IMG/VR virus record: IMGVR_UViG_3300029267_004181
Length of the DNA stretch: 64,000 nucleotides
Strand: one strand, 5' to 3'
Origin: an uncultured virus (IMG/VR IMGVR_UViG_3300029267_004181)
Taxonomy: Duplodnaviria > Heunggongvirae > Uroviricota > Caudoviricetes
This document shows, piece after piece, positions 1 to 64,000 of this stretch. Below the pieces are notes generated by a model, which had not been told where the DNA came from, searched no databases, and saw only the letters and a list, made by a program, of their open reading frames with translations. Both the position numbers and the translations under genes were made by a program. Positions within the stretch are counted from its first letter, which is position 1, and each line of letters starts with the position of its first letter.

Positions 1-180
1 GCCGCTTCCTTGTTTTCATAATCTACCTCTTCCAGACTAATCAAAACACACCATTTGTCGTCATGTGCATTATGCCAAACAGCCGCAGACAGCCCGACAA
101 ATACAGAACGCTCGTCTCTGATCACCTGACGATTGTACCCTTCGTACTGACTTTCCGTCCGGTTCCAGCCGGTATCAGCA

Positions 181-1146
181 TCAGTCAGCAGATTTGTCAC
201 GACTGGCCTCCTTTGTCTTGAGAGACGACAAGCCAAAGTGCTCTCCAAAAATACCCATTAACAAGCCCTCGATCTCCAGATGCGCCGGCGCATGTCGTAG
301 TAGGCTTGTTTCGTACAGGCCGGCAAGCTTAGCATCCATTTCCTCGGCATACGACGTTATCTGTTCGTACGTCCAGGCACCGTTGAGGATGCTTTTCAGT
401 TCCTTAGCGTCCCTGCCGCGCCGGTCTACAATCACTTCTCCGGTAGACAGAATCTCTTCGCCCATACGAAGCAACCTGACCAGGTGCATAGCATGCTTGA
501 GATCCAGGCCGTGAGCCTTTTCTATCTTTAGCCTGGCTAGATTTCGCTCACGCAACCAGCGCTCATAGCTCTTCCACTCCTTCTGCGCCGCGCTGTACGC
601 AAGCTCTAAACGCACCAGTTCTCGTTTATCCTCACTAACCAGCTCTCTCGGCAGTACACGGAGGGCCTGCAGGTGGTCCTCGTTGAATTCTCTGGTGTGC
701 GGAGGAAGCCCCATCCCAGCTCGATCTGGCTTAGTTGGAGGACACTCCAGCCACCTGCGCCTGTCCTTGATTCTTTTCAGCTGAGAAAACGCGTACCCGG
801 AGAACGTGTGCCGGGCTTTCTTGCTCAAGAACAGATGCCGGTTGTCGATCATCACCTGCCAGAACGGATGGCAGAAGTGTACATATTCCTGCGGAGTATA
901 CAGCAGCTCTATCATATTGGGATTGCACGCAGCTACCAGTTTCACAGCCTTGTCGATAGAGTACAGAACCCTATCCGGATTCTTGGTTTCCAGCTGCTCA
1001 AATCTTTGAGTTCCAAAATACACCTGTATGGGAGGAATCACCACTCCTCGTATATCCGTATCACTAGCAGGAGTATCGGTTCCGTACAGCTTGCTACCCG
1101 CAACAGCCTCAAAAACCAAAAACAGCTTGTCTTCAGTAAGCCGCAT
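181..1146 (-). CDS. RlaP-like DNA polymerase beta superfamily nucleotidyltransferase (RNA-repair associated), 321 aa
   Basis: GS-x-x-YG...SD-x-D-x-RGV nucleotidyltransferase motif (GSKLYGTDTPASDTDIRGV), NPN-x-x-ELL, F-x-GYA-x-x-Q and K-x-AMHL-x-RLL-x-MG motifs typical of this family. Start set at ATG 1146 (MRLTEDK), preceded by CAGGAG, rather than the ORF-track start at 1485. Confidence 0.88.
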   Translation of the reverse strand: MRLTEDKLFLVFEAVAGSKLYGTDTPASDTDIRGVVIPPIQVYFGTQRFEQLETKNPDRVLYSIDKAVKLVAACNPNMIELLYTPQEYVHFCHPFWQVMIDNRHLFLSKKARHTFSGYAFSQLKRIKDRRRWLECPPTKPDRAGMGLPPHTREFNEDHLQALRVLPRELVSEDKRELVRLELAYSAAQKEWKSYERWLRERNLARLKIEKAHGLDLKHAMHLVRLLRMGEEILSTGEVIVDRRGRDAKELKSILNGAWTYEQITSYAEEMDAKLAGLYETSLLRHAPAHLEIEGLLMGIFGEHFGLSSLKTKEASRDKSAD

Positions 1147-1170
1147 GACAATCTCCTGCAAATGAGAGAT

Positions 1171-1284
1171 GAACAGACGACTGGCCCTTCTACTCCTTTC
1201 GGATCCGGGATCGGTTCCAGCGACGCTGGCCAAATTCTCAGGCTCAGCCCTTGCTAGCAATGAAACCGTCGCAGTCGCCTGTTC
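1171..1284 (-). ncRNA. Candidate structured RNA domain
   Basis: 13-bp closing stem GAACAGGCGACUG/CAGUCGUCUGUUC and inner stem CGGUUUCA/UGGAACCG, each with a G-U pair only on the minus strand. Also a UCC-GAAA-GGA tetraloop hairpin. Confidence 0.55.
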
Positions 1285-1302
1285 TGAAAGACACAAAGCA
1301 AA

Positions 1303-1432
1303 CAACTGGTGGACAACCAGCCGGATTTCCTGTACCGGCCTGGGGATTACCAGTGGAGGCTTGGCATAGCAAGACGGGAAGAAACATCCAAGGTACCTCC
1401 GGTGCGCCGGAGCCGTGATCATCCACCAGTTG
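1303..1432 (-). ncRNA. Candidate structured multibranch RNA domain
   Basis: 11-bp perfect closing stem CAACUGGUGGA/UCCACCAGUUG, extended by UGAUCA/UGGUUG (three G-U pairs, minus strand only). Four inner hairpins: CUCCGG/CCGGAG, CUUGG/CCAAG, CUGG/CCAG, GCCGG/CCGGC. Confidence 0.6.
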
Positions 1433-1442
1433 AAAGCAAAAT

Positions 1443-2309
1443 CTATGTAGACGACTGCTCCGCTGCTGCAAGCTTCTGCTGCCACTCGCGAGGGAAGCCG
1501 TCGAACTTTATCTTGAACGCATACCTTTGTACGCTGTTATCGTCTTTTTTGACGTAGGCCGATACTCTGCGCTCACATGCAGGCAGAACGCAATACTCGG
1601 AATCGACTTTCTTTATTACCACACCTTCACGAGTATACTTGTCTGATATATCAGATAGTCCCAGATTGACGAGCCAGTTGAAAGCCTCTCTCGGATTCAA
1701 CAGCTGCTCGCCTTTCACGCCGCCTAGATGCGGAACGGCGTGCTCGCGGACCGAATCGTAGCCAAGCCTCAAGAATCCTTGCCCTGTTTGCCTCCAGCGT
1801 TGAATATCGTTCGGAGCAGAGGGCCAATCTGGCCGGGGACACACCCGCCAGTCGAACGTACGCAGCTCTCTCCGCATTCCACGATAACGTTTTCCTATCC
1901 TATCTCCTAGAACTTCGCCAAACGCCACTACTACGGTTCGATGCATACCGTTATGCTGCAGCGCGAACTCTAGCGAGCTAAGCAGATCTGGCAAATACGG
2001 CTTAACCGTCTCCAGGATATTATCCTTGTCCCAGCACAACACGTCCTCGCTGTATTGAAGAAGCTCGTTTCTATTTCCTATAAACCAGCCCTGATTCGTG
2101 TAGATAATACGTACGTTCGTTCCATCCAGCTTCTCAGTGACTTCGAAGCTGGTGCGACTGAACTCGTCGCGCGCATCGTCGGCAACGATCAGGTCGCCGA
2201 TGAAGTACGGCTTTTTACCCTCCTGCACCGGCGACCAGGGCCGGTAAATGGAAGGGTACTTGGTAAGACTGTTGAGCTTCTCGAGCTCATCGTCAGTCCA
2301 GTATTTCAT
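1443..2309 (-). CDS. ATP-dependent RNA ligase, Rnl2-like adenylyltransferase domain, 288 aa
   Basis: Ligase motifs I (VTEKLDGTN), III (FGEVLG), IIIa (FD), IV (EGVVIK) and V (FKIK), plus N-terminal KYPSI. Purine-rich RBS upstream. Confidence 0.88.
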   Translation of the reverse strand: MKYWTDDELEKLNSLTKYPSIYRPWSPVQEGKKPYFIGDLIVADDARDEFSRTSFEVTEKLDGTNVRIIYTNQGWFIGNRNELLQYSEDVLCWDKDNILETVKPYLPDLLSSLEFALQHNGMHRTVVVAFGEVLGDRIGKRYRGMRRELRTFDWRVCPRPDWPSAPNDIQRWRQTGQGFLRLGYDSVREHAVPHLGGVKGEQLLNPREAFNWLVNLGLSDISDKYTREGVVIKKVDSEYCVLPACERRVSAYVKKDDNSVQRYAFKIKFDGFPREWQQKLAAAEQSST

Positions 2310-2347
2310 GCCTTCTCCCTGTGAATGACGCCTGAATCAGAAAAGAA

Positions 2348-2760
2348 AGCTCTGGCGTGTTCTTACTTCATGTAGGATCTCATCCTATGAATACGCCAGA
2401 GCTGAACTGGAAATACAATCCGGACTCGGCCCTGTCCCAAGCTGTAAAGATAGAAAGGCCGGCGGGGAGGACAATGCGCGAATCATACTGACGACGAGAG
2501 CTACGCGTTGCCCGGATGGTCGGCAGCAGATCGCCAGAGTCGATCGTATTTCTGTGAACGCCACATTGTCGTCTGGAACTCCCCGCCGCAAGTTGATGGA
2601 CGGCTGGCCGGAGCTTGCGACCTAGCCCGGCTCTGAGTCCTCTCTGCGCCGGTCTTCCGGCTTCCGCTTGCTAGCCAAACGGAGGGTATAGAATCTGAAA
2701 GTGCCCTCACTATCCAGGAGCTAGGAGAAGTCGTATCGCGCCGTAGCCGTTGGCGGCCTC
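2348..2760 (+). ncRNA. Candidate structured RNA, apparently plus-strand
   Basis: Consecutive stems: 2348-2362/2389-2403 (15 bp); 2461-2469/2579-2587 (9 bp) with GACAAUG/CAUUGUC inside; GCAAGUU/AGCUUGC; CCUAGC/GCUAGG; GAGGGUAU/GUGCCCUC; GCCGU/GCGGC. The non-Watson-Crick positions I found read as G-U on the plus strand. Boundaries are approximate. Confidence 0.45.
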
Positions 2761-2860
2761 CCGAATCCCTAGGGTAGCTACTAACACCAGTTTCACCCGC
2801 AGCATGAGTCAAATCGCAGCCACAGCTGCCCACCCAGACTGCTTTGCCAATATGCGCAAC

Positions 2861-2930
2861 TACAACGGACAAGTAATGGATAGTCTTTTCGTGTTTTCAA
2901 AACATGTAGACTATCCGGCATTCCGTTGCA
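2861..2930 (-). ncRNA. Short Y-RNA-like unit 4 of array (Ro-binding module without tRNA domain)
   Basis: UGCAAC GGAAUG CC GGAUAGUC UACAUG UUUUGAAAACACGAAAA GACUAUCC AUUA CUUGUCC GUUGUA. Same scaffold as the adjacent YrlA. Confidence 0.85.
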
Positions 2931-2937
2931 ATATGAA

Positions 2938-3003
2938 GACGGGACAAGTGGTTGCGCAGTCATGTCGATGGTATCAGCATGTAGACTGCACAGCATTCCC
3001 GTC
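2938..3003 (-). ncRNA. Short Y-RNA-like unit 3 of array
   Basis: GACG GGAAUG CU GUGCAGUC UACAUG CUGAUACCAUCGACAU GACUGCGC AACCA CUUGUCC CGUC. Confidence 0.85.
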
Positions 3004-3019
3004 AGAGCCTTCCGATCAA

Positions 3020-3087
3020 ACTGGACGAGTAGTTGCCTGGTGGGTATTGGCCGTTGTTGTGCCATGTACGCCAGGCTGCATTCCAGT
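3020..3087 (-). ncRNA. Short Y-RNA-like unit 2 of array
   Basis: ACU GGAAUG CA GCCUGGCG UACAUG GCACAACAACGGCCAAUACC CACCAGGC AACUA CUCGUCC AGU. The outer stem can extend via CGAUC/GAUCG (3094-3090/3017-3013). Confidence 0.82.
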
Positions 3088-3110
3088 ACGATCGTGGAGG
3101 AGATGACGTG

Positions 3111-3180
3111 TGGCAGGACAAGTGGTTGCTCAGTCAGTTGCAGTATCAAGTAGCATGTAAACCGAGCCGCATTCCTGCCA
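3111..3180 (-). ncRNA. Short Y-RNA-like unit 1 of array
   Basis: UGGCA GGAAUG CG GCUCGGUU UACAUG CUACUUGAUACUGCAACU GACUGAGC AACCA CUUGUCC UGCCA. Confidence 0.85.
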
Positions 3181-3188
3181 AGATGAGA

Positions 3189-3218
3189 CCGCAACGAACA
3201 AGCGTCATTTCGTTACGG
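3189..3218 (-). ncRNA. Minimal 30-nt Y-like hairpin (outer stem and conserved motif only)
   Basis: CCGUAAC GAAAUG ACG CUUGUUC GUUGCGG. GGAAUG/CUUGUCC is changed to GAAAUG/CUUGUUC, a compensatory G-C to A-U substitution. Confidence 0.65.
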
Positions 3219-3228
3219 CTGAAAACGA

Positions 3229-3368
3229 TGAAGTGGACAAGAAGCGCGTGGTCACTTTCCGTATTCTACCAATTGAACTACCGCCCCGAGTTGGTGGCAG
3301 GGCGGACCGGACTCGAACCGGCAACCGCGGGCTTACAAAGCATGTAGACCACACTGCATTCCACTTCA
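3229..3368 (-). ncRNA. yrlA: YrlA-type Y RNA with circularly permuted tRNA-like domain
   Basis: Begins 4 nt after the Ro60 stop codon. Terminal stem UGAAGUGG/CCACUUCA, then 8-bp stem GUGUGGUC/GACCACGC. T arm GCCGG-UUCGAGU-CCGGU precedes acceptor stem CCGCCCU/GGGGCGG (closed by a loop), followed by D arm GUUC-AAUUGGUA-GAAU. The T-acceptor-D order is diagnostic of YrlA. Confidence 0.93.
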
Positions 3369-3372
3369 ATGC

Positions 3373-4947
3373 CTACTGTCCGTCTATTGTAATCGCATCA
3401 ATCTCCTGAAGCCAGAGATTAGGATCATCCGGATTCTGACCGTGCTCCAGAAAATCAACGATTACAGACCAGAGCTGATTGCTCCAGCCGCCCAGATTCA
3501 GGACATCAGCTTCGTCCGCTGCCTGGGTACTAGTGTCAGGCTGAAGATCCAAGCACACCATGCGCAGATGTGGAACCTTCTGCTGCAGCTGGCGGAAACA
3601 CCGCATTGTTTTGGTAGCGGCTGAGGAGCCACGCGAATCCGCCCAGGACTCGTTGTCACTGAGCAGAATAACATGATCTGGCTCGAAACCAGTGTCCAAC
3701 GCCCAAGCCAGGGGAATCGAAACTGACGTTCCTCCGCCTCCCCGCTGACTAAGCTGCTCAGCAGTAGTCAAAATCGGATTCATGCGGTCGATCCGTATAT
3801 CGTACCGCTTCGTGTCGAACGGAATCACTTGTGCGTCAGGATTCCGCTTCGCCACGACAGCGGCCAGCAAGCAAGCCACGTCGGTGCAACAAAGCTTACC
3901 GGTTGCCGAACCCCGCCAACCTGTAACCGGGGAGCCCATCGAGCCAGACACGTCCACACCCAGCAACACCTTTCCAGCTGGAACTTTCACATACGCAGTT
4001 ACGTATTCCATAGCGGCGTGCAGCGCATCCAAAATCGGCTGTGGAGCGGTTATGCCGAACTTGTACGCCGACACCAGCTCGTGAGGAAACGGCTTGAGCT
4101 TGCTGATCGTCTCTTCGTCGGCAATCTTTTGAGCAAGAATCTCAACCGTTTCAGGATCATCCAGAACCTGATGACGATGAAACGTGTTGAGCTGCTTGAC
4201 AGCTTGCCGCCAACCGGCACGACGAGCTATGAGCTTCCAGTGCTCAGGCTTGAGATCCAGCGCTGTCAACAGCTCCCAGCGAACGTTTGGCAGCTCCTCT
4301 GTCTCGCCGGCCTTGAAGGCCTCGTACGCTCTGACAACGTCTGGCACGCCTTCTTTGCCGATGATATAGCCGTACAGCGCCTCTCGCTCGGCATTCGCCG
4401 GCTTGGGATGCACCATCTTGATGATGTCGGCTATGCTCACGCCGCCGGCGGACTTGCCACCTACAGCGTCACCAAACAGCTGATACTCAGACCGGCTATC
4501 AAGCCACTGTCTGATACATCGCTTGAGCACGCGGCCAAAGCTCTTACGACCAACGACATCCGATCTGAGAATCTGACAGAAGCCGCGCAACATGCGGCTG
4601 TTATGTACTATCCTTGGAAACACGGTTTCCGTCAGTGCGATATCACAGGTGCTGAGGTACGCTAGTAGCAAAGCAGGCATGTCCTTCATGCCATGCTCTG
4701 CCGCGTAGATCGCGCACTTGGCAATCCAGCCGGCTTCGCACTTTGCGGCCGTGTTCAGCGCCTCTTTCAGGCCGTCTTGACCTGATTTGTAGTACGAACC
4801 ACCACCCGGCAGAGTGCCGGTTACAGCCAACTGCGCAAGCGCGTGACGCACCGTGAACGCATACGCAGTACCGCCTGCTTCGTTGACTGTATCAGTCCTG
4901 GGAATATGCTTCCCAGGAGCAGACGAAAACAACTTCTTGTCTGGCAT
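3373..4947 (-). CDS. rsr: Ro60 / TROVE-vWA RNA-binding protein (Rsr), 524 aa
   Basis: N-x-AGG-x-AY, LAQLA-x-TG, MKDMPALLLA, RMLR-x-F-x-QI-x-RS-x-x-VGRKS-x-G and ADIIKMVHPKP motifs. C-terminal vWA MIDAS elements VDVSGSM, GGGT and LSDNESW. Confidence 0.96.
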   Translation of the reverse strand: MPDKKLFSSAPGKHIPRTDTVNEAGGTAYAFTVRHALAQLAVTGTLPGGGSYYKSGQDGLKEALNTAAKCEAGWIAKCAIYAAEHGMKDMPALLLAYLSTCDIALTETVFPRIVHNSRMLRGFCQILRSDVVGRKSFGRVLKRCIRQWLDSRSEYQLFGDAVGGKSAGGVSIADIIKMVHPKPANAEREALYGYIIGKEGVPDVVRAYEAFKAGETEELPNVRWELLTALDLKPEHWKLIARRAGWRQAVKQLNTFHRHQVLDDPETVEILAQKIADEETISKLKPFPHELVSAYKFGITAPQPILDALHAAMEYVTAYVKVPAGKVLLGVDVSGSMGSPVTGWRGSATGKLCCTDVACLLAAVVAKRNPDAQVIPFDTKRYDIRIDRMNPILTTAEQLSQRGGGGTSVSIPLAWALDTGFEPDHVILLSDNESWADSRGSSAATKTMRCFRQLQQKVPHLRMVCLDLQPDTSTQAADEADVLNLGGWSNQLWSVIVDFLEHGQNPDDPNLWLQEIDAITIDGQ

Positions 4948-5246
4948 TTCACGTCCTCCCTTCCTTTTTTAACGGCAGACTCGGCCACTTCCCACTTGAC
5001 GGTTCCTTGTAAACCACCAAGGAACAGATTCTCAGACCCAACGAGCTCACCGCTATCGCCGAGCTTGAGAGCGGCCTTCTCCGGCTCCCCGCCGTGATAA
5101 TCATACCCACGATGGTAATCAGCGCGCCGCTCAATTTCGCCGCAGGCTTCGCTTAACAAGGAGAGGAGCACGCAGGTATTTACCTGATCAGTACGACCTG
5201 GTACTATCAGATCGCCTTCCACTTCCACTTCCATGATGAACTTCAT
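4821..5246 (-). CDS. Hypothetical protein upstream of rsr (3' end overlaps rsr by about 127 nt)
   Basis: Strong RBS AGGAAGGAGG before ATG 5246 (MKFIMEVEV). The true 3' end is uncertain. Confidence 0.6.
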   Translation of the reverse strand: MKFIMEVEVEGDLIVPGRTDQVNTCVLLSLLSEACGEIERRADYHRGYDYHGGEPEKAALKLGDSGELVGSENLFLGGLQGTVKWEVAESAVKKGREDVKCQTRSCFRLLLGSIFPGLIQSTKQAVLRMRSRCVTRLRSWL

Positions 5247-5261
5247 CTTCTCCTCCTTCCT

Positions 5262-5917
5262 AAAAAATGTAGAGCAGCTTGAGCTCCAGGCTCTTAAATT
5301 GCAACCCGTACCGCTAATGGCGATCCACATATCGCCATACCCAGCGGGCAGTGGAAGCCAAGCCCTTCTGCGCCCAAGCTGCTCTACAACACGAAAGACC
5401 TTGGAATGGCAGATATTCAATTTTGATCCGCCACCTGAGAGCTAGGCCTCTCAGCTCGCATTGTCTCACCTAGAAACAATCCGAGACCAAAGCCTTTCAT
5501 GGACTGTTCCGACAGATGCTGAGATTCCGACCTGGCCAGATGCTCTGAACAGCCTGCGCTGGCTGATCAGCAGTCTGGGCACCGTGTACGCCTCGGGAGA
5601 GCCCGATATTTAACCCAGGCTGGTGCATAGGTACTCAGCGGCCTCTGTTACCGGCTGACGTTGACGCCAGCCTTCTGCCGGACAGCTTCAACCGAGGTTC
5701 CAGCGCGCTCGCGTATCATGGCCGGACTCACTTCTGCTGGCGCGCTGGAACCACCAAACTGAAATCCAGACATATTCTGCCCGTGTGGCCAGCTCATAGA
5801 GGGTGATATATATGCCTGGAATCAAGTTGTGCTCCAGCACGCTCAGGGGCAGTAACATGTCATCGGCGGGAATGGTAGTGCCGGAGCTGATTATAGCCGC
5901 AGTCCTCACACAACTTG
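5262..5917 (-). ncRNA. Candidate large structured RNA, or cluster of six closed RNA domains
   Basis: Back-to-back closed domains: 5823-5917, 5765-5820, 5696-5752, 5504-5685, 5391-5500 and 5268-5388, the last followed by U6. Closing stems are 9-17 bp, with G-U pairs consistently on the minus strand. No credible ORF. Confidence 0.65.
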
Positions 5918-5985
5918 TTTTCGCCCATCCGTCCCGTGTGTCCAGGCGGGTTCAGTCATCGCCGTACTGTTTGGCTCCTCAGCCA

Positions 5986-6267
5986 TTACCAACCCCAATC
6001 GGGACTCAGTAGCCCCATGATCGCGGCGACCGCTACATCAAGGCATTCCGAGTCAATCGCCGCACGGGTCCCGGAATGCACGGCCTCGCGCAACTCCGCC
6101 ATCTCCTCGTCCAGTATCCCGAGCAGTTCATGGCGGCTTGCTAGCTGTCTGCGGCCCTTCTGCCGTAGGCGCATTTCCAGCCAGCGTTGGACTCGGTAGA
6201 GGATCTCGTCTTCAGCATCTTTCTTGATCTGTGGGCGTTTGATCATTGGTCTTGGCTCCTGGCTCAT
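5986..6267 (-). CDS. MazG-like all-alpha NTP pyrophosphohydrolase, 93 aa
   Basis: Acidic EE-x-x-E...E-x-x-DVA pattern (LDEEMAELREAV...SECLDVAVAA). GGAGG RBS. Confidence 0.6.
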   Translation of the reverse strand: MSQEPRPMIKRPQIKKDAEDEILYRVQRWLEMRLRQKGRRQLASRHELLGILDEEMAELREAVHSGTRAAIDSECLDVAVAAIMGLLSPDWGW

Positions 6268-6839
6268 TCGTCCTCCGGCAGCACTCCCGCCTTGCGGGCG
6301 GCGTCAATGGCGTTGAACAAGCGGCGGCACGCTACGCCATGCTGCGTTCGCAACGCATGAGTATCCCGCCACTCTGCCGCCGCCTCCAGCACCTCGGCCA
6401 ACTTCAGCATACGCCACAAAGCGTGACGACCGAGCTTGATGGCCTCACAACGTTCGGCGTATATACTCCATGTTCCCTCGATGGGCCTGCCTTCAAGCAT
6501 CGCATCAAGATAGGCAATTGCTTCTGCTTCACTTGTCTTCATTCTTACCCTCCATTGGTAAAACCCCCGCCTTATTGGTAAAACCCCCGCCTTGCGGGCT
6601 GCGTCGATGGCTTGGCATAGTCGTACAAGCTCATCCGGTGCGGGCGGTTCATGGCAGCGCCACGCATCATATATCTCAAGCGCCGCCTCCAGCACCTCGG
6701 CCAGGGGGGCGACGGGCTGCCATTGGCCGCAAAAGCTATCGGCGAACTTGAGCGTGGTATTTGGCGAGTGACAGCACGCCCCTAGACGGCCCGCCAATGA
6801 GTGCCAGTGTATGCACGTCTCGCACCTATCCGGTCTCAT
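6264..6839 (-). CDS. Hypothetical protein; apparent fusion of two paralogous genes (internal start at 6542)
   Basis: Two copies of LAEVLEAA-x-E...AIDAARKAGVLP. N-terminal C-x-x-C-x-x-W...CG-x-W motif. Internal RBS and ATG at 6542. Confidence 0.7.
   Translation of the reverse strand: MRPDRCETCIHWHSLAGRLGACCHSPNTTLKFADSFCGQWQPVAPLAEVLEAALEIYDAWRCHEPPAPDELVRLCQAIDAARKAGVLPIRRGFYQWRVRMKTSEAEAIAYLDAMLEGRPIEGTWSIYAERCEAIKLGRHALWRMLKLAEVLEAAAEWRDTHALRTQHGVACRRLFNAIDAARKAGVLPEDE
6554..6593. repeat. Perfect 20-nt tandem duplication
   Basis: ATTGGTAAAACCCCCGCCTT at 6554-6573 and 6574-6593. Confidence 0.95.
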
Positions 6840-7359
6840 CGTCGCCCTCCTCTTCTCGAACCCACCCTGCAATCTGCTGATTCGCCTCCGGCGTGTCCTC
6901 GCCCAGCGATGCCAGCCAACCCATGCCCAGCTGCATCTCCTCTATTGCGTCCTCATTTACCCATCTACGGCTGTGCAGGCACCCAAACGCCCGGATCTCC
7001 AGATCGTTCAGATACCAGTCCTCCGGGCCGCCTAGCAGGTAGCCCATGCAGTACAGGTTGATCGTGTTGCTCTCCAGCCGCTTGAGGAAGTCGTGGGCGA
7101 GACCTGTCCAGTCCAGCACGCGCCAGACAGATGCCTTGGCGTGCTTCACGCTGGTGTCGCACGTCCCGGTCAGCCCAGGACCCACCCAGCAATCAACCTC
7201 ATCCCAAAACACGTGCCGGCACGCTCCGCCCTCCACGACCTCTTCGCAGATATGGCAATAGACGTGTTGCTCATGGTCGCAGTTCTCGCACAGCCCGTTG
7301 ATAACATCCTCATCGCCGCCGCAGATTTCACAGATCAGAGTCTCCTGCTCAGTCGCCAT
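6826..7359 (-). CDS. Cys-rich (Zn-finger-like) hypothetical protein
   Basis: CEIC, CENC and CHIC motifs. GGAGG RBS; coupled to both neighbours. Confidence 0.7.
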   Translation of the reverse strand: MATEQETLICEICGGDEDVINGLCENCDHEQHVYCHICEEVVEGGACRHVFWDEVDCWVGPGLTGTCDTSVKHAKASVWRVLDWTGLAHDFLKRLESNTINLYCMGYLLGGPEDWYLNDLEIRAFGCLHSRRWVNEDAIEEMQLGMGWLASLGEDTPEANQQIAGWVREEEGDDETG

Positions 7360-8008
7360 CGTCAACCTCCGTCTTGGCCGCCCGGCTTGGCGCTTCGACC
7401 TTGCGCCAGTCGCGGTACTCCAGCGTCCACGGTCCTTCTGGCTGCGGGCAGGGAGCCCCGCGATGGCTAATCTGCCGAGCCAGAATCTTGCACTCACCTA
7501 TGGCAGTAATCTGTATCACCGTCTCCCCGTAACCCTCGTCGCCGGCTAGGTAGGTTCCTACTTCCCAATCGTTCGTTCTGCACAGAGCGGCGTCAGACTC
7601 CGGCCCCGGCGGGTCGGTGGGTTCAAGGAATGATTCGCCTGCTGTCTGCTCCGGGTCGTAGTGGTAGAGCCAGATCAGTTCACGTGATCTCACCTGGCCG
7701 CCCTGGGACTGTCCGTCCACCTGGAGGGTTGGTCGCACCCATCCCCCCACCTCGAACCTGGGTTTGGGCACCTCGGCCCGCAGCCGCTCCAGTTCGGCCT
7801 CCAGTTCCCGAACACGGCATTTCTGCGTATGAAGATCGGCCTTAGCTGCTACTATATCTACCTCAAGGTCGGGTGTCCGCAGCGCATCGCAGGCCATCAC
7901 AAGCGCCTCGCGGCGATTCTTACGAATCAGCCAGCCCCGACCGCCGAGGAAATCGGACTTTCCACGGGCCATGTAATCGAGCAGTTCAATCGCCCGGTTC
8001 CTATCCAT
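7349..8008 (-). CDS. Hypothetical phage protein
   Basis: GGAGG RBS before MDRNRAIE. Coiled-coil segment; overlaps both neighbours. Confidence 0.7.
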   Translation of the reverse strand: MDRNRAIELLDYMARGKSDFLGGRGWLIRKNRREALVMACDALRTPDLEVDIVAAKADLHTQKCRVRELEAELERLRAEVPKPRFEVGGWVRPTLQVDGQSQGGQVRSRELIWLYHYDPEQTAGESFLEPTDPPGPESDAALCRTNDWEVGTYLAGDEGYGETVIQITAIGECKILARQISHRGAPCPQPEGPWTLEYRDWRKVEAPSRAAKTEVDDGD

Positions 8009-8318
8009 CGTCGGCCTCCTTCCACTGTGCTTGCAGCGTGGCGATGATCTCATCTACAGTACGCCGCAACAAAGCCAGCGCCTGCTCCTGAGAATCGTTG
8101 AAGTTGAGAGGGCATGGTTGCGATGCCATCATCCGCTTGCCATATAGACGCACGTCGATATCTACGCGGCCCATCACACCAACCTCTTTTGGTTCTGGGA
8201 TTCCACCGCCTCCAAGACAGAAGGCATAGTTGGCAAACAGGCTGCGTTCTGTACCGCTATTGGTAATCTTTAGTGCCCAGCCGCGATAAGTCTCTGTACA
8301 TTCAATGTGTTCAGCCAT
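8001..8318 (-). CDS. Hypothetical protein
   Basis: GGAG RBS before MAEHIEC; coupled overlap. Confidence 0.65.
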   Translation of the reverse strand: MAEHIECTETYRGWALKITNSGTERSLFANYAFCLGGGGIPEPKEVGVMGRVDIDVRLYGKRMMASQPCPLNFNDSQEQALALLRRTVDEIIATLQAQWKEADDG

Positions 8319-8631
8319 CGTCGGTCTCCAAAACAATCCCAAGTTCCAGCAGGTCGTCCTCCGACTCCGTTACCCGATGATCCGGGCAGAACGCCTTGCC
8401 GTCAGCCGCCGGCGTCCCTTGGAACGTCCAGCCGGCGTCGTGGGCGTCTTGGGCAAGCAACTCGACAGCATCGATCCTGCTGCAATCCGTAGCGTCGAGG
8501 TCGTCTACATATTGACGAGCCACCCCACACCAGTTCTTCGAGAACACGCGCCCGCAGACGGCGCACTTGAGGACCTGTTGTAGCAGGGCGGGCTTGCCGC
8601 AGTGGGCGCAGCGGGTATGCCAGCTACTCAT
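8311..8631 (-). CDS. Small Zn-finger-like protein
   Basis: CAHC, CAVC, GW...FCPDH motifs; GGAGG RBS. Confidence 0.7.
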   Translation of the reverse strand: MSSWHTRCAHCGKPALLQQVLKCAVCGRVFSKNWCGVARQYVDDLDATDCSRIDAVELLAQDAHDAGWTFQGTPAADGKAFCPDHRVTESEDDLLELGIVLETDDG

Positions 8632-8908
8632 CGTCACCCTCCAGCTTGGCCAGGGCGGCCATTAGTTGATCCTCCCGAACCCGCCCATCCCACATGTGAA
8701 AATCCAGAACGTGTCGAACCGTCTGGATCAACTCCGGAATCGCCTCCGGGTTGATCCCCGCGCAGGCGTTGGCACAGGCGACTGCATACTCGGCGTCGCG
8801 CCTGGAGTTGCAGAGAAAGCGACTACGCCCCAGCGAGTCGCGCACGCAGCTCCGGCCTAGCCCGTTGGTCTCGGCAATCCACGGCAGGTGTAGGTCGTCG
8901 TCACTCAT
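8624..8908 (-). CDS. Hypothetical protein, tandem paralog 3
   Basis: Shares LPW...NACAG-x-NPEAIP...ALAKLE with the two adjacent genes. Confidence 0.8.
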   Translation of the reverse strand: MSDDDLHLPWIAETNGLGRSCVRDSLGRSRFLCNSRRDAEYAVACANACAGINPEAIPELIQTVRHVLDFHMWDGRVREDQLMAALAKLEGDDE

Positions 8909-9197
8909 CGTTGCCCTCCAGCTTGGCCAGGGCGACCAATGTGTCCCGCGCAGCGCCCTCGCTCATGTACTTCAGGCGAGGGCGTAGGCGTCGCACTGCC
9001 TCAATCAGTTCCGGTATCGCCTCCGGGTTGGCGATACCCGCGCAGGCGTTGAAGCACGTCACACCCGCCTCAAACACATCGTCGGGGATTCCCCCTTGCC
9101 AGTAGACTAGTCGCCCGTTTGCATCTACCACTCGCGATCCGGTCGGCGGTCTTGATATCCGCCACGGTAGCGGGCGCTCGTCGAACAAGTCACTCAT
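8901..9197 (-). CDS. Hypothetical protein, tandem paralog 2
   Basis: Shares LPW...DANG...NACAGIANPEAIPEL...ALAKLE. Confidence 0.8.
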   Translation of the reverse strand: MSDLFDERPLPWRISRPPTGSRVVDANGRLVYWQGGIPDDVFEAGVTCFNACAGIANPEAIPELIEAVRRLRPRLKYMSEGAARDTLVALAKLEGNDE

Positions 9198-9483
9198 TGC
9201 TTTCCTCCAGTTTGGCCAGGGCGGCCTTCATCTGTTCGATTCGCACCGCCTCGCCGACAATGGGTAGATCGAACAAGTGCCGCATCGCGTCAATGAATCC
9301 TGGAATCGCTTCGGGGTTGAGACCCGCGCAGGCGTTGGCGGCGGCGACGATGTACTGGGCCAGGTCCTCCTCCAGCGACGACGTGACACGGTTACCATTC
9401 GCCGCGTCGATCTGCCACAGCTTGTCGCAGCCACCCGAGTAGGTGTGCCACGGCAGCGGGTATTCCTTGTACAGGTTGCTCAT
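9190..9483 (-). CDS. Hypothetical protein, tandem paralog 1
   Basis: Shares LPW...NACAGLNPEAIP...ALAKLE. Start set at MSNLY after AAGGA. Confidence 0.8.
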   Translation of the reverse strand: MSNLYKEYPLPWHTYSGGCDKLWQIDAANGNRVTSSLEEDLAQYIVAAANACAGLNPEAIPGFIDAMRHLFDLPIVGEAVRIEQMKAALAKLEESNE

Positions 9484-9502
9484 TGCTCTATCCTTTCTAT
9501 CT

Positions 9503-9730
9503 TTACCCAACGGCGCTTGCCCCGGCCCCAGATGATATCATCACGCCAGCTGCCCTAGCTGCGTCTATAACTTCTAGCAGATGTGCGTGTGCTTGAGCAA
9601 CTTTCTCCTTCATGCCAGTAGGCAGCTGTATGCACTCGCTGCCTTCTATACACGCGTATGCTTGGCGATATGCACACGCCGCCCGGACGATATTTCCGTA
9701 ATGCTCCATTACTTCGTGCAGCATCAGCAT
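9503..9730 (-). CDS. Hypothetical protein
   Basis: C-terminal IDAARAAGV resembles the module repeated in 6264-6839. Confidence 0.6.
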   Translation of the reverse strand: MLMLHEVMEHYGNIVRAACAYRQAYACIEGSECIQLPTGMKEKVAQAHAHLLEVIDAARAAGVMISSGAGASAVG

Positions 9731-9927
9731 TTCTTCTGTCCTTTCTGTTGCGGCTCGCGTGGCGCATAGCCGCGTATAGCCTCTGACCTAGCCGCCACAC
9801 GCCCGCACACTGTGCAACGCATGCCAGGCTTTCCACCGACCGACACTTTGCACGGATTGAAAACACGGCAACCTTCGCCGTGCAGCTTGTCCTGCGCCGG
9901 ATGCCGGCAACCACATCTGGCTATCAT
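9724..9927 (-). CDS. Small Cys/His protein (Zn-ribbon-like)
   Basis: C-x-C-x-H-x-x-QD...G-x-RV-x-N...RCTVCG; AGGAG RBS. Confidence 0.65.
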   Translation of the reverse strand: MIARCGCRHPAQDKLHGEGCRVFNPCKVSVGGKPGMRCTVCGRVAARSEAIRGYAPREPQQKGQKKC

Positions 9928-10346
9928 GTTTCTTCTCCTTTTGAACAAGCCGGCGGATTTGCCGGCGGGTCGTCCAGCGGACGGAAGTACGTTGCAGGAA
10001 ACGTACATGCCTCCTGATACAACTCGTCCAAGCCTACAACCACAAGACAATCAGTAAACTCGTCTTTCTGAATTCTGACAGGAACCCATGCGCCTGCTCT
10101 GACGATGGTAGCGCCGTGTGCAGCCCTTGATTCGTCCCAGAACCAGTAGTAGCCCGGACCAACATCAGCAAATTTGCTGATGTTAGCTTCCCATTCGCCA
10201 CACCACTCGTTTGCCTTCCTCGCCGGAAACGCCGAGCACCGGCGATGGCACTCACCTGCAGCCAGATTCAGGTTCCCGGCCAAATCTGGCATTTGCCAGA
10301 ACTTACAATTCTCGCAAATGCGTAAACGAGTATCGTCCTTGTCCAT
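9924..10346 (-). CDS. Hypothetical protein with N-terminal Cys/Trp motif
   Basis: CENCKFW...GEC...WCGEW, similar to the N-terminus of the gene starting at 6839; AGGAG RBS. Confidence 0.65.
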   Translation of the reverse strand: MDKDDTRLRICENCKFWQMPDLAGNLNLAAGECHRRCSAFPARKANEWCGEWEANISKFADVGPGYYWFWDESRAAHGATIVRAGAWVPVRIQKDEFTDCLVVVGLDELYQEACTFPATYFRPLDDPPANPPACSKGEET

Positions 10347-10381
10347 GCTCTGCGACTCCTTTCGGCCGTTAAAGCCTGCTC

Positions 10382-11017
10382 TTAGTGGTCTGGAAGAATT
10401 GCTGGACTTGCACAGTAAGTCCGCCAAGATTCAGCCTCTTCTCTGGTTAGGAACCAGTGAATACCGTTCGAGCATTCATGCCAGCGGCAGGGGTCCCAGC
10501 TGTCTGCGTCTATACGCTCACCCGGACGGTACTCGGTACGAAGCCCGCAATACTGCGTGTACCCCTCACCTTCTAAAACAACAACGTAGTCGCTGCGAAA
10601 CTTGCGAGTGGTTGCGCAGCTACGGCGGGCATCCGCCGGGATGCGCAACTTGCACAGCCTGTCGTCCAACAGTTTCTTCCAGGCAATCAACTCACCTTCA
10701 GGTGCCGGATGGATGCCGGCAGTGAGATAAGAGACGATGATCCCGCACAAATTGGCCTCGATCAGATTGGCCCCGCGCAGATTGGCCTCGATCAGATTGG
10801 CCCCGCGCAGATTGGCCCCGCGCAGATCAGCCCCGTCCATGTTGGCTCTGCGCAGATCAGCCCCGCGCAGATTGGCCTCGATCAGATCAGTCCCGTCCAG
10901 GTTGATCCCGGCCAGGTTGGCCCCGACCAGGTTGGCCCTTTCGCCCTGCTCTTGACGTGTAGCTATCCAGATTCTGTGCTTGTCCAGCACCTTCTTCAGC
11001 TCTTCCTGGTTCATCAT
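10382..11017 (-). CDS. Pentapeptide-repeat protein with DUF5758-like C-terminal domain
   Basis: Tandem A(N/D)L-x-x repeats, followed by WKK...KL-x-IP-x-DARRS...RK-x-R...D-x-W...W-x-ECS-x-GIH-x-F-x-TR-x-EA. Confidence 0.9.
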   Translation of the reverse strand: MMNQEELKKVLDKHRIWIATRQEQGERANLVGANLAGINLDGTDLIEANLRGADLRRANMDGADLRGANLRGANLIEANLRGANLIEANLCGIIVSYLTAGIHPAPEGELIAWKKLLDDRLCKLRIPADARRSCATTRKFRSDYVVVLEGEGYTQYCGLRTEYRPGERIDADSWDPCRWHECSNGIHWFLTREEAESWRTYCASPAILPDH

Positions 11018-11202
11018 CTCCTCCTTGACAAAATCGGCCGGGATTCCCCACCCCGGCGCCTGCAGCAGACCTGTCTGTCCTGTAGCAGCAGGGTCTGCCT
11101 CCGCCCGTCCCGTTGACGCCAGGCTTCATCAATCCACCTGACACCCAGATTCGACTTCTTGCGGCCGAACCACTTACCAGGCTCTGCCAAGCCTCGATGT
11201 TG

Positions 11203-11550
11203 TCAGTAACTGATGTAGAGACAAGCGCAAAAGCTCGTCTCTTCCAGCTTGATTGTAAGACCGTGAGCATGACAAAACGCTAACAGCTTGTTCTTCCACG
11301 CGTCAAGCACACGAGGCTGCACGCAGATTCCGCAGTCTGAACGCAAATCCCTCGGAATCCATTCTTCGCGCAGAGACTCCTTGCAAGCCAACCAGTATGT
11401 CGGATCTTCGCAACTGCCCGACATCACGATTGTTACGGCGCTGTCAGACGGTATTCCTTCTACTTCCTCTGCCAGATCCATGCGTTTCAGAGCAGTCTGC
11501 TCGTCAGGCTTGTAGCCGTAAAACACCGACAGATGGTAGTCAACGCTCAT
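11203..11550 (-). CDS. Hypothetical protein
   Basis: AAGGAG RBS; fits the gene chain. Confidence 0.65.
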   Translation of the reverse strand: MSVDYHLSVFYGYKPDEQTALKRMDLAEEVEGIPSDSAVTIVMSGSCEDPTYWLACKESLREEWIPRDLRSDCGICVQPRVLDAWKNKLLAFCHAHGLTIKLEETSFCACLYISY

Positions 11551-11564
11551 GCGTAGCTCCTTGC

Positions 11565-12131
11565 CTATTCCGTACGCTCGTACACAGAAAAGACGCGCAC
11601 CCGGTTGCCAAAGCCCATTAATACTGCTACTACTGCGACCGATCTCAGCGCAGCAGGCGGACGCGCCCAGATATAATGCAGCATACCAGCGCGCCCGCCA
11701 GGCTTAAGGACCTGAACACACTTGCGCAGCAGCTCTGCAGGCGACGGGAACCCAACACCCTTTCCGCCGTACATAGCTGCATCCTCCGGTGTGTACGGAG
11801 GATCGCACAAAATTGCGTCCCATTGTGCAAACCCAGGAGCGTACGGAATATCCTCGTCGGTCAAGTCTACGCAGTGATCCGGCTCAACAGCCGGATCAGC
11901 ATCAAGGGTAAAATCGTTCTTGCCCTTGCCGCGTACCCCAGGATAATCTTTCACTCGTCCGGAACACACATGCAGTACGTAATCGGTCTGCGCCACACCC
12001 AAAAGCACTCTGGCTCGTTCCAAAAACCCGTTCGGGAACGCGCCGTAGTACTTTACTTTGGGTCGCGCAAGAATCCATACGTCTGTGATCGGTCTCGTGC
12101 CCAACTGTTCCTCCTTGACGCTACCGCGCAA
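11565..12131 (-). CDS. Small SAM-dependent amino-methyltransferase (DPPY type)
   Basis: Motif I-like VLHVCSG, acidic D after strand 2, motif IV DAILCDPPY and VLKPGG. Exact start uncertain. Confidence 0.75.
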   Translation of the reverse strand: MRGSVKEEQLGTRPITDVWILARPKVKYYGAFPNGFLERARVLLGVAQTDYVLHVCSGRVKDYPGVRGKGKNDFTLDADPAVEPDHCVDLTDEDIPYAPGFAQWDAILCDPPYTPEDAAMYGGKGVGFPSPAELLRKCVQVLKPGGRAGMLHYIWARPPAALRSVAVVAVLMGFGNRVRVFSVYERTE

Positions 12132-12912
12132 AAACTTCCTGCTTACGCAACTCGATCGCCTGTTCCAACAGGCTGTTCATATGGTCACGAGCAGCCCGGT
12201 ACGTCGGCAGATTTACCAACATGGGCTGAACGGAATTTCTCTCCAGCAGATAACGCACGTGCAAAATCCGTTCTGCGGCATTCCTAACAACTTCACCAGG
12301 AGTACGATATGAGACTGCAGAGCTCACAGCTTCCAGAATAGCCATCCAGCAAGGATTACTCTTCACAAACGAGCTTTCATTCGCCCTAGTAAGAATCTGC
12401 TGATTAGCCTGCTGATAATCAAAATGATGAAGTACATCATCATCATCGGGCATACAATCGCCGTTGCGCATATGGTGTCTATGCATAGTTACTACGTCTG
12501 GCATGTCCATAATATCATAGATATCGTCTCGGGCTAGCCAGCTACGCATGTAATCTACGTAGTCGCAGGCCAGATATCTGAACTGATCAGACATATTGAC
12601 TGACCATAGAGCTGTTCTATGTTCAGCCTGCACATGGTCAGAGAATTCCAGAATTTCACCGTCTAGCTGCACTCGACTAACTAGACAATGATTGCAGCCA
12701 TACAAGCCCATCAAGCCGTCAAACGGCTTGAACGAAGCGTGCAGGGCGTTCTCCTTGCATAGAGCCTTCTTTGTATCTATGGACAGAGTGACACCCTGTA
12801 CGATAGGCAAATCGCCAAATACCGTGCGGCCGATGACACCTGCTGATTCTACGACTGGCCGAGCAAAATGCCAGGCCAGCTTTCTTCCTTTGAAAGAGTT
12901 GCCTGCAGACAC
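12121..12912 (-). CDS. Hypothetical phage protein
   Basis: 263-aa ORF coupled to both neighbours; WHF...LC-x-x-x-LHAS...RV-x-L-x-G-x-I pattern. Confidence 0.7.
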   Translation of the reverse strand: MSAGNSFKGRKLAWHFARPVVESAGVIGRTVFGDLPIVQGVTLSIDTKKALCKENALHASFKPFDGLMGLYGCNHCLVSRVQLDGEILEFSDHVQAEHRTALWSVNMSDQFRYLACDYVDYMRSWLARDDIYDIMDMPDVVTMHRHHMRNGDCMPDDDDVLHHFDYQQANQQILTRANESSFVKSNPCWMAILEAVSSAVSYRTPGEVVRNAAERILHVRYLLERNSVQPMLVNLPTYRAARDHMNSLLEQAIELRKQEVFAR

Positions 12913-12913
12913 G

Positions 12914-13132
12914 CTAGCCTCCTCTCACACTCGCCGCGTCCGACGAGACCAGCAGCACGCTAAACGGGCTAGCCTCGGCCTCGATATCCTGTAACAAGCC
13001 GGCGCTAACGACCCAGCCAGGCAGCACGTACACTGTCACTGAATCGCTCTGTCTGCGCAGACCTACAGCATGAATGCCGTTTACGCCCAGAAACTTCTTA
13101 CGCACCTGTCTTTTTGCGTCCTCAAGCGCCAT
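12914..13132 (-). CDS. Hypothetical protein
   Basis: GAGGAG RBS; fits the gene chain. Confidence 0.65.
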   Translation of the reverse strand: MALEDAKRQVRKKFLGVNGIHAVGLRRQSDSVTVYVLPGWVVSAGLLQDIEAEASPFSVLLVSSDAASVRGG

Positions 13133-13152
13133 GTTTCATTCTCCTCTGAAAC

Positions 13153-13185
13153 GCCGGCTTCGGCAGGACGCCGAAGCCGGCTTTT
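13153..13185. terminator. Intrinsic terminator-like hairpin
   Basis: 12-bp stem GCCGGCTTCGGC/GCCGAAGCCGGC with 5-nt loop; TTTT on the plus side and GTTT on the minus side; intergenic. Confidence 0.7.
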
Positions 13186-13195
13186 GATCGACAAC

Positions 13196-13762
13196 TCAGG
13201 CGTCACGAAACGCCTTGCCGGGCGTCCTGATACGACCAGGACGCAGCAAGGCTTCTATCAGAACGCTTAAAAGAAAACGCCACTCCTCGCCGCTGTCAGG
13301 CTGATGAGGCTGATAGACGTAGCATCCGCCCGACTCTGCGTTGTCGCGTGCGCGGCAAGCGGCTCGCTCTTGCCAGTTAGCCTGGCCCATGGCATCCCGG
13401 CTCCTGCATTCCACCGTTACTTCGCAAGGGAGCGTGTAAGTCCCTCGCGACGTCAGCACGATGCGCCGTTCCGCAGTCTCGAAGATGACGAAGCTATTAC
13501 CGTCATCACTGACCTGGGCTGGTAGAGGCGAAAGCAAGTCCTGACGCGCCTGCTCGATGGTGCCTACAGCCATTCGGACAACTTCCACGTCGTTGGTCTT
13601 GCATAGCAACAAGACCAACTCAGAGACCAACTCATTGATCCTGAGCTCCGACTCCACCTCCCCGTTTTCTCCAGAGTCTCGTACAGTCTCTACACACTCC
13701 TGTAGCTCGCGAGCTAGAGGGCACAGAGCTGTAAGCGCTGCCTGATCAGTCACCTTGGCCAT
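13196..13762 (-). CDS. Hypothetical protein
   Basis: AAGGAG RBS before MAKVTDQ. Confidence 0.65.
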   Translation of the reverse strand: MAKVTDQAALTALCPLARELQECVETVRDSGENGEVESELRINELVSELVLLLCKTNDVEVVRMAVGTIEQARQDLLSPLPAQVSDDGNSFVIFETAERRIVLTSRGTYTLPCEVTVECRSRDAMGQANWQERAACRARDNAESGGCYVYQPHQPDSGEEWRFLLSVLIEALLRPGRIRTPGKAFRDA

Positions 13763-14270
13763 GCTCGTCTCCTTTCTCGTACAGCTTGAGCAGGCTGCAT
13801 GCCGACCGCAATTCATCCACGCTCCGCGTGGTGTCAGCGATCTTGCGAAGCTCTGCTACCAACTCGTCACAGGTGTACCCTGTGGCAGGATCGTAGTCGT
13901 TGTCCTTACGCTGTGCACGCGTCAGCGCCATTTCGATGTCTGACACCGAAAGCTCCTCACGCGGCATGGGGACCGTCTCGCCTATGTTAGGATTCGCCTC
14001 CTTCCAGCTGATGCGTAGCAGCCGGAGGAGATCCTGCGCCTTCACGAGACACTCCAGCCCGTTTGCATGATCTACGCACAGCCGCAACTGCGACGTATGA
14101 ATCACGATACACGGGCCTTTATACTCACCCGCCGCGTCCGTAACGACCTCGACATGCGTAATGTCGAGGAGCGGAATCCGCGCCTCGGTATACGTGGTTG
14201 GCGGCGCATACCTGGACCTCTGCAGCACCACCAGCTTGTCCTCTTCGATTTTCCAGTACTTGGAAATCAT
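13746..14270 (-). CDS. Hypothetical protein
   Basis: AGGAGG RBS; ATGA overlap with the upstream gene. Confidence 0.7.
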   Translation of the reverse strand: MISKYWKIEEDKLVVLQRSRYAPPTTYTEARIPLLDITHVEVVTDAAGEYKGPCIVIHTSQLRLCVDHANGLECLVKAQDLLRLLRISWKEANPNIGETVPMPREELSVSDIEMALTRAQRKDNDYDPATGYTCDELVAELRKIADTTRSVDELRSACSLLKLYEKGDEHGQGD

Positions 14271-14524
14271 GCCTTCCTCCTTCTGTTGTCCGCTTCACTT
14301 TCCAACCTAACCAATACTTGGCTAGGATGGTCTCCGGCACCAACAACGGTGCCGGTATATGTGAGCAAAAACAGATCTCGGTCTTCCTTGGTCTCTTCAA
14401 GGGTTCCCATGATTACGTAGTCAAACCAGCCGGGATCGTCGACGTACGCACTGCGCAGTCGCACTTTTTCGCCTGGTACAGCTATTCCAGCTGCTTTTAC
14501 TATGTGCGCTTCCATCTTCTTCAT
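14267..14524 (-). CDS. Hypothetical protein
   Basis: AAGGAGGT RBS before MKKMEAH. Confidence 0.65.
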   Translation of the reverse strand: MKKMEAHIVKAAGIAVPGEKVRLRSAYVDDPGWFDYVIMGTLEETKEDRDLFLLTYTGTVVGAGDHPSQVLVRLESEADNRRRKA

Positions 14525-14603
14525 CCAGGAACCTCCTTCCTCCTCGATAGCTAAGACAAGAAGTTCTTGGATCCTGCCGGGTCCAAGAGCTTTGCCCCTC
14601 GTC

Positions 14604-15026
14604 TCAGTCTGACAGCAGAGCCAGCAGCTCACTCGCCGCTTGGCGTGTCAGCTGCCACGACGAATACTCCTTCTTGATCAGAACGCCGTCGCCGCATCTG
14701 ATTTCGACGTACGGCCCGCTCGGGTCGTTCACTGCGGCCACTCCCGAGATAGCGGTGAAGTGGACACGCGCCTCGCTCTTGCCCGACACCAAGCGGAGTG
14801 ACTTGGCTACGACTGACCAGCTCTCGCTGGTTGTCGGTTCGTCAAGAGCGACGAAGATGTGATGTTGGCAGAGGTTGCGGTCTGCCTCGCAACGTACCAC
14901 CGTGCCCTTCACGCCGGGTGCGTCCTCGGCTACGATCTTTGCGGCACCGAATGATGCATCCCGCTGCACCCTTACGCGCGTGCCTACAACGACAGCGTCG
15001 GGCTGAATGACTGCCACATGCGACAT
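14604..15026 (-). CDS. Hypothetical protein
   Basis: AAGGAGG RBS. Confidence 0.7.
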   Translation of the reverse strand: MSHVAVIQPDAVVVGTRVRVQRDASFGAAKIVAEDAPGVKGTVVRCEADRNLCQHHIFVALDEPTTSESWSVVAKSLRLVSGKSEARVHFTAISGVAAVNDPSGPYVEIRCGDGVLIKKEYSSWQLTRQAASELLALLSD

Positions 15027-15118
15027 TTCGTCCTCCTTGCCAGTTCTTTACTGGCAATTAAGGCAAAAGCTGTAACTCGGTCCGGTTACAGCTAAGAAAT
15101 GGGGAATGGGTCTTAGCT

Positions 15119-15153
15119 AAAACAGAGAGGATGAAGCAACGCTTCATCCTCTC
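15119..15153 (-). terminator. Intrinsic terminator
   Basis: 13-bp stem GAGAGGATGAAGC/GCTTCATCCTCTC followed on the minus strand by TGTTTT, just after the stop at 15165. A second hairpin lies at 15068-15093. Confidence 0.7.
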
Positions 15154-15164
15154 CTTAGAGCCTC

Positions 15165-15875
15165 CTACTCCAGAGTTTCTGGAGTAGTCAGGGCCATGGT
15201 CGCTTGTTCCTGGTAATCCTGGTAATCTTTCTCAGGGATGTCGACCGTTTCCCAAACTACGTCCCGCGCATACCACTGCGCCCAATACACGTTTGGAGCA
15301 GTCACCGTACGCGCAGCCGCCACAACGCATGACGCTGCTCGATACGCAGCGTATAGCGGTCCATGCTCCGGCAAGCCCACCTCAGCCTCAGTCGCGTCGC
15401 CGGCCATGTGCCGGCTGATGGTAGCACAACAGCTCAGCAACGTCGCTGCGCCAGCCAAGTAACGGCGCAGAACGCTAACGCAGTCCTGCAAAGTCTGTGC
15501 GTCAGACGCTCCCTGACGCGCCGCCATTATCGTACCATCAACATCCCCCCGGGTTGCTTCGCCGTCGAGATAACGGCGAAGAACGCTAACGCAGTCCTGC
15601 ACACGGCTATCACCCGGCATTGCCGCCCCGTAAAGCGGTGCGACACGCTCCGCGAACCCGATGACTAGACAGACCATCGTCGAGCGCGGCAGCATCCGAG
15701 TCAGAACCCCCCACCTCTCTGTCCAAGGGGCGTCTGCGCCCAGTACCTCTAGCGCCGTTAACGACTCTCGCCCCGCGAACAGATTGACGATCCGCTCGCT
15801 CATCTCAACGCCGTCGCAGTACAGGCAGTCCACGCAACGGCACTCCACTTGCCCACAGACTGAGTGTATACTCAT
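15165..15875 (-). CDS. Imm5-like domain protein
   Basis: FAERV-x-PLY...PGD-x-R...RRYL-x-GE-x-T pattern followed by Ala-rich helices. QDCVSVLRRYL occurs twice. AAGGAG RBS before MSIHSVC. Confidence 0.6.
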   Translation of the reverse strand: MSIHSVCGQVECRCVDCLYCDGVEMSERIVNLFAGRESLTALEVLGADAPWTERWGVLTRMLPRSTMVCLVIGFAERVAPLYGAAMPGDSRVQDCVSVLRRYLDGEATRGDVDGTIMAARQGASDAQTLQDCVSVLRRYLAGAATLLSCCATISRHMAGDATEAEVGLPEHGPLYAAYRAASCVVAAARTVTAPNVYWAQWYARDVVWETVDIPEKDYQDYQEQATMALTTPETLE

Positions 15876-15989
15876 CGTCGTCTCCTTGCCAGGATGCCAG
15901 GAAATCGGCCGGCTCAAGTCCTGGCAGCTTGAGCCGGCCATGCAAACTTGATGGCAGCTAAAAGCAGGAATTGTTTCCAATTCCATGAG

Positions 15990-16100
15990 AGCTGATAGCC
16001 ACCATCTTCTCTCATATAAATATAACGCGTTTTGGGGGTCGAATTAAGCGCTTTCAGGAGCCTCTTGAAACCGCTAAAATAGGGCGTGGAAAGGAGCTTG
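15990..16100. promoter_or_regulatory. Divergent promoter region (position-based call)
   Basis: Gap between the minus-strand accessory chain and the lone plus-strand gene, containing the AT-rich patch CATATAAATATAAC. Exact -10/-35 elements not assigned. Confidence 0.35.
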
Positions 16101-16102
16101 CC

Positions 16103-17617
16103 TTGATTCAAACAGACGACGAGGGCTACCTGATAGCTCATACAGACGGCTCAGTAATACGAGATCTGTGTGTGCCGTGCACGCCTTGGAATATTATCAT
16201 GGACGATTACGAGATATCAGTAGCTGGCTACGAAGATTTCTGGAGCGACTTCTATCCTCTCAAGAAGCGCGCAAACGAAGACGCAGTTGAGCTTCTTGAA
16301 TACGACACCCCACAAAGCCTGTATATTCCCCCCGCCGGAGGTCAGATAGGAGGCCTCGCTAATATCGACTCACGGCTTCGAATGATTCATTCCGGCAGAA
16401 CAAACAAGCGACCGAACTGGCTGGTATACCTTCATCCCAACTGCATAGGCAAAGGCTCCAGCTGGAGACCCTGGCCAGACGAGATGCCATCTGATGTGCC
16501 AACAATGTACCGGCATACTGTGCCGGGCGTGTACGATGAAAACCCCAAATTCTGGGCATATCAGTCCTCGTACAAGATCATGTGGAATTTTGCGGTCGAA
16601 GGATGGCCTGATTTATCATGCGTAAAGCCGCCTCGGCACTTTCATAGATTTACCAACTGGCGATCTAACACCGACGATTGCAACTGGGATGTTTTTGACT
16701 GCGGTGATACTATACCTTGGCGTTGCGGTTTTCTCACGTGGGATATGTGGCTCATGTCCTCATACGGACCAGGCGAAAAGATAGACAAACGCATTCTGCT
16801 GTTCTTCACAAATAAGCATGTCGGCGCCACGTCAAATCCAATGATTCTCATGACACCGGAACTTTTCCACAGACACCAGCCCACACTCGGCACTGTCAAT
16901 AAGTATGTGTTCGAGGTCACGTGCCTGAACGGATGGTACCCTATCTTGGACGAAGGGTCGTGCAACCTGCTGTCATGCATCCTGAGACAGTGCGTTTGCT
17001 CCGACTGTGGACGAGTGCAAGAAATTTCACCGCTAGAGTACGATGACTGGTCTGCATTTGTTGCAGGCGCCGGCTCTGTATGTACCGGAGTCTGCCCCAG
17101 CTGTGGAGGCGCAATGCAGCCTGGACACTGCTTCGCAGATCCCTGTTTCATCGCGCCGCTGTTCCGTTTGCGTATTTGGAGGTGTGAAGCTGACAACCCC
17201 ACCCAAACAATAGATTTCACCGAGCCTTATTACGACACAGGCTTTCTGGTAATAGACAGAGTCACGTCAGGAGCGCCGGATATGCCGCGGTGGTCTCAGT
17301 GGGTAAACAACTTTGCGCACTATACTCATGACCACTATCGTAATCCTACATCTTCTACCGACGAGTGTGATCGCGTAAAAGCGCGCCTATACATGGATTA
17401 CATATTGCACGACCCTATTCAATACACTGAACATGATAACTATACTTTTGCCGGCGCAGGGCCGCCTTCCTGGTGCAAATACAGTTCCTACATACGAGAT
17501 GGTATGGTTCACGGCGGCTCGCGTACGCCTTTAGGACAGTGGTTCACCAGAACGGATGTAGACTGGACTGAGATTGACCCGGCTATAGACCCTACTGACG
17601 ATGGCGTAGTTCCTTAG
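16103..17617 (+). CDS. Trp/Cys/Asp-rich hypothetical protein, 504 aa (only long plus-strand gene)
   Basis: AAGGAG RBS before a TTG start. Contains C-x-x-C...CP-x-CGG; followed by a terminator. Confidence 0.85.
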   Translation: MIQTDDEGYLIAHTDGSVIRDLCVPCTPWNIIMDDYEISVAGYEDFWSDFYPLKKRANEDAVELLEYDTPQSLYIPPAGGQIGGLANIDSRLRMIHSGRTNKRPNWLVYLHPNCIGKGSSWRPWPDEMPSDVPTMYRHTVPGVYDENPKFWAYQSSYKIMWNFAVEGWPDLSCVKPPRHFHRFTNWRSNTDDCNWDVFDCGDTIPWRCGFLTWDMWLMSSYGPGEKIDKRILLFFTNKHVGATSNPMILMTPELFHRHQPTLGTVNKYVFEVTCLNGWYPILDEGSCNLLSCILRQCVCSDCGRVQEISPLEYDDWSAFVAGAGSVCTGVCPSCGGAMQPGHCFADPCFIAPLFRLRIWRCEADNPTQTIDFTEPYYDTGFLVIDRVTSGAPDMPRWSQWVNNFAHYTHDHYRNPTSSTDECDRVKARLYMDYILHDPIQYTEHDNYTFAGAGPPSWCKYSSYIRDGMVHGGSRTPLGQWFTRTDVDWTEIDPAIDPTDDGVVP

Positions 17618-17637
17618 TTGTTTACGTGCGTACATAG

Positions 17638-17671
17638 AAAAACGGGCTGGTAACCAGCCCGTTTTTTTTTT
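17638..17671. terminator. Bidirectional intrinsic terminator
   Basis: AAAAA-CGGGCTGG-TAA-CCAGCCCG-TTTTTTTTTT between convergent genes. Confidence 0.92.
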
Positions 17672-17685
17672 AGCTATCAGCCTGC

Positions 17686-17883
17686 TTAAGGTACGAGATC
17701 CGGTATGGCGCTATCTTCTGTCTCGGGAACTTTTAGGCTTTCTTCCTGTTTCTTAGCTATATCACCTCTAATACGATCGTCCAACCAGCGCAGAACGCGC
17801 AGCCTTGCCTGCTGTGATAATGGTGTAAGCGTCCGTACCATAGTTTGTATGGCCTTTATTTCAGGGTCAAGCTTCCTGGGCAT
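17686..17883 (-). CDS. Hypothetical protein
   Basis: GGAGG RBS; last gene before the terminator. Confidence 0.65.
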   Translation of the reverse strand: MPRKLDPEIKAIQTMVRTLTPLSQQARLRVLRWLDDRIRGDIAKKQEESLKVPETEDSAIPDLVP

Positions 17884-18310
17884 TATGTTCGGCCTCCAAG
17901 TTATCGAGATGCCGACGAAGAATCTCGCCTATGTTGATAGTGCTGCTTATTTCCGGCTTTGCTGGCGGCTGTGCTTCAGCTGCTTCAGAAATACTGAACG
18001 AAGCCGCCACAGAGCCGTCCTCCTCGATGAATGAAATATACACGCTATCGCAAATAGCTATGACTTCCGCCTTGTTCCTGATAGCCAGAACAACCAGGTC
18101 GGATGCCATCATGCCTAAGCCTGCGGCTTCTAACAGCTGTGCCACACGCAGATACGCAGGAATATCCTGCTGACGGATGCCTAGCTCCAGCAGAACCGTC
18201 TGGAATACAAATCCAGCAGCTCTCATATGCATTTGCTGGATATTAGATGAAGCCTGGCTGCCGGGCCTGGCCGGCTGGGCCTGCTGCATCGATCTGGGAA
18301 CGCTTCTCAT
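17867..18310 (-). CDS. Hypothetical protein
   Basis: AGGAG RBS; fits the gene chain. Confidence 0.65.
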   Translation of the reverse strand: MRSVPRSMQQAQPARPGSQASSNIQQMHMRAAGFVFQTVLLELGIRQQDIPAYLRVAQLLEAAGLGMMASDLVVLAIRNKAEVIAICDSVYISFIEEDGSVAASFSISEAAEAQPPAKPEISSTINIGEILRRHLDNLEAEHNAQEA

Positions 18311-18319
18311 ACCCTGCTC

Positions 18320-18544
18320 CTACCAAACATGCGTCATTTCAAATCGAGCACAATACTTGCAGATTCCCTCGTCGTAATAAGCGCGTGGAGGATTACACGC
18401 GTTCACCGGAATGCCCAGCTCCTTGCGGCTGTTCCACGCCAGAGTCTGTGCTTCCTTGGAAATAGCTTCAGCAAAGGTATCACACTCCAGAATCATAATT
18501 CCAACGTCACCGTCTATCCTGGTATCACGTACTTTTATTGCCAT
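18320..18544 (-). CDS. Hypothetical protein
   Basis: AAGGAG RBS; fits the gene chain. Confidence 0.6.
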   Translation of the reverse strand: MAIKVRDTRIDGDVGIMILECDTFAEAISKEAQTLAWNSRKELGIPVNACNPPRAYYDEGICKYCARFEMTHVW

Positions 18545-18559
18545 CTACTGCTTTCTCCT

Positions 18560-18841
18560 TTAGCCAGCAAACTTGATAGGCTTGCCTTTCTTGTAGTACG
18601 TAAATTCGAGCTTATCGCAGTTTGCCAGCTTTTTGAATGCGGCCAGATCTGCAGGCGCCAATCCTGCTATCTTAGCCTTTATAGCGCTGGGTGTATCACC
18701 CAGCCGCGTACGTTTACGACTACACCTTCTACAGCCCTTGGTAACACGAACAGGTATAAGCCCTGGAAATTTTGATGCCAGACCCTTGTTCGTGCCCATG
18801 CGCTGTAGCACACGACTGTTTACGTAGCAAACAGGTCTCAT
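18560..18841 (-). CDS. Small basic protein with C-x-x-C
   Basis: Lys/Arg-rich, GCRRC; start preceded by the palindromic TTGCTAG-GA-CTAGCAA motif. Confidence 0.65.
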   Translation of the reverse strand: MRPVCYVNSRVLQRMGTNKGLASKFPGLIPVRVTKGCRRCSRKRTRLGDTPSAIKAKIAGLAPADLAAFKKLANCDKLEFTYYKKGKPIKFAG

Positions 18842-18862
18842 TTTGCTAGTCCTAGCAATTTG

Positions 18863-19312
18863 TTATGAACTACTAGACGAAGAAGACGAGGACGAAGATG
18901 GGGCTGCCTCGCTGCCTGCCTGCGCTGTATAGCTGGTCTCGCTGTCTACGGTATCTATCGCATTCAAAGTATCGACCAGCAAATCTATATCGTCCTGGAT
19001 CTTAGCCCAGGTATCGGTCAATACATCCATTGACCTGAATAGTAAGCTGACTGAGTTGCGTCTAAACCACTGTGAATCTGCAGGATTAGGCGCATCCTCC
19101 GGATATTCTTCCAGATCAACCGGCGAGGCAATAGCTTCAAACCGATCTTCTGACGAGGAGGAGCCAGGATAAGTAGGCAAACGCCTGTAGACAAAAATAG
19201 CAGGGCTTACACCCACAGCACTGTCTACACTGATATCGAGACGAAATCCACCATCATATAGAGGATCTTTGTAGAAAGTTCGTGTATAGTCGATTCGTAT
19301 CATAACCGGCAT
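18863..19312 (-). CDS. Hypothetical (probable virion) protein with C-terminal poly-Ser
   Basis: Acidic ORF ending in 11 Ser residues. Start set at MPVMIRI. Confidence 0.75.
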   Translation of the reverse strand: MPVMIRIDYTRTFYKDPLYDGGFRLDISVDSAVGVSPAIFVYRRLPTYPGSSSSEDRFEAIASPVDLEEYPEDAPNPADSQWFRRNSVSLLFRSMDVLTDTWAKIQDDIDLLVDTLNAIDTVDSETSYTAQAGSEAAPSSSSSSSSSSS

Positions 19313-19335
19313 CCTACCACACTTGCCTGGCCTCG

Positions 19336-19686
19336 TCAACTCCAGTCCGCAGTAAATGACATAAGCGGCCTGATCAAGAACACACCTGCCTTGGATGCGC
19401 TTACAGGCAGCCCGGTAACGAGCATTGTCATGCTGCGCGTAATAGGCCAGAATCGTGCAGGCACGCTTGAGCACCCTGCATGCTTTATGCAGCTTGACAT
19501 TATTGACATAGTCTGTTCATTGACCTGAAACGTAATAGCCAGCGGAGAGCTGTATGCTGACAAGGAGTGCATAAAAGACCTTCCACGACTATTCGAAGCC
19601 TGACTATGTTTGCCTCGTTCATGCGGATTTCCCGTTCCAGCTGTGTCACAACCAAAATTGCGCGCTACCGCCGGAAATAAGATCAA
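19336..19686 (-). CDS. Hypothetical protein, paralog of 19683-19985
   Basis: TTG start after GGAGAG, overlapping the upstream stop. ILFP-x-VAR-x-x-G...MHS-x-S...GCS is shared with the neighbour. Confidence 0.55.
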   Translation of the reverse strand: MILFPAVARNFGCDTAGTGNPHERGKHSQASNSRGRSFMHSLSAYSSPLAITFQVNEQTMSIMSSCIKHAGCSSVPARFWPITRSMTMLVTGLPVSASKAGVFLIRPLMSFTADWS

Positions 19687-19985
19687 GACTCTCTCCACCA
19701 TAAAGGCTTGCGGTTCGAAACGGATCTGGGCGGCATTGTACCACACCACGCGCGACTACGCGTGCGACGCCTTAATTCAGAATTCGCCGCTGAGCAGCCT
19801 TCTACTGTAGGCATTCTGCCGTGTCCTTGCCCGTCTAGTAACACAGGCAAATAGAAACGAGAAACCGAATGCATGTATTTTGCTGTACTGCCACTGCTAC
19901 AATGACTAAATCTGTAAGGTTCGTACGTAGGTGCCGTCGGAGCTCTGTACCCGTATTTACGAGCAACTACAGGAAACAGGATCAT
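19683..19985 (-). CDS. Hypothetical protein, paralog of 19336-19686
   Basis: AGGAGGT RBS; shared ILFP-x-VAR motif. Confidence 0.6.
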   Translation of the reverse strand: MILFPVVARKYGYRAPTAPTYEPYRFSHCSSGSTAKYMHSVSRFYLPVLLDGQGHGRMPTVEGCSAANSELRRRTRSRAWCGTMPPRSVSNRKPLWWRES

Positions 19986-19993
19986 CGTACCTC

Positions 19994-22033
19994 CTATACG
20001 CTTACGTCTTTGCTGCTCGGGCCTCGCCTATCAGCGTCGCTGATTTTCACAAACATTTTTTGCTTGTTATTTGCTACAGCCCGATAACACTGTTTCATCG
20101 GATCACACTTGCCTTCGGACCACTGCCACAGGGCGGCTCCTAGCATCACATCTCCTCCGTTGTGTATAATTTCAGGATCAGGCCAATTAAGTTCGCGCAG
20201 TACATCTATATCGCAAAACCAGAATCCGCCGGTCATAAACTCTACCTTCCAGCTGTGTTTGGCGGGATTGATCTTGTACGGCACTCCTGCATACCACGGC
20301 CTGCTGCGTATCCACTTTTGCCTGTCCGCCTTGATCCACTGAAAATACCTCTTGCCGTAACATACGGCACCCTTGCAGTAATTAGCCGCCACCATCTTCT
20401 GTGCCGCCTCGAACCAAGGCTGCGTAAACCAGCTGTCGTCATCAAGCCATAACATCCATTTCGTCTCAACACGAGGCAACATACGCCGCATTGTAGGATA
20501 CTTGTACGGACCTTTATCTGGATCTTCAGTCACCAGCTCGAATGGTACCTTGGCATTAGCCAGCACGTGCTGCGCATAATCATAAGACTGCTTGCTCAAG
20601 TTATTACAACCTACAATAACCTTTTTTAAAGCCTTGCCAGGTGTGTTCGCCAGCAACGAATCCAGACACCGCCGATGCATCTGATGCATCGTAATATTCG
20701 GCCCCTTCTTGATTTTGATAACTTGATTGGCATCGGGACCAAAAAGCAAGACGCAGGCTGTCAACTCAGTAAGCTCGCCAGATATCGAAGGCGCTGCCTT
20801 GACTTTGGGCGCAGCTTTTGCCTTTGGGGCTTGTGGCTTGGCTGCAGGCGCTGGCTGTGTCCGCGGCTGCGCGGGCGAGGGCGCCTCCGCCCTGGCTACG
20901 AGAGCGTTTATATCTGTCTGCAATTCATTTGCCAGCTTGGTCACATCTTTCAGCTTGCTACGCATCTGCTCCAGTGACTGTCGTATTGTGCTGTAATCAT
21001 TAGGAGAAGACGGAACCGCCATACTTACTACCTCCTTACCTGTCTGTAAACGTTTTCGCACATACTCCTGTCCTTCTATCCAAGCAGCTATTCTAACAGG
21101 TGAGATTTCGCCTGACCGGTATTTGAGCACGCCGTTTACTACGTCGTCAGGTGAAATCACTGACAAGCATTCTGGCTGCGGTATAGTACCAGTAAGCACC
21201 GGTCTGGAACACAGCTTGTCTGCTGGGCATCCGCTCTTTTTAACATGATTCTTCCAGCATCCGTCGTTTGTGCAGCAGGGAAACCTGCCCATCGTCTCCA
21301 GAAACACGTGACCCTCGTACTTCTCCCACCAGGGAGGCTCACGTCCGCCTGAGACTACGACGCACGGCACGCCGCAGGCCGCAGCCAGGTGCATAGACGC
21401 AGTTACTACACACATGACACCGGACGCATGCAGCACCAGCCGCATCAGATCTCTGAAATCGGGCGTCTTGCCCACCAGATTGACTACGCCGGTCAACGGT
21501 GGATGAACATGATGTCCCGGTACTTTCTTGCTCTTCAAGCCCACCTGCACCACGGTTATGCCAAGCTTGTTTAGCTTGTCAACCACAGCCTGCCACTTGG
21601 CCGGATCCCACCATTTAGCTGTGAAATCCCTCTTGCCGCCGCTGAGCATCAACCAATACGGTCTGTCAGGAAATACGTTACGTAACAGCGTCTCAGGACG
21701 AAACAGCTCTGTCTCAGTAAAATAGATATCTGCCCAATTATTAGTATGCGGAATCGGGCGTCCTATTTTGCCGGCTAGAAACTCTCCGAAAGCTCGTATG
21801 AAATGAAAATCGTGCCGTTCGCCTACACACTGAATGGCAGGATACTGCATCTTTATCCGACGACCGTTTGCTTTCAACGTAACAAACGGATTGTTCTGCC
21901 AGATGCAAGTACAGCTGCCACCAACTGATGTCTGATACTGACCGGGATACGCCTTGTGCAGATCCCTTACAGCAGCGGTAAACATCAGGATATCACCAGG
22001 TGCCTGATGATTGAACAAGTGCAAACGTTCCAT
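19994..22033 (-). CDS. Two-domain glycosyltransferase: GT9 (heptosyltransferase-like, GT-B) plus GT-A/GT2-like domain, 679 aa
   Basis: N-terminal PGD-x-LM-x-T-x-AVR-x-L, K-x-W...WQ-x-V and NLVGKT...MHLAAA-x-GVP-x-VV. Coiled-coil and Pro/Ala/Lys linker. C-terminal WMLWLDDDS (DxD), TGGFW and GGD-x-x-LG. Confidence 0.88.
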   Translation of the reverse strand: MERLHLFNHQAPGDILMFTAAVRDLHKAYPGQYQTSVGGSCTCIWQNNPFVTLKANGRRIKMQYPAIQCVGERHDFHFIRAFGEFLAGKIGRPIPHTNNWADIYFTETELFRPETLLRNVFPDRPYWLMLSGGKRDFTAKWWDPAKWQAVVDKLNKLGITVVQVGLKSKKVPGHHVHPPLTGVVNLVGKTPDFRDLMRLVLHASGVMCVVTASMHLAAACGVPCVVVSGGREPPWWEKYEGHVFLETMGRFPCCTNDGCWKNHVKKSGCPADKLCSRPVLTGTIPQPECLSVISPDDVVNGVLKYRSGEISPVRIAAWIEGQEYVRKRLQTGKEVVSMAVPSSPNDYSTIRQSLEQMRSKLKDVTKLANELQTDINALVARAEAPSPAQPRTQPAPAAKPQAPKAKAAPKVKAAPSISGELTELTACVLLFGPDANQVIKIKKGPNITMHQMHRRCLDSLLANTPGKALKKVIVGCNNLSKQSYDYAQHVLANAKVPFELVTEDPDKGPYKYPTMRRMLPRVETKWMLWLDDDSWFTQPWFEAAQKMVAANYCKGAVCYGKRYFQWIKADRQKWIRSRPWYAGVPYKINPAKHSWKVEFMTGGFWFCDIDVLRELNWPDPEIIHNGGDVMLGAALWQWSEGKCDPMKQCYRAVANNKQKMFVKISDADRRGPSSKDVSV

Positions 22034-22035
22034 TG

Positions 22036-23085
22036 CTACTCACACATCCAGGGCCGATGCGGCTCGTATGGTCTGTCGCCATACGGGAACACTGTGCCAA
22101 AGCCGCCAAAGTCAGGCCCTTCATAACAGTACCTCGGGCTGAATACCCAGTAAGGCCAGCACCTATCACTTCCGTGCGGCTGGCACGCATCTTCCTGCTC
22201 GACTCGTACCAACTCGCCGACTTCGTTGAAATAAAGTATGCGCCAGCTTTTCAGTATAGTGTCGTTTTTCTCTTCCCAGGTTTTCTCGGCACAGTCGGGG
22301 TTGTCCTCGCGATAGGGCGGGCCTTCACAATCCAGCCACTCCTGATATACATCGGTCAGCACTCTTACTTTTACGCCGGCGCGACGCGTCAGCCCCAATT
22401 CAAAACGATTCCAGGTGCCGTTGGGATCATCGGTTAGATCCACGAAGTAGGGGTCGTATGCCGGACTATATCCCTGTATCCAGGTCCTGTCCTCTGAGTA
22501 TTTATGCGTACCTACAGGCACAAAATTAACATACGGCACATTGCCGACAATAAAGCCAAACGTACATAACGGAAATCGCCAGCCTATCTGGCAATCTTTG
22601 CGCTGCCACTGATCGTCGCCTACTAGAGGAAACGTAGAAATGCCCAGCCCGCCTCCTGCGCCTACCGCGCCAGAATATTCTGTCCCATCGAACGCCCACA
22701 CCCTGCCTGACAACGTATCCATATTACGCAGATGCTTGAGTGTGTAAAATCCACCGCCTTCGATGCCATACACGGCGATGAATCTGTTGTCTCCGGACGT
22801 AGGAATTTGTAACTGCAAATCTATCAGCGGCTGGGCGGGATCCCCATCTTGCGCTGTAACTGTAGGCTCCAAACCCCAATCAGAATGCCCTGTGAGCGAG
22901 ACGTCGGTTGTCCAGTCGGGCAGATGACATCCGAGCATACGCCAGTGCTCGTGGTTCAGCTGATCAGATCTGAATGCTCTGGAAACCCCTCCTGGAGATG
23001 TGACCGCAGGATCCGTCACAACGCCTACAACAAACGGCTGTGGTAGCGCAACATCAATACAGTCGCGTGCCCGAAAATCGCTCAT
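22036..23085 (-). CDS. Putative tail/baseplate-associated protein, paralog of 23088-24017
   Basis: Shares VTDP-x-V...LGC-x-LP...DW-x-L-x-x-x-VTA-x-D...P-x-ID and the C-terminal NE-x-G-x-L; located in the structural module. Confidence 0.65.
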   Translation of the reverse strand: MSDFRARDCIDVALPQPFVVGVVTDPAVTSPGGVSRAFRSDQLNHEHWRMLGCHLPDWTTDVSLTGHSDWGLEPTVTAQDGDPAQPLIDLQLQIPTSGDNRFIAVYGIEGGGFYTLKHLRNMDTLSGRVWAFDGTEYSGAVGAGGGLGISTFPLVGDDQWQRKDCQIGWRFPLCTFGFIVGNVPYVNFVPVGTHKYSEDRTWIQGYSPAYDPYFVDLTDDPNGTWNRFELGLTRRAGVKVRVLTDVYQEWLDCEGPPYREDNPDCAEKTWEEKNDTILKSWRILYFNEVGELVRVEQEDACQPHGSDRCWPYWVFSPRYCYEGPDFGGFGTVFPYGDRPYEPHRPWMCE

Positions 23086-23087
23086 TC

Positions 23088-24017
23088 TCAGCTCGACCCT
23101 TCATAATTACATTCATAGGCTACAAACACCGTATAGTCATCAGGCGCAGCCTGTACTGCAACCAGGGGTGTTTCTTGCGATATGAAATCCAGCTGACCCA
23201 ATTCGTTGTAAATAAACGTGCGACTCAGGAACAGACATCGATTTGACATTTCAGGCGGATCGCTGTCGTCTACGAAATGTCGATGATAGAACACGTCGGT
23301 AGGCGTCTGCAGATACACACCCTTCGACCCTTCGGTTCCAAATCTTTGCCAGCTGTCAGTATCCTGCTGACCCAAAGTACTTGCCAGCACCTCCAAATAC
23401 GGATAAGTGATCCCGCCTCCGCCCGCGTACCAGTCCGCTTCCGGGTCGGCATAGGCCAGCAATGCGACTACATTGTCAGGATCCGTAGAGACCATGTGCC
23501 CTAGCTGCCCGCGCCCTCCAGACCCGCCTGTGTAAGGCGTTATATTCCAGTCGCCTGCAGCTGTATCACCGGCCAGTCTGCAATTCTCAAAGATCATCCC
23601 GCCGGACCCTTCAGGAACAGGCGTACCTTCGTAATCACAGGTCTGGAAATCCCAGGTGCCAGCATAATCACCAACCGCTATGCAAACCACCAGGTCAGAA
23701 TCCGTTGTGGACGGTACGGTAAGCTCAATATCTATCTCCGGCTTGCACGGATTGTCATCATATGCCGTTACATCTGCAGTCAGATCCCAATCAGCGCCTG
23801 CTACCACTGACGTATTGACGATGGGCAAATAACAGCCCAACATGCCCGGCAACCGCGGCAGCATATCAGTCATCGCCGGCATGCGCGCAACGGACGAAGG
23901 CGCAGGAGAAACTTCCGGATCGGTTACGATATGAATCGACCACGCATCGGGAATATCCTCTTGCTCAACGCAGTACGTGCCGTCTACGTATGTATGCCTG
24001 GAAAACGCCTTTGCCAT
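23088..24017 (-). CDS. Putative tail/baseplate-associated protein
   Basis: Paralog of 22036-23085. Confidence 0.65.
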   Translation of the reverse strand: MAKAFSRHTYVDGTYCVEQEDIPDAWSIHIVTDPEVSPAPSSVARMPAMTDMLPRLPGMLGCYLPIVNTSVVAGADWDLTADVTAYDDNPCKPEIDIELTVPSTTDSDLVVCIAVGDYAGTWDFQTCDYEGTPVPEGSGGMIFENCRLAGDTAAGDWNITPYTGGSGGRGQLGHMVSTDPDNVVALLAYADPEADWYAGGGGITYPYLEVLASTLGQQDTDSWQRFGTEGSKGVYLQTPTDVFYHRHFVDDSDPPEMSNRCLFLSRTFIYNELGQLDFISQETPLVAVQAAPDDYTVFVAYECNYEGSS

Positions 24018-24021
24018 GCTA

Positions 24022-26148
24022 CTATTCCTGAGACGAGGAGAGACAGTTCTGCAGAAGCGCGTAGACCGACGACGTGTCCAGAGTCAGCGTGTGATCGCCT
24101 GTCTTCATCACAGTCATTCCGTTAACGCCCTCGATATCGAACACGCCGTTTAGCGACTGAATACCATTAATAGACAGCACCAAGTCGCTGCACACACTGC
24201 CTCGGTCTATAGGAGGCACGCCGGCAGGCTGGAAATCAGACGGATAATTACAAGCTACGCCTTGGCCTCCGCCATATGCGGATCTGAGCGTTATCGTATT
24301 GATCGTCTCATCGACCAGAATATTGCAATTCCAGCCTTCCCTGAATAGCAGGGGTCTGACAGTACATGCACCATACAGGGTAATATACGCCAGGTCAAGA
24401 GCTTCGCTAGATAACGCCGGCGCAATCTCTACACCGTCTGCATCTGTCTCTGACAAGGACGAGGAAGACGAAGAGGAAGACGAGGCCTCTTCAGGTAGAA
24501 ACGACGAGAAGCAATAATGCTCTATATGGTGCCAGAGTGCGCCGTATACACGAGAGTACGATCCGGTATTACGTACCGAATCTTCTAAGCGCACAAAGTG
24601 ACGCCACTGATACCCGTCAGCCTCTACCCAGCCACTGTCAATGTCATAATACGTCGCTGCCTCAGCCGAGCTGGATGATGACGAGGAGGATGAAGACGAT
24701 GACGAGGATCCAGGCTCAACAGAGATATCCTTTATCATCACGCGAATTCGCGCTTTCTGGCCTATACTCTCATCCCCGTTCATGCAGAACACGGTCATCT
24801 TGTACGTTCGGCCGCTGTAAAACAGTGTTGGCTCAAACAGCGTATTGCTCTGCACACCGTCAGCATCATAAATGATCAGACGAGCCTTGTACAGATCGCC
24901 CGTCACCGGAGTCAACTCTGCATTACACTCGACCCTGAAATTCAGATCCCCCGGCAAGTATTTGTAGTAGTCTCCGTTCAACGAGTGTCTGCCGCCTAGC
25001 GGAGCTACTTCATCTCCCGTATCAGGATCCTCTCGCCAGGCCATAAGCTGACCACTGTGCTCGCCTTGCCCGCCTACTCCTGTTCCCTGGGATATATGGC
25101 CCCAGGCCGTACAGTTTGGATTCACACAATAATGATACGGTACGCCGCTCAACTCAAACGCTGGCGCCGGATCGCATACCCAGCCGGTTTCGAGATACGT
25201 GTTGTATTGACCAGGATGCGATACTGGCACCCTACAAGCAGCTCCAGCGCCTACGCCTTGATACTGTGTATAGTACCCTCCGCCTAACGCCAGATCGTAC
25301 GTGACATTGGTCTGGAACGTAAATGTATGATTCAGTACGAAACTCTCAGAATGACGCCACGGACCTACTGAGCTTGCCCATGACGGATTCTCATCCTGCA
25401 TCCTTAGAGTAAGAGCAATTGTCCAGCCGGGCCACATGATAGTCATAAGGCCCAGCGGCGTTATACGCCAGCCAGCGAACTGAAAACCAGCAGGCGTATG
25501 CACATTACCAGCCCACTCTTCAGCTGCTAAATCCTCATCTCCCAAACCAGCTTCACCAGTGTAGTAACCGGAAAACTGCACCAGCCAATCAGCGCAACCA
25601 GGAACCTCGGGCCAGATCGAGGGTATCTCGGAGCTGGATGAGGACGAATCAAGGCTGTATTCCGGCTCTGCCGGCGTAACGGTCAACGTCCCTTCCGGCG
25701 CCTCATTAGCAATCGTAACAGACCGAATCAACGTCTGAGACAGATTGCGAACCCTGGACGGCAGCACATTCACTCGATCGGCAAATTCGGAATAGTGCAA
25801 ACCCGCGCTCAGAACAGCTGTCAGAGCCGACATGTTTGCCGTAACAATGCGACCCACAGCAGAGACATCCTCCCCTTCCCGTGTAGCACACGCTGTCAGT
25901 ACCTCTACGGCATCAGTCGTGTTAAACCTGGTGAATTCCCATACCCAGTAACCCGCCGCAAAAACAATAATGATGCGATCGGATGCGATGTAGATTTCGC
26001 TCAGATATACGTCGCTGACCTCGTCTCCCATCTGCGCGCCCCAGACGAAGTCTGCATCCAGCAGCCAGCGCGTAGGCAAATCTATATTGCTCATACGCCC
26101 GCGATCTTCTAGCGGATACGAGCTGAATTCTACGTCGTCGTAGAACAT
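24022..26148 (-). CDS. Putative baseplate/tail appendage protein with three poly-Ser tracts, 708 aa
   Basis: N-terminal YP(L/F) family motif and C-terminal SINGI...G-x-F-x-I-x-G shared with neighbours. Confidence 0.7.
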   Translation of the reverse strand: MFYDDVEFSSYPLEDRGRMSNIDLPTRWLLDADFVWGAQMGDEVSDVYLSEIYIASDRIIIVFAAGYWVWEFTRFNTTDAVEVLTACATREGEDVSAVGRIVTANMSALTAVLSAGLHYSEFADRVNVLPSRVRNLSQTLIRSVTIANEAPEGTLTVTPAEPEYSLDSSSSSSEIPSIWPEVPGCADWLVQFSGYYTGEAGLGDEDLAAEEWAGNVHTPAGFQFAGWRITPLGLMTIMWPGWTIALTLRMQDENPSWASSVGPWRHSESFVLNHTFTFQTNVTYDLALGGGYYTQYQGVGAGAACRVPVSHPGQYNTYLETGWVCDPAPAFELSGVPYHYCVNPNCTAWGHISQGTGVGGQGEHSGQLMAWREDPDTGDEVAPLGGRHSLNGDYYKYLPGDLNFRVECNAELTPVTGDLYKARLIIYDADGVQSNTLFEPTLFYSGRTYKMTVFCMNGDESIGQKARIRVMIKDISVEPGSSSSSSSSSSSSSSAEAATYYDIDSGWVEADGYQWRHFVRLEDSVRNTGSYSRVYGALWHHIEHYCFSSFLPEEASSSSSSSSSLSETDADGVEIAPALSSEALDLAYITLYGACTVRPLLFREGWNCNILVDETINTITLRSAYGGGQGVACNYPSDFQPAGVPPIDRGSVCSDLVLSINGIQSLNGVFDIEGVNGMTVMKTGDHTLTLDTSSVYALLQNCLSSSQE

Positions 26149-26997
26149 CTACTTTCTCCAGGCAAGCAATTCCTTGACATCAGGCCCTATCCGCAGCTGA
26201 CCGCTGGCTGCCGCTATGATTCTTAGTACCTGCAGGCTATAAGGCGGAACCTCGTCAACATAGTCGACCAGGACGTGTATCGTACCGTACTGATCCGCGC
26301 TCTTCTGAAACCAGGTGCCCGGCACAACGCCATGAATCTCGCTCTCGTACCCCTCGCCTATCAGGAACACCAACTCTTCCAACGGCTGGCGCAGCTGATA
26401 ATCCGCCCACTTCGCCCGGCAGCTTTTTCTCCTCCACATAGGATCACCAAGCACATGCACGTATACACTCTGTCCGCCATCATACGTATCCAGGTGAACC
26501 CCGTCTTTACCTACAATAGCAATATCGCCGCTAAACAGGGTCCCGTCTACTATCAAGCCTGTCAGTCCGCCTCTAACCGCTGCCAATGTAGACGCTACAA
26601 ACGACAACACGCCGGCAGGATATGTATACGTGTCAGGGGCAAGCGTGGTAGACCAGCTGTTGAAATTCTCTACATCAGCTATCAGCAGTCCGCTGTCGCG
26701 AGCATTGCTGTCGTAAAACCGAATCACCGGATCAGAGATAGCCCGATCAACAGTGGCCGTCAAGAAAGACAAGCTGGCTGTGTGTCTGACACTGAGCGTT
26801 ATCTCCGACGTGGTGACTGTCACGCTATGTAGAAAAACCCTGTCCACGTTCTCCAGAACAACAGGATAAAATCTGGCATCCAGGAATACGTCATCATCGG
26901 GCGCATAATCCAATTCCAGGCCGGCTTTCGCATCCTCAAACGGATACGCTAGCTGCCGCGTAGCATCAAACCACTGACCGTATCGAATCTCAGCCAT
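26149..26997 (-). CDS. Putative baseplate/tail protein (paralog family)
   Basis: N-terminal W...YPF motif; SGD-x-x-I segment. Confidence 0.65.
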   Translation of the reverse strand: MAEIRYGQWFDATRQLAYPFEDAKAGLELDYAPDDDVFLDARFYPVVLENVDRVFLHSVTVTTSEITLSVRHTASLSFLTATVDRAISDPVIRFYDSNARDSGLLIADVENFNSWSTTLAPDTYTYPAGVLSFVASTLAAVRGGLTGLIVDGTLFSGDIAIVGKDGVHLDTYDGGQSVYVHVLGDPMWRRKSCRAKWADYQLRQPLEELVFLIGEGYESEIHGVVPGTWFQKSADQYGTIHVLVDYVDEVPPYSLQVLRIIAAASGQLRIGPDVKELLAWRK

Positions 26998-27960
26998 CTA
27001 TTCGATCCCTACACAGAAGTCTTCCACGTCAGCCGGCACATAGAAATAGATCGTATGATCGTCGCCTCTGTCCGTGTTCGGTACAAGATACCCGCCTTTG
27101 AGCTCGATGAAAATCCTTCCGTAATGATCCGGCACGGCTCCGTTAATCTCAAAGATAGCATCCACGCCGTCCAAGCACTGGTTGCCTTCAGGATGCCTCC
27201 CGCAGGGACCTACGTACCGACCCAGCACGGAAGGATCGTCTTCCCAGTCAAGACCAATAGTTATGCACGTGCGAATGCCGGTCGCATCACACCTGGTCTT
27301 GTGCCCCGGCAATGGCACGCTATATCGATCCACCAGCTTGTATTGTCCCGTTCCCACTACGATATCGCCATCCGCTGCCAATGTAACATCCCCGATCAAC
27401 TGAGCAATATCACCGTACTTCCCAGCGTACTCTACAGAATCGGCTGAATAATATGCTAGAGACCTGGAACACAACCCTGATTGCTCTGCTGTGGAAAACC
27501 TGTACGCACGAAGCATACTACCAGTCGTAATTCCACGACCAAACGCTACCCACCCTGTTACGCCTGCGACCAGCCCTTCAATGCTGTATGTCCGATAAGG
27601 TTCTACCAGTGCTGCATTAACAATTCCAATCTCGGTTATCTCGTATTCAACAGCCGCGGCTTCCGCCAATTCGGGAGACTGTGAGGAGGAACTGCTGCTG
27701 CTGCTGCTGCTGCTGGAAGAAGCTTCCTCCGCTTCCACCTCACGCTTGCCCATTAGCACCAGGGTCGCGATGTTAGGACTGACTGAAATCGAACCTATCC
27801 AGCATTCCAACCAACGTTCAGGCAGGACTATCGACAGATCTACTAGAACATCATTCGGCAGCTGCAGAGCGGCATCGTCGATACCAGACGCGTTGACGGA
27901 TAGCGGATAGCTGTCCTGCTCGCGTCTGTTGTAAAATTCTGCGTAGATCGTATTGGCCAT
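26998..27960 (-). CDS. Putative baseplate/tail protein with poly-Ser (paralog family)
   Basis: N-x-x-x-x-x-x-YPL, INGA-x-PD-x-x-G-x-I motif and a long Ser tract. Confidence 0.65.
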   Translation of the reverse strand: MANTIYAEFYNRREQDSYPLSVNASGIDDAALQLPNDVLVDLSIVLPERWLECWIGSISVSPNIATLVLMGKREVEAEEASSSSSSSSSSSSSQSPELAEAAAVEYEITEIGIVNAALVEPYRTYSIEGLVAGVTGWVAFGRGITTGSMLRAYRFSTAEQSGLCSRSLAYYSADSVEYAGKYGDIAQLIGDVTLAADGDIVVGTGQYKLVDRYSVPLPGHKTRCDATGIRTCITIGLDWEDDPSVLGRYVGPCGRHPEGNQCLDGVDAIFEINGAVPDHYGRIFIELKGGYLVPNTDRGDDHTIYFYVPADVEDFCVGIE

Positions 27961-27961
27961 G

Positions 27962-29482
27962 CTACACCGTATCCAAATCAGCTTTGGGATTATCGTACAC
28001 TGTCACTGTCTTGCTTATCCCGCTACACAGCGACACCGTAGTAGCGCCTTCCAGCTTATCAACTGCGAACGTAACAGTCACTGAACTGCCTCCGAAGCCA
28101 GCGACCGGAATGAGCGTGATCTGAAACGGCAGATATGATTGTACCGTATACGGACCCAGAGGCTGAGTCAGTGTGCGCTCTAACACAAAAGCCTGCCGAG
28201 CAGTACCGTCTATATCCACCGCAATCGGATCTGCCTGCTTCCAAGCTCCGCCTGCGTGCTGCGGCGGCTCAAACGTGTACCAGCAATCTCCAGCCGGTAT
28301 GCAGTTAGTGGTAGCGCATGTCACTGTCACCTTGACGTGCATGTTAGGAAACTGCGTAGCATTGCAGCACTGCAAAATGGCTTCCGCCGTAAACGCCTTG
28401 TCATACGCGTGCGGATGCACCCTGAATAACACATCGAAGCAATAATTCTCAGGCGGGGTGCCGGACTCGTAGTGGCACTCGGCTTCCATGTCCGCAGCGT
28501 CGTTGAACCGCTCAAGTAGATCCTCGTATCTGGCTGCTGCCGCCTGGATGTTGTCGTCAATAGCGCCTAACAACCAGTTCAATCCGCGTAGCCGTTCATA
28601 CAGATCGAAATAATCTTGACACGTACAGCAAGGCTCGCTGCACACATTCATTACCATTATCTGCGCACCATCACTCGTCGTAAGCACGCACTGCGAGCCG
28701 TCGATCGATACGTTACCAAAAGCATTGGGCAAAGCACCCGCTAATGAGTAGATATAGTCAGACGTGTGAGGACAATTATAATCTCGCCCACGCCCGGCCC
28801 CAGGCGCCATAGTCAGCTCTATCAGCTCCTCGTCAGCATCAATCGACATGTCGGTATTGTAGCCTTCGTACAGAATCGCATCCTTGTTTCTGTCGATGTA
28901 ATCTCCGCCCACTTCCTCCAGCTGTATAGAATCGACGCTGGAGGGCCGTATTCTCGTCGCTGTGACATCAAACGGGATAGATGCGATCCAAAGCAAGGCT
29001 GTATCACTCGATGCCACCAGCGGGCTCTCAGAGCTGCTGCTGGAACTGCTGCTGGAACTGCTGCTAGAGCTAGCAAATTCTGGAGCCGGCCAGATTGCGC
29101 CGTCACGATACTCGTACACATCGTGCAAGTACCCGTCAGGCGTATAGAAAACTAGACACAGAGTAGCCGTACTACTGTACCAGAAGCAAGAGGTGTACGG
29201 ATCGCCTTCCATCATAGACGAGCAGATGCCCGACAGTACGACCGGTCCGGTCTCTGAACCTAATCGAATCTCTACTGATGGTACGCGGTGACTTGCATCT
29301 GCGCCCAGAATAGTTCCTGCGCGAGTAACAAATTCGGTTAGATGCGCGATACGAGTAGTGTCTACTGAAGCTGTCGGATAATGCAGAATGAGCTTGGCGT
29401 CGACCACCAGGCCATCCAGGAGCGTCCTGATTGTAAACGGATATGCTCGACCTCTGTTGATGTCGAAATAATCAAAATCCAA
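27962..29482 (-). CDS. Putative baseplate/tail protein with poly-Ser (paralog family)
   Basis: N-x-x-RAYPF; GA-x-PN-x-x-GN; C-x-x-PCC-x-C followed by a coiled coil. Confidence 0.65.
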   Translation of the reverse strand: MDFDYFDINRGRAYPFTIRTLLDGLVVDAKLILHYPTASVDTTRIAHLTEFVTRAGTILGADASHRVPSVEIRLGSETGPVVLSGICSSMMEGDPYTSCFWYSSTATLCLVFYTPDGYLHDVYEYRDGAIWPAPEFASSSSSSSSSSSSSSESPLVASSDTALLWIASIPFDVTATRIRPSSVDSIQLEEVGGDYIDRNKDAILYEGYNTDMSIDADEELIELTMAPGAGRGRDYNCPHTSDYIYSLAGALPNAFGNVSIDGSQCVLTTSDGAQIMVMNVCSEPCCTCQDYFDLYERLRGLNWLLGAIDDNIQAAAARYEDLLERFNDAADMEAECHYESGTPPENYCFDVLFRVHPHAYDKAFTAEAILQCCNATQFPNMHVKVTVTCATTNCIPAGDCWYTFEPPQHAGGAWKQADPIAVDIDGTARQAFVLERTLTQPLGPYTVQSYLPFQITLIPVAGFGGSSVTVTFAVDKLEGATTVSLCSGISKTVTVYDNPKADLDTV

Positions 29483-29486
29483 GTTC

Positions 29487-30542
29487 CTACGGTCCCTCTG
29501 CTGACGATTCTTCCTCGGGATAAGGATTGGGCAGCAAGAACGACTGGCTACCTAGCACTGATAGCTCCAGGCCCCTGACAGCAGCGCCCACTTCCGTGTT
29601 TATGCGGCTGACGATGCGTAGCTGCTCTTCCAACGCATCAGACTTGGTTGTCAACACAGCCAGCTCCTCACAACCACAGCAGGGCACGGCGCAGGTGTCG
29701 TCGATCTGGATTCCTGAACCGCTGGCTGCCACGTTGATACAGTCTCCTGCAACAATCTGATCCGTAGCGTAGCCGTTAATATACCGCAGAGGTTCAGCCT
29801 GGCTTGGCAGATTCGAGCACTCGTCACAGGTTCCGGTGAAGCCTTCGCTGCTGATGCCGTTGATGATTATAACATCGTTTGTATCGCTATCCGACGACGC
29901 CAGGCTCAAACTAACGTTCGACCCGGAACGCAAAATGACATCGCCTGAAATCGACTGGCTGACGTGGGCGCCTTCTTGTATCTTCAACGACCTGATGCCC
30001 AACGTCATGATATCAATGCAAGTAGGCAGCAGGCGCGTATCAGGAGGCGAAAACGACCAGGAGCCGGGATACCTGGCGATCGTATCATCCACATCGCCGA
30101 AGATCGCGTGTCCTGCGATATAATCAAACGGAGACTTGCCCTCAAAAACGATTGTAGTGTTGACATCCGACCCCGCAGCTACGCCCACAGATGCGACATC
30201 AACCGCCCAACCAGAAGAAGCAGCGGCGTTTATCAACAGCCCGCCTGCTTGTGAGAATGTAGATGTAGTTCTAACGACTTGGTACGCAATGTCTATAGTC
30301 ACACCCGCAGGCGAGACGGTCAGTCTGCTGATATAAAACCCTGACGGCTCAATCGCTTTCAACTCGTAGCTGCCGTCCGACATGGGAATCTGCATCTGAT
30401 GCGGCACAGCTAACGAAAATCCCACCAACAGATTATTCGGTATGGTCATAGCCTTGGTAACGTCAGAACCCGTACACTGATCCATTAACGGGTAGACGCG
30501 CTGTGCGTTAAGATTCAGCCACGACTCGTTCCAGATGTCCAT
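29487..30542 (-). CDS. Putative baseplate/tail protein (paralog family)
   Basis: WL-x-x-N-x-x-R-x-YPL; SGDV-x-L; C-x-x-PCCGC followed by a coiled coil. Confidence 0.65.
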   Translation of the reverse strand: MDIWNESWLNLNAQRVYPLMDQCTGSDVTKAMTIPNNLLVGFSLAVPHQMQIPMSDGSYELKAIEPSGFYISRLTVSPAGVTIDIAYQVVRTTSTFSQAGGLLINAAASSGWAVDVASVGVAAGSDVNTTIVFEGKSPFDYIAGHAIFGDVDDTIARYPGSWSFSPPDTRLLPTCIDIMTLGIRSLKIQEGAHVSQSISGDVILRSGSNVSLSLASSDSDTNDVIIINGISSEGFTGTCDECSNLPSQAEPLRYINGYATDQIVAGDCINVAASGSGIQIDDTCAVPCCGCEELAVLTTKSDALEEQLRIVSRINTEVGAAVRGLELSVLGSQSFLLPNPYPEEESSAEGP

Positions 30543-30548
30543 AGGTCA

Positions 30549-32546
30549 CTAACCAGGGAAGGTACTGGCGATTTCGCCCATCAAAACTGGCAACCCAACA
30601 TCATACGCAAAGCTGTCGGTTAGACCGTCGCGCTCCAACGTAAACATTACAATGTCTCCTGCTGTAACGGACAATGCCGACGTATAGCCTTCTACGTACT
30701 TGTTAGCTGCGGTCGTAACCCCCCGTGTCCACGCCCACGCAGTAATGCTGGACGGCAAATCCAGCTCGTTGCCGGCCCCAGGCTTGGACATAGACAAGTA
30801 TGACGCAGTCAGCAACGGCCCGCCGGACGCAGGTATGGCAGCATCAGGACAGAATATCCACGTCTTCAGGTATAGATACTGACCGGCTGGGACCGTAGCC
30901 GGTATGATAATCTTACCGGTTAGAGCGCTGCGACGATCTGACGGGAACGTCAAGTAGTGTATGCCTATATCAGGCTCGCTTGCATGTGTCACCTCGTGAA
31001 CGTCCTTGCGTATGCCGTCAAGAGCAACTACGCTGACATCAACTCGTAACACAGTTTCCGATTGGAAGCCTAAATACAGAACACCGTAGTATCCGTTTGT
31101 AGCGTTGCCAAAGCCGTGTTCGCTGTCGGGCGTGATAACCACCTGAGACGACCCGGCTTTTACACGAGTCACGGCCGTCTGTGCCAGCATCCGATTATCT
31201 TCGTGCATCGGATGCGCACGTAGAACGTGCGCCTCGCTCAGCTCCTCTTCACCCAAAGATGAGGAAGACGACGAGCTTGTGCCCTGACCACCAGCAGGAG
31301 CGATGCGATCCCAGTTGAGCTCAGGCGTAAGGTCGCCAGACGTAGCCTCGTCGCCTTGTAGATCCTTTACAAGAACCGTGTCACTGCTGTGTAAACTTTC
31401 CACCACACCAGCAGCCGACTTAATAGGCAACCGCGTAAAGGTCAGCTGCAACTCTATTTCTTCAGGCGCGATGCCTGGCGGAAGGTGGCCCTCCAGCCAC
31501 TCAAGAAACGGCCCGTAACACGCGGGCGGGCCTGCCTCAGACGAAGAAGATGAAGACAGTGAAGACGAAGACGACGAGATCTCCTCAGACGGGCTTGACG
31601 GAGGCGTCCCGTAATAAATGGACCAAGGAACGAGTCCAAAACACCTGGTCATCCACCAGATACCATAGTTGTTCACCTGGTACAGATTGGATGGAACCTC
31701 GTGTCCATTGTACGTCAGAATAGCCGACGACAAGGGCATCGGGGGCCAAGCGTTGGACACCGCGCTGTGCGTCGACATGTTGTATCCGAATACCGCACCT
31801 TCAGGTGCGTATTCAGCAATTGACGAATGATCGGCAGGTAACCACCCGGTCTGCGCTGCGTCTGCTGCCGTAATGTAGTGAGGATAGTCCCGCTCAGGGT
31901 AGTTTGCAGTCCCGGCAGGCTTGCCGTGGAGCCTGAACCGGAAGTGTATGTGGCCTTCGTAAATGTTCCGCCACACAGGATTGAAATAAAAGATCCAGCT
32001 GCCTTCCTGACGAACCAGGTACCCTATGTAGGTAGAATACGACACTTCATGGCTAACAGCTTTACCCGCATCTGCGTTGCTCAGCCAGTACGGCCCCTCT
32101 GTATAGCTTCCAGCCCCGCTCGAACTGGAACTTGAGCTGTCCTCAGAAACGTCGATGAGACCGGCCAGCACCGCCGCGCTAGCGCCGGCCAGACACCCGG
32201 AAATCAGAATGTCGCCCCTGGAGCTTGCCGTTTTCTGTGTGACGATGCCGATAGCGAATGCGCGCTGATCCAATGTCCATACACCATCGACTATATCGAT
32301 AGCCGCCAGCGCCAGATCATACCTGCCATTGTCATCATCCCAGTACACAATGTTTCCGGCAGACAGCCCAGACGCCATTGGCACATCGTATCGAATAATG
32401 GCGTTTGCAGCCGTAGCGGCCTCGACCCGCTCGTACAGATGATTAGTACGCGTCTCTAGATCATCCGGACCAGCATTAGCGTTGGCAGCCCGTACCTGCT
32501 GTCCGTCACGTATCCGAGCTACGACCGTTTTCCAGGGCGTTCCCAT
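30549..32546 (-). CDS. Putative tail-fibre/baseplate attachment protein with three poly-Ser tracts, 665 aa
   Basis: N-terminal I-x-DG-x-x-V-x-A-x-x-x-N...L-x-x-RT-x-x-L pattern seen at tail-fibre N-termini; lies downstream of the baseplate genes. Confidence 0.65.
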   Translation of the reverse strand: MGTPWKTVVARIRDGQQVRAANANAGPDDLETRTNHLYERVEAATAANAIIRYDVPMASGLSAGNIVYWDDDNGRYDLALAAIDIVDGVWTLDQRAFAIGIVTQKTASSRGDILISGCLAGASAAVLAGLIDVSEDSSSSSSSGAGSYTEGPYWLSNADAGKAVSHEVSYSTYIGYLVRQEGSWIFYFNPVWRNIYEGHIHFRFRLHGKPAGTANYPERDYPHYITAADAAQTGWLPADHSSIAEYAPEGAVFGYNMSTHSAVSNAWPPMPLSSAILTYNGHEVPSNLYQVNNYGIWWMTRCFGLVPWSIYYGTPPSSPSEEISSSSSSLSSSSSSEAGPPACYGPFLEWLEGHLPPGIAPEEIELQLTFTRLPIKSAAGVVESLHSSDTVLVKDLQGDEATSGDLTPELNWDRIAPAGGQGTSSSSSSSLGEEELSEAHVLRAHPMHEDNRMLAQTAVTRVKAGSSQVVITPDSEHGFGNATNGYYGVLYLGFQSETVLRVDVSVVALDGIRKDVHEVTHASEPDIGIHYLTFPSDRRSALTGKIIIPATVPAGQYLYLKTWIFCPDAAIPASGGPLLTASYLSMSKPGAGNELDLPSSITAWAWTRGVTTAANKYVEGYTSALSVTAGDIVMFTLERDGLTDSFAYDVGLPVLMGEIASTFPG

Positions 32547-32557
32547 TTAATTAGCCT

Positions 32558-33172
32558 TTATCCAGACGAAGAAGACGAGGACGAGGATTCACTTGGCTCC
32601 ACTGTAAACGTCACAGGCCAGCGCACAAACATTTGGGTTCCAGGCGTATACTGCACAGCACCGTTATAAGGCGACCCTGTGTACGGATAAGCTCGCGCAT
32701 ATACGGTGTCCTGACTAGGATCATTAGCAACCGGCGCGTATGCCAGCGCTACGCCCCGCACCCAGCTGGTAGCGGCCAGCGCCAGACCACGCACGCCCGT
32801 CATGCCGGCCTGCCAGCTAGTAGGAAAGACACCCATGAACAGCACCCGATTATTGGTGTATCCTGACGCTGTAGCATCATAATCCACAGCCACAATCGGC
32901 ACCCGCATGAAATCTGCAGTCACTCCGTCCAGGCCGAGATAGTACGTTATACCTACACCCGTATCCACTGCCGGCGGAGTATAAGGCGTAGGATCGACCG
33001 CCGACTCCATGTATTCAAAATACATGCGATTGATGTACACCGACGAAGCCAAAGCCTGTGCCACCAGATCAGCGCCAGTATAGATAACAGTATTAGGCAC
33101 TTCGATAGCGGAGCCTACACTAGCTAACCCGCTCATTTGCACCAGTACGTGGCCTTTACCTGTTAATTTCAT
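32558..33172 (-). CDS. Putative baseplate / tail collar protein ending in poly-Ser-Gly
   Basis: N-x-V-x-x-x-G-x-x-x-x-A-x-x-L...W-x-V-x-F pattern and gene position. Confidence 0.6.
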   Translation of the reverse strand: MKLTGKGHVLVQMSGLASVGSAIEVPNTVIYTGADLVAQALASSVYINRMYFEYMESAVDPTPYTPPAVDTGVGITYYLGLDGVTADFMRVPIVAVDYDATASGYTNNRVLFMGVFPTSWQAGMTGVRGLALAATSWVRGVALAYAPVANDPSQDTVYARAYPYTGSPYNGAVQYTPGTQMFVRWPVTFTVEPSESSSSSSSSG

Positions 33173-34623
33173 CAGGGCAACTCCACTATCGGTTCAAGGT
33201 CCGTCATCACCATAGACTCGCTGTCTACCGTAATGCCTTCCATCAAATCTGACGCATCTGTCTCATCTGACATCAACAAAGACGCTCCCGCCATCGACGA
33301 CCCTTCCTCGTCGGCCAGCAACGTCTCTATTATTACTACATAGGCCACGCGCGCCGGCACCAAAGATCGTAAGTAGGAGAACCAGTCAACACCCAGCCAG
33401 TCAGGACCACATCGGTTCGTCGTGACTTTCAGAACAAAAAAGCCGCCTTCCCAAAGTGATACCAGCAATTCAAATGGATTCAAAGCCGCTGGAAATGTGC
33501 CGTTAGTACCTATAGCAGCTTGTAATAGTGTTTGATCGACACCAGCCCAGAATAACTGAACCTTGCTGGCTTCTCCTGTTAGCTCAAACGTGACTGTTGT
33601 GCCGTCAGCATCCGTCTCCACCTCTACGTCCACGTTCCTGTTCAGCCAGCCTAATTGTCCAGTCTCCCGTTTCGTAAACTGCTGACCCACCGTGACCAGC
33701 GGCACATCCGATGCTGAAGGAAGACTATCAGGCCCTACCTCGAACAGCTGTACAGTATCAACCAGCTGGTCGTCTTCATCCACCGTATCGCCTACCGACA
33801 CGATAGCCGCGCTATCAGGATGAAACAGATATGTCTTGTTGGTAGTAGTAATAGCCAACTTGTCATCCGTTGCCGTGATATACTGCACAACCTCGCCATC
33901 CGTCTCTACCACAGGAACGTCGGCAACGGCATTGGCAAGCATTTCTAATTTGCTGGCAGACGGCCCTTCTACCAAAATATCCCAATAGCGGTTCATCAAA
34001 TTGCGGTACGCTTCGGTGGCCGGACCGTTAGGCAGCCCAAGTATGTACGCCCACTCATAGTAAACGTCGCTGGCATCCCACTTGGAATAGAAACACCAGA
34101 ACTTGTATTCAGTATCAGTCGCAACACCGTCCGTATATATGGTAGTCGCGTCAAACGCCAAATCGGCAGGGTGGCGTCTGAATACCAACTTAGCGTGACT
34201 GCTGTCTTGCCACCAATAATCGGTGTTCTGGCACCATACAACTCCGTCTCCTGCCGGCGATGCTAAGATGAATCTACCAGGTGACACCATATTCGCAGGA
34301 GGGCTTATCTCGTAACCGTTATCAGGCTCGGCGTACAGCTTGCCTTCGCCGTATACATGCCCGTCGCCGTAGCTGATAGCAACCTGCTGTATCTGCGAAG
34401 CGAGAACCTTCCATAGATACCAGTACCTGGTACGCGCAGGAGGCACCAAATGCCTGTCCAGAGACAGCCTGGCCTCGTCACACAGCTGATGCGATTGAAA
34501 GCCGATTTCAGCCGAGGACTGAAGCAGCGTGTCGACAGCCTCCGGATTGGAAACCATCGTGCTCCAGAACGACCCAAGCTTGGCTCGCAGTTCTCGACCT
34601 ACACCAGTTTGTGCTGAAATCAA
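33172..34623 (-). CDS. Putative baseplate wedge protein
   Basis: Immediately downstream of the baseplate J-like gene; 483 aa. Confidence 0.6.
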   Translation of the reverse strand: MISAQTGVGRELRAKLGSFWSTMVSNPEAVDTLLQSSAEIGFQSHQLCDEARLSLDRHLVPPARTRYWYLWKVLASQIQQVAISYGDGHVYGEGKLYAEPDNGYEISPPANMVSPGRFILASPAGDGVVWCQNTDYWWQDSSHAKLVFRRHPADLAFDATTIYTDGVATDTEYKFWCFYSKWDASDVYYEWAYILGLPNGPATEAYRNLMNRYWDILVEGPSASKLEMLANAVADVPVVETDGEVVQYITATDDKLAITTTNKTYLFHPDSAAIVSVGDTVDEDDQLVDTVQLFEVGPDSLPSASDVPLVTVGQQFTKRETGQLGWLNRNVDVEVETDADGTTVTFELTGEASKVQLFWAGVDQTLLQAAIGTNGTFPAALNPFELLVSLWEGGFFVLKVTTNRCGPDWLGVDWFSYLRSLVPARVAYVVIIETLLADEEGSSMAGASLLMSDETDASDLMEGITVDSESMVMTDLEPIVELP

Positions 34624-36225
34624 TTAAGCCTCCACTGCGTTAATCGCCTGTGTATTGATGGCTACACTACCGGCCAGCGTGAAAAACCTGGTCGTTCGGG
34701 CTGTAATCATAGTACCAGTCTCGTCGGGCAGCGACAGCGCATCAGTAGAGTAGTAACGATCAATAGTGCCGTCAGGTCGATACAAACTACCCAACATGCC
34801 TACGTTGGGCGAAATATCAACGCCTGATGGCAAAAGATCACGACACGCGTCCACGATACGGCTGGCCAGCAACGCAGGATAGCCAAACGGCACTGTATTT
34901 ACCGCTGTCCTGGCTGCCGCCTCTATAGCATCAGTGTCAACTGCGACCGTAGTGGATTGATATAACGTAATCGTTAAGCCCACGAACATGGGTATCGGAG
35001 CCTTCACCAGGTAGTCACCGGCCACCGGCCGCACAGATCGTTGATACAGATAGTCGTGTATGTCAACGATGTCAGGCATTGCTACCAACTCGACGGTATA
35101 AGTATATGCCTGATCAGTGCCAGTATCCTCTACGATTACAGACAGTGTCTGTAAACCGGAATACGCAGACTCGTCCACACTGTAGATATAGTTAAGAGGG
35201 CAAATAGTAGAATCGTAGCTACGGATAGTAGAGCTGATCGTTTTTGCCACACCGCCACGACTCACCGACTTGACGTAATACACCCCCGACGATTGCGCGC
35301 GTGTGAGATTAATGCGCCAAAGATCGGCGCCGGCCTGTTTCTCGCCTGTGACACTGATCTGGCTCACTACAGGACTGTACGAGGTGCGGACATAGATATC
35401 AGCCTTGCCAGGCACGCTCAACCCGAACAGATTATGTGAATCGCGCAGCAGCCCAGGATCACCAAAACCTACGATGCTCATATCCTGAATATCGGCAAAC
35501 TGGCTACGCAACAGCGCCTCAGTACTCGTCCTGTTGGCAACGGACGGATACGACAGGCTGCCAAGCATTGCTGTTACCACTTCGTCATTTGTATCCGCAT
35601 CGTCTCCGCCCGTGAAGTCACCTGCCGCCGACATGGATACCAGCCACGTAGGCGCATCAGTCCAAGTAAAAGGAGTATCAGCAGCTATGTTATACACGGC
35701 ACCCACCGCGGAGGCCTCTACCTGAATCGTAAACTCATAATTTCCGTCAGAACGCAAGGTCATTACCCGATCGTAGTCACTCTGAGCCAGACCAGCAGAT
35801 GTCGTAGGCAAGCCCGTCCACAAGTGCGTCGTAACGAAGCTTAGACCTCCGCCTGTGAGCGTGGTACCCTCCGATACGGAGAGCACGGCATTGGTTGCGA
35901 CTACCACCGTCAGATAACCAGTCGCCTTGGTTCCGGCCGATCTGGTAACGCCAAACGTGCTAGCTAGATTATCCACGTCGGATTCCGTCGCTAGCGTGGG
36001 GTCTTCCTGAATAGCTGCAACAGACCTGGACCTGCGCAGACGATTCATCTTGGCTGACAAGCCCTCGTTAAGGATCGCCTGTGGCAGCAAAACGAAGTTC
36101 CTGTAGACCGAGCCGTTGCTGGCATCCATGTCAGAAGTGAGTAAACTGGCTACCGCCACGTAATACTCCAAAGCTTCCGAAATGTTGTCAGAGTCTATAT
36201 TCGTCAGATCCAGCTTCTCTGGCAT
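34624..36225 (-). CDS. Baseplate J-like wedge protein, 533 aa
   Basis: DNLAS-x-FGV-x-R-x-x-G-x-x-A-x-G, V-x-A-x-x-x-G-x-x-YNI, GG-x-D-x-DT, G-x-x-DIYV. Confidence 0.85.
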   Translation of the reverse strand: MPEKLDLTNIDSDNISEALEYYVAVASLLTSDMDASNGSVYRNFVLLPQAILNEGLSAKMNRLRRSRSVAAIQEDPTLATESDVDNLASTFGVTRSAGTKATGYLTVVVATNAVLSVSEGTTLTGGGLSFVTTHLWTGLPTTSAGLAQSDYDRVMTLRSDGNYEFTIQVEASAVGAVYNIAADTPFTWTDAPTWLVSMSAAGDFTGGDDADTNDEVVTAMLGSLSYPSVANRTSTEALLRSQFADIQDMSIVGFGDPGLLRDSHNLFGLSVPGKADIYVRTSYSPVVSQISVTGEKQAGADLWRINLTRAQSSGVYYVKSVSRGGVAKTISSTIRSYDSTICPLNYIYSVDESAYSGLQTLSVIVEDTGTDQAYTYTVELVAMPDIVDIHDYLYQRSVRPVAGDYLVKAPIPMFVGLTITLYQSTTVAVDTDAIEAAARTAVNTVPFGYPALLASRIVDACRDLLPSGVDISPNVGMLGSLYRPDGTIDRYYSTDALSLPDETGTMITARTTRFFTLAGSVAINTQAINAVEA

Positions 36226-36620
36226 CAGACAGTCACCGTTGTAGTAGCCGCTTGTCCGGCCACAGAAGTCAAACCAACTCGCAGATACACCGTTGAACCT
36301 TCTGCGTATACGTCCTGAAGTTCGACGTCCTGGAGCTGCTCGTCGTCCGGAAGATCCAAATCCTCGAATAACGATTGTATCTCAGCTGCCGCCAAAATGA
36401 AAGCATTTTGCACAGCCCACACCGTATAACCCGTTGACCTCACTAGAGATAAGAAAGACGTGCCCTCGTCCTCGTCACCCAGAACCGAGCCGTTGTCATT
36501 CAACAGAAGAAAGACAAATCGCTGAACCATCTTCTGCACGCCGTCGACTCTGGACCCTGTGCCGGGCAGTAACAAGCTCATAGGATCCAGGCCTGAGCTG
36601 ATAGCAATGTCGTATGCCAT
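36225..36620 (-). CDS. gp25/gpW-like baseplate protein (sheath initiator)
   Basis: G-x-x-K-x-x-Q-x-F...LL...GS...GT-x-F...DE-x-L; small gene directly upstream of baseplate J. Confidence 0.65.
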   Translation of the reverse strand: MAYDIAISSGLDPMSLLLPGTGSRVDGVQKMVQRFVFLLLNDNGSVLGDEDEGTSFLSLVRSTGYTVWAVQNAFILAAAEIQSLFEDLDLPDDEQLQDVELQDVYAEGSTVYLRVGLTSVAGQAATTTVTV

Positions 36621-36631
36621 TTTTGCTAGTC

Positions 36632-37018
36632 CTAGCTAATTCTGGCGCCTTGCTGGCCAACAGAACGCTGAAGCACGTTAAACGCTGCCATAGGCGGGCC
36701 GTCCTGAACACCCATACCAGCATCCAGAAGGCTCTGACCCGCCAGCCTGTCAGCAGGCGTAAGATGACGCATCTGCATATCCCTCTGAAACCGAGCCAGC
36801 CAGTCATGCCCCAGCTGCCGAACAATAACCTCAATCGCCATTTCAGTATCAGCGAGTTTGGTATAGGCAGACCGGTCAAACGTAGCAGCGAACGTATCCG
36901 CCGTCAAATCGTCCATCTCCAGACTTTCAATCAGCCAAGCTGGAAAGGCAGCAGCCTCGCTAGCTGTAACCAGATGCTGAATTAGCTCGTCTGCGATTGC
37001 GCTGAAAGGTTCTTCCAT
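36632..37018 (-). CDS. Hypothetical protein
   Basis: 128-aa ORF in the gene chain. Confidence 0.55.
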   Translation of the reverse strand: MEEPFSAIADELIQHLVTASEAAAFPAWLIESLEMDDLTADTFAATFDRSAYTKLADTEMAIEVIVRQLGHDWLARFQRDMQMRHLTPADRLAGQSLLDAGMGVQDGPPMAAFNVLQRSVGQQGARIS

Positions 37019-37545
37019 TGTCCTACCCCCAGCTCACGATTAAGCTGAGCATCCATTGTAGAAGCCCGCACCAGAACATTGCGAACTTCTGTCTTCAAAT
37101 CGTCGTTCAACTCCTCAAGCAGAGTATACTGAGCGCCCAGTTTAAGAAAGTTGTGCATATGCCCGAATTCGAAGCACAGTGCCGCACAATCAGGCGCCGT
37201 GCGAATTAGCCGAGCTTGCGGTAACGAATAGGCGCGAACCAGAATACCAACAGCTTTTTCCCAGTACGACTGATAACCAGTAACATCTTCATAAGGTTCG
37301 GTAACACCGGGCTTCAAGTCGGTCCTGATCTCAACGCGTATGCCGCGCAGATCGTAATCAAACTCGTCAGCAAAAGCTTTTGCCTTGGCCCTGAACACGT
37401 CAGCCCTGAAAGGCACGTGCGAATTGACAACATAGATAGGAAGATTCCGGACCCTTCGATTTTCCACGTAGTGCAGTACTGATAACACCGCACCAACGCA
37501 CAACGCAACAAGCACGAGCACCAGTAAGCCGTAACCAAGTATCAT
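36982..37545 (-). CDS. Membrane-anchored hypothetical protein
   Basis: AAGGAG RBS before MILGYG; N-terminal hydrophobic helix. FEFGH resembles a degenerate HExxH. Confidence 0.65.
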   Translation of the reverse strand: MILGYGLLVLVLVALCVGAVLSVLHYVENRRVRNLPIYVVNSHVPFRADVFRAKAKAFADEFDYDLRGIRVEIRTDLKPGVTEPYEDVTGYQSYWEKAVGILVRAYSLPQARLIRTAPDCAALCFEFGHMHNFLKLGAQYTLLEELNDDLKTEVRNVLVRASTMDAQLNRELGVGQWKNLSAQSQTS

Positions 37546-37570
37546 GGCAAGAATCTCCTTTCCTAGCCTA

Positions 37571-38338
37571 TCAAGCTTTCCAAGGCTCCAAGACAGGCTT
37601 GGACGGCGGAGCAGGCGGAGCCAGCGCGCTATCCACACGAGACGCCTCGGCCCAGCCCAGCTGTTCGCCTTCAGCCAGGCGCTGTGAAATCTTCAACGAC
37701 CGTTGTGACACGGCACTAGGCGATATGTTTAGTTTCCTGGCCAATTCGTTCGCCGGTATAGGCGGCATACTACGGATCTTGCCATCAAAGATGGCTTGAT
37801 CTATAGGATCGAGTTCGTGGTATACGAACTCAGACCAAAGCTCCTGAGCATCATTCTCGGCTACCTGGCCGAACGACATGACTTCTGACGGCATGGGCTG
37901 AGAATATTGCCTGAGACGTTGAATCCTGGACGGCGACATATTCAGTCGATCTGCTAACTCTAGATCAGACGGCTGACGTCCTAGCTTCACACTAAGCTCG
38001 GTCTCCGCTGTTTTGAGGGTGTGCAAATCATATGACACCCTTTCCGGCACTGCTAGAACTTGCTGAGTCTGCCTGGCGTACCTGGATAACGGCCTGAGCT
38101 GGTTATATATGTGCGTCTCAAGACTGGCCGAGCCTCCTGGCTGATAAGATACAACAGCATTGGCAGCCAGCACCTTCGCCCGAGCATGTACCACAGGCCC
38201 GGATACGCCATAGCTCTTTTCAGCTTGTGCCAGTATCGGTTCTATCGCTTCCAGCAGCTTAGCCATCCGAGCCTTAGTAGGCTGCTTGGTATACGACTCG
38301 TAGAGCATTTGTATCTTTTCGTCTCGACTAATCTGCAT
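37571..38338 (-). CDS. Phage sigma-70-family RNA polymerase sigma factor
   Basis: Region-2-like AV-x-SY-x-P-x-x-x-ASL-x-TH; region 3 L-x-x-KLGR-x-PSD-x-ELAD-x-L; region 4 HTH ELARKLNISPSAVSQR. GGAGG RBS. Confidence 0.85.
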   Translation of the reverse strand: MQISRDEKIQMLYESYTKQPTKARMAKLLEAIEPILAQAEKSYGVSGPVVHARAKVLAANAVVSYQPGGSASLETHIYNQLRPLSRYARQTQQVLAVPERVSYDLHTLKTAETELSVKLGRQPSDLELADRLNMSPSRIQRLRQYSQPMPSEVMSFGQVAENDAQELWSEFVYHELDPIDQAIFDGKIRSMPPIPANELARKLNISPSAVSQRSLKISQRLAEGEQLGWAEASRVDSALAPPAPPSKPVLEPWKA

Positions 38339-38339
38339 C

Positions 38340-39869
38340 CTAGCCTCCTGACGCATTTACCAGCTGCGATCCAACATGTACTTCATTGTAAAATGGATGC
38401 TCTGTCAGCGTCCAGGACAGTTCTACAGGATGCACCGACGCCAAGCCAAAAGATGTCGATGCGCGCTTGGTTGTAGCAGATATATGCGTCCTGACCGTAG
38501 TCACCAATCCGGCATACTCCGTATCCAGCTGCCTCTGAATCAGCTTGATAGTAGAACCAGGAGCGATATCAAACCTCAAACGCCCTGTTACGCTAGCAGT
38601 TGAGTGAGCGAATACATGATGCGCATAGACAGTCTTGCCATAATTCTGCAAAATAGACGCCGAAGCGCCGGTACTGGTCTCGGCAGACGCGGCGGCTTCA
38701 GAATCATCTCGGTGCTGCGCGCCTGCCACCTCCGCCTTCGTAACAAAGTCAGCGTACAACCAAGACGGCACCGACTGTATAAGCACCTGCCCGCACTTGA
38801 CCGCCTCATTCTCGTAGCTCGCGCTGCCGGTCGCTGACAACTCAAGCGTGATGTTCAGGCCGCTGTTTAACTTGGCTGTACCGATGAACCTGACACCTTT
38901 CAACGGAAAACCCAACTGAGCTTGCAGCTGACACTGCACATAGTCATCAGGCCGCAAAACACGCCAATACTCCCTGATCGTAGGCACAGACGGCACCATT
39001 GCCATTGAATTAACCGTAACTACGATCGGCACCTGTAGCAGAGCGGCAACACGCGACAGAGACGCCCATCCGTTGCTGTGAATAGAGTCTAACAACCTGG
39101 ATGCGATTGCTTCCCGCAACTTGACCCCGCCATCTGACGGCACAGCCCTCATAGACATGGAAACCCTGTCTTCCAGCTCCTCAGTATCAAACTTGTCGAT
39201 CAGCTGAACCAGAATCTCCTTATACTCGTTAGCCGCCATCGACGTCTTAGGATCTTCTTCCTCAACCAGCCTCTTCACAGCTTCGCCTACACCGCCCCAC
39301 AAATCTGCCGAGCCTGCTATGCGTAGCTTGGCCTCCAGACTATCTTGAACTTTGGATCGTATAGATGCTGCTTCTGCAGATGCGCCAGCCTGCGACGATG
39401 AGGCCGTGCTGTAAATGTTAGCAAGAGACACCACGCTGTCAGGATGCAAGTCAGGCCTCTGCCAATTCATAGACCCGAACAGAGAACACCAATGCACCAG
39501 CTTGACCGACATGCTACCATGCGTACCGATTTCGCCGGGCGACATTGAAGCAATGTAGCCCTCGAAAAGCTTAAATCGCCCTCTCGCCAGATCATCGTCA
39601 CCTGTAAACTCGCCATAAACCGTTGCCGGCAGCAAGAAAAACTGCTCCAGAAACGTAGGAGCCGATGGCGTACTATCCACACCCGCAGGAGCAATGCCAT
39701 AGCCTACCGGCACCGTTACCACGGCGCTGGGCACTGAATTCCATACAAAATCAGACGCAAATTCGGATACGGCTAACGTCTGTGAGTTGTCGCCGCCTAC
39801 TACCATCCACAGTTTCACAGACGTCAGACTGAATGCGAACTTGTTAGCTGGGCTGAGAGCTAAGGCCAT
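38340..39869 (-). CDS. Putative baseplate hub protein (gp27/gpD-like)
   Basis: C-terminal GRLRFDIAPGS-x-I...G-x-V-x-x-V-x-x-x-I pattern, LFEGYI, and gene position. Confidence 0.65.
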   Translation of the reverse strand: MALALSPANKFAFSLTSVKLWMVVGGDNSQTLAVSEFASDFVWNSVPSAVVTVPVGYGIAPAGVDSTPSAPTFLEQFFLLPATVYGEFTGDDDLARGRFKLFEGYIASMSPGEIGTHGSMSVKLVHWCSLFGSMNWQRPDLHPDSVVSLANIYSTASSSQAGASAEAASIRSKVQDSLEAKLRIAGSADLWGGVGEAVKRLVEEEDPKTSMAANEYKEILVQLIDKFDTEELEDRVSMSMRAVPSDGGVKLREAIASRLLDSIHSNGWASLSRVAALLQVPIVVTVNSMAMVPSVPTIREYWRVLRPDDYVQCQLQAQLGFPLKGVRFIGTAKLNSGLNITLELSATGSASYENEAVKCGQVLIQSVPSWLYADFVTKAEVAGAQHRDDSEAAASAETSTGASASILQNYGKTVYAHHVFAHSTASVTGRLRFDIAPGSTIKLIQRQLDTEYAGLVTTVRTHISATTKRASTSFGLASVHPVELSWTLTEHPFYNEVHVGSQLVNASGG

Positions 39870-40591
39870 ATGATCTCCGGCATAGACAACAGATAGCCCG
39901 CTATGACTGCCCCAGCAGCCAGTACTGGTATCTGAGTCTGCGTGTGCAACGTTGCCAACTCGTCCGTCATAACGCTTGTCCGAACTTCCGCAGGTAACGT
40001 ATTGATACGCCGCACCATCTCGTCGGCAGATGGAGCATGTGTACCTAGCTCAAGCTCCCACGCGCCGTTCCCCGGCACAGAGAAATGCGCGGTTACCACA
40101 ATCTGGCCGGTTCGCAACGGAATAGGCATAGCCGCTGTCGTATATACCGTGTTGTTCCAGGAGCGCGTAACAGTCGCAGGCCCGGCCTTGACTACGCGCC
40201 ACGTATACACCGCCCTGCCCTCGATCTCGTCGGCCGCAAGATTCATGTAATTGAGGGCCTCTACTATGCTGCTGCCGGAAACAGTATCAACAGACGCATA
40301 GGGAAACGTCCGGTATTCAAGCGTATCCAGATCATATGTAACATCGCTGACAAGATCGCTCACGTGGGACTGAATGTCCGGCAACGCCAACAGCTGTAGC
40401 AACTGAACCAGGCGAGCGTACATGAATACCGGATCTTCAGCCTTACCAAACAGAGTACGATGAATGGTAGCACAAGCATCAGACATTTCTACGGGCGTGA
40501 ACGACGGATGAATCCACACCATGCCGTCCACATTGCTAAAAAACGAGGCCGGCTTATTCACCAGAAGCATAACATGAGTATTAGGCATCAT
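39860..40591 (-). CDS. Putative baseplate protein
   Basis: ATGA-coupled; lies between the tape measure and hub genes. Confidence 0.55.
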   Translation of the reverse strand: MMPNTHVMLLVNKPASFFSNVDGMVWIHPSFTPVEMSDACATIHRTLFGKAEDPVFMYARLVQLLQLLALPDIQSHVSDLVSDVTYDLDTLEYRTFPYASVDTVSGSSIVEALNYMNLAADEIEGRAVYTWRVVKAGPATVTRSWNNTVYTTAAMPIPLRTGQIVVTAHFSVPGNGAWELELGTHAPSADEMVRRINTLPAEVRTSVMTDELATLHTQTQIPVLAAGAVIAGYLLSMPEIIWP

Positions 40592-41274
40592 GATTGCAAG
40601 TCCTCTACGGCAACGGCTGACCAATCTGTCATTGGATTAACAGCAGCCAACCGACTATCCCAAGAATCACTCAACGGTCGACCAGTGGACACGTCAACAA
40701 GATCGTCACTCACGCCGCCGGTCGTCGTGACAGTGCCAGATGGCGTAGATGCTGATGCTGTCGTAGTACCGACACCAGCCCCTGACAGAGAAGGCGCATC
40801 AGCAGACGAAGCCGGGAAACCTCTTGCTGAGCCTGCGCCTATTCGCATGACCTTGAAATTTATGGTAAACACGCCGATGCCGGACCCTCGAGCCGACTGG
40901 CCTAGACTCAACAGAAAACCGTTGTAGGCCACGCCTCCTATTACCAACTTAACAGGCGTAGGTGTCGCTACCATGTTAGTAGAGTAGTAGTAATTCTGCA
41001 GCCGAGCATAGCCGCCTTCCTGCGCCACAGCACAGACGTTATCTATAATCGAGCCGCTTACCTGCAGATCGGCCATAGACTCGCCAAATGCCATGCCGTA
41101 TACAGCCTCGCCGGCGCTCTCCATGAAGCTGGCAGACGCCTTGTGACCAAAAGTGTACTGGGTCACCAAGATAGGCATCGCAGGAAAGCCGTCGATCACT
41201 AACAACGCGGCTTCTACCTGTGAATTTGGCAGCTGAACAACCCTGAATCCTTCATCAGCAAAAATCTCTGACAT
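40588..41274 (-). CDS. Putative tube-like / tube-initiator baseplate protein
   Basis: Follows the tape measure; beta-rich N-terminal part with Y-x-x-x-FGE-x-x-x-x-L-x-VSG. Confidence 0.55.
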   Translation of the reverse strand: MSEIFADEGFRVVQLPNSQVEAALLVIDGFPAMPILVTQYTFGHKASASFMESAGEAVYGMAFGESMADLQVSGSIIDNVCAVAQEGGYARLQNYYYSTNMVATPTPVKLVIGGVAYNGFLLSLGQSARGSGIGVFTINFKVMRIGAGSARGFPASSADAPSLSGAGVGTTTASASTPSGTVTTTGGVSDDLVDVSTGRPLSDSWDSRLAAVNPMTDWSAVAVEDLQS

Positions 41275-41280
41275 AGCTAT

Positions 41281-42009
41281 CTAACTCGCGTCTGGGCCTG
41301 GTATGCGAACAGTCACCAGACCGCCGGTAATCGTCTGAACAAATCCCTGAAACATCTGCATCAAAGGCTGGGTCACCTGCCCATACATCTCCTTGCCCAG
41401 TGCCGAAATCTTGGTGTCGGTATCGTCACGCTCCGGATCCCGCAACTCGCCGGCTAACTTGTTCAGCTCAGACCGGCTGATAGGCTGCCCTATACGAGAC
41501 TCGATTTCTGCCTCTAACCGCGCAAGAGCTCCACCTTTGTCTCCCGCACCTGCACGTCTGACATTGCCAATCAAACGCATCAGCTCAGGATCCCTGACGC
41601 CCTCGAAGCCTAAAACCTCACGAACTTTGCTTCCCCTGACAGCATCGTATAGCTGACCCAGTGTCTGCCCGGCGCCGGTTATCTTTCTACCCAGCCTGCG
41701 GTCTCTGAGCTGCTCTTTAATCAGATCCGGTTGCGCCTCGCCCAACTTCTCCCTGAAAGCGGTGAATGCGCCAGTTATTTCTTCGGATGTTTCGAGCTCA
41801 CGACCCCGTATACTCCCTATCAGCTTGGTAAATTCTTTGGTTCTCTCCGGTCCGTAGAGCGCAAACATGCGTTGACGATCTTGCTCTGTAACAGCATCAG
41901 CAGCGTTGTAGAGCTCTTCGGTAGTCGCGTCCTGCTTCGTAAGCGTGTCCAACTTGTAATTCAGGTCCGGCGTTGCATGCTTTGGATTGGCGTCAATATA
42001 CGAAACCAC
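41281..42009 (-). CDS. C-terminal part of tape measure protein, or a separate helical protein
   Basis: Helical composition; overlaps the 3' end of 41961-44111 in the -1 frame; no clear RBS. Confidence 0.6.
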   Translation of the reverse strand: MVSYIDANPKHATPDLNYKLDTLTKQDATTEELYNAADAVTEQDRQRMFALYGPERTKEFTKLIGSIRGRELETSEEITGAFTAFREKLGEAQPDLIKEQLRDRRLGRKITGAGQTLGQLYDAVRGSKVREVLGFEGVRDPELMRLIGNVRRAGAGDKGGALARLEAEIESRIGQPISRSELNKLAGELRDPERDDTDTKISALGKEMYGQVTQPLMQMFQGFVQTITGGLVTVRIPGPDAS

Positions 42010-44111
42010 GGTTTTGCTTCTCTATCCTTGTCGCTTCCGGTTTCCAGGTAAACGTTCTTGGCGTCTATCCAGCCCTGTAAATGATCGCTTAGTCTATCGG
42101 AGAACTCAGTGGTCACACCGCCACGCAGATTCAAGGCCTCGCGCACCATTGCGCCTGCATCAGTGTCAGGACGAGCTTCCGCGAATATCTTATACATGCG
42201 CTGAGCAAAGCCCAGCTTCCCTATACCGCGGCTGCTTACAAGCTCCTGTATATCTGCCATGCGAGAAGTATACGCAAATTCAGCTCTGCCAACTCTCGTT
42301 AGATCGTTCTGCGCAACAATGAAACCTAAACCACCCTGCTCCTTGAACGTGGTAGCCGCTAACGACAGTGCCCAAGTTGCCCGCGCCCTGGTTACCCCGA
42401 AACGCTTGGTCATCATGTCCGCCAGACCTGTGCCTTCGGGATTAGTGATATCAGCAGTACGAGACCGCATTACAAACTCTGCTATCTCGTCTGCTCGTCC
42501 TAGCAATTTTGGATCTTCGAACGTGCGGCGAAACGCGGTGATCAACTGGCCACGAACGCTCTCCCTTTGCACACGCACCAAGTGCGGCTCCAGACCGTAC
42601 TCCTTGGCAAACTGCGCCGCCTCTCCACCAGCAGATTCATATAAACCCAGAAACGCCCTGGCAGACGAAGGCCTTAACGTCTCCGCAATGTTAGCCGGTG
42701 TGGCACGATACAACTCACGTATATCAGTCTGATTGAGAGAGTCTGGATCTGTAATAAACCTGTTCGCCAGCTGCGCGTATCGGCTGCCCTTGTCGTCTGA
42801 CATGTGCAAAGCAAACACCTTACGCATGAATTCAGACGAGTATGCGCCCGCAGCGCGCCTGGTTGCAGCAGCCACGGCCTCACGCTGACTCAGATTGCCT
42901 AGAGCGCCCGGACCCACAGCCTGTGTCTGGATTCTGGTCATCAAGGCGCCAGTCATAGCCGCCTGTACTCCAAACTGACCGCCCAGACCGTATTGCGGCG
43001 CAACCGCTACACCGAATTGAATCGCTCTACCTAGCTGAGGCAGCGGAATACCGGCACGCTGAGCCATATAGTGAGTCTGCATAATATCAGCGCGCAACCT
43101 GCCAGCAGCCGCTGGCGTGTCCAGAGCCATACCAAACTGCCCACCAGTAATCTCCTCCAACACCTGCACCAACTTGGGCACAGGCGCGTCAGGATCACGT
43201 ATCAAGCTGCGTACAGCGTCTAGCAGTTCCACCATGTTACGCATACGACGACCAACCCGCTCAGGAAAGTCGCCACCGCCACCACCGCGCAATTCCGCCA
43301 TCCCAGGCACGTCTTCTACGTTGGGCAGCAAACCGCGTCGCCCGAGCTCGTATGTAACCTGGCCCAGCTGGTTTAGATTAAACCCTCTGGTAATTCCAGG
43401 AGCCGGCATGCCTCCGGGATAAAAAGTGCTGCGCATAGCAGCACCAAGCGACTCTACCTGTCCGACACCCAAACCAAGAAATCCAGGTCTGCCAGCATCT
43501 GCGTACCGTGGCAATACTCCACGGGTAGCTCTGTAAATGTCCTCATAGTATCTACCTGTCAGGCCGCCAGGAAACAGAACATCCGACAAGCCGGTTTGGA
43601 CAAGCAAGTCTGACGCGAATGGAACCTGATGCACACCCCACATCACAGCTTCAGACATCGCCCTGGCTTCGTTCTGATAGTGCTGACGCTGCCAATCCTC
43701 CTTCATATCTTTAGCAGGCACAGCAGCTTCCATACGTCTGTATATGAACTGCTGTACTCTGTCTATATCAGCCTGCCTGGATGTGTGAACCAGCCGGTTG
43801 ATAGCGCCCAGATGCTGTTGCTGCGTCTGCACGCTCATCCAATCATGCCTGCCGAAAGGACCCGCTGTCGGCGCACCGGTTATCATACTGCCAATCCACT
43901 GCAACAACGTAGACGCAGTATTGGCCAGACCCGAACCACCGGCCATGCCACTGACGGCAGGATCGGCAAAGAAAGGGTCGTACCTGCCAGTAGACGTAGC
44001 GAACTCTTCCTGTGGGCCGCCGAAAAAGCCGCCCAGCAGTCGATTCAAGTCCAGAGACTGAGGACTCAAACCCAACTGCGAAGGATCGACATAATTGAAA
44101 CCATCAGGCAT
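41961..44111 (-). CDS. Putative tape measure protein (N-terminal 716 aa)
   Basis: Long Gly/Ala/Gln/Met-rich helical ORF directly after the frameshifted chaperone pair. Confidence 0.7.
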   Translation of the reverse strand: MPDGFNYVDPSQLGLSPQSLDLNRLLGGFFGGPQEEFATSTGRYDPFFADPAVSGMAGGSGLANTASTLLQWIGSMITGAPTAGPFGRHDWMSVQTQQQHLGAINRLVHTSRQADIDRVQQFIYRRMEAAVPAKDMKEDWQRQHYQNEARAMSEAVMWGVHQVPFASDLLVQTGLSDVLFPGGLTGRYYEDIYRATRGVLPRYADAGRPGFLGLGVGQVESLGAAMRSTFYPGGMPAPGITRGFNLNQLGQVTYELGRRGLLPNVEDVPGMAELRGGGGGDFPERVGRRMRNMVELLDAVRSLIRDPDAPVPKLVQVLEEITGGQFGMALDTPAAAGRLRADIMQTHYMAQRAGIPLPQLGRAIQFGVAVAPQYGLGGQFGVQAAMTGALMTRIQTQAVGPGALGNLSQREAVAAATRRAAGAYSSEFMRKVFALHMSDDKGSRYAQLANRFITDPDSLNQTDIRELYRATPANIAETLRPSSARAFLGLYESAGGEAAQFAKEYGLEPHLVRVQRESVRGQLITAFRRTFEDPKLLGRADEIAEFVMRSRTADITNPEGTGLADMMTKRFGVTRARATWALSLAATTFKEQGGLGFIVAQNDLTRVGRAEFAYTSRMADIQELVSSRGIGKLGFAQRMYKIFAEARPDTDAGAMVREALNLRGGVTTEFSDRLSDHLQGWIDAKNVYLETGSDKDREAKPWFRILTPIQSMQRRT

Positions 44112-44517
44112 CGCCTACCAGCTCCTCGTATAGCGCCTTCATACTTTCGAACTCTGATTGTGCGCCCTCGTCAGCCGCCGACAGCTCGACTTTAGGCCCG
44201 GATTCCGTTCCAAGATCGCCTAAACAAAATGCTCGCATCAGCTCGTAGCACCGCAATCCTTCAGTTACAAGATCTTTAGGCTCCCTAACGATAGACGCAA
44301 CAGCCAGATGAGCTAGCACCGTCGTTTGCATCAGGCATAACTGCTTGGCAACTACCGTCTCGGCCTTGCGCTCGTCATCCTCTCTCCACAAATCACCTAG
44401 GTACGCAGCCTCGCGCAGCAAGTAAAACTGATCCTGCTCTAGAGGATCGGTTTTGAATCGGAAACCTCTGGCTGCTGCTCGGACTGCGAATCTTGCCCAA
44501 TCGTCTTCCAAAAATCC
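44104..44517 (-). CDS. Tail assembly chaperone, -1 frame extension (GT-like)
   Basis: Frame entered at slippery G GAT TTT (44517-44511); no ATG or RBS of its own. Confidence 0.7.
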   Translation of the reverse strand, partial: GFLEDDWARFAVRAAARGFRFKTDPLEQDQFYLLREAAYLGDLWREDDERKAETVVAKQLCLMQTTVLAHLAVASIVREPKDLVTEGLRCYELMRAFCLGDLGTESGPKVELSAADEGAQSEFESMKALYEELVGDA

Positions 44518-45107
44518 GGCTTATCAGCGCCTCCTGTTAGCACCTGCTCCCACAACGCATCAAACATACGCAGCTGAGTAATAACGGCGTCGTACAAAGG
44601 CGCCTTCCAGTTATCGAAGCTGGCGTGCCTGGCCTGCAGCTCGGTCAAATTGTCGCCTACCGGCTCGTTGAATTCCCTGACGCTTGAGCCGACACGTATG
44701 CGTTTCAGCGCAGCAGCCAGCCGGAATCTCTCTACCGTATGCATCACAGCCAAAGGCGTTTGCGTAGGCGTAGAACTTTCTACCGTGGCAGATATAATGT
44801 TGGCTACCAACTCTCGCTCGACCAGGCTGCGACTGCGAAAACAAACCGTCACGTTGCCGTTAAACAGACTGTACGCCTTCTCGAACCTGGCATCCTCCGT
44901 CAACATAGCACGCAAGAACTGCTTCTTGTCTTCGTCTGTTGCCTCTGGAAGCTCGCGGAAAATACGCCAGCCGCACCGCGGACACTTGATAGGTGAAGGC
45001 GGAGCTTCAGGCATATCTGTGTCACCCTCCTGCCCCTCTGTCACGCCAAGCAAGTCTTCAGGCTTCTCTTCTGGCTTTTGCGGCTCAACTACCTTTTCGT
45101 ACGGCAT
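44439..45107 (-). CDS. Tail assembly chaperone (G-like) with CPRCG
   Basis: AGGAG RBS; located between the spike/tube genes and the tape measure; slippery site near the 3' end. Confidence 0.7.
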   Translation of the reverse strand: MPYEKVVEPQKPEEKPEDLLGVTEGQEGDTDMPEAPPSPIKCPRCGWRIFRELPEATDEDKKQFLRAMLTEDARFEKAYSLFNGNVTVCFRSRSLVERELVANIISATVESSTPTQTPLAVMHTVERFRLAAALKRIRVGSSVREFNEPVGDNLTELQARHASFDNWKAPLYDAVITQLRMFDALWEQVLTGGADKPDFWKTIGQDSQSEQQPEVSDSKPIL

Positions 45108-45125
45108 TCTGCTCTCCTGTCAAGG

Positions 45126-47477
45126 CTATCCAACTGACGTAGACACCTTGTACCTGTCTTTGAATGGACCCCATGCGATCTCGGATCCGTCTGCTTCGTA
45201 CACGTCCTGATCACGATCCACCGCGATACCCGCTTCATTCAACAAGGCCGGCACCACGTGACCGTAACCTACATTGTCCTCGCTAGATTCATTCCATAAC
45301 AAACCAGGATAAGGATACGTTGCCTGGTCCGTCGCCGGATCCGTAACCGGTGTTTCCTGCCAACTGTGACCCAAACCACCTCTCAGGGCATACAGCTGCT
45401 GCCAATAAGTAGAGTACAGCCTGAAATCAGCAGGATACTCAGTGTCCGCTCGAAATGCGAAACCGGCCTGTTGTATGGCCTCCGCCCGCTCTGTCTGCGC
45501 CTCTTCTACAGAATCAATCAGGTCGTTCAACGCTTCCTTGCTAGCATCCGTAGACTGCCTGTATCGCTGCGCTACACTATTAGAAATCTCTGCCACCCCG
45601 GCTTCCGAACCAATGTACCCGGAAGCGCCGGCATACGTAAACGCGCCTAAACTACCAGCCACGTTCAGGCTGCCAGCATGCAACGTCTGTCCCGGCTCAC
45701 TACGAATGAACGACGCGGTAGACAATCGAGTGATCCGACTCGGCGTATCCTCGTAAATGCCGCCGGCGTCTATGTAAGCTGTGCCGGCAACACTGTGCGA
45801 AAAGTCTCCGTCCGATCGGAAATCCATGCGCCCGGCATCCACATTGAATCCCGCCAACGACTTGAGCGTTATCCCGTCAGTACCGGATAGTCCTGAGTTG
45901 GCAGCCCTGCTTTCCAGGATCATCGCTCCGCTTCCGCTGTTAGCTGCCAACATGTACACGTCATCCTCTGCTTTCAGCCTGCAAGATCCTGCCGTCGATG
46001 ATATATCGACATCGTTTCCGGCGCGCATAATAAGATCGCCGGGCGCCAATGATATAACCGACCTGCCAGGATGCATGATAACATCTCCTGGCGCTGAAAC
46101 ATAAATGTTACCGCCGCTGAGTGTCAGCTGAGCACCGTAGCCATCATGTATTACGATCGAACCGTCAGGCATCTGAAAAATGCCGGAAGTGCTCTCAAAC
46201 AGCTCCGTTACCTGACGATGATCCACCGGCACTTGCACAGATGCAGGCAGATCAGAGATGAACCCTGCAGGCAAAGGATTGCTAGGAATAGCATTATTCA
46301 CACCAGCCCACCCAGCCACCTCGCTCTCCTCTGGCACCGTAAAGTCCAGGGTGTGCATCAACGTACTCAGCAGGTTCTGATAGTTCCCTGCATACGCAGC
46401 AAAATTAGCTGCATCAGCCGCCCTACCAGGTCCATCGACTGCCTGGAATACGTAGTCGTATTTGGCAAAAGGAGCCGCACCAGCCAGAATACTACCGGCA
46501 GGCTGATAACCTCCGGCTCTGTTGTCACCTGCTGGATCATCCGGCCTGCGTACAGGATCAGGAACAGAAATCAAGCATCTTTTCTGCAGTGTGACACTAC
46601 GAGCCGAAGTCAGGTGCAATGATCCGTCAGCGCCTTCGTGAATAGACGACAATCCAACTGAAGGATAGCTGTCTTCCCCTACCGTATCATCAAAACCCTC
46701 CGCCGGAGCACAGACAAATCGTGAATGCAAGTCTCCCAGATAGCCTTCATACACGCGACGCCTGGCATACATGCGCTGACCGCGGCTGACAGCGCCCATG
46801 CCGCCTTGCTGCAATTCCCAGCCATCCTCTCGCTCAACCAGGCTCTCCTCGGCCGTTTCTAGATTAACAACGCCTGTAGCTTCCCAGTAATACGGTGACT
46901 GCAAAGTATAATGCGCAGCTTCGCCCTCGTCGTTCAGCCTGTACGTCTGCTCACAGGCAGAGATGAGCTCAGTATTCCATCCGACAATGCGTGTAAGATT
47001 GTCAGCAGCATAGAACTCGATGCCGGCCAGCCAGCTGGCCGAAATCCAGGCGCGCAAAAGTCCTATACCTATCTGAACACCCAGCTCATTGATCTTGCCC
47101 CAGTCACCAGCCAGCATATCATTCGGCCGGTTGTTGGCATAGCTGTTCTTGCCGGGCAGGCTATCGTATAGACTGTCTACACCTTCACCCACCGAATGCT
47201 GAGGAGCTGTAGGTATAGCCGTAGCAAGAGCCTGATTAATACAGTGGCTATCTACAGTAGAAACAATAACTCCGGGCGCATCCATGCCGCCCGGAAATGC
47301 AACGATGACCTCCGTGCCAGGGCTTATTACGCCCATGTCACGAACGCCTGTGATATAACTTTGGCTCTGGCCGTCTACAGCCAGACGCGTCGAGACTCTA
47401 GGACCCTGTATCAGATAAGTTCGTCTAAGAGGCGCTGCACTTACTACGGTACATGAGTAAAAATCCATTCCTTGCAC
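45126..47477 (-). CDS. Putative baseplate spike (gp5/VgrG-like), 783 aa
   Basis: N-terminal OB-fold-like PGT-x-VIV, RP-x-D-x-x-x-GDW, and beta-helix-like repeats (GSIVIHDGYGAQLTLSGGNIYVSAPGDV...). Confidence 0.7.
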   Translation of the reverse strand: MQGMDFYSCTVVSAAPLRRTYLIQGPRVSTRLAVDGQSQSYITGVRDMGVISPGTEVIVAFPGGMDAPGVIVSTVDSHCINQALATAIPTAPQHSVGEGVDSLYDSLPGKNSYANNRPNDMLAGDWGKINELGVQIGIGLLRAWISASWLAGIEFYAADNLTRIVGWNTELISACEQTYRLNDEGEAAHYTLQSPYYWEATGVVNLETAEESLVEREDGWELQQGGMGAVSRGQRMYARRRVYEGYLGDLHSRFVCAPAEGFDDTVGEDSYPSVGLSSIHEGADGSLHLTSARSVTLQKRCLISVPDPVRRPDDPAGDNRAGGYQPAGSILAGAAPFAKYDYVFQAVDGPGRAADAANFAAYAGNYQNLLSTLMHTLDFTVPEESEVAGWAGVNNAIPSNPLPAGFISDLPASVQVPVDHRQVTELFESTSGIFQMPDGSIVIHDGYGAQLTLSGGNIYVSAPGDVIMHPGRSVISLAPGDLIMRAGNDVDISSTAGSCRLKAEDDVYMLAANSGSGAMILESRAANSGLSGTDGITLKSLAGFNVDAGRMDFRSDGDFSHSVAGTAYIDAGGIYEDTPSRITRLSTASFIRSEPGQTLHAGSLNVAGSLGAFTYAGASGYIGSEAGVAEISNSVAQRYRQSTDASKEALNDLIDSVEEAQTERAEAIQQAGFAFRADTEYPADFRLYSTYWQQLYALRGGLGHSWQETPVTDPATDQATYPYPGLLWNESSEDNVGYGHVVPALLNEAGIAVDRDQDVYEADGSEIAWGPFKDRYKVSTSVG

Positions 47478-47502
47478 CGCGCACTGGCGTCGTGACGCAT
47501 TC

Positions 47503-47976
47503 TTAGGATCCGATGGAGAGCGTATAGAACAAGAAATTCATGGTCTGCACCAGCATCATGTCATCGCCACCTACGCTAGCTCCGTAGGTCGTCATCAACA
47601 CGCCACGCAGAACATGCCGAGACACATTGGTCACGTTCGGCGCGCATTCGACGTGGCCCTGGTAAACCAGGCTGAGCACGTTTTCAGGCAGCTGACAGAT
47701 ATCCTGGAATTTCTCGATGAACTTGTCTATACGCGTCGTAGGACCAAAAACACTGGTGATAGACAGCGTACCAAAGCCCTTTGGCTGCTCGACCAGATAG
47801 TAGGCACCGTCCAGCGAGCGCAAAGGCGCTACGTTACGCGACACGTTCATTGTGGCGTTACGGGCGACTATAGACAGCTCTTCAGATCCTACGCTGAAGA
47901 CCATCTTGGCTGCAGACGCCTTGATAACGCGAATATCGCGCACATCGCCCTGCTGTCCAAAGATTTCCGTAGGCAT
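47503..47976 (-). CDS. Putative tail tube protein, 157 aa
   Basis: Directly after the sheath gene; size and beta-strand pattern fit a contractile tail tube. Confidence 0.7.
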   Translation of the reverse strand: MPTEIFGQQGDVRDIRVIKASAAKMVFSVGSEELSIVARNATMNVSRNVAPLRSLDGAYYLVEQPKGFGTLSITSVFGPTTRIDKFIEKFQDICQLPENVLSLVYQGHVECAPNVTNVSRHVLRGVLMTTYGASVGGDDMMLVQTMNFLFYTLSIGS

Positions 47977-47995
47977 TTACTATTTCCTCCAGGCT

Positions 47996-50359
47996 TTAGC
48001 CCGTTTCTATCCTGAGCGTAATGTCCAACACGTTCATCGGAGCGGGTACCTGTACATCGCAATCCGCTTCCAGGTGATCACGGAGTATCTCGTTGCGCCC
48101 TATTTCCGTGATCTCGTATGACAAAACAGCGCTGCCCGCGTCGTTCGTCAGGTACAGAGCCGAGTATGCGTCGATCGCACCTTCAATGGTCGCACGGACC
48201 ATCTCGATGTTCTGGTCGGTAATGTTGATGCGACCCTTGAACCGATCCAGCGTATTAGCGATAGCGTAGCTGATACCGTCAACATTAACCACTACGCTCA
48301 GCTCCCGCGTTTCCACCGACGTGTAATCGGTAGTTAGCTGATGACGAATGAAAGGAGACGCTCCGTCAGTCTCCATGTCTACGATCAACGTCCCGCCCTC
48401 AGCTATAGTATCCAACTGAGTTCGACTGAAATACGCAGACGCTTTAGGCACCGCAGAGAAGCCTTCGATCAAGAAATTGGTGATCGGCTGATGCGGAACC
48501 ACGCTGGACTTGAACCCTGCAATCGCAGCCGCCAGATGATACCCGGCAACCGTCTCGCCGTTGTCGTCCGTCGCCTCGTCAGGCCAGACGTTGCAAACCA
48601 CCTGATCAGCATAACTGCTGGAGTAGGTAGCAATCTGCGTCGCCTCTTCGGCCTTTGTCTTGTCGCGGTAGATCTGGAAAGTAGCAGGTATAGGAACAGG
48701 ACTAGACGGACCAGACGACAGCGTCATGGTATCGTCATCCACCACCTCGTCGATGGTGTAGCTCTCGTAGCTGGTATCTCCCCACGCATCCGTCTCGTAG
48801 TTGCACCGGAAGATGTCGCCTGATCTGACAGCAGCAGCTATCAGCCCGCCTAGAGGCACCGTGACCAGAATGTTCGACCCGCCTTGATCTGTAACCGTTG
48901 CCATCCCAGTCGTGACCGAGAAGTAGTCAGGCAGCTCCCGGCTGATGAACATGCGCCTCCACTTGTTGACGCCAGCCGCACGCATAGCATCCACGTGCGT
49001 CTTCACGATGGTAAGGTTAGCAACAGTCTGAGTCAGAGGAACCAGATAGTACACCTCGTCCTCGTTACTCAGAATGTCAACCGCCGCATTCCAGCCGGTC
49101 GCGTCGTTAGACTGCAGAGCCAAAAACTTGACCGCACTACCGTTGCTGTTCTGCAACGACTTATACACCGCATAAGGCAACTCGGAATCCGGTTCGATGC
49201 TGCCAAGCGTGGTTTCAACATCCGAACTGGTTTCCAGCGAATCCACAGCATACGCATAAGTCAGATCAATCACTCTGTACGTTACGTAGCAAGACGCGCT
49301 CTCCATCGGCAGATACGTCGTGCCTGTCCTGCTGTGCAAACTGGTGATGCTGGCATTGAGCGTAATGCCGTTCGTCTGATCGATCTCGTAGTTGTAGTCG
49401 CCAGGACTGTCTAGTTTCTTATACACGACAGTCACGTCGTCCTTGATGTACAAGCTGACCTGTAGATCAGTCTCATACATAGAACCTGGTATGGGTCCTA
49501 AACTGGACGAGCTTGAGCTGCTACTGGAACGGTGACGCAAAGGCACAGGAATCGTATTCGCCAGCGTGAGGCCGTGAATAGCGCCGTTAGACTCCGCTGT
49601 CGCAGGCACCAGATAAATATCACCGTCAGCCGGCGTGCCGTTGATATTAATCGTAACACCATAGTTGCCTATGGACTGATTAGTTCCCAAGGTATAGGTG
49701 TGCGGACCACTGCTGTCCAACCCAGTAGTGGTCCGCACAGTCAGCGTGTAGTCGCTGCCATCAACCGCTATAGTAACGATATACGTAGTATCCGCGGCAC
49801 CAGTATAGGTACCTCCTGACGTCACAGTCATTCCCGTCCCGCTATTACCGTCCGCTTCAGTAGCCGTCCCTACGCTAGAAGCCACTGTATCGTAGACGAA
49901 ACCTAGAACCTGAGTCAGAAGCTCATAATCGCCATATTCCAATTTGACCCAGTCGCCTACCGCCACGTCGATTGTGGGATCTCGACCTGCCTGCCTGGTC
50001 CAACTGCCGTAATCCTTCCAGATAATAGTATCGGACCAGATAACGTGATTGCCGCGATCATGGATCTCATCTGCGTCACCAGAAGAGTTGCGGTAATACC
50101 TGAGCAAGGCATCCACTGCATCCACTTGTACATAATCTTCATCCACGGCACCGTAACCAGCAGCCGTATGGCCAGGCCAGGCTACAGTCTGCTCGGTACC
50201 GTCATATGTAGCCAGAAACGTGTCGTCGCTGGTCTCGGTACCATACCGTATTAGCTTCCAGTGTGGACCTATGATGCAGGGATAAAACGGCTGAACGACC
50301 TCGGACAGCCGCTGCACGAACAACTGACGAACGATCACTTGAGGAAGCGTGTATGCCAT
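47996..50359 (-). CDS. Tail sheath protein with poly-Ser insertion, 787 aa
   Basis: N-terminal Y-x-x-P-x-V-x-V; YYLVPLT; AAA-x-AG...PH-x-P-x-T; C-terminal RHQLTT...RELS...D...G-x-x-NI...P-x-P-x-N-x-L-x-I. Confidence 0.88.
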   Translation of the reverse strand: MAYTLPQVIVRQLFVQRLSEVVQPFYPCIIGPHWKLIRYGTETSDDTFLATYDGTEQTVAWPGHTAAGYGAVDEDYVQVDAVDALLRYYRNSSGDADEIHDRGNHVIWSDTIIWKDYGSWTRQAGRDPTIDVAVGDWVKLEYGDYELLTQVLGFVYDTVASSVGTATEADGNSGTGMTVTSGGTYTGAADTTYIVTIAVDGSDYTLTVRTTTGLDSSGPHTYTLGTNQSIGNYGVTININGTPADGDIYLVPATAESNGAIHGLTLANTIPVPLRHRSSSSSSSSSLGPIPGSMYETDLQVSLYIKDDVTVVYKKLDSPGDYNYEIDQTNGITLNASITSLHSRTGTTYLPMESASCYVTYRVIDLTYAYAVDSLETSSDVETTLGSIEPDSELPYAVYKSLQNSNGSAVKFLALQSNDATGWNAAVDILSNEDEVYYLVPLTQTVANLTIVKTHVDAMRAAGVNKWRRMFISRELPDYFSVTTGMATVTDQGGSNILVTVPLGGLIAAAVRSGDIFRCNYETDAWGDTSYESYTIDEVVDDDTMTLSSGPSSPVPIPATFQIYRDKTKAEEATQIATYSSSYADQVVCNVWPDEATDDNGETVAGYHLAAAIAGFKSSVVPHQPITNFLIEGFSAVPKASAYFSRTQLDTIAEGGTLIVDMETDGASPFIRHQLTTDYTSVETRELSVVVNVDGISYAIANTLDRFKGRINITDQNIEMVRATIEGAIDAYSALYLTNDAGSAVLSYEITEIGRNEILRDHLEADCDVQVPAPMNVLDITLRIETG

Positions 50360-50360
50360 T

Positions 50361-51005
50361 TTAGGTCCTCGTCTCTATGTTAATGTCGATGCGCTTAATG
50401 GGCAACTCTTCTACCTTCAGCACCCATTCGCCCTCGTACACCCATGTGGCCGTTAAACCGGACACATAATGCTCCCAACTCTCGTCATTGACCCGTTGAA
50501 CAGGCCCCAACTCAGGCGCCCGAAAAATGCGCAGTCCAAGATCACTGCGAAAAGCCGGCGCCCAGCGGATGAGATCAAACCAAATAGATTGAGCCAATTC
50601 ATCCGCGCAGCCAGCTGTTCGTGCGACCGCGGTAACAACATGAGATCCAGCAATCTGGACAACATAGTGCGTTCCATGCTCACTCTCGCCTGCTGAATCA
50701 TCGATGGCCAGGTTCCTGGACCTGACCGCCGCCCGCTTCACCAGAACCGCAGGACGCTTCTCGACCCTGGTCTTGTCCCATAGCTCCGGTGTAACGATGT
50801 CTATTTTAGTCAATCTCTTATCAGAATTCCAGACATAAGACTGCAGAAGCTCAGATCTTATATTATCCGCATCGCAGAAATATTTGCGGATTGTCTGCAG
50901 CAGGGCACCAGTAATAACCCTTGGCATCAGCTCCTCAGCGCAAAGTGCGGACTCGTCATCCCAGGTTTGCTGAGGCGTGGTAACTTGTGAGCTAGAACCA
51001 GTCAT
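50361..51005 (-). CDS. Putative tail completion / terminator protein
   Basis: Directly upstream of the sheath; RPA-x-x-VKR motif. Confidence 0.6.
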   Translation of the reverse strand: MTGSSSQVTTPQQTWDDESALCAEELMPRVITGALLQTIRKYFCDADNIRSELLQSYVWNSDKRLTKIDIVTPELWDKTRVEKRPAVLVKRAAVRSRNLAIDDSAGESEHGTHYVVQIAGSHVVTAVARTAGCADELAQSIWFDLIRWAPAFRSDLGLRIFRAPELGPVQRVNDESWEHYVSGLTATWVYEGEWVLKVEELPIKRIDINIETRT

Positions 51006-51117
51006 TACTCAAGCAGCTCCCGAGGAATAACATCCCTTGGATGGAACCGATTAGGCCAGCGTTCTGGCTTGGTCGGCACAATCGACTGGAGCCTTGCTGG
51101 CTTCACACCCTTGCGTT

Positions 51118-51897
51118 TCATGCTGGCCTCGCTAACTCGTAAACCACGTCGTCACTGGGTACCTGCCGTACCTCGCCTGCTAGTATTATAGGCCCGCCCA
51201 ACTCCGCTAAATAGTCAATCCTCTGAAACCGCCAGCGGGTATCGTTAGCTGCTTTCACCCAGATATCGCCTTTGGCTACCAGAGGGAAGGCTAGACACTG
51301 AAACCCACGCGCTACCGGATCCGTCATGCCCTTGCCACCTGTCGAAGGATTATGCACCTTGTGCGTTGTTAAAGAGACAGAAAACTCGTACGGATCCCAG
51401 TACCCGCCATCTATACCTGTGCCATAACACGTTTCACAGCCAGCATTTACGACCTCGCCGGTATTCCAGTCCGTGCAGCTGTCACACGCCTCTCCCCATA
51501 ATTTTCGCTTGTACAGCCAGCCTGCAGACTCGTCACCTTGTAGCCGTAGTCGCAAACACTCCTTGCGTATTATCTCGCCAGCAACGGCTGCATGCTGTCC
51601 GTCACCGTAACGATTGGCGGGGAAAGGCTGACTTATGATGGTTTGCTCAGCTGTTACGCAAGTCAGCCTATAAGCCCCGTGAATCTGCTTGCCGTAGTTG
51701 CGCGGTGTAGGATCCTCTATGCTGAACGTATTAACAGCTTGGGCCACAGCCTCCCATTCGTCCGACGCAGCAGACTCAGCCCACTCAAGCAAGTAGGTAT
51801 AAGGGCCGGAATCGCGCAGACTGTAATCCATCTCCCATTCAATAAGGGAGTCGCCGCCAAACAAGTGAGAAACGCGACATGACCTAAAACCAGCCAA
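51118..51897 (-). CDS. Putative neck / head-closure protein with Zn-binding motif
   Basis: KRK-x-x-G-x-x-C-x-x-C...C-x-x-CYGTG-x-x-GGY; located in the head-tail region. Confidence 0.6.
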   Translation of the reverse strand: MAGFRSCRVSHLFGGDSLIEWEMDYSLRDSGPYTYLLEWAESAASDEWEAVAQAVNTFSIEDPTPRNYGKQIHGAYRLTCVTAEQTIISQPFPANRYGDGQHAAVAGEIIRKECLRLRLQGDESAGWLYKRKLWGEACDSCTDWNTGEVVNAGCETCYGTGIDGGYWDPYEFSVSLTTHKVHNPSTGGKGMTDPVARGFQCLAFPLVAKGDIWVKAANDTRWRFQRIDYLAELGGPIILAGEVRQVPSDDVVYELARPA

Positions 51898-51898
51898 G

Positions 51899-52159
51899 TT
51901 ACAACCCTATCGGTAAGCCGGTGTGCTCCAAGGTGCCAGGCTGCTGAGCCGCTAACTCAGCCCAGTGCGCAATAGCCTGCTGCCTGGCAACCTGTCTGGC
52001 ACGTTGACGCGCAATGCGACTACCTATCGCACCCGTCAAACCACCTAACAAACCACCTACCGCCATGCCGGTAAGCATGCGCTCAGTAGACCTATCCTTG
52101 ACAACAGTGTACAAGGCGCCTAAAGCCGCACCCGTCAGCACGCCAGCTTGCTTGTCCAT
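51899..52159 (-). CDS. Glycine-zipper small protein
   Basis: G-x-x-x-G repeats. Start set at MDKQAG after the palindromic motif. Confidence 0.55.
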   Translation of the reverse strand: MDKQAGVLTGAALGALYTVVKDRSTERMLTGMAVGGLLGGLTGAIGSRIARQRARQVARQQAIAHWAELAAQQPGTLEHTGLPIGL

Positions 52160-52189
52160 TTTGCTAGGCATAGCAAAATCGGCCTTATT

Positions 52190-52684
52190 TTACTCCACTG
52201 CCTTTGATACATCTGTGAGAATATGCTTGTGCTTCCAAGGCGCCCAGACCGTCCCGATCGACAAGCCAAGAATACTACCAGCCAGCGCGCCAACAGGCGC
52301 AGTAAACTGTGCCATATCTTTTTCTCCGGCAAGCGCAGGTGTCGCACCTATAGCGCCTCCAGCCAACAAACCAAGTAACGCACCGCGCCAACTGGTTCGA
52401 CGCTGGGCAGCGAGGTACGCTCGCTCACGCTCTGTCAGATCCTTTCGTCGGGCGGCTCTGCGTCTGGCTAACCAAGCAAGAAGCGCTCCTCCTCTTACTG
52501 CTACATCAGCCGCATTAAGCGGAATAGCAGCTGCATGCAAGCCTATAACTGATGGAGGCGCGCCTCCAATAGCAGCGAAAACGGGACCCACGCTACCCAT
52601 CCCGGCCCCGATAGCACCACCTATCCGAGCTCCAGTTTTCGCGCTACTACTTATTGACTCGAACAATCTGGTATCTGAAGCCAT
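52190..52684 (-). CDS. Glycine-zipper membrane-like protein
   Basis: Multiple G-x-x-x-G-x-x-x-G hydrophobic helices. Start set at MASDTRL after GAAGGGG. Confidence 0.6.
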   Translation of the reverse strand: MASDTRLFESISSSAKTGARIGGAIGAGMGSVGPVFAAIGGAPPSVIGLHAAAIPLNAADVAVRGGALLAWLARRRAARRKDLTERERAYLAAQRRTSWRGALLGLLAGGAIGATPALAGEKDMAQFTAPVGALAGSILGLSIGTVWAPWKHKHILTDVSKAVE

Positions 52685-52759
52685 TCTAACACACCCCTTC
52701 TTGTCCTCTTTGCTTATCCATTTTGCTAGGCATAGCAAATTGTCCGCCAGACAACCAGC

Positions 52760-53053
52760 TTAGAAACTGTAAGCGTACTTGCCACAGATATGACACGCAA
52801 CCTCGACAATGGACACGACTACACCTTCATCTCCCTCGAAATAGATTGTTGCTCCGTGCCAGCCGCAGCTTTCTGACTCGAAAGGCGTGGTAGGAGTAAT
52901 AGTGCGGTAATCCCCGCCCTCTTCCGTTTTAAGCTTTACAGAGTCAGATGATACCGTGATTTCGACTTTGCGAGTATCAGCAGCAAGCTCGCACGCTTGC
53001 TCTTCGCCGTCACAAGTAAGATTGGTTATAGTCACGTAGTCTGAAAGAGCCAC
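52760..53053 (-). CDS. Small beta-rich hypothetical virion protein
   Basis: AAGGAGG RBS with GTG start. Confidence 0.65.
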   Translation of the reverse strand: MALSDYVTITNLTCDGEEQACELAADTRKVEITVSSDSVKLKTEEGGDYRTITPTTPFESESCGWHGATIYFEGDEGVVVSIVEVACHICGKYAYSF

Positions 53054-53072
53054 TTCACGCCTCCTTGTGGTT

Positions 53073-53927
53073 TCACACTATTCCGTAACCGTTCTGGAGA
53101 TTTAGATTCAGCTTCGTCCTCTCCATCCAGGTCTTCCATTCCAAGAGATACCTGTCACCCGTCTCTTCGTATTGAGCAGATCTGTTGGTATCATCCAACG
53201 TCAAACCGCCGCTAACTTGGTATCTAAGCTCGTTCCTGCGATACCAATTAGCCGCCGCTTTGTACAAGTACCCTATCGTGCCCAACAGCCAGGGGCGACG
53301 ATACGGAAAAGTCGCAATCGTGTATCTGTACGGTGGCACCGGCGGAGGAGTATCATTCCACTCTTCCACCGGCATGCGCAGAGCAGCCAAAATCTGCGCA
53401 TCAGAAAACTCAACATCATCCAAAACCTGGTTGGCATCAGGGCTAGTATCCCAGAGAAACATGCGAATCTCCGGAATCGTGGGCGTAGCTGACGCATCCT
53501 CAACGTTCAACCTGGGCGTAATGAACAGGTAAAACGGCATGGAAAAGATCGTTACGCCGTCCCTTATAACATTCCATTCGGCCAACCAGACACCCGGCGT
53601 AGCAGTCTGATCGGGCGTCAGTGTGACTGACACCTCGCCTGCCTCCGCATTCGTAATAGTAGCAGCTAATTCCAGCTCAAGCGTAGCTGCTTTACGCGAC
53701 TCCTTCAGCACGAACTCAACCGTCAAAGGGCTGGTCGACTCACTGCTGGAACTGGAACTTGAGCTGGATTCCTCGTCTGCCAAGGAATACGTTGCACCCT
53801 GACAGGTACGCAACGTTGCTGTAACAGCAGCCTGAGTCTCTTGCGACACCGTAGCAACTGCGATTTCCCGCAGGTTGACCCCGGCTACACGGGACCGACC
53901 ATAGCTTTCGTCACTACACCAACTCAT
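53073..53927 (-). CDS. Putative head-tail adaptor with N-terminal BppU/Ig-like domain and poly-Ser
   Basis: G-x-V-x-V-x-L-x-x-x-x-T-x-x-PG-x-W-x-AE domain followed by helical IR-x-FL-x-D...N...EFSD. Confidence 0.6.
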   Translation of the reverse strand: MSWCSDESYGRSRVAGVNLREIAVATVSQETQAAVTATLRTCQGATYSLADEESSSSSSSSSESTSPLTVEFVLKESRKAATLELELAATITNAEAGEVSVTLTPDQTATPGVWLAEWNVIRDGVTIFSMPFYLFITPRLNVEDASATPTIPEIRMFLWDTSPDANQVLDDVEFSDAQILAALRMPVEEWNDTPPPVPPYRYTIATFPYRRPWLLGTIGYLYKAAANWYRRNELRYQVSGGLTLDDTNRSAQYEETGDRYLLEWKTWMERTKLNLNLQNGYGIV

Positions 53928-53929
53928 GC

Positions 53930-54622
53930 TTACCCGCTTGAACTGGAGCTGCTGGAACTGGTGGAACTGGAGTCCTCAGCCGGCCTGTCATTCGAAGGAG
54001 TACCCTGACGGTCAGGCGCGTCGCTAATAGTCAAGCCACGCGCGTATACAACCTGCACAGCCACATCAGGACCGGGATCCGCGGCTAGATTATCCTGCAC
54101 TACAAACTCTAGACGCTGGCCGTACCGAAGCTGGAAACAAGAAGAGCACCTGGACATCTTTATCGGGTACAGCGTGTGATTGAGAACACCACCCAAACCC
54201 TGCAGCAACAGCCTGTTAGTCTGCAGCGCCTGTAATACAGGATCACTAAACATGACGAAAGGCACATGATCAGTCAACGTAAGAGAAACAGGATGCAAAG
54301 GATAAATGTACGTGCCTTCTATTCGGTCCCAGACGCGAATGATGAAGCCGTTGGTCAGACCATCCGTGCTCTCGCCCCAGCCGCCTCCTGCCAGCGCGCC
54401 CTGACAAACGACAAACACGCTCATCACATCCAGCATGTACAGCTCTGACCTGGAATCTTCCACACCTATCCAAAAAATGCCTCTGTCGTCCGGCGAATAT
54501 GCCGATGCGGCCATATTGGTTTCGCCAGCTCCGTTACCATCAATAGAGAAAAAATACGTACCCCACTGAGTAGACGGAGTCAGATGATACCCCTCACTAA
54601 CTGCCGAATTAGACCACTGCAT
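53930..54622 (-). CDS. Hypothetical virion protein ending in poly-Ser-Gly
   Basis: LTNG...L-x-F-x-VQDNL pattern and a C-terminal Ser tract. Confidence 0.65.
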   Translation of the reverse strand: MQWSNSAVSEGYHLTPSTQWGTYFFSIDGNGAGETNMAASAYSPDDRGIFWIGVEDSRSELYMLDVMSVFVVCQGALAGGGWGESTDGLTNGFIIRVWDRIEGTYIYPLHPVSLTLTDHVPFVMFSDPVLQALQTNRLLLQGLGGVLNHTLYPIKMSRCSSCFQLRYGQRLEFVVQDNLAADPGPDVAVQVVYARGLTISDAPDRQGTPSNDRPAEDSSSTSSSSSSSSG

Positions 54623-54626
54623 CTAT

Positions 54627-55094
54627 TTACTCCTTTCGCCGCTCAATCGGAATCAGGTGTTCTTCGATGCGCCTTAGCGTCTTGTCTATCTGCGTGAGGC
54701 GCGTTTCGATCCTGGCAATCCGATCGCTGGTACTCATGGTAACCTGGGTTATCTGCTTTTGAAGATCAATGACCCGCGCATCCATGCGATCAAAATCTTC
54801 CCGCAGATCCGAATGTGACACTTCCAGCGTATGCAGCCGCCCTTCTGTCTGCGCATACCGCACCTCTGACTCTTTGACTTGAGCATTGAGTACTTCCCGG
54901 ACAGAAGCCGCGTCATTACGTATAACCGCCGCCAGCTGGAGCAGGATCATAATGAGCACAGCCGCCGCACTTCCGCCTAAAACAGGTTTAGGAATACGGT
55001 AAGTCACACCAGACAAAGCAGGCACCACCTGCGAATCAGCTGCATCTGCCATATTTACTGACTCCGTTTCGGACACTAATCCATCGCTGTCCAT
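54627..55094 (-). CDS. Single-TM coiled-coil protein (possible lysis/membrane protein)
   Basis: One hydrophobic helix followed by a long heptad coiled coil. Confidence 0.6.
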   Translation of the reverse strand: MDSDGLVSETESVNMADAADSQVVPALSGVTYRIPKPVLGGSAAAVLIMILLQLAAVIRNDAASVREVLNAQVKESEVRYAQTEGRLHTLEVSHSDLREDFDRMDARVIDLQKQITQVTMSTSDRIARIETRLTQIDKTLRRIEEHLIPIERRKE

Positions 55095-55126
55095 GATTTT
55101 AACTCACTATCGCCTGGAAAACCAGA

Positions 55127-55462
55127 TCACTTCAGCAAGACATCTTTCGCTTTCCATTTACCACTCGAAAAAATCTTGCCGTCACTGACACGTCGTAGCT
55201 TACCTTCCTGTACGAAGTACTCGTGCGAAGGCTCGTCGAACTGCCTTGGCAACTCGTCAGGCACCTCTACATCCTTGTAAAACTGCTCCTTTGACACATC
55301 ACCCCATTCGACGTGCGTTGGAATCCACGTCGATACTCCTCTTATCGTTACAAGCTCTACCTCTCGCACAAGCGTATACCTACGACCATCTGGCGATTCG
55401 ATTGCGATGCTGGCCAAACTAGTGCCTACAACCGCGCCGCGCTTATCAGTCAGCACATCCAT
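55127..55462 (-). CDS. Hypothetical protein downstream of the fibre gene (possible fibre chaperone)
   Basis: Starts 1 nt after the fibre stop codon. Confidence 0.55.
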   Translation of the reverse strand: MDVLTDKRGAVVGTSLASIAIESPDGRRYTLVREVELVTIRGVSTWIPTHVEWGDVSKEQFYKDVEVPDELPRQFDEPSHEYFVQEGKLRRVSDGKIFSSGKWKAKDVLLK

Positions 55463-55463
55463 G

Positions 55464-58400
55464 TTAGTACACGACCCCGTATACAGCCGTAGTATATGCG
55501 GCAGTATCTCCAGTTACACTGCCGCGCTTTATAGCCGCACCGTAAACACTCTTTGCGCCGTAAGTATAATTACTGCCCGAACTACCATAGCAAATGATGG
55601 AAGCTCCCGCGGCACACACACCAATACCATTATCCTTAACAGTGCATTGGTATATGTGCAAGTTGCTATCTCTGCAAACACTTACACCTATAGCATTGTA
55701 ACGAATAGTGCACTGAGAGAAGGTCAAGCCGCTCCACACATGATGATTAGTAAAAGTTGGACACAGCCATATGCCGCCACCGTGTTCGGCGTTATTGCCT
55801 ATCGAGCCTTCGATCGACACGCCTTCGATTATAACATTGCATCTGTGAGGCAGCATCGGACGGAGCGTGCCCTGAACGTTGCGTGTCGCCCTGGCAGTGC
55901 CGGGACTGCCGGGACCCTCTGCCACACCGGCAGCGTTGGTTACCTCTACCCAATCCGCGCCGTCATTGACAGCTGTTACTTTAGCATATACGTCATTAGC
56001 AGCATTGGTACAGCTACCCCTGTCTACAAACAGATACGACTGATTCGCTAACACGTTACTCAGATCAGGGCTGCCGGCGAAGGTGTAGCGCATTGTAGTG
56101 CCGGCGGGATTGGTAATCTGATCAATATCCAGCTCCGCACCGCCAACGGCCAACGTGGAAAACCTGACGTTGGTAGGCGTGCTGGTATCTCCTGTAACCA
56201 AGACCTTGCCCGTACCTAGTGTAATCGGCGCGCCTATAAGATCCCACCCCCTAACAGCCATGAGATCATATAAACCATTACCACAATCAATAGTCACGGT
56301 CACACCGTTACCTATAATGTAGCCGCGAATCTGCTCCCAAGCGTGTTCTAACGAGAACCAGGGATTGCCGGATGTACCGTCACCCGTCGAGTCGTCGCCG
56401 GACGGATCTATATAGTACGTGATGTCGGAATCTATGACTACGCTGTGTGTGGTCCAGGCAGGTGTAGTACCTCCCATCAAAATAGCGCCTGACGCACCAG
56501 CAGATAGTCTCACCCAAACGTCGCCGTTGTGATAAAGCGTATCCCCTGCCGTCCCACACTGCGATACGGCAATGTCTTCGACCCTTCTGTGCACCCATAA
56601 ATCGCTCTCGTCGTCATAGATCAGCATGTAAGGCGAAGAACAGTCGCCCGGTGACGAGCTGGACGACATGGAAATCTCTACATCAGTCAGGTCTCCTAGC
56701 GATAAGGTGATACTAAGCGAATCGACATACTGCTTGTTTACCAGATCGTACGCTTCCACCGGCGGCTGTGTAGATGCCGGCACTGTCGTAAATGTCTTCT
56801 TGCCGGAGATCGTGCTAGCACCAGCAGCCAACACGAAATACGTCTCTGCAACCCCGGCATCAGGAACGACGACAACCCTGTCTACGCCAGCGTATTCGCC
56901 CTCGATACAATAAAAATGTGCCCTCCTGATAACCTCGGCTTGCTCTGACTCGGATGAAGATGAAGATGAAGATGAAGATGAAGACGAACCGGCAGGAGGA
57001 TAAACACGGATTCTGAATATGCTGGCTATCAGATCCTGAAAGTCTTTGGTGCCCTCCACAACCTGATCAAAATCTGCCAGAACCACGAAGAAATCTTGTA
57101 AATCAGCAGATGTCCAGATGCCAGTATCAGAATCCCACACCAGCACCTTCTCAAGACTGTCGGCAGGATCGTAATACACATCAGTCAGATCTTCCAGCGT
57201 AGTAACACCGGACGTAATCAGACCATCTACATACTCCTTCGTCACCAGATCCGTGGTGGCATACGGTGTATGTCCTTCACGCACTTCAGGCAAATACTCG
57301 AATACGAAATTCTCTCCTTCCTCTACTCGTACCTGATTGCGCCAGCAATGCTCAAATGTGCAGCTATCCTCTATCACTACATCCGCGCTGTCGTGACGGA
57401 CAGCTGCGCCTGCCTCACCAACCGGAGGCTTGCAGACGCCTTTGAACTTCCAACCACGCAAGCGCAAATACACGGGCATTTTCGTATCGAAATGCCATAG
57501 CGTATGCACGCTTTTCGTTATATAGGCCTGAACAGTGGGACCAGCCGACGCATACAAAGACGAAGAGGAAGAGGAAGACGAAGAGGAAGATACAGCCTCA
57601 CACTCCTCTACCGGCCAGGTAGATCCTTCATACGTTTCTATATCGATAGTTTTTTCTACGTCGTTTACAGCCTTGACCAGCACATCTGTCACGTTGTTAG
57701 CAGTAACAGGGCAGCCTTCACAAGTGAACAAGCTCTGGCCGGCTGTCACAGAAGACAGATCAGGTAGGTATTGCGGCTCGGCGCCAGGATCCTCGGACGA
57801 TGAAGAAGACCCTGGAAGCTCCTCGACAGCCAAATGATATCGAAGCAGATTACCCGCCGGCTTTTCGATCAAAGTCACCCGTACAGGATTACCGTCATTC
57901 ACCATCGCGCATATAACGGCATTGTCGCTATTAGATTCGTCTCCCTCTATCACGACACATCCGGTTCCCATCGTCGCAGGAACCCTGTCTACCGTCCAGG
58001 TAGTATCAAGATTCCACTGCCGAGGCACAATAGTGTCGGGCGCTAGAGGACTGACCCGAGCCGATTTTACATACGCCGTAGCTTCATTCTGAATAATCCG
58101 ATCGGCCAGCACGTAAAACGCCTCGGTAATGGTAGCATGATTGCCGTAGCCGCCTGCCCCGTCACCGCCGTCGTGTATCCACTGCTGGTTAATAAGAGAG
58201 TTAGACGCAATAGACCGCGGAAATGGAATAGCCAGGCCTGGTAGCCTGAACTGAATCCGGTTCTCCTCCATAATAAAGCCGACCATCTGTACCAGCTCAG
58301 TTCCGCTATCCGGCAGCGTCGTAGACCACTTGCCCCAAGTATCCATAGATGTGTATATGACGCCGGTAGTAGCACCGCTGGTGTTTACTTCCAACTCAGC

Positions 58401-60062
58401 AGCCATAGCTATCCAGCCGGACGAGCCGTGATCTATATCATCCAACAACACGTGAGTAGCAGGATAATAACTGGGAACGTGCGGATAAATGAACGAGCCG
58501 CCGGCGTAGATAACCAGATCACCTTTGACTAGATTAAAACCTGACGTATTGGTAACCCAGACAGCGCCTGTCGTATGAGGGAAATAATTAGTCCAAAGCT
58601 CGTTGTCACCATCAAAGACAAGCGCCATACCCTCCAATACACAGCCAGCCGGGTACGAAGGCTCGGACGGCTGAGCCGCCGGCACTTTTATGCACAACGC
58701 AACGTCCGACAGATTAGCCAGCTGCGCTACATAATCAACGTAGGCCTTGCGGACCGCATGATTATCATAGATAGGATTCTCCGCCGGCAGCAGCGGAATC
58801 TGACCAAACTGCCATTGCCCGGATATGTTGAAATCGCCGGACGACAACAAGATCCAGGCGTCCTCGCCGGGATCGGGAATGGTCAGGGTATGATCGTCAC
58901 AAAAATGGCCGGCAACAATCGTCACGTAATGCGCAGGATTGGCCGCTGCGTATGCGCTGGAACTGGACGAGCTGGAGCTGGAAAGCTGACAAGGCAGCGT
59001 ACGAATGACCAAGCCATCAGCCAAGGTAACAGGCTGCAAGAACGTTTTGTCACCGTCAATCTCCTGCTCGCCTTCCAACATAACCAGAAAATCGCCGGGA
59101 TCTCGGTTGGTCCAACACTCGCCATTGAACCACAACACGTCTCCTGCAGACGACCCCCAAGCGTAGTCGCTGCTGGAGCTGGACGACCCTTCCGACAAAC
59201 ATACATCCAATAACTCACCCAGATAATTCAGAATGTGGTTGTCCACATAGCGCTTGGTCGCTACGTGTGTCGGGGCGGTTATGGCGCTGGTGACCTCTGG
59301 CGTGGCCGTGAAGGTCCAATCCCCGTTAATGGTGGTGGAACCCTCGGTCAGCACAAAAGATGCGTCTGCGCCCGCGTCAGGCACGCTGTACGCCCTGTTA
59401 GCTGCTGGCACGCCTGTGATCGTAAACCATTTGGTGCCGTCATTGGATAAGGCCAGGCTGGGGTATACCTTTACACCTGCCGTGAACGTCTGGACAGCAG
59501 ACCAGGTTTTGCTGCCTGTTACCGTCTGGACCGTAGCCAGCGTAACAAAGTACGCGTCTCCGTCAATGTTGACGAAATTGGCACCGTTGTGCCGTAGAAT
59601 GTGGCCGGCTACAGCGCCGCCTACCGCCACATCCGTCAGATCATCCAGGCTCAACGCGGCAACCAGGCCATCTACATAAGCCTTCCTGGTAGCTTCGTTG
59701 GCATTGACAGGATCAGCAGCCGGCAAGACAGGAATAGACAGAAACGTCTTTATCCCATCTATATTCTGATTTACCGCCCCCGTAACAACCAGAAAGGTCT
59801 GTGGCTGCTGATTTATCCAAGTGCCGCTGGCTGCATGATAGCGCAGAATATCGTAGTCGGCTTCACCAGCCAGGTTTACGTCAATAAGATCGCCGAGATC
59901 ATAAAACAGGTCGCCCCCGCCGCCGCCGCCTACAACAGACTCGCCGGCCCTCTGCCTGCGATGCAGGCGAGTCGCCATGTCATATACGAGATTCCAGCTA
60001 TCGTATGCCATAGGTAGAAAAAGCCGGGGCAGGACAGAGCCTGCCGCCGGCTCGTGGATCAA
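55464..60062 (-). CDS. Large fibre-like protein with repeats, several poly-Ser tracts and a C-terminal beta-helix-like domain, 1532 aa
   Basis: Repeated L-x-DL-x-DV...G-x-x-L-x-(Y/W)...W-x-N and Q-x-I-x-G-x-KTF...K-x-YVD modules. YYIDPSGDDSTGDGTSGNPW is a typical start of pectin-lyase-like domains. Confidence 0.8.
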   Translation of the reverse strand: MIHEPAAGSVLPRLFLPMAYDSWNLVYDMATRLHRRQRAGESVVGGGGGGDLFYDLGDLIDVNLAGEADYDILRYHAASGTWINQQPQTFLVVTGAVNQNIDGIKTFLSIPVLPAADPVNANEATRKAYVDGLVAALSLDDLTDVAVGGAVAGHILRHNGANFVNIDGDAYFVTLATVQTVTGSKTWSAVQTFTAGVKVYPSLALSNDGTKWFTITGVPAANRAYSVPDAGADASFVLTEGSTTINGDWTFTATPEVTSAITAPTHVATKRYVDNHILNYLGELLDVCLSEGSSSSSSDYAWGSSAGDVLWFNGECWTNRDPGDFLVMLEGEQEIDGDKTFLQPVTLADGLVIRTLPCQLSSSSSSSSSAYAAANPAHYVTIVAGHFCDDHTLTIPDPGEDAWILLSSGDFNISGQWQFGQIPLLPAENPIYDNHAVRKAYVDYVAQLANLSDVALCIKVPAAQPSEPSYPAGCVLEGMALVFDGDNELWTNYFPHTTGAVWVTNTSGFNLVKGDLVIYAGGSFIYPHVPSYYPATHVLLDDIDHGSSGWIAMAAELEVNTSGATTGVIYTSMDTWGKWSTTLPDSGTELVQMVGFIMEENRIQFRLPGLAIPFPRSIASNSLINQQWIHDGGDGAGGYGNHATITEAFYVLADRIIQNEATAYVKSARVSPLAPDTIVPRQWNLDTTWTVDRVPATMGTGCVVIEGDESNSDNAVICAMVNDGNPVRVTLIEKPAGNLLRYHLAVEELPGSSSSSEDPGAEPQYLPDLSSVTAGQSLFTCEGCPVTANNVTDVLVKAVNDVEKTIDIETYEGSTWPVEECEAVSSSSSSSSSSSLYASAGPTVQAYITKSVHTLWHFDTKMPVYLRLRGWKFKGVCKPPVGEAGAAVRHDSADVVIEDSCTFEHCWRNQVRVEEGENFVFEYLPEVREGHTPYATTDLVTKEYVDGLITSGVTTLEDLTDVYYDPADSLEKVLVWDSDTGIWTSADLQDFFVVLADFDQVVEGTKDFQDLIASIFRIRVYPPAGSSSSSSSSSSSSESEQAEVIRRAHFYCIEGEYAGVDRVVVVPDAGVAETYFVLAAGASTISGKKTFTTVPASTQPPVEAYDLVNKQYVDSLSITLSLGDLTDVEISMSSSSSPGDCSSPYMLIYDDESDLWVHRRVEDIAVSQCGTAGDTLYHNGDVWVRLSAGASGAILMGGTTPAWTTHSVVIDSDITYYIDPSGDDSTGDGTSGNPWFSLEHAWEQIRGYIIGNGVTVTIDCGNGLYDLMAVRGWDLIGAPITLGTGKVLVTGDTSTPTNVRFSTLAVGGAELDIDQITNPAGTTMRYTFAGSPDLSNVLANQSYLFVDRGSCTNAANDVYAKVTAVNDGADWVEVTNAAGVAEGPGSPGTARATRNVQGTLRPMLPHRCNVIIEGVSIEGSIGNNAEHGGGIWLCPTFTNHHVWSGLTFSQCTIRYNAIGVSVCRDSNLHIYQCTVKDNGIGVCAAGASIICYGSSGSNYTYGAKSVYGAAIKRGSVTGDTAAYTTAVYGVVY

Positions 60063-60086
60063 AAGTCAGGAAAAGGACGACTCTGT

Positions 60087-60320
60087 CTACTGAGCTTCCT
60101 CTTCGACAGCGGCCTGGAGAATGCCGGGATGCTGCTGAAGAAGTTCCAGCGCAGTTTCATACGCTTCCTCGTCAGCCTCGCTTGCACTCTTGGTGTGCGA
60201 ACAGAGCGCATTAGCAGCCTTCACAACCTCCGTAGCCTGCTGCTCCGTCTTCAACTCAACGCCCAGAGACGCAAGCTTGTCGAAAAAGGCCGCTTGCCTT
60301 ATCTCGTCGTAAATACTCAA
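60087..60320 (-). CDS. Small head-region protein
   Basis: GGGAG RBS with TTG start; AFFDKLAS-x-G. Confidence 0.6.
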   Translation of the reverse strand: MSIYDEIRQAAFFDKLASLGVELKTEQQATEVVKAANALCSHTKSASEADEEAYETALELLQQHPGILQAAVEEEAQ

Positions 60321-60335
60321 CTGATTTTCTCCCTA

Positions 60336-60818
60336 TTAGCCGCTGCTAGAGCTAGAGCTAGAACTAGAACTGAAAACAGCCTCGTCTTCCTGCTCCTGCT
60401 CGTCCTCGCCTCCAGCAGCTGAACTCGAACTGGAACTGGAGCTCTCTGCGGCCCCAGCAGCAGCAGCTGAACTCGAACTGGAACTGGAGCTCTCAGCAGC
60501 AGCAGCAGCTGAACTCGAACTGGAACTGGAGCTCTCAGCAGCAGCAGCAGCTGAACTCGAACTGGAACTGGAACTGGAGCCTGCTTCCTCCGCTTCCTCC
60601 GCTTCCGTCAGAGGATAGGGCAGCTCCGCTGTAATGGAGCCGTCGTTCATGTCGGCGATAAAAGCTGCAAGCTGTTCTTCCTCCAGACGTCCCAAAAGGT
60701 CGCCGTTGACCTCGTATGAGACGCCAGCAGCTAGCCGGCGGCCATAAGGCGGAATCCAGTCGAAGTACACTGGCGTGGCACCAGCATTTGTAACCGTTGT
60801 AGTCAGCACATCAGACAT
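60336..60818 (-). CDS. Putative capsid decoration protein with five Ser tracts
   Basis: N-terminal ~70 aa paralogous to 60825-61082; tail of (A)n-E-(S)n repeats ending SSSSSSSSSSG. Confidence 0.7.
   Translation of the reverse strand: MSDVLTTTVTNAGATPVYFDWIPPYGRRLAAGVSYEVNGDLLGRLEEEQLAAFIADMNDGSITAELPYPLTEAEEAEEAGSSSSSSSSSAAAAAESSSSSSSSAAAAAESSSSSSSSAAAAGAAESSSSSSSSAAGGEDEQEQEDEAVFSSSSSSSSSSG
60413..60580. repeat. Coding tandem repeat (about 4 imperfect copies)
   Basis: Recurring GCAGCTGAACTCGAACTGGAACTGGAGC(TCTC) unit encoding the Ser/Ala repeats. Confidence 0.85.
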
Positions 60819-60824
60819 TGGTAA

Positions 60825-61082
60825 CTACCCCGAAGAAGACGAAGACGAGGACGAGGACTCTTCAACGGTGTTCAGCGTATACGGAAAAACAACCGTCACG
60901 CTGCCGTCATTGATATCCTCGAGCATTTCAGCCAGTTGGTCCTCTTCCAGACGACCAAGCAGGCAGCCATTAACGCTGACTTCCTGCCCGTCTGTCAGCT
61001 TTCGGCCATAAGGCAGGATCCAGTCAAAATAGACTGTCCCGCCAGTGGCATTCGTAACGTCCGTGGTCAACTGATACGGCAT
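60825..61082 (-). CDS. Putative capsid decoration protein ending in poly-Ser-Gly
   Basis: AAGGAGGT RBS; directly after the major capsid gene; paralog of 60336-60818. Confidence 0.7.
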   Translation of the reverse strand: MPYQLTTDVTNATGGTVYFDWILPYGRKLTDGQEVSVNGCLLGRLEEDQLAEMLEDINDGSVTVVFPYTLNTVEESSSSSSSSSG

Positions 61083-61130
61083 GTCAGCACCTCCTTGCCG
61101 CTGATAGCTAAGAAAAAGAAGCGTATCAGC

Positions 61131-62054
61131 CTAGCTGAAGGTCGCCTTGCACACACCGGCCACGTTGCCGATCGTGAAGCCCAGAGTAGTATAAGCGCCG
61201 AACGCGACCTTCGTCGGCTCGGTCTTAACCCACATGACAGGCTCCTGCAGAACGTAATGGCGGCCCAGATAGTCAGGTCCGGCAAACATGAACATCTGGT
61301 TATCAGGAATAATATCCCGCTTGATGCTCATAAGCCAGCGATACCCGAACATATCGCCCAGAGCCTTTTGGCCCTCGCGAAGCTGAGCTTCCGAAATGTT
61401 GTCCGATGTGTCAGACGGCTTCCACTTCAGGATATCCTTGGCAAACTTAACGTTCACCAGACACGTAGCAGGCTCCAGTCGGTTCGGCGTGTCGTTCATG
61501 GTCTTCAACGCTTCCATGACCGAACTGCGGGTGATCCCGCCGGAAATGTTAGCGTGCTGAACTACGCCCGTGGCCGTGACCGTAGAACCGGCAGTACCGA
61601 CGATGGTATTACAGGCCTGAATGAACCTGGTATCCTTCGTCTCGCCGATGTCCTTAACGCCCTGATCCAGATAATGCTGACGAATGTCGTACACGTGGGT
61701 ACGAAGCTTGTCAACATCCGCCCACATAGCAGGCGTCTGAATCCGGTAGAAGTAGACGGCAAACCGGCTGGTTTGCAGCTGCAAGGCCATCTGTCCGCCC
61801 AGGAAGGGCACAGCCGCAGCGCCCGGCGAATCCGGCAAACGCTGCTCGATGCGAACAGGCGTCTCCGTATCCAGCTGCGGATGCAAATCGTTGTTTCCGA
61901 TTTGCACCGGCTCGATGATCCCGTCCAGGAAGGAATCTTCCTTCAGGGAGTTCTTCAGAGCGCTGGACAGAACATCCTGCGCCTCCTTCACCTGGCCCGT
62001 GTCTATGAGATTGACGATCCGGTCGTGAATCGCGTCTCGCATAGGTGTAAGCAT
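61131..62054 (-). CDS. Major capsid protein (HK97-like), 307 aa
   Basis: AGGAG RBS; D-x-x-x-x-x-D-x-x-F helix; C-terminal F-x-AY-x-x-x-G-x-x-IGN-x-x-GV-x-x-x-x-F; follows scaffold-like and cement-like genes. Confidence 0.8.
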   Translation of the reverse strand: MLTPMRDAIHDRIVNLIDTGQVKEAQDVLSSALKNSLKEDSFLDGIIEPVQIGNNDLHPQLDTETPVRIEQRLPDSPGAAAVPFLGGQMALQLQTSRFAVYFYRIQTPAMWADVDKLRTHVYDIRQHYLDQGVKDIGETKDTRFIQACNTIVGTAGSTVTATGVVQHANISGGITRSSVMEALKTMNDTPNRLEPATCLVNVKFAKDILKWKPSDTSDNISEAQLREGQKALGDMFGYRWLMSIKRDIIPDNQMFMFAGPDYLGRHYVLQEPVMWVKTEPTKVAFGAYTTLGFTIGNVAGVCKATFS

Positions 62055-62102
62055 TTGTTATCTCCTATCAAGCAACCGGTGATTATCTGGTTGCATGCAT
62101 GT

Positions 62103-62591
62103 TTAGTGCGAGTGCTTAGGCAAGAAGCAGGAATAGACCGACAAGAACGTATTGCCCTGCAGCGATTGCGTTGAAGCCTCGGAAATTATGCCCACCACGT
62201 CGTGCGTCGCCGGCCATGTGGCGTCTTCAAGTACGCCGGTCGTAGTGTTCCCGGTAACCTTCTGATTTGGCGCGACTGTACAATCGACAGCCGAATACTC
62301 AGTCGTCCAGAACTCCATCGGCCACAACACGGACAGGCCGAGCACCTGGTCTAGAGCAATGATGTCCGATTGCACCGCGTTCTCAACAACGATAAACGGC
62401 AACTCGTTGCCGTTATTCATGCCGACCACGAACTCGCCCGAAGCATTCATGTACACAATGCGTCCAGCGATGTAATCAGTGATTTCACCACTCTCAGGAT
62501 CGGCTGTCTTGTACAACATAAGCGTGCTTATGTTAGAAAAGCCGCGCTTGACGTCCAGGATGTGCGTATGCAGCGTAGGCGCAGTAGTCAT
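62103..62591 (-). CDS. Putative capsid cement/stabilising protein
   Basis: Directly upstream of the MCP gene; G-x-x-x-x-x-N-x-x-GEF...EF-x-T-x-EY...VVG-x-x-S. Confidence 0.6.
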   Translation of the reverse strand: MTTAPTLHTHILDVKRGFSNISTLMLYKTADPESGEITDYIAGRIVYMNASGEFVVGMNNGNELPFIVVENAVQSDIIALDQVLGLSVLWPMEFWTTEYSAVDCTVAPNQKVTGNTTTGVLEDATWPATHDVVGIISEASTQSLQGNTFLSVYSCFLPKHSH

Positions 62592-62602
62592 CCTTTTCTC
62601 CT

Positions 62603-62977
62603 TTAGCTAATCAGGCCCAACTGTCGAGCCATGACCCGATCGGTAGAATCCAGTCCATCATTGGCGACGTTATCGTCACCAAAGCTGCCAGACTTGCCCA
62701 AAACTTCAGGCGGCATCTTGGCCACATATTCCGCTACCTTCGTCAGGTTTTCCAGCACGGCCGCCGGATCGCTGGCATATTTGTTAACGGCTTCCTCTCG
62801 ATACGCGCCGTCCAACATTCCCGCCGCGATGCAAGCGTCCACCGCCTTCACAGCAGACTCGCGTGTCGCCGTCACCGCCGCATCCGCCTGCTTCGCCTGA
62901 CTATTTCTGAGCTCGCGGTTGAGAGTGAGATACTCTTCCAGGACCCGAGCCTGCGCATCAGTAAACGTGATAGGCAT
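62603..62977 (-). CDS. Head-region helical protein (scaffold-like)
   Basis: AGGAG RBS; Ala-rich helical composition; gene position. Confidence 0.6.
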   Translation of the reverse strand: MPITFTDAQARVLEEYLTLNRELRNSQAKQADAAVTATRESAVKAVDACIAAGMLDGAYREEAVNKYASDPAAVLENLTKVAEYVAKMPPEVLGKSGSFGDDNVANDGLDSTDRVMARQLGLIS

Positions 62978-62991
62978 CGCCTGTTCTCCTA

Positions 62992-64000
62992 TTAACTCCG
63001 AAGCCGAATCAGATCCAACGCAGCCGAGACCTGGCCAGTCTGAAAACCTCGGGCTATGTCCTGATCGAGCGCCCGCGACAAATGCTCGCGAATCAACTCG
63101 TTCGACGCTTCCTTGCTGATCCCGCGCTCAGCGTACTCCTTGGCAGCCTTGATGGCGTAGCCGCGCATGAGAGCCTCGGCTTGCTTGACAGTAGGAAGAG
63201 GCGCATTCGCAGCTACCTGCAACTCCTCTTCCGTAGGCTCCTCTTCCGTAGGCCCCTCAGCAGGCGCTTCTGCGGGCGCTTCTGCCGGCGAGCCAGCAGC
63301 CTGAGCAGCTTCCTGCGCAGCATCAACAATAGCCTTGGCAACGACTTCCTCTACCTCGGATAGTGGCACGCCCTGATCCACCTTGTCAACCACGTCAGCA
63401 ATCGCCTGATCAGCCAAGGTGTCAACATCCGCACCAGCCTCAGCACCAGCCAGCGCTTCAGGAGCAGCGCCGCCTTCCGGCAAGGCACCAGATTCCATCG
63501 CTCCGGCTATCTCGTCAGCAATGGCGGCTTCTTCAGGAGACAAAGGAGCACCAGACTCGGCCTTCTGAGAAATATCAGCGACTACCTGATCCGCACCAGT
63601 CGTGGTCTCACCCCCGCCCTCGGCCATCGATATGGCCTCCTCAATGGCCGCAGCCACCGGCTCCTCTTCAGGCGCCAGGGGCTCGCCTGCAACCATCTTG
63701 CCTGCCACATCCTGAATCAAGCTGTCTACCGCGGCATCAGCACCAGGCGCTTCACCAGCCAACATCGCAGCATCATCCTGACCCTGCTTGATAGCCTGCG
63801 CAACCTTGTCCAGAACAGACGCCTGCAACCGCGCTACCTCGGCAGTCGCTTCAGCCAGCTTATACCCGGCTTCCTCCTGCTCCTTGTTGGCTGCAACCGC
63901 GGCCTTGATACTCTCAAGATCGATAACGCTCTCTGTCTTCTCGGGCTCGGCTTTCTGCTTGTCAGCCTTCGCAGCCTTGACCTCGGCCGTCGACTCGTCA
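62992..64000 (-). CDS. Acidic Ala/Glu-rich scaffold or internal head protein (5' truncated by the window)
   Basis: Frame is open from 63999 to the stop at 62992. Three internal repeats of D-x-x-x-K-x-x-x-G-x-PL-x-x-x-E. Confidence 0.7.
   Translation of the reverse strand, partial: DESTAEVKAAKADKQKAEPEKTESVIDLESIKAAVAANKEQEEAGYKLAEATAEVARLQASVLDKVAQAIKQGQDDAAMLAGEAPGADAAVDSLIQDVAGKMVAGEPLAPEEEPVAAAIEEAISMAEGGGETTTGADQVVADISQKAESGAPLSPEEAAIADEIAGAMESGALPEGGAAPEALAGAEAGADVDTLADQAIADVVDKVDQGVPLSEVEEVVAKAIVDAAQEAAQAAGSPAEAPAEAPAEGPTEEEPTEEELQVAANAPLPTVKQAEALMRGYAIKAAKEYAERGISKEASNELIREHLSRALDQDIARGFQTGQVSAALDLIRLRS

Follow-up and report, generated by a model that had tools for sequence, protein, structure and literature searches.

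A run of about 650 nt on the minus strand of an uncultured tailed phage, upstream of its Ro60 gene, is rich in potential RNA helices, and raises the question of whether it encodes one large ornate non-coding RNA linked to Ro60 or a polycistronic set of small RNAs. The window, i.e. the whole stretch of 64,000 nt that was analysed, is part of a tailed phage in which capsid, baseplate and sheath families were matched. A second record (G001) overlaps the window and extends 68.8 kb beyond window position 1; this extension is designated locus L118. The minus strand of the 676-nt stretch was folded at -293.9 kcal/mol with a z-score of -6.30 (none of 20 shuffles folded as well) and its plus strand gave a z-score of -3.32, in agreement with the strand favoured in the initial annotation, all the helices of which were present in the sequence. 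Three of the five minus-strand helices of at least 13 bp found below position 6000 lie inside the stretch. Its description as ORF-free held for plausible genes only, as a few short mechanical ORFs overlap it and the longest stop-free run reaches 80 codons. Contigs of four DNA runs, which may be the source of the window DNA, contain the stretch without any internal variant.

The fold revealed six closed domains, d1 to d6, with 205.8 expected base pairs inside domains against 21.7 others, the latter nearly all involving d1 or the flanks. This near absence of inter-domain pairing points to a string of beads rather than one interlocked fold. The linkers between domains are 1 to 12 nt long and a single U tract is found at the end of the run. 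In d1, the outer helix of the initial annotation (5917-5823) and the inner stem have one base in common and compete. The heptamer GCAGAAG recurs as three different things, a d3 spacer, a d4 stem strand and the d6 K-turn, and closed units of similar kind recur across the next 10 kb. The stretch is quite probably a compound transcript of small RNAs in a stable-RNA and RNA-repair region of the phage, whose 5' third would be a satellite sub-array of stem-loop TIGR units and whose 3' two-thirds would be made of d4, d5 and d6. The alternative of a polycistronic set thus gained support from the independent domains, the guide anatomy of d2 and d3, and a TasA gene about 9.9 kb away. The coordinates of the features are given in Table 1.

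Table 1. Positions of the domains and neighbouring features (window numbering unless prefixed L118).
Feature	Position	Strand or place	Remarks
d1 inner stem, probable degenerate stem-loop TIGR unit	5829-5887	minus	relaxed scan only
d2, most likely stem-loop TIGR unit	5765-5820	minus	third profile score in 132.8 kb; strict scan
d3, most likely stem-loop TIGR unit	5696-5752	minus	perfect boxes; top profile score in 132.8 kb and maximum possible
d4, 184-nt multi-branched RNA	5503-5686	minus	z -3.2
d5, 112-nt four-way junction	5390-5501	minus	z -7.9
d6	5262-5388	minus	17-bp closing stem, K-turn, 6-bp helix, 12 x 17-nt internal loop, apical helix, U6 tail
TATAAT, possible -10 box for the transcript	5890-5895	minus	seen in sequence, weak; no good -35 box; no call in promoter scan
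141-aa ORF	4821-5246	minus	strong Shine-Dalgarno, overlaps Ro60 start; may be mis-bounded or not a gene
Ro60 (Rsr) gene	3373-4947	minus	Pfam vWA_Ro60, E 4.5e-19; best relatives 46-47% identical
YrlA (3366-3228) and four short Y-like RNAs	2860-3366	minus	YrlA 57.3 bits (E 3e-11), short of the gathering score of 69 bits
e2, further candidate stem-loop TIGR unit	2348-2403	minus	before RNA ligase gene; fifth profile score in the phage, within shuffle range at that threshold
RNA ligase gene	1443-2309	minus	Pfam RNA_ligase
RlaP nucleotidyltransferase	about 1143-181	after RNA ligase	Pfam RlaP
Five or six stem-loop TIGR units	L118:3953-4383	directly before tasA	two strict, rest with box changes
tasA	L118:4414-5250	beyond window position 1	sequence and fold matches

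Comparison with Rfam gave no match of the stretch at the gathering threshold and none that was meaningful at E<=10, so that the search proposed in the initial annotation left the region without a family. Blastn of the whole stretch against 50,697 phage records returned one 27-nt chance match and no homolog; blastn and nhmmer against 82 loci returned no homolog, and 27 records with a related capsid protein gave two short chance matches only. RNase P, SRP, 6S, tmRNA, 5S, group I intron, and hammerhead, pistol and hairpin ribozymes were dropped by eye, the core motifs, as we take them to be, being absent.

The 5' third of the stretch was compared with the guide RNAs of TIGR-Tas systems, in which a box C, a spacer and a box D occur twice (as defined in the available part of PMC12045711). 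This succession was found in d2 and d3, and in both a palindromic stem of 10 to 13 bp takes the place of the edge repeats. In d3, box C (CCA, 5740) is followed by spacer A (5737-5729), AG, a 5-nt loop, a second CCA (5721), spacer B (5718-5710) and AG, in a perfect 13-bp stem whose innermost pair joins the C of box C and the G of box D. In d2, the order is UCA (5806), spacer A (5803-5795), AG, a 4-nt loop, CCA (5788), spacer B (5785-5777) and AA; its stem measures 10-11 bp and the U of box C could pair with the A of box D. These two units and the hairpins of L118 share the layout YCA, 9 nt, AG, short loop, YCA, 9 nt, AG in a stem of 10-15 bp. In d1, box C (5875), spacer A (5872-5864) and box D (AU, 5863-5862) are followed by a second box C (UUA, 5855), spacer B (5852-5844) and box D (AG, 5843-5842), so that d1 carries two box changes, and d2 one together with a slipped AU run. 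The z-scores of the domains were -1.3 for d1, -2.3 for d2 and -3.8 for d3. A CUU, the processing mark expected at the stem base, lies at most 8 nt from an end in five of nine units, d3 not being among the five, a count made without a chance control.

A strict box scan, whose motif was chosen after the units had been seen, yielded 20 matches in the phage, four of which lie in a stem of at least 8 bp: d2, d3 and two units adjoining tasA. Sixty shuffles gave a mean of 0.25 and a maximum of 2 such units. As the motif had been read off these very units, an independent test was carried out with boxes from other phages. Of 286 related viral tas loci, the 80 best were taken for the profile; 79 of these come from other records, and 72 of the 79 carry 18-nt periodic arrays. 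The profile summarizes 1317 half-units as C (0.76), C, A, eight free bases, G (0.88), A (0.89) and G (0.69), the letters CA being fixed by construction through an anchor on CA at 17-19-nt spacing and the six scored positions being the analyst's choice. Ranking both strands of 132.8 kb, with a stem required, placed d3 first with 21.1 bits, followed by a tasA-side unit (18.5), d2 (16.3), a second tasA-side unit (12.7) and e2 at 2390 (11.2). Four units reached 12 bits, compared with a shuffle mean of 0.17 and maximum of 1 (30 shuffles); at 9 bits the five units observed are within the shuffle range (maximum 5). When the stretch alone was shuffled 2000 times, two units never arose. Given their anatomy and this box match, d2 and d3 most likely represent stem-loop TIGR guide units, which would be processed and loaded as such. 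The first half-site of d1 scored 8.0 bits, the unit was not called by the profile, and the relaxed scan that called it makes 33 matches in the phage; with one good half-site and no profile call, d1 is probably a degenerate unit of the same type. An 8.1-bit half-site at 5918-5905 (minus strand) overlaps the 5' strand of the d1 outer helix and may be what is left of another guide unit.

A Nop-domain Tas protein is encoded in the same genome, within a clade whose arrays carry the same boxes (boxes from 72 of 79 related loci). Its sequence matched TasR (9mty, E 8e-12) and TasH (21kl, E 7e-11), its predicted structure (pLDDT 91) had Tas proteins as all of its top 10 fold matches, and Pfam gave a weak Transposase_20 match only (E 0.025). 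As no nuclease domain is present, the protein was classed as TasA. It is the sole tas copy in 132.8 kb of a 169-kb contig, the remaining 36 kb or so of which could hold another. The gene is downstream of the stretch, and d3 is 9,869 nt from its start, so that d1-d3 do not form an array adjacent to tas. Since other units do adjoin tasA in L118, d1-d3 are classed as a satellite sub-array and not as a canonical array next to its tas gene. Spacers of 8-12 nt in stem-loop units, and the splitting of arrays into sub-arrays, are described in the available part of PMC12045711, where the sub-arrays are about 450 nt apart, against 9.9 kb in this phage. Guides lying 10 kb from tas imply that array counts made near tas can miss units; the taxonomy step of the TIGRFinder preprint, in its available part, took flanks of at most 10 kb. 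Published TIGR locus tables (Faure table S1; TIGRFinder annotations) may already include this tas and its adjacent units. No tas was detected in 50 other phage records related by Ro60 or capsid, in a search run without a positive control, suggesting that TIGR and Ro60 are not a recurring pair, and no paper joining a TIGR array with Ro60 was found.

The likeness to the stem-loop TIGR-TasA systems (PlTasA, Faure et al. 2025, PMC12045711; BlTasA and MbTasA, bioRxiv 10.64898/2026.09.09.750476; all from the available portions of these texts) extends to two 9-nt spacers between box C and box D in a variable palindromic stem, a nuclease-less Nop-domain protein, split sub-arrays and a short C-terminal tail. 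In contrast with them, one sub-array here sits some 9.9 kb upstream of tas and is joined to structured RNAs of unrelated kind that precede the Ro60 operon, and the nearest relatives of the protein carry dual-repeat arrays; box D is AG here and UG in TaTasR. Wherever an array is visible at a related Tas locus, it is of the dual-repeat kind. Seven loci without a long chain were inspected by eye, five having short dual-repeat arrays and two none; among nine metagenome loci inspected, mostly distant (about 27-31% identity), repeat arrays of this same kind were seen in eight and no array in the remaining one, a contig of 1.3 kb. When stems close to related tas genes were sought without a motif, no box signal emerged, and stem-closed units numbered one against eight on the control strand, which is explained by the dual-repeat nature of the arrays there. 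The dual-repeat TIGR-TasA of related phages (loci L127-L205) share with this system a protein 42-54% identical, the CCA / G-AG code and 9-nt spacers, and the 4-nt loops found here resemble their loop repeat; they differ by fixed edge and loop repeats, an 18-nt period and a Y/H tail, whereas here 10-15-bp stems replace the edge repeats and the tail is cut short.

The tail motif P-aromatic-x-H-x-H/D is kept in 115 of 119 homologs, with the aromatic residue and a histidine mostly seven residues apart, a stricter pattern being found in 62 of 79 locus proteins only. This spacing is that of the processing pair Y289/H296 of SpTasH (available part of PMC13421893). The tail of this TasA is the shortest, with 30 residues against a median of 41, and ends six residues after the tyrosine, so that the protein is without a C-terminal Y/H processing loop; the same is reported for all stem-loop Tas clades in the available part of bioRxiv 2026.09.09.750476. 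In a quick tree of 31 rows, the protein falls in a group with a support of 99 that includes 24 rows labelled dual-repeat, apart from six more distant ones, four labels (L258, L270, L284 and L285) being based on chain count or kinship and not on inspection; an earlier quick tree of 67 rows placed it on a long branch. Both trees were made without any published stem-loop Tas. On these sequences, we lean slightly towards an independent conversion, in which this TasA would descend from dual-repeat ancestors and have lost the Y/H tail as its guides became stem-loops. Published work places dual-repeat Tas in one clade and stem-loop systems in separate clades, leaving open how one architecture arises from the other and how stem-loop guides mature. 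If the conversion is true, this TasA and its dual-repeat relatives, about 50% identical in sequence, would provide a near-matched pair that makes both questions testable, this TasA being the member that has stem-loop guides and a cut tail.

Guide transcription, processing, loading, repression and targets are proposed by analogy. As in published systems, a host RNase would cut the precursor in the linkers and each 55-60-nt hairpin would be loaded on a dimer of the nuclease-less TasA. Each of the two 9-nt spacers would then pair with a different strand of an 18-bp DNA site, and the binding may block transcription with no cleavage of the DNA, the likely targets being host defence genes or rival elements. 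Repression of transcription by a nuclease-less TasA in a reporter test is reported in the available part of bioRxiv 2026.09.09.750476. The domains d4, d5 and d6 would be three separate RNAs of the same transcript, which the closing stem and U tract of d6 would end; d6 probably belongs to a small uncatalogued K-turn family and would most likely be a protein-bound stable RNA. No site for eight units was found in the 132.8 kb of phage DNA with up to two mismatches. The predicted d3 site occurs six times in GTDB genomes, about 17 occurrences being expected from a uniform estimate, and in viral contigs with no perfect and 42 loose matches; the predicted d2 site occurs once in public collections. 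No conserved target was found for d2 or d3, the matches in public collections being at chance level.

The domains d4, d5 and d6 are folded RNAs matching no catalogued family. The novelty proposed in the initial annotation stands for these three and falls for the d1-d3 portion, which most likely belongs with a known phage guide-RNA system. Homologs were sought with models R1 (d5), R2 (d6) and R3 (d4), for each of which a single domain was entered as two identical copies, making it equivalent to a single-sequence model of low sensitivity, some runs being made without a positive control. No homolog was found for d4 or d5; a three-motif pattern from d4 had three other matches in viral contigs, with a fold unlike that of d4. 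The four-way junction of d5 is very stable, and a 6-bp kissing interaction is possible between its loops at 5473-5468 and 5447-5442; for any single specified pair of loops, the uncorrected chance of such a match is 0.002. None of d4-d6 showed a clear likeness to the tRNA-like RNAs of the phage, and no match was found in the loci searched for a tRNA-like origin of the d6 stem.

In d6 (z = -5.0), a 3-nt bulge (5371-5369) and G-A and A-G pairs lie between the 17-bp and 6-bp helices, making it the best of 14 K-turn candidates in the phage under the pattern that we take to be that of a K-turn. One other copy was detected among 49 records (40.1 bits, in the 269-kb phage record G029), and none in 48 more, the latter searched without a positive control. 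Only one homologous sequence is at hand; its alignment comes from a model that favours pairs, and its E-value is rough. Of its 11 outer pairs, six are unchanged, one has a one-sided change, three have two-sided changes and one is broken; the inner helix keeps 6/6 pairs with one two-sided change, giving four two-sided changes overall. The K-turn, the loop strands of 12 and 17 nt and the U tract are kept, and in the best fold of the copy itself the inner helix is shifted. The copy is isolated, just where a series of small genes ends, about 180 kb from the Ro60 gene of that phage, and had no match in Rfam or the phage database. As no tas, related capsid protein, d4 or d5 was found in G029 (the tas and d5 searches having no positive control), d6 appears to be a mobile, separate RNA. 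The second copy offers a start for a family model.

The Ro60 partners are most likely YrlA and the four Y-like RNAs downstream of Ro60: the stem motif GGAAUGC/CUUGUC is present in all five and absent from d1-d6. A Ro-binding stem motif of the GNCGAA type is described in the available part of PMC4201824. The four short RNAs that follow YrlA are about 75 nt long and keep the Ro-binding stem, the tRNA-like part being absent. Searches for homologs of the 141-aa ORF found none. In another phage with a related capsid protein (record G019), about eight Y-like RNAs, only some of which have tRNA-like arms, lie upstream of a distant Ro60 (L117:2140-2860).

Several readings compete with that of a compound transcript. 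A single RNA of about 650 nt of the GOLLD/ROOL kind, folding and perhaps multimerising as a whole, or d4-d6 (430 nt) alone doing so, would account for the short linkers, the one terminal U tract and candidate loop-loop contacts within d5 and from d4/d5 to d6; its overall size and phage location also recall these RNAs, which occur near phage tRNA islands (available part of PMC12286853), tRNA-like genes being present in this region. Against it, the domains fold independently rather than as one chain with inter-domain helices and pseudoknots, no full-length homolog was found in which covariation could be sought, no GOLLD, ROOL or other Rfam model matched, no helix encloses the whole, a third of the length consists of guide units, with d2 and d3 explained as such, and d6 occurs without d4 or d5 in G029. 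We consider this single RNA, the first claim of the initial annotation, unlikely; apparent large ornate phage RNAs can be mosaics. Slightly less doubtful, and still rather unlikely, is that a rearrangement left d1-d3 stranded as decaying TIGR units that go unused, with just the tasA-side units at work. The distance of 9.9 kb, the box changes in d1 and d2 and the failure to find targets are compatible with decay, but the boxes and 13-bp stem of d3 are better than those of any unit adjoining tasA, and the tasA-side units are equally irregular.

It is very unlikely that d6 mimics T-box Stem I as a free-standing RNA, whose large-loop triplet would bind a tRNA anticodon and shield it from host anticodon nucleases. 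The parts of d6 follow one another as in Stem I, with a basal K-turn, a short helix, a large asymmetric loop and an apical part (available part of PMC6197855), a likeness that is topological only. The phage region is rich in tRNA-repair genes. In both copies of d6, a triplet lies between CAA and AA, two bases ahead of the helix, presumably the place where the specifier codon sits in Stem I; the triplet differs between them, its middle base being the same, in two sequences only. Neither copy has, in the spellings that we take these motifs to have, a T-box bulge, an AG bulge, a GGUGnRA loop or an in-loop AGUA, and d6 gave no T-box match in Rfam. The K-turn pattern is present in both copies, but the loop has no S-turn motif, and neither the distal pair of interdigitated T loops nor the antiterminator with its T-box bulge was found (features from the available part of PMC6197855, spellings assumed by us); a long stem and a U tract close d6 instead. 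A wider scenario, unlike the conversion taken by itself, would be just as long a shot: the phage itself would have converted the array, lost the tail and scattered guides over 10 kb among Y and tRNA-like RNAs, one precursor would give both DNA-silencing guides and tRNA-protecting RNAs, and d6 would found an anticodon-binding K-turn family resembling a free T-box Stem I. That the domains serve as additional ligands of Ro60, in the manner of small RNAs located upstream of Ro60 in other organisms, is extremely unlikely. They share the strand of Ro60 and lie 300-950 nt upstream of it, each with paired ends as in Y RNAs (YrlA, Yrl1/2), and phage phiLo has Y-like RNAs upstream of Ro60 (available part of PMC12135203), but d1-d6 contain no GGAAUGC, CUUGUC or CGAA motif, no T loop and no tRNA-like arm, the motif-bearing Y-like RNAs of the phage sit downstream, and no similar RNA was seen near the other viral Ro60 loci searched. 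With the d6 homolog so far from the Ro60 of its own phage, the link to Ro60 suggested in the initial annotation lost its support.

Other structured RNAs were observed in the same region. A family of 120-160-nt RNAs (L118:1261-1383, 1548-1681 and 1878-2034; window 2752-2592, minus strand) combines a common acceptor-like stem, a T-arm-like end and a CCA that reads UCA in the window copy with unrelated middles; the three L118 copies gave pairwise z-scores of 3.7-8.3, and no ARAGORN or Rfam call was obtained. Two tRNA-like genes (L118:1692-1870 and 2181-2332) have a D arm, a T arm and CCA, a large multi-hairpin insert replacing the anticodon arm. In a further tRNA-like gene (L118:330-430), the 5' acceptor strand is unpaired with the 3' strand; it lies 2 kb from a Thg1-family gene (L118:2350-3153, Pfam E 4.5e-25), raising the possibility of 5' editing of the tRNA-like gene by a phage enzyme. 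Closed multi-branched RNAs lie between repair genes (window 1432-1303, 1284-1171 and 2586-2460, minus strand; L118:2092-2175 and 6439-6595), and the one at 1432-1303 has two box-like half-sites with no adjacent stem. Many ORFs of the virion region (window 22000-60800, minus strand) contain long poly-serine runs. At L120:4894-4983, a perfect 14-bp palindrome is repeated 76 nt apart near AT-rich DNA and could be an origin or an operator.
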